From NCBI GenBank assembly GCA_000320545.1, contig ADNK01002290.1:62001-126000 (forward strand): DNA of 64,000 nucleotides. Direction: 5' to 3'. Numbering within the stretch: position 1 is the stretch's first letter; each line of letters starts with the position of its first letter. Below, in pieces: positions 1-64,000 of the stretch. Made by a program: the position numbers and the translations under genes. The notes under the pieces were generated by a model. The model did no database searches, had not been told where the DNA came from, and was given only the letters and a program-made list of their open reading frames with translations. The stretch comes from Bigelowiella natans CCMP2755 (lineage: Eukaryota > Protista > Cercozoa).

Positions 1-50
1 GGTACGGATGCCGAAGTACGAGCCTTGCCATCATATATCATTCATTCATC

Positions 51-87
<37 letters not shown>

Positions 88-750
88 TTTAATGTGCTGC
101 TGTGCAGACGGCCTCAATAGAATCGCATTGGTGAGGATTTTCAAGCCATACTCCTTCCTTCCTTCTCCCCGCTCTGCTTTCATGTGCTGCTGCTGTGAGG
201 TAAAAAGACGACAGCATCACACACACACACACACTCGCACACACCATCTATGCCGCCAGGATCGTAGATATCGACTTTGTTTCTCCACCCAGCCTGTAAT
301 CGATCGATTATCATCATCATCATCATCATCATCATCATTAGCATAATGATCAATACAAAATTCGTCGGTAACAAACGCAGAACCATGATTATGGGATTTT
401 TTGGGAAGGGGATGATGAAGAAAGTCATCTACTTTGCAACCTTCGAGTTGCACTGATTTCGAATCAAGAGAGCCATCTTCTATATTTGCTGAATCTCCGC
501 CTACATTGTTCTGCAGCAATAACGAAGACCTTTAGGAATGAATAGATAATGGTCCACGTTTTTCACCACAATCATCATCATCACCATCGTTTTCATCATC
601 ATCTTCGTCACTTAGTAAAGGTGGTATATATTTGTTCTTTTTCTTTGCCTTTCTATCATCGTTGGTTCCATAGTCAAGCTGATTATCAGAGTAATGAACA
701 GAAAGATGTGGTATCAGGTGATTTTAGGCTTCGGATTCCTCCCGCATGCA
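1..750 (-). CDS. PH-domain protein, multi-exon, runs off the left edge; 5' boundary approximate
   Basis: Exon in ORF 217..519 ends with ITGWVEKQSRYLRSWRHR, typical of PH-domain strands beta1-beta2, followed by a GT(GT)n intron. An acidic upstream exon reads LDYGTNDDRKAKKKNKYIPPLLSDEDDD. Confidence 0.6.
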
Positions 751-924
751 CAACCAACAAATATTCCTTAATTGATGATGACGAAGAAAACAAAAGTCTC
801 TGCTACCTTTCGTGGTTTTCCTAGCGCCGCCCAAGTGTCAACGTTCCCAGACTAAAGTGAATCACCAAAATCCGCACCTCAGCGAATCAATAAATTCTGG
901 ACAATTTTTTTTTCAAATATCACC

Positions 925-1203
925 ATGGCAGGTAGCTCTCTTCTCCGGGTAAGCTTGATACACTGCTGTATGTTTTTATGCTGGTTTAGTCACGCGGTGC
1001 TGGGTTAATGCTTGATGGTATTGTCCGTTCTTACTAAACAATATGCAAAGATTGCGTTCTATCATTACAACGTATGAGCTTTATGAATTTAATTCTTGTA
1101 AAATGTTCATGTTCTGCAGGAAGTTAAAGAGATTCATAATGATATTTAAACACACACATACGCACACGTACACGCACACACACACACGCGCGCACACGCA
1201 CAC

Positions 1204-1243
<40 letters not shown>

Positions 1244-2177
1244 GCATGTGATGAAGCCAACGAAATTTCCGTATTTTCAACTATCTGGACTGTTAGTTCG
1301 GTTTGACGGTATAAAAATGACCTCGACTATTCACCTCTTTGTCGTAAGTTATTCAAGATTTGGTTTCCAGGGAATTAATGGAATTTTGTGTGGTCAAGAG
1401 TTCCTGCTGCTTCCGGAAAATTTGACGGCAGACGCTGTCAATTTGAGGTTAAATGAGCGACAAAATCAAGTTGAGATCTCACCAAATTACGAAACAATGT
1501 TGTCGATAGTAAAAAGAAGTATCATTAGGGATGGAAGTGACTATGATTATGAGATTACTCGCGCCTCGTGCAGGGCTTTGAGGGAGGAATCCTTCCCCGA
1601 GGGAGCGTCAACCGATTATGTGAGAAGCAACAAGGCACGTAATGTAGTAATCATTGGATCCATAGACCGACAAATGCAGGACATTTTTTTGCTTAATTTA
1701 TTTCCTTTCTTTGTCGTATGACATCAATGGAAGATGACATTGAAGGTGAAGAAAGAGACATTCGCACTTCGAAATTGTAGTCAGAGTCAGCTTCACAACA
1801 CAGGACAGTCAAAAATGATTAAACGAATAAAAACCTTTGCTCTCCTCGAACGACTTGATCTAAACGAGTAATTTTGTTTTTTTCTTCGAACCAAAAACCA
1901 TATCGAACTATACTGATCATTCTGAAAGGCACAACTTCTACGCAGGACATTTTCCTACTACCTTTTGGAAGTGCGACATGCAGAGCATTTTGATGACGAT
2001 TTTCAAGGATTTCCTGGATTTCTCTCCTACAATTCCAATTTTGGCTCGGCCAGCTCGGAAAGCAGATCCTTCTCAGATAGATCTATCTCCAACACGGAAA
2101 AATCCTGCTCGAGCCAATTTCCAGGGGAAAAAATGATCAAGGGTATTTTAACTGAGAGACATGTAGATTCTGGCTAA
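925..2177 (+). CDS. Hypothetical spliced gene, divergent from the PH gene; structure uncertain
   Basis: ATG at 925 in caccATGG context followed by a gtaagc donor. Protein-like ORF segments at 1248..1721 and 1965..2177. No recognisable domain. Confidence 0.35.
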
Positions 2178-2488
2178 TTTTTACAACGAAGAATTCACCA
2201 CATGCCGGAATTGATAGTGAGATTGTATAAATACGCCGAACATTTCCCACAATGTGATCAGAAGGCACAAGTCGCACATTACAAACCTCAATAATCTTTT
2301 TGTCGTACAATAGCTTGCCTTCAATCGGAAGGCAGTTCTCATCTCTTTCGAGTTTGAGAAGCGGTGGGGAAAACCAAAGTAGAGTAAAGTCCTATTGGTG
2401 GTGATAGAAATAAGAACTTGCAGGATCTAATCGGGAGAGAGATACCTACTGCACAAAGGGTCCTCGAGAAGGTGTGAGCTGGACGAAA

Positions 2489-4106
2489 ATGTCGACCTGG
2501 GAACTTCGGAAGGATCCCAAAATGCTGGTAGATCTATGCGCTTCTCACTAGAATTTTCCGAGTTGCCACTAATAAGTTTAATTTAATATCTACGTGTTTT
2601 CACCTTTTGGAAGAATTATTAAAAATGTTTATTTATGCAAAATGTACTACTCAGAGATGATTTTCAGCTTCGATGAGAGTCATTCTGTTGTTCGCGTCAA
2701 AATATCGTAAGCGTGGACAATTTTGAACCTCCGTGCCTTTTTCTATTACACAGAAGGAAGACCCCAACTACATGGAGGGAGAGGCTGAATGGGAGTACGA
2801 CGAATCAAATCCTGAATTTCTCCTAGGAAAACAGGTTTCAATCTTTTGGGCAGATTCCAAAGTTTGGTATAAGGGGAAAATCGACCAGTTTGACGAAAAA
2901 AACGGGAAGCACCATATTTCATGTAAGTTTATTATTATCTCCGAGTGCTAAGAGGGAGAGAGAGAGATGGGGGGGGGGGGAGGGAGGAGGGTAGATATTG
3001 CAGGGTTTGAAAGCCTTTGGGAGTGAAAGTTCAGTGATCAAGCCTTCACTTGTGTCGTGTTAATATTTCATATTGTTTACGGCGATTTTATGTCATTTCA
3101 GACGAAGACAACGATAAAAGGTAAATGTAGAACTGATATAGCCCCTGATTGGATAAAGTATGAAGCTTGATTTTTCTGTGTTCGTAGGTGGCATCGACTG
3201 GTTCAGTATTCATTCTCATTGTACGGTATGAAAGGCCAGCACATCGGGGAGAAACAAGACGAAGCGTATCGGCGGAAGTTTATACCGTACACCCCAAAAG
3301 GTTTATCTACCCTAATTCGCTAACTTATGATACTGTTATCATCATCGTTTATGTTTCCACACTCAGACGAGAAGTCTCGAACTGCAGTGACTTTCCATTG
3401 TATTCTTGACGGCAAATGGCTCTCCAACCAAGAAGAAATACAAGTTTATTTAAAGGGAAATCTCGCTGTCATGGGAACGTGGGATGGTGCTGGCGTACCG
3501 ATGACTCAAGATGCAAAAAATCCAAACCTATGGTAACGCGATTACACCTTCATTTTCCTTCGTGATGCCTCATCATTTATAATCTATCCATCATCATCCT
3601 CGAATCGTCAACAGGTTTGTGGAGGTAGAATTACCCTTCAGTCTCAATGAAAAGTGCCCTACTGGCATCTTCGAGTGGAAGTAATACATATAATTCGTTT
3701 TCCTCTATTTAGTTTTTTAATAATATTTCGCTCCCTCTCATCCTCGATTAACAGATTCGGAATTGGGCAAGGTGATAAGCAAATGCTTTTAGAAGGAGGT
3801 CTCAACCGTCGAGAGAAAAGCTGTCGTTTCCATTATTATGCGAGATTCAAGGCAAACCGAAAAGGTGGGAAATTCTGCTACTATCATTATTTTATGCGAA
3901 AACTAATTTACTACAAATTCATCCCTTTTATAATTTTCAGCCAAGGCCTACTTTAAAGGATACAAGCTGCCATCAATTGTTAGTGCGAACAAGCTCATCA
4001 TTTTGGATGAATTTCGTCTCGTGACTGAAGGTTAATAAATATTGACTTGTCGTTCAAATCCTTACCTTACATGATATAGAGGGAATGATGACTCGAACAA
4101 CTACGA

Positions 4107-4150
<44 letters not shown>

Positions 4151-7100
4151 CTAATACTTTTGTATTCATTCAGGCAAGAGAAAGGTGAAAGAATTTCTCT
4201 CGAAGCTTTATGCACTGCACCAGATCATTCCTGGAACACGCTCTCAATCGGAGGATCTTGTGGATGCAGCTCTTAAATTTTTACCTGAAAATGAAAAGGC
4301 AACCGGTGACATCTTATTTGCCCTAATGGCCGTGGTTGGTCGGTTTGGAGTCTCCTGCGACGAATTCAAAGAAGGTGGTAGATAAACCCTACTCACAAGA
4401 AGTTATATATTCGGAATGGTCATTGCTTTATCGTCAGAACTATTACAATAACTACTAGCATTATAATTGTTTTGCTTATCTCTAAAGCGTAACCACAACA
4501 TACAGTTGCAGAGGGCAACAGGACGTTTAAAGTTAGGAATGTGTTAAAGCCGGCTGGATGGTGTTGGTACGTTCAGAAGAAGCTCAACGTGGACACACTT
4601 TGTAAACTAGATCTTGAGGCTGCAATGGTGAGTTGATTAAATGGCAAAAAATAAAAAATTGCAGCTGAATTCCACCCAAGATCCTTTCTTTAAATCGTTA
4701 TCATATTTCATATCTACCTCGTTAGGGTAAGCGTATCCGTTGGTGCTTCAATGGTGTCAAAGAGTCAGTAAGTCGCTCTATGTATGAATGTGAGTTTTCA
4801 TGGCTTCGATTGGCGCCTCTTCTCGCGAAGCACAACGCCATGCCTGGATTGCTACAGAGCCCTAATGCGGGGATTCCTCAAGTTTTTAAAGTTGGGGACC
4901 GTGTCCGATGTAATTACAAGAAAAGGTGGCTTAAAATATCAATTTCTTTCCTTCTTCCCTCCCTTATTATCCCAGTTGTTCTGCAATGTAGTCATTTTGC
5001 ACTAATGTAAATATGAATGAGCCACACCTTCGAGTTTGAGATGTTTGTTCTTTCTTTCGTAGAGGAAAGTGGTACTCTGGACAGATCATGGCAAAGAGCG
5101 ATGCAGGCGTGTTTTTCGTTCAGTATGATGACGGAGATACGGAGGATGATGTTGCCGAATCCCAGTTGAATTCCATGAAAGGCTCCTCCAAGGAATCTAT
5201 TAAGATACGTAAGAATCTTGTCAAGTCGTTCGGAAAAGTGTGCAAGGAAATTCGAGTGTTAGCGGTTAGTTGCTTGAGTATCGCTCAGACTCTTGTAGCC
5301 GATGATGCTGCTATTCCCAATGAGGAAGGAAAAGGAATCGTCGCTGAGCCAGCAGGTGAGCAGGAAACTTCGAAGACCCGGGAAACAATTGAAAATATGG
5401 GGTTGGATTGGTTGAAGGCTCTTGTTAAGTTCGCACCCAGCACCGAGATGCTTACTTTGGTATTTAATGACGAGGTTGTTAGAGTACATGCGGCGAGCCT
5501 CATACCTACAGTCGAGGAATGGGTCAAAGGTGCTGAGTGGCAAGTTGGCGAGCTTGCTCATCTTCGAAAGCTATTGAGTGAGTGCAAGGGGCTTGGCCAC
5601 CCATCTATTGCGGAAGCTCTGTTGAAGTCGGACGCATGTGTTACTGAGGAGGTGAAATTTAAAGAGCTCCTAATCGATACGATCGTGGACTGCTGTAACG
5701 GACACCACTTGGTTCTCGATAAGAAAGAGGCTCTAACTGCTGATGAAGACCAACTTATGAAGGCCTTCACGCGGATGGATAGTGCGGCATATCTTTGGTT
5801 CAAGAAATGCTTTAAGGATAAACCTGTTCTTGAGGAGAGGCGATTGGTGAACGAGGGTTTCGTCAGAAAATGGGCCACGGTAGAACTATCACAGAAAGAC
5901 AAGCAAACTCTTCTTCTCAATACTTTGGCAGGGGCTTGTGACATGGTCAATCAACTCATGAGGGTAAAATACATTATGCTACGGCCGGCTAGTATCCTGT
6001 TCGAGCTGGATCGCTGTAAATTCCTGAAAAGAGACTCTGGCGCTGATGGACCTACGGCAGTGCTACAAAACCTGACTCGTCTTGGGGCACAGCACAGAGA
6101 TGGGTTCGATAGGTACAAACGCCCTCTCGCCGACTTCCTTTCGAAAAAGTGCACAAAGATTTTACATGAAATTGTTCCGTTCGTGAGGAACGACTCGAAG
6201 CTTTTGATGAAGGTACTCAAGGCTGTGGATGAGTTGCCTCGAGAATCTCACCTAAACCATAGACTGGTGCATTCGCTTCTCGCGACGGCAAGCAGCACAG
6301 ACTTGAAGGGCATCTTGCATAATGGAACCCTCTGGGGTGTAATCTTCAAGACCCGTGGTGTCGTAACCAAGGAGATGAAGGATAAGACCTTGCAGTCACC
6401 ATTGATGAACATGCTCTTCTACGCCCAATCACAGCTGAGAGAGTCAGCATTGTCTATGTTAGAAATGCCTTCCAGCATGGACAAGCTAGCAACTGAGTCC
6501 AAAATGATATCCATTGGAGTTGCGAAAAAGCTCATGCGTGAAGGCTTTGACGACATGAAGTTTATGCGTGAAAATCCAACTACCTCTGATTGGGTCAAGC
6601 ATTGTGGAATAACATCGAAGGAGGCCGAGGCATTGCTAAAGGCACTTAACACCTTCGACTCTGTGACAATGCAGACAATGCACGTGATCATGGCCTATAA
6701 GAAGCAATTTATGGACTTACTGGAACTCATCCAGTTCCGAAAGATCTCACCAGGAAAGCTGGATGCGCTATCGAGGGAAGTTATAGATTTTGATACTAAA
6801 CTCGAGCAGAGCAAGTTTTTCCTATCTTTCTACTGCAATTGTGGGGTTCGGATTAACATGCAAAATCTGAACAAGACAATCACCGACTGGGCGGCAACGT
6901 ACGATAATCTACAGCTCTCTAAAATACGCAGTCTATTCAGCAGCCTTCTTACACAGGACACGCTTGAAGCCTTTGATTGGCTTTACGCTGCAAGAACCAG
7001 TGCCTTGTTTCTTAAGCTCTGGACCGAAACAGGGAAAGATTTGGTAAGGGTAATGGACAAGCGCACGCGCCGTGCCAATGTCCAGACACCGTTTGCCCCA

Positions 7101-8598
7101 TTTTCAGGTGGTGCTAGTGGTGAGGAAAAAAAGGGGGGTGGTGGAGGAGGAGGAGGTGAATCCAAGAAATTCGAGCTGCTGGATGAGATGGCAATCACGT
7201 ACCGGCTGAGTCAGAAGGAAGTTATTGGAAAGCTTATTCCCGGTGTTCGTCGCAAATGGCAAGAGTTCAAAAACCTCGTGAGGACTGGACGGATCACTGT
7301 ACCCCACCTGGAAAAAACGTTCGCGACTCTACCCACTGACGAACGATATGCGTCGGAATTAGTAGTTTTATCTCGTACGGGCGATGGGAAGTCAAGCGGC
7401 TCATCTTCCCAAGACTCCTGGCTCAATGAATCCATGCTCAAGCTTAATGATTTCTCCATGCTGATATCGATGAAGAACTCAATTCCAGCCATCCTTCGCA
7501 TACGCAGCAAAGTCCTTGTGACCCTCTTCGATGATGATGATTCAGAGGAGACGAAGGCTGATACACTCTTCCAGAATTTGAGTGCATTGGAGGAAAAACT
7601 TTCAAAAGAGTGGCAGAAGCACACACTCAAGTCTCTATCGAATCTGGTCGGTCCTGTGAAGGCAGAGCTGGGAACGCAGCTTTCCAGCGCTCAGCTTCGG
7701 TTTCTCACCATCCTAGGTGCGGAACCCAACGATCCTATGACGAAATGGCTGCTGAACCAAAAAGACCAGGGGCAATTTAACCAGTGGCGTCAATTTGCTA
7801 CTGACTCCTGCGGTGAAGCCAATGTCCTTAACGCGGTCGCTAGCACTGTCGCCTTGCGCACATCTCTATTGAAGCTGCTGTACCAGAGGCCTCCATACAA
7901 AAATCTCAAAGGGTTTATGGATTGCTTTCGTGGTACGGTAGAGATGAATGGACTCGAAACTCTGCTACATCTTGAGACTGTGGCGCACGGTTTCAACCTA
8001 CTGCAACGTGCGGACCCAGGCGGTTCCTCAGGTGTTAAGGCCTGTAAAGACATCATCCACTTCCTCAAGCACGGAAAATTACACTTCAAATCCTCTCCCA
8101 ATGCTCAGAACATTCTCTGGCTTCGTCCCTACTGGGAGAAGAAAGACTTGGTCGAAGAAGGAGGAGGAGCAGCAGCAGTCAAAGATACCAAGTCTAATAA
8201 AGGGGACAACAGCAAAGGTGCTTCTCCCTCTCCTCCGGTGGTAACTACTATAATCAAGAAGCCTTCCTCGTCGCCATCCTCTTCCCTAGAAACAAGGGAA
8301 GAGAGCTTTGAGTATCTCTTGGACCTTCGATCAAAGATTGTTATGACTGAGATTCCGGTGAGAATGGAGAAGGAATTCAAGATGAGCGCGCTTATAGCAA
8401 GTTTTCTTGATCAGCTCCATGTGGCACTCGACATTAAACAGGAGATTGAAAACCTCTACACCGCAGGACACTTTGCCTTTCAGGAGGGGTACACACTGGA
8501 TCTTGATCTTGGTATCAACAGTCTACCACACTTTCACAAGACTCTGCTTTCGCTTCGCAACGAGTCGCAGAATTGGATGGATATCGTTAAGGTAGTAG

Positions 8599-8631
<33 letters not shown>

Positions 8632-8689
8632 CTCGCAGTATTTTATTTCGATGCTATATTACAGTATGCAGTCGTTATTGTGTAAAACA

Positions 8690-8741
<52 letters not shown>

Positions 8742-11700
8742 CACATACTTCGTTACGTTTTGAAATTTCCTCTCATTAATAGGTGATTCAAGCACGATTT
8801 TTTATAGATTCATTTGATTGATATCAAGTATCCTCCTCCTCCTTCTCCTCCCTCAGGGCACACGGCGCAAGTACTACCATCTCAATTTTTTTAGCATGCG
8901 GGAACTCATAAAGTTGATTTGCATCCTCGATGGAACTGCGAAGATCCAGAAAGAGGTGAGGTGGAGGAAGGAAAATGGTGAGAATAAGAAAGGAGATAGT
9001 AAGGAGGAGAAGAAGGAGGAAGAGTACATTCCTGAGACATGGAACTGTCCTAGCTGCACCACTTCCAACAAGATGGAGTATGTATTTTGCATGGTGTGTA
9101 CGGCCGAGAGAACTCCAAAGTGGACCCGACTTTTGGCGAAGCACGGGGGGAAAAGACCAGCGAACATGGCCAAGAAACGAACCCGGAAACCACCTCGTCA
9201 TAGGGAACAGAGAGCTCCCTATGATTCTGTAGAAGACCTTATATCCATGCTGCACTTGACGTCCTCTAGTATTAATGAGGACTATGTTCGCAATCATTTT
9301 AGCCGGTGGTGTAAAGTGTTGAACGAAGGAATCGAGTCACGTCGTGAAAAAGACACTGAACTAATGAAGCACACGAATCAGTTTAAGCTAGAGACCTTGG
9401 GTCAGATGCTGCAAAGCCTTCTTGTTTCCTCTCCGCCTCAGGACAGTAAGGGAATAGAAGGGAAGGGAGGGAATAGTAATATGAAGGGTGGTAGTGGTGG
9501 TGGTGGTGGTGGGCAAATCTTCGCTCATATTCGTGCAATACCGCCTCCTGGTCGTGATGCTAAGAACTCATCTGATTTACTCATTACTGTGGAGGACGAG
9601 AAAGAAGATGGCGAGGAGGGCGAGAAGAGACTACCAATCTACGTTACGTGTGCTAAATCTCCTCAGCATGTTATTGAAGTGGTATTATCTGTGTATGTGC
9701 GGCGAAGTAGACTTCCCGAACCTGGGGAGATTCTCTTCTGTAACTCCGAAACAACCCTGGAGGAGATAGAGCTGCTATTCTACCGATTCCTATCTGCCAA
9801 ATTGCATGGAAGAGGCCATTTCGTGTTTTGCATGGCAGATATCCATGCTCTCACTTACACCCAACAGGTTGCGGTCTTAGATAGGCTGCGCGAAGTGATG
9901 GCTGATTATGGTGTGGAGAACGCGGCCTCGCTTTTATTTGTAAGTGGTAAACCTAGGCAGGTGCTCTTGAATACCCTGTCAGCCCACGTTGTGACTCTAG
10001 ACCCCTTAGATGTCAAAAGTTTGCAGGAAGCCCTTCGCTATGCCACGAAACGCCACTGTGGTGAGACTCTATGCGTATCGTCCAATATTAATGGGGCCGG
10101 GAAATCGTCTTATATTTTAAAGGAAGTCGGAATGAGGCAAGGGCAAAAGCAAGAGGCTATAGTCTATCGCAGAGTCGCGTACCATGAAAGCTCTACAGCA
10201 GGAACTCTCGTAGAGCGCCTCAGCAAGTTCCATGGTATAAAAATGGCCAACGCATTCCACCTTCATATTGGCCATATAATCCCAGCTAACGCCAACACAT
10301 GCCTCTTCGAGCTCCTCATTGTCGGCACTCTAAAGAACAAGGAGACTTGTGATGTGTATGCACGTAGCAACCGCGATGCTTACTACTTGGAAATACCCAA
10401 CTCCAGTGGTAATAAGACTGCGAGAGCATTGAGGTTCTGCATGCTGCTACCCACACAGCATCTTCGATGTGATGCTGAACATCTCTCCTACGTGCTCCCA
10501 ATATTCCGTAATCCTCCACTCAACACTCGAATCCGGCTTCAACTACAGCCGTTTAGTACGGATCCCATGGTTTACACGACACAATTTCTCAAGGCGTTCA
10601 AAGAGGGCAAATTACAGGCAAATAATCAAAAGTTCGACCTCTCTTGGGACCCAAATCTGACGGAAGCACCGAAGCCAAATGAGGCTTTTGCCCTGTTGCA
10701 AGAGTTTACTAAGAATAAGCGTATGCCAGGAGACGAGCCAAGTTTTATCATTTTTGATAACTTTGCCCGTTTCATGAAGGATTCCTTTCTTGGCATGGAC
10801 CCCAACTTCGGTTTTGAGCCTCTAAAACCCGCCTACGTGCAATATTTGCAAGGTCTGGAAGGCCTACGACATGCATTTGTATCGATGTTGATAGCAACAT
10901 CCAAAGATTTCGCACTCAGGGCGGTACCACGTGGGCGCCAGTACGGCAGACTTGCATCCAAGGCGAGTGAGCTAAGAATGGGCGATGCTAAAAACCAGCA
11001 GCTATCTGAGGAGGAGCAGTTGGCCATGGCTTTGAGCCTCAGTGCTGCAGAGCATGCTGTCCCACCAAAGAAGATCATTAAACCTCCAGGATCATCACAT
11101 AAAAATAAAAAACGTACTTCTCATGCTGGGCTTCTTTTTGAGGATGACATTGGCGACATGCCGGCAGTTTTCCCTCCTTCACTCCCATCTCTAGGCCGCG
11201 TGCCAAGTACAGAGGAACGTGATGCTCAGAAATTACAGCCTCCAGCGCTTGGTCGCCAAAACTCCAACGAAATGGCAGCGAGGTTCGAGAACATGATGCG
11301 GTGGGACGACACCGACCATCCTGTGTGTGTATGGTACGCAAACGAGCGTCAAGGAATTGGCTACGAAGGTTTTGATATTCTCTCCCTAAACGATCACTTC
11401 CTTTACCAATACATTAGCCGTGGGCTCCTCAACAACCTCAATGCAGCGGTTCCAGGAGGCTTCAAAAACATGTCGCGTGACTGGAAAAACATGCGATCTG
11501 AAGAGGGTATTGGCATTTTGAAGAAGGTGGAGGGTAGAACGTATGGTGCACCTCCCGAGATGAAGATCGAGCGCATCGATCCTTCATATGTCATCACAAT
11601 CGACAACATGCTCAAAATGCTCTCCATACAGCTTCGACTCAAGAATGGTCTTCCTGTTGTTATTATGGGGGAGACTGGATGCGGCAAATCGTCGCTGATT

Positions 11701-14700
11701 CGCCAGCTCTGCGCCATCCTAAATCTGCCTCTACGCACCCTAAATATCCACGGCGGTATGAACGCGGAGGACATCGTGGCTTGGATGGACATACAGATTA
11801 AAGCGTCAGAAATGCTGGAGGAGAAGGAGCGGCTGGTGCTGCTCCTTGACGAGGTAAATACTTGCAATTGTATGGGGCTCTTCAAGGAGATTGTGTGCGA
11901 CCGCTCAGTTCAGGGACGCTTCTTGCCCGAAAACGTCAAGATCATCGCCGCTTGTAATCCATACCGATTAAAGTCTAAGGAGGCGTTAAAAGCAGAGGGT
12001 TGCGGTCTTGTATTCGACCACTTTGAAGGAAAAGCCTTGGGTGACAATGTAGGCACCGGAATCCAAGATCCACTACGCAATCTGGTCTACCGCGTCCATC
12101 CTCTCCCGGAGTCCATGATTGATCACGTCTTTGACTTTGGAGCTCTACCGCCTGAGACTGAAAGCATTTATATTCGTGCTATGCTGCGCCGGCAGCTTGG
12201 TATCTATCTCCGACAGGAGGAGAGTAAAGACAAGAAGGGAGGGGGAGGACATCATGACGGGGAAGGAGACATCAAGCTGAAAGACGGGGGTGCACTCAGT
12301 GAAAAGGAACGCATTAAACAGCTGATGAAACAGGCGATTCAAGGCAAGAAATACGGCAGCAGATATGGCGCTTCGTCGTCTGCCCAGAGAACCCTTGCGC
12401 AAATGATTCAAGAACGACGCCAGCTGGAACAAGCACAACGAAACTCCTTGGGAGGAGGAGGAGGAGGAGGAGGATCATCAGCGTTAATTGGTAGTAGTAG
12501 TAGTAGTAGCAGCAGCTTCTTTGGCAGACCAGCACCACCTCCTACATCAGGCAGCGAGGGGGCTGGGGGCGGAGGACAGCCTCCGATTACTCAGGAAGAG
12601 ATGAAAAAAATGATGGAGGATCTCGAGAAGAATCAGAAGGAGGACGGATTTGTTGACTTTGTGGAGGTGTTTGCCCGCCTCATCTGTGTATCGCAGGAGT
12701 TTGTGCGCAAATATTACAACGGAGAACGAAGCGTTGTATCGCTACGTGATGTAGCGCGTTGTGTTAAGATTTTCAGATGGTTCGGAGAGCATTTTGCTAA
12801 CTATATTGGTAAGAATTCAGAGCCAAAGTGGGATGCAGGAGACTTCTTCAACGTTAAGGAAGTTGCACGAGAACATGTCAGGAGTGCGATGATCATGTCA
12901 CTTGGTAGGTCAATCATTGTTATCATAATTAATAATAATAATAATAATAAATAATAATAATACGAAGAGAAGGAGTCCTGGAAACTGCTTCTGTTGAGAG
13001 GAGGAGGAGGAGGAGGAGGGTGGGGGGAAGGGATAAAAGCAAGTAGCAGTTGAAATAATAGTACTAGTAGTCTGCCGTGCTGTATCCGCGACGAGATAAG
13101 GTTCTGCAAAATTATATAAGAAAACCTTGATTTGGTGTTTCTGTTCCGTCTACACGAAGGACAAACTTCCTGACAAATAGCTGCTTTCAAATTTATGATT
13201 AACGATTTGGAAGAATTATGCCTCTGCTTTCATGTTTGATACTATCACGAATGTTATCCTCACTATCATCTTTATCATCATCATTGTAATAAGTTCCTGC
13301 CTCCCCTCTCCCCCTCATCCTCCTCCTCCTCCTCCTCCTCCTCCTCCTCCTCTCCTCCTCTTTAAATCAGCTTACTGTTTTCACGCTCGGTTGGATCGTA
13401 ATGCACGCCGAGAGTATGGGGTTGCATTGCAACGTGAATGGGAGCGAATGCAAGATCCCATTGGGTATGAGGAGCTCGGTACGTTGTATGCGGCGTTGTT
13501 CGGAGGTACGCCACAACGAGTTCCAAAATATGGGCCCCGTTGCACGTGGCTCGAGCTCAACGCAGGCAGGTTCTCGTCAATCGTTAATGATGTTATGCGG
13601 GCCTTTGTATCACATCTCAAGCTCGGAAAAGGTGAGAAGAATAGTATGTTAGCCTTGCTACTTGAGTCATGGGAGCGTCTTGTTTAGTAGGCTTGAGAGA
13701 ACATCTAGCTAGTAGTAAGATTTACTACAGCGTATTAAACTCTGTGCTGCTGTGCTGCTGCTGTGTGCATCCATTCTTTCGTCACCACAGTATGTGCTCA
13801 TTTTTCAATACTGGTTGTCATTCAATAAATGTTATCATCTTCATCATCCGAAAAAAGGTATCGCTCTAAACGAAGCGCTGCTTGAGAACTTATTCATGAT
13901 TATGATCTCGGTGCTGAACCGAATTCCGATTTTTGTCGTGGGGAAACCTGGTACTTCAAAGTCACTGGCAATGGGATTGATTCAGGCTAACATGAATGGA
14001 GAAGCTTCCGACAATGAGTTCCTCTGCTCTTTACCAGCCGTAGAGGTGTTCAGTTATCAATGTTCCCCTCTCTCCACCAGTGCTGGCATTCAGCAGGCCT
14101 TTGACTCGGCCAGGCGTTACAAGATGCAATCCCCTAACGTAATAACCGTCGTCTTGCTTGATGAGGTCGGTCTTGCCGAGCAGAGCCCCCATTTACCTCT
14201 AAAGGTCCTGCACAAAGTTCTTGATGAGGGTGGAGACTATGCGCTGGTGGGCATCTCTAACTGGTCGCTTGACCCAGCCAAGATGAACCGTGCGGTGCAT
14301 CTCTATCGCCCTGCACCGACGGTAGAGGATCTATCTCGTACGGCTATGGGTATGGTGCAGAGCGCCATGCTTGGTGGGTTTTTGAGGCAGATCGCTAAGG
14401 CGTACAATCTTGTTTATGAAGGACAAAAGCAGAGAGACTTTTGGGGGCTGAGAGAATTCTACTCCACCGTCAAACATATCAATCGTCAGCTGACCGAGGC
14501 AGAGGGTGAAAAGAAGAACCAGCTTGACGGTGATGTCCTTATGAATGCGATTCAACGGAACTTCGGAGGAAAGCCTGAGGAGACGAAAAAAGTTGTAACG
14601 ACGTTCTTTAAGTCTCTCGGTATCTCCGAAACAGACGTGTTGCAGATGAACACGACCGACCTCATCAGCCAAAATATTAAGTCCAGCGAAGCTCGGCATT

Positions 14701-17568
14701 TGATGTTGTTGACGAAAAACAACGCAGCCCTGAAGCTGTTGTTCGACTACAATCTTCTCAAACATGACTCCACGGAGGTGATATTTGGAAGTGACTTTCC
14801 GCTGGACAGAAGCGACTTGCAGATATGCCTTAACTTACAAACACTAAAGACGCATATGGTGCATGGGCGCACGGTTGTTCTTGTCTACTGTGAGTCGCTT
14901 TATGAATCACTTTACGACCTTCTTAATCAGCACTACTCAGAGTTTGGCGGTAAGCAGTTCGTAAGACTTGCTTTTGGTACCAGCAACAAGCTGTGCGAAA
15001 TTCATCCTTCGTTTCGCGTTATTGTGGTTGTGGAAAAGATCGATGCTTACAATCGTCTAGCCCCACCTCTCCTCAACCGATTCGAAAAGCAGGTTATGGA
15101 ACGTGCAAACCTTCTGAGCGAGCTACAGCGTCAAGTTGTCTCCACGTTGCAGAGTTTCTGCACATACTTCGTAACTGGTAAGCAGACTGGGCGTGCAAAG
15201 CTATCAGAACTGAGGGGTGCGTTCTGTGGATTCCATAGCGACTTCTTAAGCTCCCTCGTACAGTCGATGGGAAAGCTCTCTGACCTGGACCAATTTACAC
15301 ATGATTGCCTTATCCGACTACTATGGCTTACCACACCTGAGGCTGTGTGCCGCCTGCTCGAATCACAACAGAGCAAACTCACTATTCAGCAGAACTTTGG
15401 CCTAAATGTCGTAGATACATATTTTCAGACGCAGCACCACTCCGACATGGTGACTTTCGCGGATGGAATGCTGGAGGATTGGTCCGACGACTTCGGATCA
15501 CAGATCTGCCTGCTCACCTTCTCCCCCCTTACATTACAGTCGGGCACTGTGCTACGGGAACAGACTAAGTGGAAAAATGTGACGGTGTGCACACTCCATG
15601 AGATGTCCACCGAGAGAGACCTCAAGCAAGCGGCCACTGAGTTCTTCTCCACAGCGAAAGATGGCTCTGTGTTCCTCCTGCAATGTGACCCTCAGGCAGG
15701 TTCAGTACGCCGTATTGAGCATGCCCGCTACATTCTCGAAAAGTTGCGTGATGAACAGGCCAGGACAGCGGAGAATTATTGTCCTGCTGATGATAATAAT
15801 AATAAGAAGAATAATGATGATGATGATGATGAGTCCGACCAGAAGGTAGAACATTATTCTGTTGATACCAAAGCAGCAGCAGCAAAAGCATCATCATCAT
15901 CATCAGAAGTAGAATCTAAGGAAAAGGAAGACGGCAATGCTGATGCCAATGTTGTTGTTGTTGATGCCAAGGGAAGGAGGATCCCTGCTACTTCAGAATC
16001 CAAAGCTATTGGTCCCAACGATACAAAATCATCACCATCATCATCTGGAGTAGCAGCTACTACTACTACTACTACTACTACTACAACAACTACTACTCCT
16101 ACTCCTGAACTCAAGCGATCTGATAGTGAAGGAGCAGAAGATGCCAAGCACGATGGTAGTAGTGGTCAGACCTCTGGTGTTAGCATTCATGGTAGGGTCA
16201 TAGAAGAAGAAGATGTGGAAAGAGAGCGAAAGCAGGAGGAGAAGAAGAAGAAGGCTGCGACTGTGACAAAGAGTGTTGATGGTAAGGGAATTCATGTTAT
16301 TATTCTCGTGCACCTTCCTCGACGGGATAATAAGTACCTGATCGATTTGGATAAGCGGTGGCGGTATGCCTTCATTGATGATGTAGAGCCTGCAGCAAGC
16401 ACTGGTCTCCCTGACATCAGGAGTATGCTCGATACGAATTTGCAGATGGTCGACATCGTACAAAAATTGGATGTACGTCAGGTACTTCTCATGTCGTTTC
16501 GACAGGCGCTTGCTCGGCTGTCATACCTCAATGCAAGAACGAACGAGGATGTGAAGAAGCAGATCGGATTCTTACTGCGATGTATCCGTCACGACAACGA
16601 CTTCATGACAGTCATCGAGAGCTCATTACTTGACATTATTGGCCAGAGTAACGTACATCTTGACGTTGCTAAGGCCTCAGATAAAGGTGAGGACCTGGCT
16701 ATAGCGGGAACCTTTCAAGCCGCACTCCATCGTCAAATTTTAGACGTAATGTCCTCAGCGTTTGCCATACTCCTCAGTCATGCAGATCGCAACTTGCAGC
16801 TGCGGATGCTGTCTGAATCTAACCTAGGTATACGCGACATTTGGCTTACGCTTTTCTCGCGATCGATGAAAGATCTACAGCTTGTACAAACAGACTTGAA
16901 AGTGATGAACTCGATCGTTGAAGTACCATCAGATGGAACGAGTAGCCAGGCCTTCCAGTCGCGTTTTCCGTTTAGCTTCTTTGTGTATAAGATCCTTAAT
17001 GACTTTCGAGGCCTCACAGAGAACGCTCAAGACCCATTGCGAGCTCTTCAGCAGCAGTTCACGCTAATGAATATTGGTAGCCGTATGGACGAAAAGATGT
17101 CTGTGGAGCTTATCCGTCGTTACATTTTCGACTTCACGTGTATGCACTGCGCCTTCCTCCAAAACATTTCCCGTAAGTCGCAGGCAAACATCGTTTGGTG
17201 TATTTTGAGACTGTGGAATCAAGCAAAGGATCTCCAACTGCTCTCCCAAGTGCATGCGATTTACTACCAATGCGAGCGGTTGCTCGAAGAGGTATTCGGA
17301 TTGATCACCGCAGTCCCAACCGCCACTGGGGAAATCATTAAGTTTGTAACTGAAGAAGCCTCGTTGTTCGGTGCTGTGATGGAGATCGAGCTGGTTGCGG
17401 TAGTAATCAGTGCCTTAAAGCCAGGAGCCCAGGCATGGAAGCATCATGCAGACTACATGCCATGGATGATCATGTTTGAAGACGTCAAGCCCATTATTGA
17501 CGGCATGCTTTTATTCGCATCGAGACGAGGAGGGGGAGTAGAGGAGGAGGGGGAGGATTTCAAGGGAA

Positions 17569-17600
<32 letters not shown>

Positions 17601-19553
17601 AAAAGTAGTAGTAATAAAACTAAGGTCCAAGAGCAACTTGCAAGTGTGAAGAGCCAGTGGGAGAAACTCGTATTCTTCTACACATTTGTTCGGGACGTGT
17701 CGTTGCCAATGAGGGTGGAACCTGCTGACTCTCTCAAGACGCTTGAGCCTATTGATAGCGAGAAGGCAGAGCTGCGTACTAGCTCTACCTTCCGCAGTAT
17801 AATCAAGATGTTCAGTGAGCTTCGTTTCAAAATCATCAACCCTGCTGAGGATTTCCTCTGTCCTATTACCTTGGAAGCTTTCAAGGAACCAGTGGTGCTT
17901 GTGGGGGATGGCAGAACGTACGAAAGGGCTGCTATTGAGGAGTGGCTGGAGACCCACGACACGGCTCCGATGACGAATCTCCCCCTCACTACCAAAGAAA
18001 TTCGACCAAACCATGCAATTCAGGCCAAAGCAAAAGCCCTTGCGTCCGAAGAAAGTCTTGCTACTGCGGCTTCACGTTTCATGGAATTCTACATTTTCGG
18101 GTTGTGTTTTGGTTCCTCCAAAGGAGATGATGGTAGTCATAATGTCAGTGATCCAAAGCTGTTAGTGGATTTTGTGGCGCTGCTCGCTGGAAAGAAGCTT
18201 GGTAGGACGAGTATCGACGTTATGCCTAGTGAGGCTGGCCGAGTTGGGTTATTAAGGTGCATCCTGACACATCCCAATAAGATGCTAAGGGAGAAATCCC
18301 TTACTGTTGTTCTAAAGGCACTCACCGCGACTATCAAGAAGGCAAAGTATCTTGACACGAATCTTGCGGTGCACTACGCTAGTGTCCATGAGCAATTCAA
18401 GATGGAAGAAGAAAAGTGGGACCTAGATGATATGGTTACTGAGATATGCAAGGAGTTGCCATTGTTGAAGGAGGATCAAAAGTCCTTGACTGCTGTGATG
18501 AGCCATGACAAGATACTCCAGCTCATCGCAAAAATTCGATGTGTTCTCAGCAGGGCGGCCTCTGCCCTTGTCCAGTCTACAACTGCGACGACCGTTAAAG
18601 GAGAGAAAGCTAATACGGATGGTAGTAGTAGCATCAGTGGTGCCAGTGATAAATTTCAGCAGCAAGGCAAAACGATATGCATACAATTGCAAAGATTATT
18701 TCAAGTTCAGAACTCGATGAAGCGTCCTATTCGAATGTTCTTCCTCAAGAATTTGGAGAGGCTTCGTGGGGCTACTTTCCTGCGATCAGCTCTGCAACAA
18801 GCGCCATTAGGGACATCAAAATGGATCACAGAGTGGCGAGAGAGTGGCGATGCTGGCTTGATCCGGTTTTTAGGCCAGAATAAACTACCGAAGAACAACC
18901 CCTTTAAGATACTTCCATTCTTCAGTGATGTCGACAATGCCATCGCAGCTGGCATAGCTCCGAACGCAGGTGACTTCGCGTCCCTGCAGAAACTCATCAA
19001 AAGTGTGGAGGGAAATCCGAAGAAAATAGCCCAGCTGAAGGGTGCGCTTCTGGCAGGGGTGTTTCACGAGTGTTTTCTCCTCAAATCACTGCAGGAGATT
19101 CCAAAGTCTACTCTATCAAGGGTCAGAGAACTAGCGAACTATATTCACAGCTCCCAAGACCTCAAGTTCCTCTCTAAGGAAGAGAGGACATTGATTGCAT
19201 TCTTCTGCTTGGATGAATCTAAGCAGAAGCAGCATCACGGCGGCAAGATCAACCCTGCTGTTGAGTACTTCAACTTGGACCAAAAGACCTCAGCCGAAAG
19301 AATCATGCTAATCCGGCTCTGTGTTCACGTCGGAGTGGCGGCAATGTCAAATAGTAGCAGTAGTTCTGGAGGTGGTGGAGGTATCTTCAGTCTTTTCCAC
19401 AGTTTGATCACAAATCCTGAAAGCTTAAAAGGGACCTGGCTGCCTTGTATGGTGGAAGATCTTACGGCAATGGCTGTAGCTGCGCTAGGAGGCCGTTGGT
19501 ACAAATGCTCCAACGGTAACTTAGAAAATAGCATTCGTAGCTTGTATTTCGTG

Positions 19554-19589
<36 letters not shown>

Positions 19590-22500
19590 GTTATCATCAT
19601 CTGTCACATTATCTGGCTGTAAAAGAGAGCATTGCTCTAGTCGTACTTCGTGTTACATGATATTGTCGTTGCCATTGTTGTTATTGTTGTTGTTCAGCTT
19701 TTTTTCCTTCTTTTTCCTTGTTAGTGTTTTGTAATGCAATGCTTCCACTGTTGTTATCATTGTCACTAGGTCACGCATATTATGTTGATAACTGCGGCCT
19801 ACCCATGCAGGTGTGTTTACGTGTGTTATTTTATTGCTAGTATGGGGGGGAATGATATTATTGGGGGCGCATAACTTAACTAAGTATTTGTTTTTCATTT
19901 ATTGATTGAACAGAGCTTTTATTTACCTTTACTGCTTCTCGCCCCATGTATTCGCTCATACGATATATATTTGTTGTTGTCGTTTTTGTTATTTTTGTAG
20001 GTGTTGAAATGCGCCACGTGTGGTGTGAAAATAGGTGGTAAAGACCACAATCCTCTTCCAGGCCAAACTGATCTTGACGGAAAACAGCAAACTCGACAAA
20101 GCGGCGGTGGTCCAACGGCCATAAAGGATCAATCCGAGCCTAATTATTGCCTGAAAGCGCCCAAGGACTCAAAAAGTCCCTTTGAAACTGTGAGAGGGCT
20201 ATCTCCTACATGTAACCGCACAATAAGGACCTTAATGCACGCAGCACTGCTCTTGGGAGCGCTATGTGGTGGTTCTCGGTGGGAGGTAAAGGTCAAGTCC
20301 ATTTGCAATAAAGCTTACGTTGCAACGTCCAATTACGGGCAGTATTTCCTGGAACACATGGAGAACGACTTTGCAATCTTAACTAAGCTGGTGAGAAAGT
20401 CTCAGGACGATATTATGCTGCTACTGCATGCAGTTCTCTCTCCGCTTGAGTCTTTGGAAGGCAAAAACGACAACAACGCACACCAGGCTATTCCACTGGA
20501 GCAGATTGTGCAGTTTGCACACAGAGCAGAAGTAAGGAACAAACTTGCTCAGATGATGCAGCTCCAGCAAGAGGAAAGGAAAGCGCTACAGGCCTCATCA
20601 GGTCAGATGCAACCGCATGAATACCAGCAGCAGTACAAACAGGCAAGTGCCAAATTGAATGTGCTTTATGGTTTGCATAACGCCATGAAACGTGTCCCTC
20701 TGGGTATGATGGGCATGCTGGGTGTTGGAGTCCAGAGGTTCATTCCAAACGGTATGCTGGCGCAGTTTGAACAGAGAAATCCTGACGTATGCGCTTACAT
20801 AAAAGCTGAGCTTGGTCCGATCGTTGTACAGCTATCTGGAGGCGACGATATGAAGGGCTTGGGCACTTGGCAACGACTTAAAGATTCTAATGCCCGTAAT
20901 GCGTGGGAGAGGCTGATGGCAGTTCGCACTGACCCCTGGTTTGAGAGTAAGTCTCTTGCTGCAAAAATTGCTACCTCAAAGTCCATGTTTGGTACTACCG
21001 ACGACGATGAAGGCACTGTCTTCATGAGTGAATTGATGGAAAAGGTTGATGCAACATCGATGCCTACTAAGCTTAGGGCTAAGCTGTGTCCAGCCCTATG
21101 GAGGTAGGTAGGTAGGTAGGTAGGTAGGTAGGCAATTGGGATAATAATACTACTGTGCATGATGATGATGATGATGATGATGGTAGTAGTAGTAGTAGTA
21201 GTAGTAGTAGTATCAACGGTCCATGCATATAGCTGCTAAGTCCCCGTCCATGATTCTATAGATATCGATCTCCGTTCTCGCTGGAAGATTTCACACTGGA
21301 ATTGAACCTTGTGGAAAATATGCAACAAGAGGAAAAGAAGGTCACTCATTCACTCACTCACCCAATCGTCATTTTAAGATTGATCATTTTAGAGAACTAC
21401 ATAAAATATGCGATGACTATTGGATGAGTCACTGACTGACTCCATGAATACTAAACTGCATGGAAACATTATCGTCATCATAACCATTGATCGTCCATAT
21501 TATCTTGACTGTAACCATCACATCGTACTTACTACCACCCACAGACAACGTCGTTTCCTCTTTTAAGCAACTTTTTGAACGAAGAGCAAACATTGAGGCC
21601 ATTGCGGTACCTTCCAGCAGCCATAGAGTTCCAAACACTTCTACTCAAGCGTTTCAATCGGGCATTAGATAGGGAAACAGCGCTTAATATGACGATTAAA
21701 GACGTCTTAAAGACAGCCCCAAACAAACAAAAGTGGAGAGAGGCGTTCGAGGGGTTCAAGAATGCATGGAATCTAGGATGGCGCTTTGTGGAGCGATTCG
21801 GTTGTTTAGAGTTGCCAAAGGTAGTATGTAATAATAAATCAGTAGTAGTAGTAGTAGAAGAAGAAGAAGAAGAAGATGATGATGATGATGGTGATAGCTG
21901 ATTTCCTACAATGTCTATAAATCGCACAACAACAACAACTACTACTACTACTACATACCAACCAGATGATGTATCAAGTGATGACCCCCTCCATTCCATA
22001 AAATCATCATTGTTATTCAGGCTTATAAGGGCATCGTAATGGACGAGAGTATCTCCATCAACTTCTGCATGCCGCAGGAAAAGAACCAGGGTATTTGTGC
22101 CCTTGCCCTAACAAATTACCTTTGCACGAGACACAACCAATTCGTGGAGCTTGTATATGAGCGCCTGCTTCTTCGTGGCGGAAACATGCAACGAATTGAA
22201 GATCGAAAGAGTGTGGTCACTACCAACTTCTTCTCTACGGCGCATGCACTTTCTTATTCTCTCCAAGATAAGTTCTCCCCCTATGTTGCAAAGAATTGTG
22301 TGACGTTCACAGACGATGGTCGCATTGTGTACGACTTTGAGAATGCAGAGCAGTATCTCCTCGATGTGTTTTTTACTGGCAAACCTTTGGTGAAGCAGAT
22401 GGTTCGCATGGTACAGTACCGCGATGATGAGGGTGCTGTCAACACTCACCTCTTCCGTCAGAAGGTCACGCAGGTGGCGCTGTCTCGAGAAGAGCAGAAG

Positions 22501-23484
22501 AAGATTCTTTCTGAGCTAGGATCTCCTGCCGCAGCTAACAAATGCATGCGGCTACTTGAAACATGCATTAGCTTCTTGCAAGCTACGGGTGGCAGTCTTG
22601 TTCAGAAACTTGACGTTGCTGACCTCAAGATATCAGACTATGTCAAGGATGTATTGTTGATGGATGACGTCATATTTGGCAGTGAAACAGTGAAGCGCAA
22701 CATGAAGCTCAAGCACATTGATGGTCTCTTTAAGATTCTTCGAGGATACACTGTTGCGGATGTGTTCGAGGCTGTCCGTCCAAAGTACAAGGACTCTCTG
22801 GATCAGAAAGCTACCTCCATCGTCAAGGACAGGTCATAATAATCATAAGAATTATAATCAATAATACAGCAACCATTGGTAGCATGTGGTTGGAATGAAT
22901 GAAGATGATGATAATAATGGTGGTGGTGGTGGTGGTGAAAGAGTTTCAGTGATGGTGATGACGATGATAGATGATGAATGATGCGATAATATACTGTTTA
23001 TGTATCGTTAGTTTGAGGAAATTGAATCTTGAAGTGCTTCTACCGGCAATGCAAGAAGCTATCATTCAATACCTCAGCGAAGGAAATATGTCAGCCGATG
23101 GCCCTATACATGAGTTCTTAGGTGCGAAAGAAGTCGCGCTGCTCATTAACTACTACTCGCATCATGATGATGATGATGATGCGTCATTTCTGTTTCAGAC
23201 TACTGAATATTCTATTACTTCCTTTAGGTTATATGGAGCACGATGATGTGTACTTCAATGATATGTCGTGGTTCCAACACTTCCCAAAGATGGTATGTAA
23301 TACGAAAAATTAAACATTAATCATACTATCATTAACTTATACAGTTCCCACGCACTGAACGTAAAGAACTTATCGTACCAGAATTTTTTATTAATACTAT
23401 GTTTTTAATTCTCCTTTGCAGCTACTCATGAAAAATATCTGCGACGTGTACAAAGTCTTCGAAGACAACTATTCGGCTACATAA
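2489..23484 (+). CDS. RNF213: RNF213/mysterin-like giant AAA+ ATPase / E3 ubiquitin ligase (>5000 aa, many exons)
   Basis: Large exons lie within ORFs 5088..8786, 8818..12954, 13752..19622, 20001..21107 and 22039..22839, joined by GT-AG introns. RNF213 hallmarks: NGAGKS, GETGCGKS/LLLDEVNT, IAACNPYR, LVYRVHPLP, VSLRDV, VGKPGTSKS/LLDEVGLAE, GISNWSLDPAKMNR, GLREFYS, IFGSDFP, LYDLLNQ, PPLLNRFEK, N-terminal CBM20-like domain, RZ finger. Stop TAA at 23482-23484. Confidence 0.93.
2820..3215 (+). other. Tudor-like domain 1 of the RNF213-like protein
   Basis: Spliced sequence LLGKQVSIFWADSKVWYKGKIDQFDEKNGKHHISYEDNDKRW matches the Tudor consensus G.RV.V.W..D..WY.G.I......H.I.Y.D. Confidence 0.75.
3375..3815 (+). 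other. CBM20-like domain of the RNF213-like protein
   Basis: VTFHCI...VYLKGNLAVMGTWD..GVPM....PNLWFVEVELP...EGGLNR. Confidence 0.75.
4885..5165 (+). other. Tudor-like domain 2 of the RNF213-like protein
   Basis: Spliced sequence FKVGDRVRCNYKKRGKWYSGQIMAKSDAGVFFVQYDDGDTEDDV. Confidence 0.8.
9034..9105 (+). other. RanBP2-type zinc finger
   Basis: ETWNCPSCTTSNKMEYVFCMVCT fits W-x-C-x2-C-x3-N-x6-C-x2-C. Confidence 0.85.
11002..11052 (+). other. Ubiquitin-interacting motif (UIM) inserted in the AAA region
   Basis: LSEEEQLAMALSLSAAE matches UIM consensus EEE.L..AL.LS. Confidence 0.8.
17841..18035 (+). other. U-box domain in the E3 module
   Basis: PAEDFLCPITLEAFKEPVVLVGDGRTYERAAIEEWLETHDTAPMTNLPLTTKEIRPNHAI is a canonical U-box. 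Confidence 0.92.
19497..20051 (+). other. RZ finger split over three exons, including a 41-nt micro-exon at 19770-19810
   Basis: Spliced sequence WYKCSNGHAYYVDNCGLPMQVLKCATCGVKIGGKDH; all RZ Cys/His positions are present. Confidence 0.88.
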
Positions 23485-23701
23485 GCATCTTGCTGTTCCT
23501 ATTGCAGTGCTTTTATTACTTTGTAAACCCAAATTACGCAAGATATCCTATACCTCATAATCCCAATAAGACAATCTAGCAATGTCGGCAACAGTCTACA
23601 TTGCACCTCGAATGAGTTGCATTGTGAAAATATGCACAATACGATGTTCATAGTCACAATTAGTAAGACTAGAAGAGCATGAAGCTGATTTGGTACATGC
23701 A

Positions 23702-23729
23702 CTTGGTGAGCTCATGTGAACGCAAAAAA
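23702..23729 (+). repeat. Left terminal inverted repeat
   Basis: cttggtgagctcatgtgaacgcaaaaaa versus the reverse complement of the right end, cttggtgagctcaagtgcatgaagaaaa. Confidence 0.8.
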
Positions 23730-24079
23730 CAAGCAATTTCACGGGTTCGAAACCGAAAAAAAGGTGCGATTTGAACACGCGCAATGCCAAAAAAATCCAC
23801 AATTCAAAACGTGGATCAGTTGCGTGCACTTGCAGTGTTGTCACACGCGCGATGTTTGCATGAATTGAAATGGTGGGGAATTGAAAGCTGGGGCCGTGCA
23901 TCTGCGACAGCAGAGCGCATGTTTCTTCAAAAGCGAACGCGCGAAGCGAACTTCAACCAATGCATTGACCGAAGTGCAAACGACATTCGAGTTGAGCATG
24001 CACATGCATCGCACACCAGTGCGCAAACAATGCAGAACACCAGCAAATGCATGTGATTTGATGACAAAAATTGAACGAT

Positions 24080-27000
24080 TCAAGAGCCGATTGCCTCTGC
24101 TTGGCAATCCTTGGTGCAGAAGACAATTCCGTTCTTCACGGACACCACAACCATCACACACGCCTTGTGGCAAACTTTTCCACAGTTCGCACAATTCACC
24201 GCGTCTCCAGCTAGCCAGGTGGGATGGAAGGGCATTGACACTTGCTTGTCATTGGAACATTTGAGCGTGGGATCTGAGGTTCGCCTTCTTTCCATCCGTT
24301 TCCTCCTTTCGAGTTGGGAAGGAGACAAATGGGTTGGCAGTCCTTTCGAATCATCATCATTTCCCAACAAGAAAAAACACTTGCATCATTGCCTGTTCGA
24401 TGTTGACACAACAGATGCATTGACACAAACCTTCGACAGACATTGCACTCTGCACGTCATCGTCCTCATTTTCAGCTTCAGATTGCCCTTTTTCATCTTC
24501 TTCCGTGTTCTCCTCGTTGTCTTCATTGTCACTTTTCGACTCATGTGGCAACACAGCACGATGAAGGTGGTGTCCTTTTTTTGTCTGGACAACTTTGGGC
24601 AAAATCTGATCAATTTCTTTTGATTTCACTTTCGACAAAAGTGCATTTTTTGACACGTCATGTGACTCTTGATGCTGGAAGACACAATCCACCTTGCAAT
24701 CCTTGAAGAGATGAGAATGGAGGCCGTGTCCGACTCCGGGAAAGAGATGCAATGTTCTCTCATCTCCAATGTGGAACCATTCCAAAATCGTGGTCAAAAC
24801 ATGTGCACTCAAAGACCGAGGGAGTTTCGGGTGCGATGTGACCGAGTCTGCTCCAGAATGAGCATCACGTGCAACGTTCTCGTCATGCTGTCCTGGGGCC
24901 TTGGTTTTCTTGCAATTTCCCTTCCGCATTGCAGTGAACATTGTGACCACATTTTTGAGAACTGAACTCTTGGATGCACTGGGCTTGTTTGACATCACGT
25001 TGCAAAAATGCATGATTTCTTCAGGAGAAAATGTGCTGCACTTGTCTCTCATCAATCCACTGTCTTTCTGCGGATGGCGCATTGTCACGGTGCAATCTCT
25101 CTTGTTCTCTTTGCGCATGGTGCTGTGCATCATTCCAAAGAGGTTGTCAATCACTTCTCCTTCAAACTTTGTTCGACCGATCTCGAGATCCAGAAACATC
25201 AATCCTTCAAAAAAAAACAAAACTCAACAATGTGGAAGCATGTCAGAAAAGATTTTCTGACCGACCGCATTTTTTTTGCAGCAGCAGCTGGGCAGCAGCT
25301 TCACTGCTAGACTGCCTCCTGCGTGAAGAGACACGTTTTTCTTTTCGTTGCATGGCACTTGGGTGCCTTTGAGACTTTGGTGGCTCGCACTCTGTGCAAG
25401 TGCATCCAGTTTTTCATGCTTATGAGCTGCCAACACCGGTTTCGGTGTCTTGCAATTTTCACCATGCGGATGTTCACTCTGTTTCAGGCTTGCTGCGCTT
25501 GTCTGGAGCCATCCATCAGATGTGAAATTGTGCTTCTTCTTGAATTCTTCCCAATTGCTGCGATCGTGCTCCTCCATGAAAAGGTGTGCAATTCTGCGTT
25601 GCCCTGTGACAAGAAAAAATGCAGACATTGTTTCCTGTTGAAAGGAGTGATGCAAAGTTGCATGCATCTTTCTTCCTTCAGCACTTTCTTGACGTTCCTC
25701 ATCGAACGTTTCGTTCGTTGGGTCGCTCACGTGCAGGGATGTTTTCGCAGCACGTTCCTCCTCTGGCAAATCTCTTGCGCACGTGAATGAACCAAAATCT
25801 TTTGGGCTTGGCCATTTCAATTTTCCTCGCATGTCAGTTTCAGGATGCCACCGTTTCTTGAACACTTGCCAATTGTCTTCGTTCCGTTTGGAAACGTCAA
25901 CCACAATCTCAAGCAAAGATTTTCCGAATCCTTCTCCCTTCTTGGTGAATTTTTTTGTCGCGGTTTTCCAAGATGCAAGTCTTTGCTCTGCAAACTTCCT
26001 CCCATTCACCTTGATTTTTTTGTTGGCCACTTGTGCCAACCATTGATCTCTGAAGCTGGATGTGACACTTCTCAATTTCGTCGTGACTCTTATTTCATCC
26101 AACACGTTTCGCATTGTGCCGTGTTCGAAGATGCGCTGTGCATCTTCTGGTGTGCAATCCAAGCACATCACCTCAGCGTGAAAAGTGTTGCATCTGACGT
26201 CTTCTTTGTTTTCTTTGTGCAGAGTGTCAACCACAACTCTGCGATGATTGCCACTGATGGTTTCTCCTGGATGCCCCAATTCTGTCAAGGTGCCATTTTT
26301 CACTGCTTTGCGGACCGTGGCAATCAATTTTTCGGGCATGCCAGCATGGGTTCTTCTCATCGCAAAAAGGGGCATTCTCACGATGAACAAGTTGCATGTC
26401 GATTTTTTTCGTCCTGTCTGATCTAATGCTTCGTGTCAATTTCGGGATCTCATCTGATTCAAGCGGTCTGGCACGGATGTCTGACCCTGGTGCTTTGAAT
26501 TGTTCTCTTTTCACGAAACAATGTCCCAATGTTCGTTCGGCTTTCTGCCCATTTTTCCATGTTGTTATTGTTGAGTTCATCTTCATCTTCGCATTGCACT
26601 GCATGGAAATGTGAACTCAATTGGTGTGTTTTCAAAAACAACCAGCGTTCTGTTTGATCACCTCGACCAACTGTTGTGCCCTTGTCACCGAGCTGGAATG
26701 CGTCGTCAACCTTTTCCTCGTTGGTCCAAACGTGAAACAAGAAACATTGGCAGCACTCATTCTTGTTTTGATGTGTTTTCTGAAACCTTTTGTTTTTTCG
26801 AAGGATTCTCATCTTCTTGTTTTTCTGACAGCGATGCGTTGTGTTGTTGGATTTCCGACATGAACTCTGTGCAATCGGAAAAAAATGCATGGTGTCATTT
26901 CAGAATTGAGACTTTTTTTGTTGTTGTTGGCCAACCGCATTTCTTCGTGATGTTCCCTTTGGCAACTTTGTTCGACCTTTCGCTGGTGAAATCATCTTCA

Positions 27001-27300
27001 ACCATGTTCTTCCGAAGCACAGACAATTTTCCTGTTTCTGTGCCGATCAAGAACCAGTTGGGCACTTGTTTGCCGTTGAACTGCCTGGTCTTTGTCTTTC
27101 GCATTGCATGGATCACAGTGTCTCTTCTGGTCACGTTCCCTTCAACAGTTTTCAGAAAAACCATGGAAGCTCTTTGACCCTCAACCAATTCTTTGAAGTG
27201 GTGGTTGTCTGTCTCCACGGGGGTGTTTTTCAAAGACCCTCCCCCTCTCTTCCTCTTTGTAGATGCCTTTCAAAAATGTTTCAACTGAGTTGCAAATGCT
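24080..27300 (-). pseudogene. Transposon cargo: ParB-like domain + beta-class N6/N4 DNA methyltransferase-like fold (degenerate catalytic motif) + PHD-like finger; intron-containing and hypermutated
   Basis: ParB-like DIRARPLESDEIPKLTRSIRS (~26490-26420) and ETISGNHRR (~26260). MTase-like VSLHAGGSLAVKLLP...AVGLMFLDLEIG (compare LYxGDxLxxLxxLP...VDLIFTDPPYG) and HPKLP...ILEWFHIGDERTLHLFPGVG (compare HP.KP...GD.VLDPFxGxG). C-terminal CANCGKVCHKAC...FCTKDC. Confidence 0.55.
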
Positions 27301-27842
27301 TGTTGACATCAGGTGCAATGCAATCAACTCGACGAAGAAGCGGTGGAGGGGTTGCCGTGTCGAAGAGGCTCACAGAAAGGTGGAAATGCGTCAGTGGACA
27401 TTGTGCGTTGCATCAGCACCAAAAAAAAAAAAAGGAAAGCCTGTTCAAGAAAATCAGGCTTCACACATCACAACTGTGCAAACACGGAAGGGCTCATCAG
27501 CAGAGGGGGGGGTGCTCGGGATGGGAGCAAAGCCACCATCTTCCAACACAGGAATTTTCCGCAAAAGCTTTTCAAATGCGGAAAAGTGGAGAATTTTTGT
27601 GACATTTTTTTCATTTTTTTGAGGTGGATTTGCAAAACATCAAAATCAGAGGAATCTCCATTTGCTCTTTCTAGCTTTGGTTGATGAACACAATGAAATT
27701 GAAAAGTGTGAAATGCGATTTCAAAACAAGAAACAATGCACGCATGCTTTCTTGTTGGTTTTGAAAAGTGGAAATCGAATTTGAATTTTCATTCATTGAA
27801 CACGTGTTTGGATGAAATTGGAGCACACACGTTGCAAACGCA

Positions 27843-30496
27843 ATGTGCAATTGTTGTGTTTGCAGAAATCGGAAAAGGCAAAAAGTTGATTTTGCGCACG
27901 GAATGAAAAATGGAACACTGAAGTGTCATCACGAATTGAAGAAGCTTGAAAGCCCAACAATGAAAGAAGTCTTTGATTGCTTGACGACCAACACACCTGA
28001 CAGAGAAGACGGCATTTTTGCAAACAATTGTCATCGGAAACAATGCACCTGACCTGATTTGCATCACCTAGGTTCACAAGGAGGACGTCCATTTTCAATG
28101 CACATCCATTTCTTCGGTGCTGAAACTTGTCAAGTTCGCTGGCAAGCTAGGAAACATGATTTGAACAAACTGTTGGAGAACAAACTGACAAGGAGGGCTG
28201 TCAGATCTTTCGTGACAATCGCGATGCTGTGTTTGAGTTTGAGGTTTCAAAAGATGGATGACGTGTGGAATTCAATGAAATTGGCACTGAAGTTTGGAGG
28301 TTTGTCGACATCTGGATTGTCACTGCTCACCGGAGCTGGACTTGGCAGTTCGCGATCGAAAGCCCAACGTTTGCACCAAAAAATGGTTTCAGACGAAAAA
28401 GAACGTGTTGAATCGATGAAGCCCACCGTGGAATGGGCCGATGATTTCAACAGAAATTCAGCTGTGCAGCTTCCAAAATTCAACTCAGTGTGCAAAAGTT
28501 GTCAATGGACAGTTGTTGTAGCGAAGCATCATCCCAGCATCAAAGAACCTGTTCTTTGCATGGAACAAAATCAAATTGAAAGGAAATCAACAGTGCCAGA
28601 CATCAAACAATGCTCTTCACAAAACTCAAACTTCCACATTGACGTGTTGAACCATGATCATGATCGCGACCATCTTGCTGATTCACTCGTTGCAAAATGC
28701 AACGTGAGATCAGCACCGTCAAAATTGACGAAGAGTGGATTGGATGATGTGCATGCACCTGACAGTGATGAATGCAAGAAGCTCCACAATGCAATGATCA
28801 AAAAAGTTGACGGACCAAGGCATGTGACTCCGTTGAAATTGATGGGCTTCAACATCGGCAGCACTGAAGGGATGATGACTTGTTCAAAAGAATCATGATC
28901 ACAATCTGTCGAAAGAAGACATCCTGGAGCAATCAAGATCGCAGTTGTTGATTGTCAGATGTGTTGGCGCTTGATGAAGGTCATTTGAAAGTGAACAAGA
29001 AACAATGCAAGTGCTTTTTTTCCTGATTTGTTTTTCGCAGGTGCATTGGTCTTCAAAAACTGCCACAGAAAAATGTGGAAAGTGCATGTTTCCTGCTTTG
29101 GGCTGGTGGCATTCTTGCAAGCAAATGAATCTCACATTGTGGGCAAGATTCAAGTTTGCAAATGAGAAAGTTTTCAAAGGCTTGTTTCCAGTCGGAAACT
29201 TCTGCGACAAACCTGAATGTTCAGGTCAGATCGTTTGTGTGTTTTCATTGATGAGAGAAGCAGCAAGGAAAATGAAACAAGAACTTGATGGCCTTCATGC
29301 TGATCTCAGAGCTCACACGAACAAGTGCATTCACTGCTGCTCTGAACCAAGTGACACTGAATCTGAGATCAAATTGAGGGAGTTGCTCCATCTTTTGCGT
29401 CATTTCATGCCTGTGACTCAAGATCATGGACTTTCGATGAAGAACGACATGTTTGAGACTGCACGTGCTTTGCACACGAAAATGGTTCTGATGTTCGCAA
29501 ACTTTGAGCACAGAGAACGTGTGCGAAACACACTGTGTTTTGACATGGTCCTCAGAAGCATTGAGCAAGAAAATGGCCAGTTGTGGAAATTCATCAAGAC
29601 GTCCCCCAACTGGTTCAATGAAGAAAGCGGAGAAACACTGAACTCCATGTTGGCGACGAAAATGAATCGTGACCCCAAGCTAGCAAGAGGGGTGAAGTGA
29701 AAAGCATGAATGACAAACACATTGTCACAAAGAAAACAGAAAACGTGGGAAGTCACACGAAAGTGCGAAAAGGGTCTCGGTCTTGCACACTTGACAACAA
29801 GAAAAGATGATTTCGATGGTGATTGCAAGAACATTGACACCACCGTCAGTGTGTTGCGACAATTCATCAATGTGCATGCAAGCACATGGAATGAAGAAAA
29901 AAAAGACAACGTGAAAAGGACTGCAATGTGCTTCAAATGCCAAGCTGCAGAGAACATGGAAGACGACGAATGGGCAGTTTGCAAAGATCTTTCAATGAGA
30001 AAAGACAGAACATTGCACACGTTGAAATGTGATGAGAACCTGACTAGCTGACATTCAGAAGCATTGACGAAGCAGATGATGTTCATGAAAAAAAACACAG
30101 CCAATTTTTTGAAGGAAAAGAAGACGTCGTCGTTCATGAGGACCTCAACGGCAACTTTGTGTGACAACAACATGGGGAATGTCAACAATGATGTGGAACC
30201 GCTGGATGTTGAGGTTTCAAACCACAATGGCATGACAAACTTCAAAACCACACAATGGATTGACAAAAATGACAATGAGCGTGTTGTTTGAAGAGCCTTT
30301 TTTGCATTGCCAGGTGGAAGATGCAGAAGAAAAGGAGGATCACAAATTGGCAGAGCAACCTCGATGCCAAATGAGAATTCGCAATGACAGAACATTTTGT
30401 CCGAACGACTGGAACGAATTTGATGTCGAAGAAGAAACAGACGATGATCCCACAATTGATTCTTCAGAGGAATCAGAATCGAGTTTCGCACCATGA
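27843..30496 (+). pseudogene. Putative DDE (RNase H fold) transposase, with a 61-nt intron at 28980-29040 and in-frame stops; hypermutated
   Basis: Ordered motifs VEWADDFNR, AVVDCQMCWRLMK|VHW (back-mutated VVDYQIYWRLIKVYW), FPALGWWHSCKQ (LGWWHSYK), FNEESGETLNSML give candidate D, D, H, E residues. Lies between the TIRs. Confidence 0.65.
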
Positions 30497-31067
30497 GTTC
30501 CAAAGACATTGGTCGCCCATGCATTGCAGTTTTTCCGTTTTGTTCATGCAATGTGAATGGTCTTGCACATTCAAATTTTCAGCAAACAAGAAAAACTGTG
30601 GGCATTTTTTCCTGTTTTGTGTGAATGCCCTGGAATTAGTTTTTGGAGTGTGTCGATCCATCTTTGTCACTTTGCTCTGCGCGATCATGAAGGTTTCAAA
30701 ACCAACTGCATGAAGTTTTTGATCACTCAACAGTTCGGTTCTGTTCCCACATTCTGCCTCTGTGCAAGTTGTGATCTTTTCGGTCAGTTTGATTGCTGTC
30801 AATCTTGCTTGTGACAGTGTGTGTGTTTGGGCATTGCGTCTTGTGCAATGAGCTTCGCGGCCTGAGAGTTCGTGCTCGTGCCAAAATCATGCCAAATGCT
30901 CAGAGCTGGTGGTTGCGTTTGAATGCTGTTGTTGCACTCATTACTCTTGCCAATGCGTCGCGACGCTCAACTGCTGCTGTTCATGCGCACGATCAGGCCA
31001 GGCTTTCGGACACGTTGTTGCGTTGCGCTTTTGATGCTCGTGTTGAAAATGAGCTCGGATTTGAGCA

Positions 31068-31095
31068 TTTTCTTCATGCACTTGAGCTCACCAAG
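31068..31095 (-). repeat. Right terminal inverted repeat
   Basis: ...tgagctcaccaag at 31083-31095 is the reverse complement of 23702-23714. Confidence 0.8.
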
Positions 31096-31172
31096 ATGTG
31101 TTGCATCGTTCGCACATCGATCTAGCATGCACGCTACACGCTAGCACGGCGAGTTGCACTAGTACAGGTAAG

Positions 31173-31245
31173 TATGAGACAGATGTAATGAAATGTTCAA
31201 TTTTTTCCAATTGTCATCCTAATGTAGCTGTGCAATGCAGCGGCT
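31173..31245 (+). repeat. Dispersed repeat copy A, homologous to 46199-46272; begins a CTAG-rich stretch extending to ~31720
   Basis: gtcatcctaatgtagctgtgcaatgcagcggct versus gtcatcctcatgtagctgtgcaatgcagcagct (31/33 identical), with weaker upstream similarity. Confidence 0.75.
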
Positions 31246-31763
31246 ACAGCGCTTAAGTTGTACATGTTTGTTTCCTTTGTCACATGTTGCATGCTTGAAA
31301 ATGCATTGCAATTCTGCACATACCGGCTACACAACATGCATTACAACATGACTACTAGACTAGATAACTCTAGCCCACCATCAACATACACCTGCTAGCA
31401 AGGCTAGAAGCTAGGAAGGCACGCCTAGCTAGCTAGCTAGCCATGAACGTCTAACATCATGTGTTGGCCCACCACTTGGCTGTACATGCATCGCTAGCTA
31501 AATCGGACGTCTAGACGTGATGGAGTGCATATCAAGCAGCGCCGTGCTAGCATGGTATCGCGCATAATTCACATATTGTTAGACAGATTGATCATTAATG
31601 AATCCATGAGATGCAACGCGAGCAAGCTCATTTCATCGCAAATTTAGGTCCATCTAGCTAGCTAGTACCCATAGCTTTGCTTACGACTCAAAAAACAACG
31701 CACCAAGCTAGCAAGTAAAGAGATTTTCACAACGCAAATAAATATGCAGACGACTTCACACAA

Positions 31764-34067
31764 TCACCGGGGACTTACGTACATCCGTATGGAATCCCAA
31801 GGCGCAGAATAAGAAATTCGATACACCTGAGATTACAAGCAGTACATAGTTCATGAATTGCATGACTAAATGATAAAGTGGACGAAATCTTAGATGCCCA
31901 ACCTTAGAAGGATCCTTAACATTCTTTCTAATAAACTTCAGTATTTCGCTCGCAAAATTGAGGCATACGTTGCCATTCCATCCACCCTGCGGTATGATGT
32001 ACTTAATAGATAAAAGACACATGCAAGATGACAAAATATAATCTCTACCTTATCCCTAGCCATACGAGGGATCTTCAATGTTTCGAATGTTTCCACCTTC
32101 AGCACAGAGATTTGTATATGTATCTATGATGTCAAATATGATGATAATGTGCCGTTGTAAAAAGTTCAACACACCTCTTTAAGAATGTGGTCTTTTCGAA
32201 ACCCGCATTTTATCAAAGGTACCTAATAAATTTGCATCGTTTCAGCTTTTCACGAAATAGGAGTGAATTCCATCAGAAACTACCCCAACCAAATAGCTCT
32301 GTATCCAGAACTTTAGCAGTTTGTACTTCTAAGTAAATATGTCAATCGTCGTTTGGTTTAACAAATAATGTGAATTGCTCACACTTCACCACCCTTCTCA
32401 TCATAATCACCATCACCATCGACCCATTTGTTACCATCAACAATTTCAACACTAATCTGATTACTACCTGGAAAGAAATGCGCTGCCTTTCGCTCTCCTG
32501 TTAGAGGATAAGAATGAGGATGTGGTATCATCACATTCTAACTATTAGTAGTTATTATTCTGCAGAGACGTATAATTCTAATACTATTCTGACCTGATAG
32601 ACCGATGTCTTCAGCTCGATCCAAACATTCTCACCTGATAGACCGAAGTCTTCACTTCAATCCAAACATTCCCACAAGTGCTGCTATTATTACAACCATC
32701 GTCTCTGGTTGCCTCTTCACCTTCTTCTTCACGACGACGAGGGCCAATGCAATCAATCTCTGCCCCCAACAGCATCTCATGATCTGAAGTTAATATTTGT
32801 TATACGCATTAAATAATAATAAACTATGAACGAAGATCACGCGTGAGGAGATTAATAATAGCTCCTAGTTACTTACTTACCGCCAATTTTGGCCCTAACA
32901 ACCACGCAATGCTCACGATGTTTCTCCATTGAAGAACCGGCTTCATCGTCGTTTTGCTGTGTATCGGGGGGGTGCTTTGTACAAATCTCCTCAAATCTTC
33001 GGCCCATATACCTTTAGCATTAAGGGCTATTGTTACTGGAAAGAAGAAGAAAAATGGAGAAAGAGTTGATGTTGGCTCAGGTCGCCGACAACAATTATTT
33101 CTAGATAGAAGTATCCAAAACAACGAACGATCGGAGCAGTCATGCACACCAATGCGACATCTATGCATGCATGCATGCAAAATAGTAATCGTATCAAAGA
33201 AAACAAAAGGGTTATCACAAGTTTGAGAAGAGTCTTCTCGCAATATATGTCCATCGTAAAGCAATTTTAGTTGGATGATCGCGAAGTAGGATATTTGAAT
33301 TTCAACAGATGTAGTAGTAGTAGTAGTAGTAGTAGTAGTAATTGAAATAGTAAAAATACCGAAACTAACATTACATGAATCGGCGGCTTCTATCATCGAG
33401 CGGGTCAGGGGTTTTGACTACGTCCAACCTAATCCAACCTTCCTGTCAATATATGTATGTGTGTGTGTGTGTGTGTGTAATATATGCATGCATGCATGTG
33501 TGTGTGTGTGTTATATTCTCCTGTACTCAGAACTGTTGGGTATATATGTATATCCCACTCACCTCGGTTTTCGTCGCATGAATATGATACCTGAAAACCA
33601 ACACATATGCAAAAGAGGAAGTATATATTATGTCAAGGCAATTATTCCTCCACTAGTTGTATACTGTTTTGGTATTACTCATTCCGAAGATACGGTGTTG
33701 CTAGAATCTTGTTGAGATTGTTTCGGAATGATACAAATCTGAGAATCATTTACAACATTTGAGTTTGTGATAACAGCGATCACGTTGTGGATTAAATGTT
33801 AGGATCATTCTGCTTATTATTACCCTCGAAAAGTAGATAATAAGGACTTCGTGGTTGAGTTTTGTCTCAACGTATTTGTCACGAAATCGAGAGTAGAATC
33901 GTCTTCGGGCTCCTGCAAATAAATTCTTTGAATAACGGAAAATAGTAACATTATGATCATCACAAGCAGCACCTTATAGTCTTGATATTCGTCCAGAAGG
34001 GAGGTTCCTGTCTTCGGGTCTTTGTACACCGGAGGCATACCACCTTTCGTTAGGATGTGGTGTAGCG

Positions 34068-34102
<35 letters not shown>

Positions 34103-34799
34103 GGATGACTCAAATACTATATTGATGATAAAACTAGTAGACTGCTCGATCGCGTTCGCATGCGCTTTCAAAACCTAGTTTCCATGATTTCGAGTCTCCT
34201 TTAATACGTGTGAAGGAGGCAAGATACTTTGGACGAGAAACCTTGATGTTGTGCTCCAGATGTCTGATGAGTAGTTGTTCACAATGTAGTAGTGTAACCA
34301 TCATCATGTTAGACGACGAGGATTATACAAGGCATACCGTTGTTCATAGCGGCGAGGTACTTTGAGATGCGTAAGGAGTATTTCTCCAGGACGTGAATAT
34401 GGATCCCTAGACGACGAATCCGTGCTACCCCTTACACCCCTGAATATAAAAAAAAACCTTTTACAAACTGAGAGTAGTAGTAGTGTCTAATCTTTACTTA
34501 CCTCCGCAACACTGCTGTGTTTGTTCTGGAAGTTCCCGTTTCTGTTCTCGAGCGTTTTGACCTTGTACGGAAAGCGAACACATATGCTCCTATTTGAAAT
34601 ACTACTACGACACCCTTTCTACAAACCACCCACAGCAAACAACGATTAGAATGGTAAAAATATACACTCTAGGTTCCACTAAAGCTCTTATAACCAAGCA
34701 TTGGGGGCAGGCAAGCTGTTCATGGCTGCTTCATATGTGTGCAGACCCTGAAGAGTTGACTTCCAAATCAGACGACGGCCTCCCGCGCCTTCGATCCAT
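31764..34799 (-). CDS. DXO: DXO/Rai1-family decapping exoribonuclease, multi-exon; 3' end approximate
   Basis: Exonic motifs FVSFRNNLNKILATPY, GYMGRRFE, LLGAEIDC, WIEVKTS, KLLKFWIQSYL, VPLIKCGFR, WNGNVCLNF. Candidate ATG at 34799. Confidence 0.88.
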
Positions 34800-34924
34800 T
34801 GTCGCCAAAAAATAAGCGATTAAAAGCAGGTAGCGGAATGGAACCACCTTGTTCTTACTCGTTCGTTAGTGCGCGCTTTGCGAAGACAGCTCTGCTGTTG
34901 CTGGGAACGGTCTCAGTTACGTAC

Positions 34925-36330
34925 TACGTGCTGTTGGCAAGCAGTGGCAGGCAGTTGCAATGAACAAATTCAACCACAGAAGTCCATTTTTCATCGAAGA
35001 AACTTCGTAACTCAAGAGTCGAAATAAAAATCAACGTGATTGGCTGAAATTAAGAAAAGGGAGTTCAATGCTTGTACATTTACGAAGAAACTTCAAGATT
35101 CTCACTCCAACTTTTCTCCTGTTTGAGCTGCACGACTTGACTTTGCTCCAATGGGAGCATTTCTGTCTTTCTTTCTTTCTTGCAAAGCATGAGAGACGCA
35201 ACTCTGAACGTTGTGAAGCCAAGGAGAATGCGCACGTAGGGTTCCTTGATCTCATGAAAGCTCATCAAGGCACGGGAACCATCGTCATGGTGTGAGACGG
35301 GTTTCTTGCTTTGTTCCACGAAACATTCCACGAAACTTTCCACTTCTTTTGGCGTTGTGAGTGCACTTTGCTGAGAATGATGAGATCCAGTGCACCAGCT
35401 GACAGTGCTGTGCAGAAGTGTGTAAAACACAATCACATGTGTCTAGATGTGCACGCGCAGGCTAGCAGGTAGCTAGCTAGCTAGGTGGACACGCACAAGT
35501 GCACAACACACATCAGCCCAGTTGGTTCGCCGGTCTGTCAGGCTGGCAGGTTTCACGTGTCACACGGCACGGGTGCACAGCTCGTGGTTCGCGGTCACCA
35601 ACGAGTCTGAGCTAGCTAGCTAGCTGAGTGCATGCACCACACCTGCCATGCCAGCATTCATGCACATTGCTAGCATTGCCAAATTGGCACACCAACAGTC
35701 TAGCTAGCTAGCAGTCCATCCTGGCGCAGTGTCATGCAAAAGTGTGCACAACAATCGCGAAGCATGTGCCGCGGTTGGACACGCACAAGCGCACAATGTT
35801 GCGTGCGTGTGAAGCACGTGCACGACTACTGCGACAGGTGGCACTCGATCGTTGGTGACCGCAAACCGCACCATGCTAGCATGAGCTGTGCTCGCGCACA
35901 ACCTGCTGGATCTAGCAGTCTAGCAATGCTGCGAACTGGCCTCTGTGTGTCAACAACCCGGGCCAAAGCTGCGGCGCTGTTGCTGGCTCATTCATTGTAC
36001 ATGTTGATCATGTTGTGTCATGCACGCGACTGCATGATGGACATGTAATATCACAATAGACAAAGTATATATCATCTGAAATTACTGTGTCTACAATCTG
36101 CGAACGTTCGCACGCCCGTTCCTGCTACATCATGGTAGCTATAGCTAGCATGTGTGGTGTGCCTAGCTAGCTAGCCATGAACAGGAGCTCAATGATTCGG
36201 CGTGCGATGCACACTGTTTTTGCAATCTACCAATGCAAGTAAGATTGCCTAGCTTTGTTAGACAGTGTCCCTCCCAAGTCTAGAAAGTCCACCGCTAGAC
36301 AGGTAACAGGTACGTGCATGGTGTCGTGCA
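34925..36330. mobile_element. Degenerate repeat/TE remnant, TpA-depleted and rich in (CTAG)n
   Basis: TA is nearly absent in ~35080-36045 except in CTAG. Shares cattgccaaattgg (35674) with 42734, and gcctagctagctagccatgaac (~36160) with ~31423. Confidence 0.6.
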
Positions 36331-36510
36331 CAAATAGAAACTAATCGTTTTGTATTTGTGTAAATATGCATGGTGTATCTACCCAAATGGCACTCGAATG
36401 CCAAAACAAGATGGATATGTTCCCTACATTGTATTTATTTCTACTGGCACATTTAACATATTTTTTAAGTTTGGTTCTTAATAGTAAACGCACTTTGGCT
36501 TCTTCCGAAA

Positions 36511-38914
36511 CTAACCAAAGATAACCAGAACAATGGTGGTATTGTCCTTGCCAGCTCGAATCAACATCTGAGGGGTTCATTTAAATTATTTCTTACTAAT
36601 CGAATATTTATTTTTTCAATGATAATACCGCTTCCTCGATGATAGCTTTTACAGCATTCTCGCAATCCTACCGTGTATAAGATAGAGATTCAGAACGAGT
36701 CAGCTGATTAAGAACCTCAAGATAATTCCGTTTATACGCACCTGCTGACATATTTCTGGCGAAGGCACTTCATACTTAAATTTTGAGGCTTTTTGCGGAT
36801 CTGCTCGCTCTTTCTCCTCCGCTGTTCCTTGCCGTCCAGTTAAGGCTGAGCTCGAACGTTTACATTGCTCCATTTGCAGGAAAGAATGTATAAAATTTAC
36901 TGCCTGATGAACAAGTTCATCCATCAAGTAAACTTGCATGCAATGATAGGTACTAGTGAGAACAACCTCCTCCGGAGAAAACACATCCCAGAGTCCGTCA
37001 GAAGCCATGAGAAGAAACTGGTCCAATTTACTGAATGATGTTCACAATAAAGATGTTCACAGTAAAGACAAGGGTTAATTTGTGGTTGCTAATGATGATC
37101 TAACATATAGTCACAGATGCGATTCACCTTATTGTAAATTTCGTGAGAGCTGGTTGAGCGATTACTCCAAACTTCTTTGTCTAACGATCATTTTTGTAAT
37201 TATTTGTTGCCCGGCTGCGCTACTTCGCACTGACTACAGCTACTGCAGCTAAATATTCAAGATGTGCATACATGCATATTTATGAAGTAAAAATAACAAC
37301 CTTGTAGTCTCCGAAAGAACGTGAAACTCCCAGTTGGCCCATAACTCTACAGAGGTAAAGAAATCGGCAACGGTGATTAGTTGTCATAATATGAGCGCAC
37401 ACCTTGCTTAATACCTTCCTTCTGCGTCTACGTAGCCATAGTAACCCTCAATTCTCTTTCTTTCAGATAGAATCTGCAAATACCGCATGTTAAACGTCGG
37501 ACAAGTCACAAAGAACTCTTTGGTGAAGGTACCATTGGAGAGTGATCTGTTGTAAGACGAATAGCACGAATCTTTTCATTCTAAATGAAATTAATTTTGG
37601 GATGAAGATACATCAGTTTCGAAAATCACCATAGCACATGGGTCAATTTTACTTCACCTTCACTGAATGGCGGCGGCCTAGTACCGCTTTAGAGTCACCT
37701 TTACGAATAATTCAGTTCACGTTCAAATTGCACCAGCTTCTTGAAAATGTGTTTTTCTATCTCACCAACATTTGCCAGCCAACATTGAGCGTCATGGATT
37801 AGTGCAGTTGTTGCACACGATCCATCCTAAGCCAATAGTCAGATAGACTCATAAGTCAATTTTTTTATCTCAAAATAACAATCTTGAATGACCTTCGGAA
37901 TTGGAGGCTTCTCAGCGTATATTTGCATCATCAGCTCTTTATCCGTCTACGCAATATATGTTAGACCAAACATTTTCTAGCAGGGAGTGTTGCAAATGGA
38001 AAACGACTCACTTTCAGATATGCTTGTAGAAGAGATCTCTGAAGTTGCTCAATCTAATATGTGTGGATAATTTGGTATGCTTGAAATATTTACATCAACC
38101 AAAACTAAAATTCCATAGGGAAAAGACTCATTTTGTCTTTGTTCCCAGTATTTAAACTACCGGAGGCATATCAGTGTCTGAAAGATAGCGAGTGAGTTCG
38201 TTTCCCAGCTTCAGGTGAAGCGTATCTGCCTGTTAGAAGTGGAGAATACGAAGCGATATATGAATATGATCAAGTTTATTTCGTAGATCTAATGTACATC
38301 TTTTCACTCTGCTATTAAGTTCAAAATTTGGAAGTTGTACCAAATATCTTGAACAATAATCCCCAGCATGCCCATCATATATTCCAAAAAATGCACATCT
38401 GAGTTGCAATCAAATATCAGCTTTAGATAAATCCCGCGAGATGTAATCATTTTCCTAAAGAGATCGACATCATAAATTTTCACCTAGGTGGGTTCACATT
38501 TTGGTTTTTCGGTCTAACTCTGAAGTTCGGAACGATTAATCGTTGATCCTGCTGGTAAGGTTTTTTCCCCTGAAGTAATAATTATGAGCTTGTTGGTATC
38601 AACATACCAATTAGAGGAAAGAATGAACCTTATGCGACATTCCGTGTGCATAAAAAGGACGAATTTCGACTTTCGGCTTCTGGTCCTCTTCGTCCATTTT
38701 ATCTTCATCCTTCGGTTCCTGTTTCACCTTCGCTGTCGGAAGGTCCCCAAATACTGCATCTGCATGACCTGAGTTCAGGGGATGAGGACGTGAGCAAATG
38801 TTCATACTTTCGAATATGTATGCATTTACCCTCTGTTTTCACTCTTTTATCTGTGTGTTCCTCCTCATCTGAGCGAGCCCGTTTAGTGCCCGCTGTGCCT
38901 TGCTTGGCGTCCAT
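36511..38914 (-). CDS. Protein phosphatase 2C (PPM family), many short introns
   Basis: FFGIYDGHAG, LANVGDSKAVL, GQLGVSRSFGDYK, QFLLMASDGLWDVF, terminal GKDNTTIVLVIFG*. Confidence 0.92.
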
Positions 38915-39375
38915 TGTTGCGTGGAATAATCAAACGCCAAGTTGTGTTCTGGGCTATGCCTTAAATGGCCTACGCTCTCTTTAGGGTTATGGCTCTTTCC
39001 AGGTCGCTCAAGCAAATTTGGCGCTTATCATTAATCATTAAATACCCTTAGGATTTATAAATGCGACATGTAATTATTATTGTCGCAACTGTTTCCAGCG
39101 ACGGTTCTATTCGAGGTTGATGATTTTCGAACTTTTCTCTATTTTCCCGTACACTTTGATCTATCTGTGGCGTTACGACGTACACAGAATCGAAACGGTG
39201 TCCACTATCCAACAATCTCAACCGCGGTGTAGGGCACATAGCAGTAAACTCAGCCGCAGAATAGTGTAGCAAGCAAGGGTTGCTCGGGTGCGAATTGAAG
39301 AGGTTTGTGTTGGCAAATTACATGAACATTTCCCATTTCCCTCAAGAGTGGTGTTGAATGTGTTGTGCAGCGGCA

Positions 39376-42008
39376 ATGAAGTGGACAATCTTCTTGGCAT
39401 TTTTGCCAGTGTTTGCCAACTCTATTGAGAACTTCATCGCATGCTACGATGGAAAGAATACTCCTTACGCCACTCACGTCTGCCCGTACTCTGGTATGAA
39501 GCACGCCAACCCAACATACTTCTCGCATATTGTTCAAGCTTTGGTTTGATGCAGATGGAGAAACTTTAGTCCAGCGATGGGATGCAACCCCTGTATTATT
39601 CTCCATTATGGAGGCTATAATGGGATCTTACATTACGATCATGTACATCAAGCGTCTAGCGATCGTAAGTTAACATATCCCTACCCTACGTATTCATGTT
39701 TGAAGAACAAACTCTGATTTTTGATACAATCAGGTACGGGAGAGAATGTATTACAAGATATTTGTCATCATGAGTGGAATTAGTTTTGGATTCTGCGCTG
39801 TGTGGACAATGCACTTTATCGGAATGAAAGCGCTGGTTCTTGGAGATAAAAAAATAAACATCCAAGTCGATGGTGGAGCAGAGGTTGAAGTCTTTGCTAT
39901 TGTGGAACTTCAATTTGAGGTTAGCAAAATATGACAGTGCTGTTGAATCTCATCAAATAGTGTATTAATTATCAACCTCTACTCCAGGGAACAATGACGA
40001 TAATCAGCCTAGTGGCTGCTGTAAGCTTGGTGACGACAACAATACAATTTCTTCTGACATTGATTGAAACAGGTATCTCACTTCGAGTTTATCACAGGTT
40101 TCGGTAGCTGTAACTCTAATCAGCATTCGAGACTTAAAAAGCGAAGGATTTACATGGGGAGCAGAGGATGTCAAAATTGTGAAAGTTGCTATTGGGTTAG
40201 CAGTTGCAGTGGGTGTTATGCACTATTTAGGCATGTGGGCACAATCGGGAAAGTTTAATATCCACTGGAATGGCGGGGTAGGATGACAAGCCCTGAACGA
40301 TATGTTCGATACATTTCCGTATCCTGTGACCTTTTATTTATAAATTGCAAAATGCCTGTGATACCTCTTCAGTGTTCTAATATCTATCACGTTAAATTAG
40401 ATTATCTTTGCTAGCGTTCTCCTGGCTCTAGTGGTCGTCTATGTGGGGTTGAAGATACTTTTCACTCAACGGATTGTGGATTCTGTGCAAAATCAAATGC
40501 TCACTGCAGTTGTAATTGGATTGGCTGTTTGTTCGGTCCACTATACAGGAATGCAGTCTGCAACATACACATACAAAGCAAGTGGATACAGAGACACCGC
40601 TTACAGCATATGGGTTGATGATTTTGGGAGCAGCTATTTTTTGCTCTCTTTAGGGATAATCAAGTTTGTTTTGGGCCTGTCCCTACATTCTTATGATATG
40701 TATATCAAGAGTGCTGCGTTTGACATGTTGGAGAAGGAGTTGTACGACCGTTGTCATTTGAAGATGAAGAGTGCATTCGTAGAAAACGAGGACTCTAGAG
40801 AGAGCACCTTTATAACTGGCATTGGCGGCGGCGAAACCTCTGATGCTGAAAGTTGTGTTGAACTGGTTTCTCCCAAAATGGTTGGTAGCACACCAGCCAC
40901 ACCATGTGAAAACGATCAAAAGAGCGCTTTCTCCATCTTTATCGATACGAAAAAGGATAGCGATAAAGAAGATAAGAAAGCAAAACCCGAAACGAAAACC
41001 GAAGCGGAATTGCAGTGTCCAACGTCTCTGAATCAAACAGTAGGGTCACAGCATCTGGCCTTAGCAATTCCGAATCAAAATTTAGAAAATACACCGTCTC
41101 GAGACATAAGCCCAGTGCCCAGCCCAATGCCCAGCCCAATGCCCAGCCCGACGCCAAAACGAAGGGTGTTAGCAATCAATGCGAATCGAAAATCAGAAAT
41201 TTCACCATCCCGAGACATAAACCCAATGCCCAGCCCGACGCCAAAAAACAGAGCGTTAACAAGCAATGAGAAACCTGTCAAAAGTGAGAGTATGAAGACC
41301 CAAATCAAGCTCGAAAAGAAATTTCAACAATCATCTCGACGTTCGAAAACGTCAACTCAAACGGTTGATAGCATTTCTTTCCCTGGGGGACAGGAATCCT
41401 CGAATACAGTTAATGTTGTATCAACCTTCCCAAATTTTAACACGAAGATAGCTCAATCAATGGAATTGATGACCCTTAAAATTAAAGAGGCAAGCAAGGA
41501 TCCAAATCGTTTGTTGAAGATGGTTCGGGTTGAGTCAAACTACTCGATTGACATTATGACGCTGATAAATATATACAAGAAACAGAAGAAGCAACTGTGC
41601 CGCGAAATTCAATATTTCCAAATGCCAAGATTCATTCGACCCGCCGTTGGTGAATCAAGAGTTCTTTCCTCTTTGCCCTCGAAAATAGTATTTGAACAGA
41701 CTCGTGGATGGAAAATAGAGCAGAACCGTCTGAAGAAGATTATTAAAAAGCAACAGCAGGAGCTACGTAGAAGAACCAAGAGGATGAATTCAATGCTCCG
41801 ACGCAGTAATCGATCTGGATCTAGAAATAGGGGGAAAGGTAATAAACACAGCCGAAATCCCAGCCTCGAAGCTTCAATGCCAGGAAAAAGTCTGCGAGCA
41901 TCAATACAAACACAGCAAACTGGGAACCCAAAGAAAGTTCAGAACCAAAGCGAAATACAGATGACTCTCGTTGCCAACACAGGATGTAACACACCAAAAA
42001 AAGTCTGA
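39376..42008 (+). CDS. MHYT-domain integral membrane sensor with a long disordered C-terminal tail
   Basis: Three MHYT repeats: VWTMHFIGMKAL, VGVMHYLGMWA, CSVHYTGMQSA. Signal-like N-terminus MKWTIFLAFLPVFANS. Last exon lies in ORF 40431..42008. Confidence 0.85.
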
Positions 42009-42023
42009 GCATCAGGCCAATCG

Positions 42024-42757
42024 TTAGCAAGTTCAATTTGGCAGCATGTTGCGCTGCACAGCATCATGATGTGTGCCTAGGCATTTTCTGATGCAATCAA
42101 CCGGCCATGTGTTTGCCGTCCACAAACTGATTGACATGCTAGATGTGGCAGCTGCAACAGAGACCTAAGAGTGAACGCACGTCTATCTTTCTCGCTGCGC
42201 GCACGCAAACCTTCATTGTTGCAGTTCTGTAGAGTTGCGCTTCGATTTGATGCAGAGAGCTGATGCGGGCAGCGAGTGCACACGGGCAAGCTAGCATAAT
42301 TAGCAAGGTGGCAGGTCGTCGTGCCTGTAGCAGCTGGTGTTTGCATTGGTTGTTGCGACAACAGCAATGGTGTTGCTGGCCATGCATGCGCGCACATTCG
42401 TTCAGACGCACGTCGCGCGGCGCGGCTGCGAAACACCAGAACGAGCTGCCGCTGATCGATGCGACAAGGACCTGGACGCACGTCTGAATCGGACGTGCTA
42501 GCGTGATGATAGCTAGATGGCATGTGCACACTCCAGATGTTCGTGTTGTGCGTGTGCACAGTGTGCACTGTCTAGACTGTGTCCGTTGTTCCATTGTTGC
42601 TCTCAAGACTGCTGGCTGGCACACTCCAGATGTTCGTGTTGTGCGTGTGCACTGTGTCCGTTGTTCCAGTGTTGCTCTTAAAACTGCTGGCTAGCTAGCT
42701 AGAAGCATCTGTCATTGCGCCCACTCCAGCACTCATTGCCAAATTGGACACTGCTAG
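42024..42757. mobile_element. Candidate MITE-like element within a TpA-depleted patch (42020-43195)
   Basis: Imperfect inverted ends ttagcaagttcaatttggca versus (rc) ctagcagtgtccaatttggca, with a perfect 10-bp core. Interior lacks most TA except CTAG. No TSD identified. Confidence 0.45.
42526..42693 (+). repeat. Tandem duplication (93-bp and 75-bp copies)
   Basis: gcacactccagatgttcgtgttgtgcgtgtgcac... begins at 42526 and 42619. Confidence 0.9.
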
Positions 42758-43403
42758 CTAGCTAGACTGGCTGCTGGCGGGCTAGCGGGCTAGCGAGGGC
42801 AACAACAACTCCAGAACTGGTCACAGCCGCGGCTTCCATGTTTGTGACCTGTCAATGCATTGCAAGCCACTCGCTGCGCCGCGTGCAGTGCACAGTCGCA
42901 TGAGTGTGCGGCGCGACAGTGGACGTGAAGAAGTTTGGAGGGCCAGGGAGCTAGTTGCTTTGCTCGTGCCAGCATGGAAGTTTGGATTGACAAACAATGC
43001 TCACAGGACTTGATGGGAAAATCTCCCTCGTCCGTCGCGTTTGTGTTTGATTGACTGTTGAATGAGTGTGAATGAATGATTGCAGATTGACGTTCACTTC
43101 GATGAAGAAGCAATTTGATGAGGTTTGAGGCATTGCCACGCATCAGGAGGAAGCATTTCAAAAAATGGTCAGTCGCTGCAGTCAATGAATGTGCTTTTAG
43201 GCGCCAATAATTTAATCATAATGGAGTTTTTTAGATGTCGCATTCGTAAAATGTAAGGGAAACAACAAACATCCTTTATCGACAAGAGGACATGCTACGC
43301 TGAAAATTTCCAGCTGATTTCGATAGAGACAGAAGGGGTGCGCAACACTGACAGACAGACTGACAGAACAACACACCCAGCGATTAGTAACATTATTCGC
43401 TAA

Positions 43404-45702
43404 ATGGACACAACTGCCTCCGCTCCAAATGTCCCTAAGCCTCAGCTCAACGAGCTAAAGGCTGAAAACTTCCCAGCGCTGAAAAATGACTTGATATTGA
43501 GAGCTGCAATGGGTCTAAAGACAGAACGCGTACCCATATGGTGCCATCGCCAAGCAGGCCGCTATTTGCCCGAGTACGTACATTGTGAAGATCCTCTTTT
43601 AAATTTATGCACATAACTTAAGAAAGTATGGGGTTCTGCGTCACAGCATTGATGATGAGAAGATTTCGAACATAAATAATGTTAGGTACCACTCTGTGCG
43701 GAACATTGCCGATTTCTTCACCATCTGCCGGACACCACACCTTGCTTGCGAGATTACTCTTCAACCCATACGGCGATTCCCGCTTGATGCAGCGATTATA
43801 TTCTCAGATATTCTTGTGATCCCTCAAGCTATGGGGTTGGAAGTCAAGATGGTGAAGGGGAAGGGCCCTGTGCTTCCTCAGGTAATAGTAACCGATTTGC
43901 TTTTCTTCGTGTCATGTATTACTTTGAAGATATAATAATTCTTGATACTTTCCAGCCGCTTAAAGATCCCGAACACATGAAAAGATTGAAAAAACTGAAA
44001 GATATAGACGTGAAGAAAGATCTGGGATATGTGATGCAGGCGATCACGCTTACCAGACACAGGTTATTTATTTATAATTTACCATATCAGCCGCTGCTTC
44101 TTTTGCTGCAACACTTACTCAAGTGAATGATGATAGTGATAATTGGGGCTGTGGTGATGATGAGAATGATGATAATACTCGTCCGCACCTATCTACACAT
44201 TTCGCTATGATTGCAATTGCTTTCCATAGCTTATTCTATTCATTTATATTTGTATTTCTGTTTTAAACAACAACTTATATGACTGGTGCTACTAGGTTGG
44301 AAGGCAAAGTCCCTATCATCGGGTTTTCTGGGGCACCTTGGACTCTAATGGCGTATATGGTACAGGGTGAAGGAGCAAAAAGCTACTATAAAGCAAAAAC
44401 GTGGCTGTACAAGTAATTTGCTAACATTCTTGTACACTCCCCCCTTTCAGTGATCCTAATAGTCTCTTTTTCTCTAACATAGATATCCGCATAAAGCGCA
44501 CGAATTGATGGAAATGACTGCAGTCGTAATCATTGACTATCTCGTGGCCCAGGTAATTATTATATCTCAGATATATGCGTCTTCTTCTTGTTGTTGTTGT
44601 TATTCTTGTTGTCGTTGACTTTTTGACCTACGTACATATTCAAGCCCCTCAAATCAACAATTATGATGATATGATGAGAAGAAGTAGTACTTTTTGTGCA
44701 GGGAGATAATTTTGGAATGATCTCTATTATCTCTTGCATCGCATCCATGTATTTTTGTTCTCTATATTATTCATTGCAAAGCTATATATTCGCATTGTCC
44801 TTCTTCTTCATTTCTTGTTTATCATCATCCATATTGGGAGAATAGGTGGAGGCAGGAGCGCAGATGCTAGAAGTTTTTGATTCTTGGGCTGGAGATCTTA
44901 CACAAGAGGCCTTCGCAGAGTTCAGGTGGTTTTGACAACATACTACTTCTTGGCAGTGATGACGGAATAAGTAGGAGATGGGGAGGGGAAAGATTGTAGG
45001 GGCACTATAAATAGCTCTTTACTTCTTTTCTCTGCTCCTTCTCCTCCTAAATGTTAGCTTACCTTACTTGAAGAAAATTGCAACCAAGGTCGTCAATGTC
45101 TGAAGATAATGATGATGATAATGATCATGGGAAGTAGTACTCGATGTTTTGATAATAGCCAAAAATCATGATGATGATGGTGATGATGATGATGATGATA
45201 ATTGGACTTGTCGGCGGCAAGAAGACTTGAATCTCTTATTCAATCAGCGAATATAGCTTACAAGCTTCGTTTATCCTACAAGATGGGGACATGATACCCA
45301 TCCGTTGTAACGTCGTCTGTCTGTTGTAATGAAAGATGAGCAAGTGATCATCTTCATAATCGCAACCTCAATCACGTGCCTAAGCATCCATGCCTTTCTC
45401 CTCCTCCTCCTCTTTTTATTCAGGTAAAGGCAAAGCTCCGCGAAAGGAAAATGGAGGTTGTTCCAATGACAATTTTCGCTAGAGGTGCTGATTGGGCTCT
45501 TGAGGAACTTGCAAATAGCGACTACGATGTCTTATCACTGAATTGGACAGTGAACCCTATCGATGCACGCAAGCAAGTTGGATCTAAATCACTACAAGGC
45601 AACTTGGAACCGGCAGTTTTGTTTGCTGATGGACCCAGGATAAGAAGGTACACGTGTAGTAGACACAAGAAGAAGAAACAATCAATAATATTGTGTGGTA
45701 AC

Positions 45703-45733
<31 letters not shown>

Positions 45734-46080
45734 CCCCCTAATTCGTTACAATAGAGTGCAATCGGCTACTTAAGCAGAGATGCTAAATATTGTGTTTTGC
45801 TAAATATGCCGATGTAGAGACAAGGGGGGGGGGGGGAGAATTCACGGATAAGTAGCACTTAACATGTTTTTATTTCGTCATCTCAAAACTTGGGAATCAT
45901 ATTCACAGCGAAGCTGCCAAAATGGTAAAATCGTTCGGTACTCACGGGTATATTGCTAATCTTGGGCATGGAATGTTGCCAAGCATGAAGCCTGAAGCAT
46001 TAGAGGTCTTCGTTGATGAAGTTCACAAATGCTCAGAAAGCATGGCCAAAGGAAAGAAACGCAAAGAAGCTTCTACCTAA
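43404..46080 (+). CDS. UROD: Uroporphyrinogen decarboxylase, eukaryotic cytosolic type
   Basis: [13 protein letters not shown]...[69 protein letters not shown]. Stop TAA at 46078-46080. Confidence 0.97.
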
Positions 46081-46198
46081 TGATGTGGGGTGATGAACAT
46101 AATGAATAGAGAGTACTTCATATATTTCATTTGATGGAACCATGCTTTACAAATAATACCATATGTAGTACTTTGATTAATATCATACGCTCTCGCTG

Positions 46199-46272
46199 TG
46201 TAAGACGAATGTAATCAATCAAATTAAATTTGTTCAATGGTCATCCTCATGTAGCTGTGCAATGCAGCAGCT
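46199..46272 (+). repeat. Dispersed repeat copy B, homologous to 31173-31245
   Basis: See copy A. Lies in the convergent UROD/helicase intergenic spacer. Confidence 0.75.
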
Positions 46273-46806
46273 CTCGCTGTGTGGCATGGCACGCAGCTTT
46301 ATTTGTATATTTCGCCGAAGGGCACAAATGAAATCGATGCATGCTGTGTCTATGGTAACGTACAATCTAGATTCTTGTATATATATGATGCATCAAATAC
46401 GATGGCAGCGCTACTTAGCCGCCATTACACAAGCAAGCCTTCTAGCCTTGATCAAAAATGCAAGGAGAGCAATACGCAAAACTAGTACTAGACTTACTCT
46501 ACATAATTACGCACTGTCATAATTGTCGCACACAAATATAGACTCAATCGTGTTGCCTTATTATGCGCCATCCTAGCATCTTTACTACGTACGGTGCATC
46601 ATTTACAAAGCGCATCATCCGGTGTACGTCTAGCAAGTTATTGCACTATATGTTTGTCTCTGTGGGCAATTGATTGATTAATTTGTGCAGGCAAAAGCAT
46701 ATTTATAGATTACGTGTTTGAAGGGAAGTAAATCAAAGCTTGAGTATGCAAGCCCATTATTGAATTTCTAATGTTCCCCATGACCAACTGCTGATTTGTC
46801 ACAGTA

Positions 46807-47324
46807 CTATGTTAAATCACTTGCTCCGTTTACATCGCCAAAAGCGGCCTCAGCATACGTCTTGGCGCCACGAGACTGCAACAGAAAAATACGATTTTAT
46901 CCAGTTGAAATGATACATTTGTGCTAAGCTACATGCGCTACTTAGTACTGATGATCATCATTATCATCATGATGATCATTACTTCGATCCACGTAAGCCA
47001 ATTTCCCCAGTGTGGGTCATATGAGAGCGTGTCTTCCTGTGTGGATAAATAAGTGATGTTTATTACCAACAGAGAAGTAGAAAGAGAGAAAAGTAAAAGA
47101 GAAAGAGAGAAATAGAGAGAGGGACAAATGAGAAAGACGTGAGAAGAATTACGACGTTTTCTCCACATTAATTAAACATAACGTGTGACACAAAGTAAGC
47201 TGGCAAGAAATAAGGTGACAATATAAGATGAAGAATAAGTGATACATTTCCAACCACAAGTAGGCCATATCTTGCTCTAGTAAGGGCCTGGGTAGATAGG
47301 TAGGTAGTACGTAGCAGGAGATGG

Positions 47325-47357
<33 letters not shown>

Positions 47358-48478
47358 TTTACTATGCATTGTTGAGCAAGTATACCAACATATTCATACC
47401 ACGTTCACACGTCGCCAGTCCTTCAAAAATCTGTAACATTACAGTCACAAACTAAGTAAGAATTGCTATTATTTATTGGTATTACTATTTTCACAAACAC
47501 TGCCAACAGTGTTATTCCTACTACTTCTATATATAAATTTGGATGAGGAAGAAGAAGAAGAAAGAAGAAGAAGAAGAGATAGAATGACGATAAGGGGTAA
47601 ATACATACCCTACGGAGCCTCTTTCATTTGCAACAACCTAGCAATCACATAAGCATAAGACCGACCGATGAGGATGATGAGGATGATGATATATCAGTCA
47701 GTCGGTTATATGATGGTGATGGTGGTCATAATGGTGGAGACCAACATCAAAATTTGGATTGAAAAGCACACAACCAAGTCATCTATGGAGAAAATTGAGG
47801 AGGAAAATAAGGAATTGAGCAATTGATGATGGGTGAAATGACCGTTGACATAATGATGAGATCCTTTTCCCTGCCCTGATACCTATTGTTATCATGCGAA
47901 CAACGTCGTTATTGACCGTCATCATCCCTCAAAACAAAGAACGATGAATAGTTAGATGCATACGAATCGAGGAGAAACATTACATTGCCTGTAAACTACT
48001 TATCTTAATGATTCTTTCTTCTTTATGGCCACCGCCTTTATCACCATATCACCACTGCTAACTTTCCCCTTAACGTACTCACCCATCTACGGTCTTGATT
48101 TCAACCGAGAAATTAAACTTGGACTCGATGCTTTTAATTTCGACGTCTTGTTCCACCAGTCTATGAAGAAGCAGCAAAAATGGGAGGAGGAGGAGGAGGA
48201 GGAGGAGGAGGAGGAGGAGGAGGAAGAGAAGAAGAAGAAGAAGGATGATGGTAAACTCTATTGATCATAGTGATGATGATAATGAAAATGGTAACTGACA
48301 ACTACAAATGGCGCTAGTTGCATAGCATAACAAGTACAGAAACGGCATGATATTTCATACTGTTTGAGTTTTGATATTTGGGATGCATAAGGAGAGATGA
48401 CGCCGAGAGAAGCAGGCTCGACACCTATTGATTTGGTTTATCATTTTCATGATTATCAGCAGCACCAATAGCAATATC

Positions 48479-48516
<38 letters not shown>

Positions 48517-49550
48517 CAGGATAAAAATCAACTGATACATGGAAATTTACCCGATTTCAAGAGTCTTCGTAGGCACTCAACCACAACTCTAATAGTAATA
48601 CCACATTTAGACAGGAGAAGTGAGTGTGTGAGTGTGAGTGTGAGTGTGAGTGTGAGTGCATTCATCCGCTCATCTTGATTTCTTTTTCCACCCTCCAATT
48701 TATTCCATCTTCCCCCCCCCCCTTCTCTTTCTCTCACGTACACGCACACACACACATTTAACTTTATTTTCCTTTCGAGGAGGAAGAGAAGGAAGAGAAA
48801 GCAAGGTATCGGTTGTCACTTCTTCCAAAAGATTTAAGAAACTGTTTGTGTGACCTTGCTTCATGCATATTGTGTCTGCTTTTTGTATCTAAGTCAATAG
48901 CATCCTCGCCTAAACAAAAGTATTGTCACTTAATTATTGCTGCCTCCTCCCTTCCATACACGCAAAAAGCGAAGGTGTATTCTTATCACAAGTAATCATT
49001 ATTTTCATCATATTCATCATCATCATCAATATCATCATTGGTCATAATACCTGTTGAAACCTCTATGAATACAACAGGAAATGAAGATGATTGCGACGAA
49101 TTAGAAGAAGAAGAAGAAGATCCCTGTAATTTGTACGAAAAGGACTGCGTGTCACTTTGTATTTCTCCACTGGACATTGTAGTATCAGTCGCAAAACATA
49201 AATTCATTGTAATCATCGAGAGTACAAAGATAGGTACCAGCAGCCTGTTATGATTATCATCGTCGTCGCATCTATCATGATTGCTTTGTGAAGAACCAAG
49301 TCCAACGTTCGGCCACCAAAATTTTCTGATTAATTCTTACTTTAGCATTGTGAGTCTACCTACCTAGGATTCATGATTCTATCTATCTGTGATTCTTCTG
49401 CTAAAGCAGCTAGAGTAACATCACTGGTAGTAGTAGTAGTAGTAGTAGTAGTAGTGATAGTAGTAGTAGTAGTAGTAGCAGTAACAGTAGCACCTATTGA
49501 TGGCCCGTGTGTCTTGGTCTACACCGTTCAGTAACAGCCTTTCCACAGAA

Positions 49551-49588
<38 letters not shown>

Positions 49589-49600
49589 GCGTTGCGTTCT

Positions 49601-49659
<59 letters not shown>

Positions 49660-49682
49660 TACTACTACTACTACTAGTAGTG

Positions 49683-49715
<33 letters not shown>

Positions 49716-50955
49716 GATCTCCATACCCATTGTAGAAGCGCTGATTAGGCCATTCTGCTATGAACGGATGCATTCGATACTGATACTGCATGTAGTTGGA
49801 ATTTTAACAGTAATCATTCAAAAGTATTGTGTGTGTGTGTTTGTGTGTGTGTATGACTCATCATGGTGATAATTAACAGATGTAATTGGCCTTTCATTGT
49901 CGTCGTCGTATAGTGAATGAGGGAATGCAAGAAAGAGGCTTAAGAAACCCTGAGCATCGTTGCTGTTATGATCCCAGAACGAACAGCCCTCTCGAATAAA
50001 GACACCTACGTAATAATAGTAATAATAGTGAAAATGTTCATAATAATAGTAATAACACGGAAGCAAACAACACAAACACCAGCGAAGAACCAATCAACAA
50101 CATCAAAGTTGGACACAAGGAGCTTCAACTACTGCTGCTGCTGCTACTGCTACTACTACTACTACTACTATATTATCGCCCACAACAATCACGATCAATC
50201 GTCGTTGTGCTCAAAATGGAAGCAGAGTGGTGAATTGGATAGTATTTTAGCAAGTTGTCTCCCAAGCAGCAGAAACAGGACAAATTGCATCCAAAGTATG
50301 CCATAACACTCGACAGTAGTAATAATAGTAATGATGATGATGATGATGATGATGATGACGATGACGAGCGACTGTGAGGAGTCTCTTGCCATACCACTCC
50401 TCTCCCCCCTCTCGCCGACACTTAAATCAAACTATTATAGGGTGTAACGAGGGACTGCTACTTCTTTAGTAATACCCTCAGGGGCTCGGCTAATTTACCA
50501 CTTGAAAGGACTAACAAGTAGCAGCATTATGAAGAAGAAGAAGAAGAAGATGATGAAGATGATGATGATGTTGATGATGAAGATGATGATTGACTTCTCT
50601 AAGAATAAATGCATACTTGTGGGAGGAAGCTGATGATGATCTCCAATGAGAACAATCCGAGATGTAGCCTAAGAGCGTTATTCTCCATGTATTAGTTGTT
50701 AGTGACGATTCTTCTTCTTCTTCTTCTTCATGGAAATAATGTGTTACTCAGCACCATCCAATATGCAGCAATAGATACTGTGTGTGTATCTATTATACCT
50801 TTTTCACTGCGACTAACACCTCAGGCTCTGTAGCCTAAAATATGGCGACATTTAAAGCTGATGATGGCGGTACTTTAGGTGAGATGTACAACGACGAGAG
50901 AGATCCCATCATTATACATCTATTGTGAGTGTCAGTGAGGATGGATTTAGTGATA

Positions 50956-50997
<42 letters not shown>

Positions 50998-51356
50998 GCT
51001 TCCTCCTCACGTGCACACATCAAAGGAGGCTTATTATCATGTGAAAGAGTAGTACCTGTGCAGCCTCATCAACAAGCACCATTCCATAACGGTTGTACTC
51101 AATATTATCGACACCTTTTGAGAATAATAATAATAATAATAATAATGTATAGCGATTATAAAGGAGAAGAGGATGAAGAAGAAGTTGCTTGATAAAGAGG
51201 ATATTAAATATAGATCATGGTGGTGACGAATGTGAAAGAAAGTATAAGATGATAATGATGATGATAATGATGAGATACACAGAGTTGTGGTTGTAAGGTA
51301 GCAACTAACCAGAGCCAATGCAAGTCGTCAGTACGACATCGAATGACCGGATTACC

Positions 51357-51390
<34 letters not shown>

Positions 51391-51761
51391 ATAGTGGTGG
51401 ATGGATGGGTAGGTGCTTATAGAAAGGATGTTTTGTTGTATTGTTTCAAGTACTGATGCCTTCTGTCTCTTTTGCATTTTCCTCCTCGAAAAAAAAGGCA
51501 AAAGCACAATAACAAGCTCTACTTCGTCCCACGTATTATTGTTTAATACCTGCAGGCTTATGGACTCATATTCCTCTTCAATTGCATTGTACATTCGTGA
51601 AAGATTCCTAATAAAACACCGATAATATATTTATGGATCAAACAAGAAAAGTGTTTGCTGTCGGTGGACAATCTATCTCTTCACGTGTTATCGATCATCG
51701 TCATCATCATTATCATCACCAAGATTCTCTGTATCTATGGATGTCAATCTTCCCCCCCCCC

Positions 51762-51805
<44 letters not shown>

Positions 51806-51972
51806 GGTATGATAGCGGTATTCCTCTGTTCCTGGCTTCAATTGTTGCACCTGCAATGCATAGTTAGGGAGAGAGAGAGAGAGAGGGAGAGAGAGAGAAA
51901 GAGAGAGAGAGAAAAGACAGCAGATAGAAGATAGTAGACCACATAGTAAAAACAACGATACAACCTCATTCC

Positions 51973-52015
<43 letters not shown>

Positions 52016-52020
52016 TCTGC

Positions 52021-52063
<43 letters not shown>

Positions 52064-52259
52064 CACACACGCACAGCTCGATATATCCGATCACGATTGG
52101 CACGTCGACTTCGCATTCCCTCCAGGCATTATCATTATCATTATTGTTATTATTATTATTATTGTAATCATAACTATAAATACTATTATTACCATCATTA
52201 CTATTACTATTGTTGTTGTTATTTTGGAAGATATCATTCATCATCATTATCATCATCAT

Positions 52260-52292
<33 letters not shown>

Positions 52293-54289
52293 GTCAAGAC
52301 ATTCTGTGTGTCATATGTATGTGTACGTATTGAAATTCTACCTCATCTGCGTATTTATCTACCAAAACTTGTTTTTGCTTCACCTCTCTGTTAATCAAAC
52401 ATTATTGTTCAACCCAACGAGTACGAAACAGAGAATATATGATGACTCATCATTGTAAATTAGAAGGGGGGGGGGGGGGTAGGTGGGATGAAAGAGCAAG
52501 AGGTAGAAGCAACGATAAGTATACCTTCTATGATTCTACTACTGCTACTACTGCTGTATTACTTTATCCTGTAATCATTTTGAAGGACACTCTCAAATGA
52601 GTATTTAAGCAAATCTGCCCTTATCTGGATATTAGTACTCATGATGATGATGACGGTGACGATGACGACGACGACGATGATGATGATGATGATGATGATG
52701 AAAATACTGATGATAATAAGGTTCACACTAGTATTATTGACAAGGAGGAGGTGGTGGGGAGGAGGGAAGGAAAATGAGTAGGATGTAGGAATTGTAGATG
52801 ATCAACATCGTATATTATGATTATCATATCACCATCATGCATACTAGTACCTTCTTCTGGGGACCGACTCGCACAGCCTTCACCCCCTGAGTAGTGGTAA
52901 GTAGTAGTAGTAGTAAGAGTAGGATCATCATTTCCATGAGATGGAATATCATGCAGCACCACCAAGCAATAATGGATATTCTTCCTTAAATACAAGCCCA
53001 TCGATAATATACAATATATATACAAGAAGTACGTGATTAGTACCCTTTTCAGAAGTGCTTCAAAGAGCTGATCTACCGCTATATTAGATTGAGCTACAGC
53101 CTATCGTCATTATAATCATATTCACCCAGATTAGATTCACTGAACATATTCTATAATAAACTCTTCACGAGGCTGCTGCTTGTATGGTTGTAGGTATTAC
53201 GATGAACAAAATGCATGATAATTACATCATTTTTTATTCACGTACCAAGACTCTTCTGATATTCTGTGGAAACCCTCTCCAATCCCATTCTTTATGCTGT
53301 TCAATAGTATAGCGGTGGGAACAACATTAGCAACGATCGCAACAACAACAACAACAACACAGTAAGTGAGAGACTATGTACCAAGAGAATACAAAATAAT
53401 CATACAAAACAAAGATCATCACAACGACGATGAAGATGATAACAATATTTTTCATCATCACGTATTACGAGATTTAGCCAAGCACTAATGAGCTCAGATG
53501 CCTTTATGTAGACATCGACAACAACAACAACAACGTCAACAAAGAAGCAAACGATTATCAAATACTGCGTATTCACTGACTAGCTGATGATGATGGTGAT
53601 GAAGATGATATGACGATTAAGGGAAGGAGGAATACTACTACACTCTAGCATTTGTTTATTGTACGAGTATGCAAGCTCGAGATCATCATGGAAACAACAC
53701 ACACTATTTAGTGGTAGTAATGGTAGTAGTGCATACTGTTGTAGTCTTTCCAGTGCCAGGAGGGCCTTTATTGATACGATTGTAATCATGTTTATCATAT
53801 GAAGGGAAATGGTGATGATGATGATGATGTAGTAGTAGTAGCAGTAGTAGTACCTTGTATTATCGATATTGGGTTGTAGAGTGCCCTCACAATTGCCTAA
53901 TTCATAATCACAATCCCCATAATTTATCACTATCATCATCATATTCATGAGGTACAAGTAGTAGTAGTCTGCTGTACATGATGCTGTGTTGAATAAAGAA
54001 TATGTATTCGATGACACACACACACACACAGCCTAATAATAATGTCATCATACCGTCCTTTGAACGTCATTCACTTCAATCCCCTCCAATACGCGATTTA
54101 TGCGGTAATATCCGATAAATTCGACCTATTTGTGTTGTCGTTATCACCATTAGTTTCTTTGTCATCATTGTTTCCTCTTCTTAGAAACAGCCCCCACCAC
54201 CACTATGCAAACGATCGATCCTATAGTAGCAGGTTAGCAGCAGTAGTAGTGGTAAAAGTAGTGCGTGTTTTCAATGATTGAACGTCTTG

Positions 54290-54322
<33 letters not shown>

Positions 54323-54453
54323 ATCATCGTCATTATGATTGATTATTTGTTACTGGGATTGATAAGTGGTGAGGGTTCTTGTCGGGGATATGGCAGGGCA
54401 AGAAAGGGCCTTCCAATAAGTACTTTGGTGGCTATACATGAGTTAATTATGTG

Positions 54454-54487
<34 letters not shown>

Positions 54488-54502
54488 ATAAATAAATAAA
54501 TA

Positions 54503-54543
<41 letters not shown>

Positions 54544-55050
54544 GTATCTAGTAACATTGGTAGATGATGGTGGTAGTAGTGCGTATTGGCAGTGTGCTAC
54601 TATGATCGTGAACAACTACTAACATGAGCCGCCTTGCACTAAGTTTGAATTATCATCCTTGCAACGGAGTAGTTTTGAGTAGTGGTAGTAGTAGTAGTAG
54701 TAGTAGTAGTAATGTAGTACATCTCTCTTTCTGATAATAATGTTTTATGCCTCCTTTATTGTCTTCTTCCATATGTATTTCTTATATGTATTTCTATGGT
54801 GAGAAAATCCTTCTTTTTGGGAAGGGGATTAGTGGAATTGATTGCCTTGGAAACAGCGGAAGAATCCTGTAGCACTTCATGAGAGGATGCCATTTCTCGC
54901 AATCTCCTCTGTCACCGGATATCATTTCCATCAGATAATATTATCAATATTCAATCATTGAAGAAAGAAGAAGAAGAAGATGATGACGTTGATGAGCACC
55001 TGTAAAATCAATAAAACTGGATTTCCCCTTCCTGCTTCTTCCATCCTGAT

Positions 55051-55082
<32 letters not shown>

Positions 55083-55407
55083 TTTATAATTTTGACAAAT
55101 GGGGGTGAGGGCCATTTTCATTTGGCGCTGGATTTGTATATCTTAGTAATGATGATGACGATGATGATGATGATGATGATGATGGTTATAGTGAACTTAG
55201 ATTATTCATTATGTTGTTATTGTTTATCCCATTATTGACTGACGAGGAACGCTATATAGATGATTCATTATGTTGTTATTGTCTATCCCATTATTGACTG
55301 ACGAGGAACGCTATATAGATGATTCATTATGTTGTTATTGTCTATCCCATTATTGACTGACGAGGAACGCTATATAAATGGCCAGAAACAATTAATTCAT
55401 TAAACAA

Positions 55408-55444
<37 letters not shown>

Positions 55445-55455
55445 CTCGCTCTCTC

Positions 55456-55517
<62 letters not shown>

Positions 55518-55751
55518 TCGCACACTCACCATGAATGCCCAAAGTCCAAAGCCAAGGTCTATTGTGAGAATAATGCAGCACCACACATGAAACACATCAA
55601 GATAACTCATGTGCTACTACAAACAATAGTGCGTTATGAATTCTGGTGATAGATCACGTACTGATATCATGATTAGATGAGATGGATAGGTGGAAGGATG
55701 GACTCGTAGTAATTAGAAACAAAGCTATGGCGAGGAGGACCATGAGTAGTA

Positions 55752-55784
<33 letters not shown>

Positions 55785-56296
55785 GTTGTTGTAGTGGTAG
55801 TTGTACCTCAATAGCACTTTGCATGCGTTCATATGCTACTGGTGATGCTGCTTGGTCAATTCTAGACAAATAGGCACACAATACAGTTATTGCGCATACT
55901 CTAGAGCAGAAGGAGGAGGAGGAGGAGGGGTAGGAGGAAGAGGAGAAGAAGGACGATGCCATCATCCTCTTCAACAATGCAGTTACCAATACATCGTCTC
56001 TGCTTACCACTCCTCACTACCCAGGCAGCAGCAGCACTTTAATAATACAGAAATAGAACTGCTAGCAATAGCAGCAGTACCTCCATAGAAGTTTTTCCTG
56101 ATCATTGTTCATTATATCATCATCATCATCATTAAACATATTTTTGCAGAAATGAATTTGACAGAAGTAGTTATTGGCACGGCATCATCATCGTGATCTT
56201 ATTGCTTTATATATCAAACTACTCATTATTACCGGCATCGGAAGCTCTTCTTTGGAATCAAATAAACTTATTGAGATGGCCTATGCACATCAACGA

Positions 56297-56336
<40 letters not shown>

Positions 56337-56384
56337 GGTTATGAGGCTGTTAATTTATTAAGGTTATAAATAACAATAGTAATT

Positions 56385-56415
<31 letters not shown>

Positions 56416-56596
56416 CTTTCTAAGGTATTGGGGATGATTCAAAGTCAAAGCTTTTCAACGATGAGGAACTGAGATTGCGGCATTTATTGTCATCATTTGT
56501 GACAGCAGAAGAAGCAGCAGCAGTAAACAAGCAGAGAGATTCTTCCCTTTCTTCTTCTTCTTCTTCTTCTTCTTCTTCTTCTTCTTCTTTTTAAGG

Positions 56597-56627
<31 letters not shown>

Positions 56628-57244
56628 AACTACTAACCCTAGATCCACGAGATCGTACGTATCTTCGAGGAATCATTGTTGTTAAAATAACGGGGGGGGG
56701 GGACAACAAGCAACAACTACTGTCAATTCAATTACTACTTATATATTGCTATGATGATTCGCTAGTAATTTATCGTTTGTCTATAACAATGCAACGACTA
56801 CATCAACAGCAGCAATAACTACTACTGGTACCGACACTACTACTGACCCATCATGTGCCCTTTGTGGATTGACTGGATCTCCCCACCGCATTGATGATAC
56901 GACAACATTGTCTCCTATTGGTGATGATATAATATGATATGATATGACATGATTATGTGGAATGATGTGCAAACACTGCACAACAACAACAACAACAACT
57001 ACAAACATCATCAAGATTGATCACAACACGAGTAGTTGCAGGCAGCACTTCAGAATAGATAACAAACATTAGTAGTAAATCATTCATTAAAAGGTGTTAA
57101 TAATCATCATTCCTCAAGCAACTATAAACAGCGTGTGCTATTCTCTTGGTAAGCTAATAATACCAGCAGCAATTTTGTGCTCTCCTGCCATGAATAGAGA
57201 GCTAATGGAATGAGATGATGATGATGATGATGATGATGGCATAA

Positions 57245-57281
<37 letters not shown>

Positions 57282-57711
57282 GGAAATGCTATTGTGAGAG
57301 ATTAACGATAGAAGATGACCTCGCTCGGTAGAATATATTTGTCTGTGTGCATATTTTTGGTTTGTTTTTCTGTTTGCTCTTCTCCCTCTTTAGCATTAGA
57401 TGCGGATTGGTGTTGTTTGTTACTTGTCTGGCTTGGAAAATCGGTAGAGAACCTCTCCAAATCTCCCTCGAGTCTATGATGATGATGGTGTAATTGTTGA
57501 TGAAGCTTTAAGTAGTGGTAGTAGTAGTAGAGGTCAGAATCAGGATCGAATTATGATGAGTACAAGTAGCAGTAGGGAAGTTACATTATCACATCATCAT
57601 CATCATCATCATCATCATCGCAGCAATCATTATCATTATTATTAGCAAGCACAAATTTATGATGATGATGATGATGATAGTCACTACTACTACTACCGCT
57701 GCTGCTGCTGC

Positions 57712-57755
<44 letters not shown>

Positions 57756-57955
57756 ATATTACTACTACTTTTACCAATTTGCACTTGAGGTTCAAAAGGC
57801 ACACACCTTCCTCAACCAGCTGCTGTGCAGAGCCTACAATGACCTTGCTGTGAGTTGTGTTTTGGAGGTTACTACTACTCCTCCTCCTCCTCCTCAAGAT
57901 GATTGATCATATATCATAATTGAAGGGGTAGGTATTGCTATTCGTAGTAACCTGT

Positions 57956-57997
<42 letters not shown>

Positions 57998-58187
57998 CAG
58001 ATAGATAGATAGTACTACGGTTTTGTCAAACGAGCTGCTTGAAGACTATGTACATCTATGTTATAATTTATACGCACTGTTTCTAATGTGCTTTTCACAT
58101 TGATCTTGTGCTACACTATATTCCTCCTGTATTAATTATTATCATTATAAAAGCCATAATTATGTCAGATGCTTGACTGATTAGGCA

Positions 58188-58225
<38 letters not shown>

Positions 58226-59559
58226 ACAGACAGACAGACTAACAAATACAAACTATTTCCTCCAAATCATACTTCTTCAAAACATTTTTGGCAGCAAGCA
58301 TCACATCGCATCACTTCACATCACATCACTCCTTCCTTTCTCTTCCCACCACCTTTAAAGCGAGGGAGTATAGCTGTGCGTATGGTTTCATCAAGTTGAT
58401 TCGAACAGGCATGTAGTAATCTGCTGCATGGTTGTGCATCTTCCCAGCCTTTGGTAGTAGTAGTAGTAGTAGTGTGAGTCTTGTGGAAAATGGCTGTTGC
58501 ATGCACATATCAAAGGAGGCCCAGAAAGGCACCTACTATAGCAGTAATACCCTCTTGCTTTCTGGTCGAGGATCGTGTGGATATCTAATGATGGGGGGGG
58601 GGGAATCATAATGATGATGATTGATGATTGATGATTGATGATTGATGATTGATGATGATGATGATGATGATGAGATGTTGTGCTCTTGGAAAAAATATAG
58701 CTTCTTGACAAGGATAAGGAGGAGAAGGAGGAGAAGGAGGAGAAGAAGGATCAAGAATATAGCACATGATAATAACAGGCTACTACTAGTGCTACTAATC
58801 TATCCAATCATACGACATAGAACGTATTATCATCTTCGTGTCTGCTTTCATATATTGCTATTGTCATTATGATTTTTATCATTACGTGATGAAATTGTCG
58901 TCTCTTTCTCTTTCAGGGCCGCTTGGTATGGGAACATTACTGAACAAGTAGTCGTAAGAGAGAGAAGCAGAACACCATCATCGATCTAATCGACCATCAT
59001 CATCATCATCATCGTCGTCGTCATCGTCATTAAGTAAGTGAACCCTTTTTCACGATGTTCCAGACTGTGAGTAGTGATCAGGCTTTGGATCATTTCGTGG
59101 TTGGCCATTTCCTGTTTACATCATTACAAATATAGAAGAAGAAGAAGAAGAAGAAGAAGAAGAAGAAGAAGAAGAAGCATGTTGTCTTTATTCATGGTTT
59201 CCTTTTGGCATCATCATGTATTAAAACGCACATAATTTGCCATTATTCGTTCATTCGAATTTACTAGCTGCTTGCAGATTATAGAGAGGAGAGAGGAGAG
59301 AGGAGAGGATGAGAACGAAAATAGGAGTAGTAGTAGTACTCTTGGAGACATCGTCATCTTGATGGGGTTGTGGTGGTCTTGTTGGCCTTCTTCATCTCCT
59401 CCTTGATTCATCATCTGTTGTAAGATGCCAGCAGAGCACCAGATTTGTTCAAGAACAATTATTAGAATTTAGCAAGTGAAATCGTAAGGCAGCAGCATCA
59501 TGCCACATCACACCCTGAATCATTGGATGATAATATGCTGGAATGGGGGGGGTAGTTCT
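46807..59559 (-). CDS. IGHMBP2/SMUBP-2-like Upf1-family SF1 helicase, fragmented into many micro-exons; probably continuous with the upstream methyltransferase
   Basis: LVEEGVCLLNL..TRGRFGEVLYRF (IGHMBP2-like N-terminus), GDNVVVS, RIDQAASPVAYERMQSAI, GPPGTGKT (~53760), AQSNIAVD, VLVDEAAQ|ATEPE, LIGDHHQLPP, QYRMHP, GVISPY, GREKD, RRVNV|ALTRAR. Stop TAG at 46807. Confidence 0.85.
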
Positions 59560-59575
59560 CTGATAAGAGTAGTAA

Positions 59576-59610
<35 letters not shown>

Positions 59611-60358
59611 TCTTTTTGCTGCTTATCGTTATAATTGTATTTTTATTTCTTCGCATCATCATCATCATCATTATCCTCGTCTTCGTCGTCGTCAATTTCT
59701 CTTCCCTTTTCTGCTTTTTTTTTCCCCCTTCTTTTTCTTCTTCTTCTTACGTTATTTTCGCGGCTGCCAAGCTCATCGGTATCATCATATGCTGTTGCAC
59801 CCCAGCTAATACCCCCTCGAAGAGAAGTAATAAGTGAAGGCGATGATGCTGATAATGTTGTTTCTGTTGTTGTTGTTGATGATGGTGAATAAGAAGACGA
59901 AGAAAGCTCCTTCTTTATTCCTTCCACTCTGTTCTTTTCTCCACTGAAATAATTAGTAGCATTATTGTTGATGATATTGTCTTCTTCGTGAAGGACTTCG
60001 TCATTATTCTTGTGGAAACGCCAAACTTGAAGGCTCTCAAACCCGTCTGAAGTTGTTCGTCTTGACAATCGATACGGAGAATATCCATATTTCTTTGCCA
60101 CTCGTTGTGCTATCTAATGACGGTGAGGAATACACGCACAAATAATTAACGAAGAGGAAAAGAAAGATGGGAAGAATATATCCACAACATCAACGTCTTA
60201 ATATGTACAACAATAGATACAATCAACTTCTCCTCCTCTCCTTCTTCTTCCTCTCCTTCTTCTTCCTCTCCTTCTTCTTCTTCTTCGCATTGGTGAATAA
60301 TACCAGGATAGGGTTGTTACGACCTTCCAAAACGATGTAGATCTGCACCACGTGAGTG

Positions 60359-60391
<33 letters not shown>

Positions 60392-61385
60392 ATAGTAGTA
60401 GTAGTGGATTATGTTATTTTTGTTTGAATCACCAATATCAATAATCATCATCATTATTTGGTAAAACACATCTTTTGTTGTCGTCGTCGTCGTCATCATC
60501 ATCGTCATCATCGTCGTCATCATCATCGTCATCATCATCATCACCATCCTCATCATCATCATTCTTCTACAGAAAAACTTTCTTCCACATAATGAAGATA
60601 ATAATACCTGGCCAAACTTGTTCAAGCAGCCCTCCGACTTTTCAAAGAATTGATCTATGATCTAAGAAGACAACGAACGATCAACCAAAGTAGTAGTAGT
60701 AGTACTAGTACGTAGTAGAAAATTGAGTAGAATTCCAAGTTTAGAAAGCTACTATTGAATGCAATACAAGCTGGTCTTGGTAGTAATAATAGGCTGCCGA
60801 TGATCATGATAGATAATGATGATGATGATAATGATGATGAACACCTTCGTTCCATTTGGCCCACCCGCCCAAGCATAATTCTCCACATGAGCGATTTCTT
60901 CTTCCTATCAATTAGTACATTTCAATAATTATTATCATTAACGAACTAGTGCTCAAATATGATCGAGTATGGCAGTAGAGAGTTAAGAGTAATGACTTCT
61001 ACTTTACTACCGATGACGGAACATATGGTGGATTGAATATCAACAAATCAGCCTTTGGGACACATTTCGGAATGATGTCACTCTGGAAGATTCCAAGCAC
61101 CGCCTCAAGAGGGACATTATTTCTCTGATATCAGGTTTAGACGTTTTTGTATGTATGTGTGTATTTGTGTGCCTCGCGTTTGCAGTAGTGAGGTCAAGCT
61201 ATAATCATATATATTGGCTCCCATGCTTATCGAAAATTTATTGCGTAGCTACCACCTCTAACGTTTGTTTGGTCGCATTCACTGCAGCATCATTCAAATC
61301 TGAGCCCCAGAAGCTCCAGTCTTTGCAACCTGCATCGGGAAAATGAGAAGCTCATCACAATCAAGGCCCTCCATTATGCTGTTGT

Positions 61386-61421
<36 letters not shown>

Positions 61422-61430
61422 TTGTAGGTG
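47300..61430. repeat. Very dense intronic microsatellites: (CA)n(GA)n composites, (TAG)n, (CAT)n, (GAA)n, (TA)n
   Basis: Directly visible, e.g. 49553-49715, 51750-52075, 54457-54541, 57590-57770. Similar tracts occur at 52-86, 1151-1241 and 8601-8740. Confidence 0.95.
55204..55380. repeat. Three tandem copies of a 59-bp unit
   Basis: attcattatgttgttattgt(t/c)tatcccattattgactgacgaggaacgctatata(g/a)atg begins at 55204, 55263 and 55322. Confidence 0.95.
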
Positions 61431-62194
61431 GTGGCGGCGGTGGCGTTGAAGAAAGTGATGAGAATAATCACGAGAATGATAATTAAATGGTAATAAATAC
61501 CTAGGATCCTCTTTGCTAAAGTCGTCAGGACAATGCCACTACCCACGCCCACCTCACCACAAACTCTCCTGTGAACCCTACGACGACACGCCGAGGGGAG
61601 AAGGAAGTTTTCTTTGGATGTCGATGACAGTAGCGTATCTAGAAGCAGCCAGGTATCATCTCGGGGAAGATACACGTGTCCTTTGGTTAGCCCAGGCTGA
61701 TGGAAAAGCAGCAGCATTTAGCGAGAATAACATCGAACAATAATGGCAGCAAGGTGGCTACTGAGAAGGATGCCTTGTTTGTCATCTAAATCACAGTCTC
61801 AAACCTTCGATTGGTCCTCGGTGAGATGAGAGATATCCACATCTAGCAATTATGGGAGCTTTTTGAGAACATACATTTTGGCATATTTCAACATAAAATT
61901 GTGGTGGTGGTGGTGGCTAAAGTTATCATCAATATTGGGATGTGTCGTGTCAAAGAGCCTACCGGGTACAGATCGCTTGTTATTTCTTAGAGGAATAAGC
62001 GAAGAGGCCAAGCGTCGCAGCGAGGAGGATGGTTGGTGTCCTCCTGCATCTTTTCTGCTGCAGCTGCTGTGGCTCTTGTTCAAGTCTCCACCACTTGTAA
62101 CGCTGTAGTACCTCGTCGCCACTCCAAGTGCAGCAATTAACCATATCCACACGCTCCTTCTCCTCCTCCTCCTCCCCCTCTCAACCATACTCAT
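59751..62194 (-). CDS. N6AMT1: HemK2/N6AMT1 (Mtq2)-like methyltransferase with an N-terminal signal/transit-like leader
   Basis: DISHL..GHVYLPRDDTWLLLDTL, GEVGVGSG, GSDLNDAAV, DLLIFNPPYVPS, AWAGGPNG, FESLQVWRF. Leader MSMVERGRRRRRRSVWIWLIAALGVAT followed by a Ser/Arg-rich stretch. Confidence 0.85.
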
Positions 62195-62586
62195 CAGACT
62201 GATCTCACTCCAGCACCATGAATGCCTGATGATCCATTGTCATAATCCGAAGAGCTCTCGGTGCAGGCACAATATTGGAATAAAATATGCGGAAAACATC
62301 TATAATGTGTTTGGAAATAGGACGGGGTATTACTCGTTAGCTAGTTTTTAAAACCACTCCAGATGTTTTTTAGGAAGAATAATGCTGGAGGTTTGACCTA
62401 GAAACTATCATAATTGGTGGAGTTGTTGTGGTTATTGTAGTCATTGTTGTAGTTGATACATTGCAGCATGATTTGCCACAGGCGTGCGAGTCGCACCACT
62501 CATAGATCTGTCCTTTTCTCCTTACGAGCAAACCAGGGCAAATATCGAATAAAATTACAATAAATCCCCTGTATTCCATAAAAAAC

Positions 62587-62663
62587 TGGGGATCCCAGGG
62601 ATTTGTACCGGGACTGGGCACCTGCATACCCTTAGCACACCGCTGTATCAAACGACAACCCCC
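62587..62663 (-). other. Degenerate tRNA-like sequence (pseudo-tRNA or SINE head?)
   Basis: 77 nt. GGGGGTT/GATCCCC-A acceptor-like stem, B-box-like GGTACAAATCC, a T5 run just downstream. D and T arms are irregular. Confidence 0.25.
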
Positions 62664-62813
62664 CCGACGTGATAGATAGTAGACTCCAGATGAGAATCTT
62701 AGAAGTGACATAATCAGCTACAAAAGGCGTTCATGTCAAATAGATGTACATCAGCATATCAGTGCTGAGCTACAAAAAGTAGTTGTCTTCTTCTGTCTCC
62801 TTCCTTCCTTCCC

Positions 62814-63854
62814 ATGGCCAACAAATCACAGCAGCAGGAGCGACGGCAGCAGAAAAATCGATGGCGCATTCTCGGTTTCGACCCTGTAGCAGCATCGCTC
62901 ATCAGCATCTTCACTCTGATAAATTTAAGTAGAGTCAGTATTCTCCTAGATGCAACTGTACTAAGTGCAGGCTGGGTGGCATTCATTTTAATCATGGCAG
63001 GGATTCATAGCATCATTGCATTAGGTAGGTGCTGCTGCTGCTGCTACTCATTCGTTCGTCGATTTTCAATACTTCCCTTGTTGATAACTTCGTCCTTACT
63101 TGCCTGCTTTATTATATACGTAAACCTATAGTTGTGTTAGTTGCCTTTAAGTGGATCACACATTCTGGTGGTTCTTCAGATCCAGAATTCTTTGTAAGAA
63201 TATGAATGAACCTCCACCTGTCTAGTTGGAACTTAAGTAAATTTATATCCCATTGCATACTTGAAATTATTATGCTAAGTTGCGATCGTTTGGTTGTAGA
63301 GATTAAATTTTTGTGAGAAGAGCAGCACGTTACTAATACTGCCACGCGCGATTGTTGCTTGGACAAATCAGTTCTTCGCAGTTTGTCGTCTGTCTCTACC
63401 AGTGTGCGTCCTACTTAATAATATAATCACGCTGCTACTGTTCCTTATTCAACTCAAATTGTTTTTGTTGTTCAATTGCCAACATCACCACCACCAATAA
63501 CCTTGTTGTGGCTGCCATTGTTGCATCCGCTCCACTCCCCTTGCTTCTTTCTCTCCTTCCTGTTATCACCTGCCGTAGGACGTATTCATCTGGATGCTCA
63601 CTAAAGTATTTATAGTTCTTCCTTTTCTCGCTCTGGTGAGTAGTAAGAAAGAGTGATGATGGACAACAAAACGATGATCAACAATGGATGTTAATTGTCA
63701 TGATCATTCTCTCTTCCTCCTTTATTCCTTAATATTGCAAAAGGGTGCAGAATTGGTTATCAGCTACGTGGCTGGTGGCTTCTCGCCTTTCTGGAGCGCA
63801 TGGAACTTCTTCCAAAGCAATATTCCTAACAATTGGATTATATTGATAAAGGTG

Positions 63855-63898
<44 letters not shown>

Positions 63899-64000
63899 AC
63901 TCTATCCACATAGTTTAGTGAGAAGCTGAGAAGAAGATGTGCTGCTACTGACATTAGGTTCTTGGAACTCTTTTCATTCTTCTCATCTCAAGATCAGGTG
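62814..64000 (+). CDS. Hypothetical multi-pass membrane protein, partial (runs off the right edge)
   Basis: ATG at 62814; hydrophobic exons VAASLISIFTLINL, AGWVAFILIMAGIHSIIAL, DVFIWMLTKVFIVLPFLAL, GAELVISYVAGG, bounded by GT-AG. Confidence 0.5.

Follow-up and report, generated by a model that had tools for sequence, protein, structure and literature searches.

Why does a 7.4-kb segment of a Bigelowiella natans contig lack nearly all TA dinucleotides, when the DNA directly beyond its two ends carries them at normal density? The segment lies within the window (the whole stretch of 64,000 nt that was analysed), and a sequence-only reading had ascribed its composition to A-to-G hypermutation of a transposon, on the basis of about 15 TA counted by eye. 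The count is indeed exactly 15, against 568 expected from base composition, or ~450 if the observed/expected ratio of the flanks (0.79) is applied (Poisson P about 3e-168). The observed/expected ratio of TA is 0.03 across the whole element, in which CA and TG reach 1.58 and 1.59 times their expectation, respectively. Seven consecutive 1-kb bins contain 1-3 TA each (observed/expected 0.01-0.04), versus 25-113 TA in the other bins of the window. As had been described from the sequence, the loss begins sharply at the left terminal inverted repeat (TIR): the nearest outside TA lies 8 bp to the left of the left TIR and, at the other end, 28 bp to the right of the right TIR, with a density of about 1 per 14 bp directly beyond both. 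Untranscribed ends and intergenic parts are erased equally on both strands, and the leftover TA are mainly CTAG. The segment is very probably a dead copy of a DDE transposon that was erased by a host TpA-specific hypermutation, replacing the A of 5'-TA-3' with G on either strand. The erasure is ~97% saturated, and the GC content of the element is up from roughly 39% to 44.5%.

Such a process converts Tyr codons into Cys or His codons and ATA into ATG or ACA, and removes TAA and TAG; it never turns a sense codon into a stop codon, leaving reading frames open and the encoded proteins ruined. TAA and TAG together occur 1.5 times per kb in the element versus 30 times per kb in the flanks, and TGA is found at 29 per kb. 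Hence, the long open reading frames (ORFs) present in all six frames are explained by the loss of TAA and TAG while TGA was kept, as the earlier reading had supposed. Since changes from TA to TG or CA create no stop codons, open frames are no evidence for selection. For gene annotation this means that a TA-free "intact" ORF in the B. natans genome does not speak for function, the JGI gene models P0001 and P0002 being cases in point. Likewise, the openness of the putative 287-aa frame listed in Table 1 is uninformative on coding, because open frames are expected by default in the element.

The features of the element are collected in Table 1. Its TIRs form a pair of 28 nt with 82% complementarity. 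No 4-bp target duplication was found for this copy, which is bordered by TGCA on the left and ATGT on the right. The search of the 91-Mb assembly returned one DNA match and no additional DNA-level copies, making the element single-copy, and a 13-nt word of its TIR occurs elsewhere in the genome at about chance level. The apparent frameshift at the intron of gene A is not a defect, because the intron restores the reading of the relative. The gene B frame probably overruns its original end by about 85-130 codons, the original stop codon having probably been erased.

Table 1. Coordinates of features in the TA-depleted element, numbered from the first letter of the window.
Feature	Position	Strand	Remarks
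Whole element, TIR-bounded DNA transposon copy, TpA-erased	23702..31095	.	7,394 bp, 15 TA
Left TIR, begins CTTGG	23702..23729	+	CTTGG...CCAAG termini also in sister family
CCAG-CTAG-CCAG scar	24207..24218	.
Putative 287-aa open frame	24357..25220	-	No homologue in genome or Pfam
Gene B, GNHRR motif, weak ParB/DndB (DGQHR)-like match	25224..26390	-	Sister homology at 25755-26303
ACTG-CTAG-ACTG scar	25303..25314	.
CTTT-CTAG-CTTT scar	27667..27678	.
42-nt palindromic motif, reference copy	27724..27765	.	AACAAGAAA...TTTCTTGTT
Further copies of 42-nt palindromic motif	24365-24406, 25607-25648, 26735-26776, 30584-30625
Gene A, DDE-type transposase remnant, broken frame	28173..30200	+	Homology, motifs
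12-bp insertion versus relatives, in-frame TGA in gene A	28891..28902	+	Alignment to relatives
Gene A intron, 61 nt, GT-AG	28980..29040	+	Sole in-frame candidate; splices ...CWRLMK to VHWSSK... as in relative
Related palindromic motif inside gene A intron	28993-29019
CAAG-CTAG-CAAG scar, shifts gene A frame	29676..29687	.	8-bp insertion versus contigs L034, L036
CTGA-CTAG-CTGA scar, shifts gene A frame	30040..30051	.	8-bp insertion versus L034, L036
Right TIR, ends CCAAG	31068..31095	-	Paired with left TIR

The direction of the change can be read from the closest unmutated relatives, which are marine metagenome contigs with 67% nucleotide identity to the element. In a comparison with one of these contigs (L034) over 1.9 kb (68% nucleotide identity), 0 of the 85 TA of the relative are kept and 50 read TG (32) or CA (18); conservation of the remaining dinucleotides is 16-60%, and there is no site at which TG or CA in L034 has become TA in the element. 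The TA deficit is mutational, from TA to TG or CA (A:T>G:C) on both strands, and restricted to the mobile element; its direction, opposite to that of repeat-induced point mutation (RIP), is the one that had been proposed. The 32:18 ratio of TG to CA in gene A corresponds to P=0.065 for strand asymmetry, and no transcription-linked bias between the two products was found in gene A or in the sister copies considered below. Of the 23 Tyr encoded by this contig, none is kept in gene A, where Cys (11), His (4), Phe (4) and other residues (4) take their place, and 13 of 13 Trp and 10 of 11 Cys are retained. The frame of gene B encodes no Tyr in 383 aa, with Cys and His making up 8%, which bears out the reported near-absence of Tyr. 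Homologues outside Bigelowiella, one from Amorphochlora included, present a normal Tyr content (2-8%). The peptides that had been offered as examples of Tyr loss hold in part: the closest relative already reads LGWWHSCK and DCQTFWR, but the wider family consensus (GxWHxYK) does have Tyr at the corresponding column (67%). The closest metagenome relatives are themselves moderately TA-poor (observed/expected 0.4-0.6), and part of the TA deficit may therefore predate this copy.

A sister family in the same genome, with 5-6 copies that are 85-96% identical, allows the same process to be followed between copies. For this family, 248 ancestral TA sites were inferred, at which TG and CA occur at about 1:1 in each copy. 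Sites reading CA in one copy and TG in another number 126, and the next class of double differences is about 11-fold smaller (11 sites). Because these 126 sites differ between copies, each sister copy was mutated independently, as anticipated by the sequence-only reading for A>G and T>C changes at TA. One copy (on C2208) is only half mutated and retains 124 TA; at these positions the other three copies present TG 170 times, CA 154 times, TA 27 times and other dinucleotides 21 times, in all combinations. The gene B of this half-mutated copy contains 8 Tyr that are Cys or His in the remaining sister copies. Retention of TA also depends on the flanking bases, with 0.35 for CTAG against 0.03 for ATAT. 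The mutator thus has a context ranking in which ATAT is lost fastest and CTAG slowest, with a 3' G least favoured, and any candidate enzyme must match this ranking of flanking bases, from ATAT as the fastest to CTAG as the slowest.

The core of this finding is already known. Mettrop et al. (bioRxiv 10.64898/2026.01.13.699255, April 2026) demonstrated by mutation accumulation that foreign DNA integrated in B. natans undergoes A>G/T>C hypermutation at TpA only, which supersedes the statement in the sequence-only reading that no described system matched. In that preprint the current rate on integrated viral DNA is about 6e-7 per site per generation, the process is seen in vegetative lines with Illumina data, and lists are given of 124 depleted clusters and of 324 coding sequences low in TpA, the latter with an enrichment of DDE and RT domains. 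Credit belongs to that work for first reporting, in a eukaryote, a hypermutation of invading DNA that runs A:T>G:C and is specific to one dinucleotide; such a process may be the sign of a naturally occurring editor of DNA adenines whose context requirements are very strict. The element analysed here falls within the class of hypermutated foreign DNA that it defines by its depletion, by the direction of change and by its mobile origin (TIRs, transposase fold and target duplications of the sister family), and supplies a clear case of a DNA transposon in which the erasure is saturated. What is new here is the transposon group, the scars, a candidate for their source and the context ranking; the preprint text makes no mention of CTAG, flanking-base preferences, NNNN-CTAG-NNNN scars or this transposon family.

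The description of the process as repeat-targeted is not supported, given that the element is single-copy at the DNA level and that the main hypermutable region of Mettrop et al. is single-copy as well. Targeting would instead depend on chromatin state or small RNA and not on copy number. The limits of the erasure are sharper than spreading chromatin would predict, TA persisting on the left as close as 8 bp to the element, and an erasure that ends within a few bases of the element ends argues for element-precise targeting over diffuse chromatin spreading, although some sister copies do have TA-poor flanks.

As to chemistry, the erasure would proceed by adenine deamination in DNA, carried out by an ADAT2/TadA-like enzyme. 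A different chemistry, be it error-prone repair synthesis by a polymerase-eta-like enzyme (WA motif) or the miscoding, at replication, of a T or A that has been modified within TpA, is unlikely. A modification enzyme that reads the dinucleotide would fit the symmetric, palindromic TA target and the graded context ranking, and the disfavour of a 3' G is at odds with the preferences of ADAR, itself a deaminase. Polymerase eta, however, also targets AA and shows strand bias, whereas the process seen here is exclusive to TA, leaves AA without depletion (observed/expected 1.41) and has no strand bias. The genome moreover contains TadA/ADAT2-type loci and one ADAT1/ADAR-type (A_deamin) deaminase locus, and an ADAT2-like DNA adenine deaminase (Bn78255) is the candidate proposed by Mettrop et al.

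The timing of the erasure bears on a further alternative, in which the element was erased as an extrachromosomal copy or at an earlier locus and arrived TA-free. We consider this improbable, even if it would account for the sharp limits at the two TIRs, beyond which TA resumes at normal density after 8 bp and 28 bp, and for metagenome relatives that are already half depleted. The sister copies were mutated independently after their separation, with one of them caught half-way in place, and some sister copies have TA-poor flanks, suggesting action in place with spreading. A transposase with all of its Tyr replaced is, in addition, unlikely to have mobilised itself, although mobilisation in trans is possible, and Mettrop et al. 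show that the process acts on integrated DNA. For the single-copy element, the sister family and the preprint together point to erasure after insertion.

A protein search identified seven paralogous loci, and every one of them is a TA-free island carrying long open frames. The sequence-only reading had named TA-free homologues with intact ORFs as an observation that would speak against hypermutation, and these loci at first seemed to indicate that the family is intrinsically TA-free, under selection that excludes TA (for instance to escape a TA-directed nuclease or the mutator) and with functional Cys/His-rich proteins. That appearance did not last, and so little speaks for an intrinsic composition that we regard it as scarcely credible: the CA/TG-split sites and the half-mutated copy reveal that copies decayed independently from ancestors that contained TA, Tyr occurs in every outside homologue as well as in the less mutated copy, open frames are expected when TA changes yield no stop codons, and insertions and scars disrupt gene A of this copy. 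It was the split sites, together with the outgroups and the half-mutated copy, that led us to reject an intrinsic or selected absence of TA. It is also highly improbable that the pattern stems from errors in assembly or base calling, or from edited RNA that was reverse-transcribed: it recurs at many loci with copy-specific outcomes, published JGI gene models have 0% Tyr, and Mettrop et al. saw the process in Illumina mutation-accumulation data. The element is moreover a DNA transposon with TIRs, in which non-transcribed ends and intergenic parts are equally erased on both strands.

The assignment of the element to the DDE transposons was approached through gene A, which shows 62-64% amino acid identity to its metagenome relatives and about 30% to 792-aa ORFs of the sister family. 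Gene A retains the motifs WADD, VVDC and NEESGE, which contain the candidate D, D and E; within the family D18 is conserved at 90%, D183 at 100% and NEExGE at 85-87%, and all are present in the window copy. Searches of the element ORFs and their homologues against Pfam, PHROGs and NCBIfam gave nothing over threshold, and a word-indexed protein search recovered only B. natans proteins, further homologues being reached by an exhaustive profile search. The AlphaFold model of a homologue (pTM 0.73) had no match in a Foldseek search against the PDB, but an exhaustive aligner and the Atlas gave matches. Among the best 38 structural matches of the model, 36 are transposases or integrases, with modest Z scores (5-8.7), and they include the P element (Z 8.7 over 303 residues), Tn5, Hermes and RAG1. 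Among predicted structures, clusters of the uncharacterised eukaryotic family DUF6589 come closest (TM 0.54-0.58), with hAT next, and DUF6589 is also nearest by language-model features. Gene A is thus predicted to encode a DDE transposase whose RNase-H-like fold carries catalytic D, D and E and accommodates a large helical insertion domain. A giant-virus or transpoviron-like origin, considered in view of size, TIRs and hairpin motifs, was rejected, given the lack of PHROG or Pfam matches and a largest gene that folds as a DDE transposase.

Termini and second gene further characterize the group. Six of the seven complete sister elements are flanked by perfect 4-bp target duplications, the sister family includes deletion derivatives of 130-1151 bp, and its 20-nt terminal word is found at 27 genome sites, versus 0 in the control. 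The flanks of the metagenome element are chimeric between contigs. In the least mutated sister, gene B matches DndB with E=1e-4 and 22 bits, below the cut-off of 29.1, and TIGR03187 with E=0.008; the DndB and DGQHR models found no match in the window copy of gene B, and the GNHRR motif is common to the sister copies. The element is a member of an unclassified group of DDE transposons, reported here for the first time, which no Pfam model matches above threshold and whose termini read CT...AG, with target duplications of 4 bp.

The element contains seven CTAG, and five of these are 8-bp NNNN-CTAG-NNNN insertion scars, two of which break the transposase gene; the scars would have arisen later than the TpA erasure. 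Their layout corresponds to a duplication of 4 bp with CT and AG between its two halves, elements of the transposon group opening with CT and closing with AG, and the group and the NNNN-CTAG-NNNN scars found genome-wide in B. natans agree in duplication length, target bias (C..G) and end letters. We tentatively suggest that the unclassified DDE group could be the source of these genome-wide scars, which offers a named candidate for the many CTAG insertion scars of this alga. Scars would originate through excision that leaves the target duplication plus two end letters per side, and would accumulate in TpA-erased islands, where they would themselves become exposed to the TpA mutator. If true, a single system would link the hypermutation defence to a highly active cut-and-paste element and to the compartment in which that element lands. 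In layout, the scars resemble the footprints that Tc1/mariner elements canonically leave on excision, where 2-3 terminal nucleotides per end stay behind with the target duplication; the group differs from these elements in transposase family and duplication length, its own excision being the presumed step.

With the P element, hAT/Hermes, Transib/RAG1 and DUF6589, the element group has in common an RNase-H-like D, D, E core in which the E is located after a helical insertion of roughly 250 residues with a conserved Trp. It differs from hAT and P (8 bp) and from Transib (5 bp) in its 4-bp duplications, in its CT...AG termini and in its ParB/DndB-like second gene; the C-terminal dimerisation domain of hAT has no counterpart among Pfam matches, with neither Dimer_Tnp_hAT nor any other hAT model recovered.

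With respect to mutation, the erasure resembles deaminase hypermutation (APOBEC3, ADAR, TadA/ADAT2 and TadA-derived base editors) in its dense transitions and strict 5'-neighbour rule. APOBEC3 acts on retroviral cDNA and ADAR on repeat double-stranded RNA, whereas the substrate here would be chromosomal double-stranded DNA, with changes that show no strand bias. ADAR prefers a 5' U/T and a 3' G; the 5' rule is shared, but TAG contexts are the slowest here and untranscribed ends are erased too. A34 of tRNA, always preceded by U33, shares this 5' preference as well, and natural ADAT2 substrates mostly have G or A as 3' neighbour, so that the slow TAG context matches the 3' neighbours of neither ADAR nor natural ADAT2. 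RIP changes C to T mostly at CpA, giving rise to TpA and to stop codons, and depends both on sequence being duplicated and on a sexual cycle. The process seen here is likewise a host process that introduces dense dinucleotide-context transitions on both strands of mobile DNA while sparing adjacent genes; unlike RIP, it changes A to G at TpA, destroys TpA and stop codons, and acts on single-copy DNA and in vegetative lines (10.64898/2026.01.13.699255). The system of Mettrop et al. shares with it the species, the TpA target, the A>G/T>C change on both strands and TpA depletion with CpA and TpG enrichment; there, live mutation is observed in NCLDV and virophage inserts that are partly or not depleted, whereas the element described here is a saturated DNA transposon.

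Exactly 15 TA dinucleotides remain in the element at window positions 23702-31095, in agreement with the approximate count of the sequence-only reading, against 568 expected from base composition; by the TA observed/expected ratio of the flanks (0.79), about 450 would be expected (Poisson P ~3e-168). CA and TG stand at 1.58 and 1.59 times expectation, and their joint excess above host-like levels, about 350, is comparable in size to the TA deficit. All seven 1-kb bins inside the element hold 1-3 TA, versus 25-113 in the remaining bins of the window. The desert is bounded by a 28-nt inverted repeat (23702-23729 and 31068-31095), and the nearest flanking TA lie 8 bp outside its left and 28 bp outside its right copy, with normal density beyond, so that the sharp onset described at the left terminus is real. 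TAA and TAG together occur at 1.5 per kb in the element versus 30 per kb, and TGA is not lost (29 per kb). This explains, as had been proposed, the 28 ORFs of at least 100 aa spread over all six frames. Since TGA arises from TAA alone, no sense codon can become a stop through TA>TG/CA changes; reading frames therefore remain open in genes whose protein has been destroyed, and do not speak for selection. ORFs left open in TA-erased B. natans DNA get annotated as genes. The JGI Bigna1 models 70429 and 147291 (P0001 and P0002; 774-776 aa, 0% Tyr) are hypermutated transposase copies.

The direction of change was assessed against relatives. An exhaustive profile search recovered 145 homologues of gene A, the transposase remnant, mainly from marine metagenomes and including one from the chlorarachniophyte Amorphochlora; their Tyr content is normal (2-8%). 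Three metagenome contigs (L034-L036) carry close relatives of the element (62-64% amino acid and 66-70% nucleotide identity), and 1.9 kb of the element was aligned to L034 as reference. None of the 85 TA of L034 is kept in the element, while all other dinucleotides are conserved in 16-60% of cases; 32 of these TA read TG and 18 CA, and no TG or CA of L034 matches a TA in the element. The proposed direction, TA>TG / TA>CA, thus holds for 50 of the 85 sites. In gene A, the positions of the 23 Tyr of the relative read Cys (11), His (4), Phe (4) or other residues (4), none of them Tyr, and 13/13 Trp and 10/11 Cys are kept. The suggested replacement of Tyr by Cys or His therefore stands in principle (15/23), but the peptides offered as examples are only partly borne out: the relative already reads LGWWHSCK and DCQTFWR, although in the wider family the consensus at that column is Tyr. 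Marine metagenome relatives (L034-L036, and L029-L032 from JGI metagenomes 3300060409, 3300060387, 3300060444 and 3300060372) show TA observed/expected of only 0.39-0.59 and CA/TG of 1.2-1.55, which could reflect partial hypermutation of copies in wild chlorarachniophytes or just a low TA content. This set includes an 8.29-kb six-gene element with 41-bp terminal inverted repeats, 99.9% identical in four samples with differing flanks.

Gene A is broken by three real defects, and its apparent frameshift is an intron in a position matching that of the relative.

Features in and around the TA-erased element (window positions)
Feature	Position	Strand	Description
U-box open frame	13752-19622	+	1,956 aa; U-box domain; ~4 kb left of element
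Gene B	25224-26390	-	GNHRR motif common to sister copies
Gene A	about 28173-30200	+	DDE transposase-like fold in homologue
Gene A defect 1	28891-28902		12-bp insertion carrying TGA
Gene A intron	28980-29040		61 nt, GT-AG
Gene A defect 2	29676-29683		8-bp insertion, not in L034 or L036
Gene A defect 3	30040-30047		8-bp insertion, not in L034 or L036
Palindromic motif copies	24365-24406, 25607-25648, 26735-26776, 27724-27765, 28993-29019, 30584-30625		
Small island 1	35081-35827		CTAG holds 12/19 remaining TA
Small island 2	42328-43198		CTAG holds 12/17 remaining TA

Protein searches with two element ORFs identified paralogues of ~30% identity on seven other contigs, in open frames as long as 796 aa, all of them in TA-free islands of 3-10 kb (on C222, an island of ~8.5 kb, every TA is confined to CTAG). 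These loci form one sister family whose copies are 85-96% identical. The initial reading of them, that of an intrinsically TA-free composition with intact ORFs, fits the long frames and the uniform lack of TA, and is the case that the sequence-only reading had named against itself; it was rejected because the sister copies were mutated independently, after separating from each other. Alignment of the copies, as had been suggested, reveals 126 dinucleotide sites at which some copies have CA and others TG, versus 11 for the next most common double difference. CA and TG at one site are two changes apart, but each is one change from TA. Across the 248 ancestral TA sites that can be inferred, TG:CA is near 1:1 in each copy, and copies agree pairwise only about half the time. 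The copy on C2208 is half mutated and retains 124 TA; across these positions, the three other copies show TG 170, CA 154, TA 27 and other 21 times, in every combination. Its gene B product has 8 Tyr where other copies have Cys or His. Erasure is regional inside a single element: at C2208:61842-69480 (L015, L022), the transposase half has been erased completely, whereas 111 of the 248 inferred ancestral TA survive in the remaining half. An erased sister element at C274:5148-18343 (L045, L017, L024), with a matching CGAG duplication, is split by ~5.7 kb of normal TA density, which therefore represents a younger, unmutated insertion. Together with published work, the sister family, rather than the single window copy, favours erasure in place over erasure before insertion.

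Gene A has no match in Pfam, PHROG or NCBIfam, and an AlphaFold model of its full-length homologue P0147 (pTM 0.73) returned no match in a Foldseek search against the PDB. With an exhaustive structural aligner, 36 of the first 38 matches to this model were transposases of the DDE type or integrases of the retroviral type. The P element ranked first (Z 8.7 over 303 residues), ahead of Tn5, Hermes, ISCth4 and RAG1; the Z values are modest, but the matches agree with one another. Among predicted structures, the closest are clusters of DUF6589, an uncharacterised eukaryotic family (TM 0.54-0.58) that is also nearest by language-model features; hAT, IS66, CACTA-type and RAG1 come after it. In the family alignment, strand 1 ends in a conserved D (W-x-D-N), the fourth strand is followed by an invariant D, and NEExGE comes beyond a ~250-residue helical insertion with GxWHxYK; the counterparts WADD, VVDC and NEESGE are still present in gene A. 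The least mutated sister copy of gene B, the second gene, has a below-threshold DndB/DGQHR match. The sister family consists of cut-and-paste elements, as indicated by its 20-nt terminal word (27 genome occurrences versus 0 for a control), deletion derivatives of 130, 855 and 1,151 bp, and perfect 4-bp target duplications in 6/7 complete elements (ACAT, ACGG, CGTG, CGAG, CATG, CCAG). No matching duplication was found at the ends of the window copy. Both Bigelowiella families start with CTTGG and end with CCAAG, and the distant 8.29-kb metagenome element starts with CTCAGGGG. The element holds six copies of a palindromic motif of ~42 nt (AACAAGAAA...TTTCTTGTT), situated close to probable gene 3' ends and, in one case, in the gene A intron, where L034 also has it; terminator, intron element and protein-binding site are candidate roles.

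CTAG holds 7 of the 15 remaining TA of the element versus 4% of flanking TA (P=8e-7). Five of these seven CTAG lie between identical 4-mers (NNNN-CTAG-NNNN, hereafter scars), two being the 8-bp insertions of gene A; across the window, 29/154 CTAG have this form, a share that does not exceed 2% for any other non-repetitive palindrome of four bases. When all tetramers were ranked by flanking identical 4-mers in 189 kb of genome, CTAG came first (12.7%), followed by its two TA-mutated derivatives, CTGG (3.7%) and CCAG (3.1%), over a background of ~2% or less; the mutator therefore acts on scars too, and CTAG is slow, not immune. Retention of TA in the aligned sister copies was 0.35 for CTAG, 0.26 for CTAC, 0.21 for GTAA and CTAA, 0.15 for GTAC, 0.12 for TTAA and ATAC, 0.08 for ATAG, 0.06 for ATAA and 0.03 for ATAT; neither CTAG nor flanking-base preferences appear in the text of bioRxiv 10.64898/2026.01.13.699255. 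Two small TA-poor, GC-richer islands between genes contain five tracts in which CTAG is repeated exactly three times, some within identical 4-mers (ACTG-(CTAG)3-ACTG, CAGT-(CTAG)3-CAGT), consistent with an element landing in a pre-existing scar and then leaving again; some scar duplications mismatch by TA>TG alone (GTAG/GTGG, ATAG/ATGG). A scar amounts to a 4-bp duplication plus CT plus AG, and the transposon group makes 4-bp duplications and has CT...AG ends. Position 1 of the scar duplications is C in 56% of cases and position 4 is G in 40%; 27% of them have the form CNNG, versus 4.9% in background (P=5e-9), as do 8/11 element target duplications. The group is hence a candidate source of the scars by putative excision, a proposal we rate slightly below even, since other families may share these properties. 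Three transposase-family members (P0027 and two others, alignment A2) have a C-terminal chromodomain (best E=1.4e-4), which could steer insertion to marked chromatin and offers a lead for the gathering of scars in particular islands.

AA is not depleted in the element, the specificity being for TA, and the mutator is strand-symmetric, TG versus CA having no link to gene orientation. Adenine deamination in DNA would be the chemistry of these changes; the genome encodes one ADAT1/ADAR-type locus and about six TadA/CDA-type loci. ADAR enzymes prefer a 3' G, whereas G is the disfavoured 3' neighbour here, which speaks against ADAR-like preferences. Polymerase eta also mutates AA and shows strand bias; the absence of both features here speaks against this enzyme. 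Although the sequence-only reading knew of no matching system, the TpA hypermutation process seen at the element has already been described by Mettrop et al. (bioRxiv 10.64898/2026.01.13.699255, April 2026), who had B. natans lines accumulate mutations. The repeat targeting proposed in the sequence-only reading is not supported, because both the element (searched at the DNA level in the 91.4-Mb assembly of 3,736 contigs) and the main hypermutable region of the preprint are single-copy. In that mutation-accumulation experiment, an integrated NCLDV and a virophage insert mutated at ~6e-7 per site and generation, and only in some lines; 230 of 231 mutations were A>G or T>C, all of these at TpA, and an ADAT2-like DNA adenine deaminase, Bn78255, was proposed (bioRxiv 10.64898/2026.01.13.699255).
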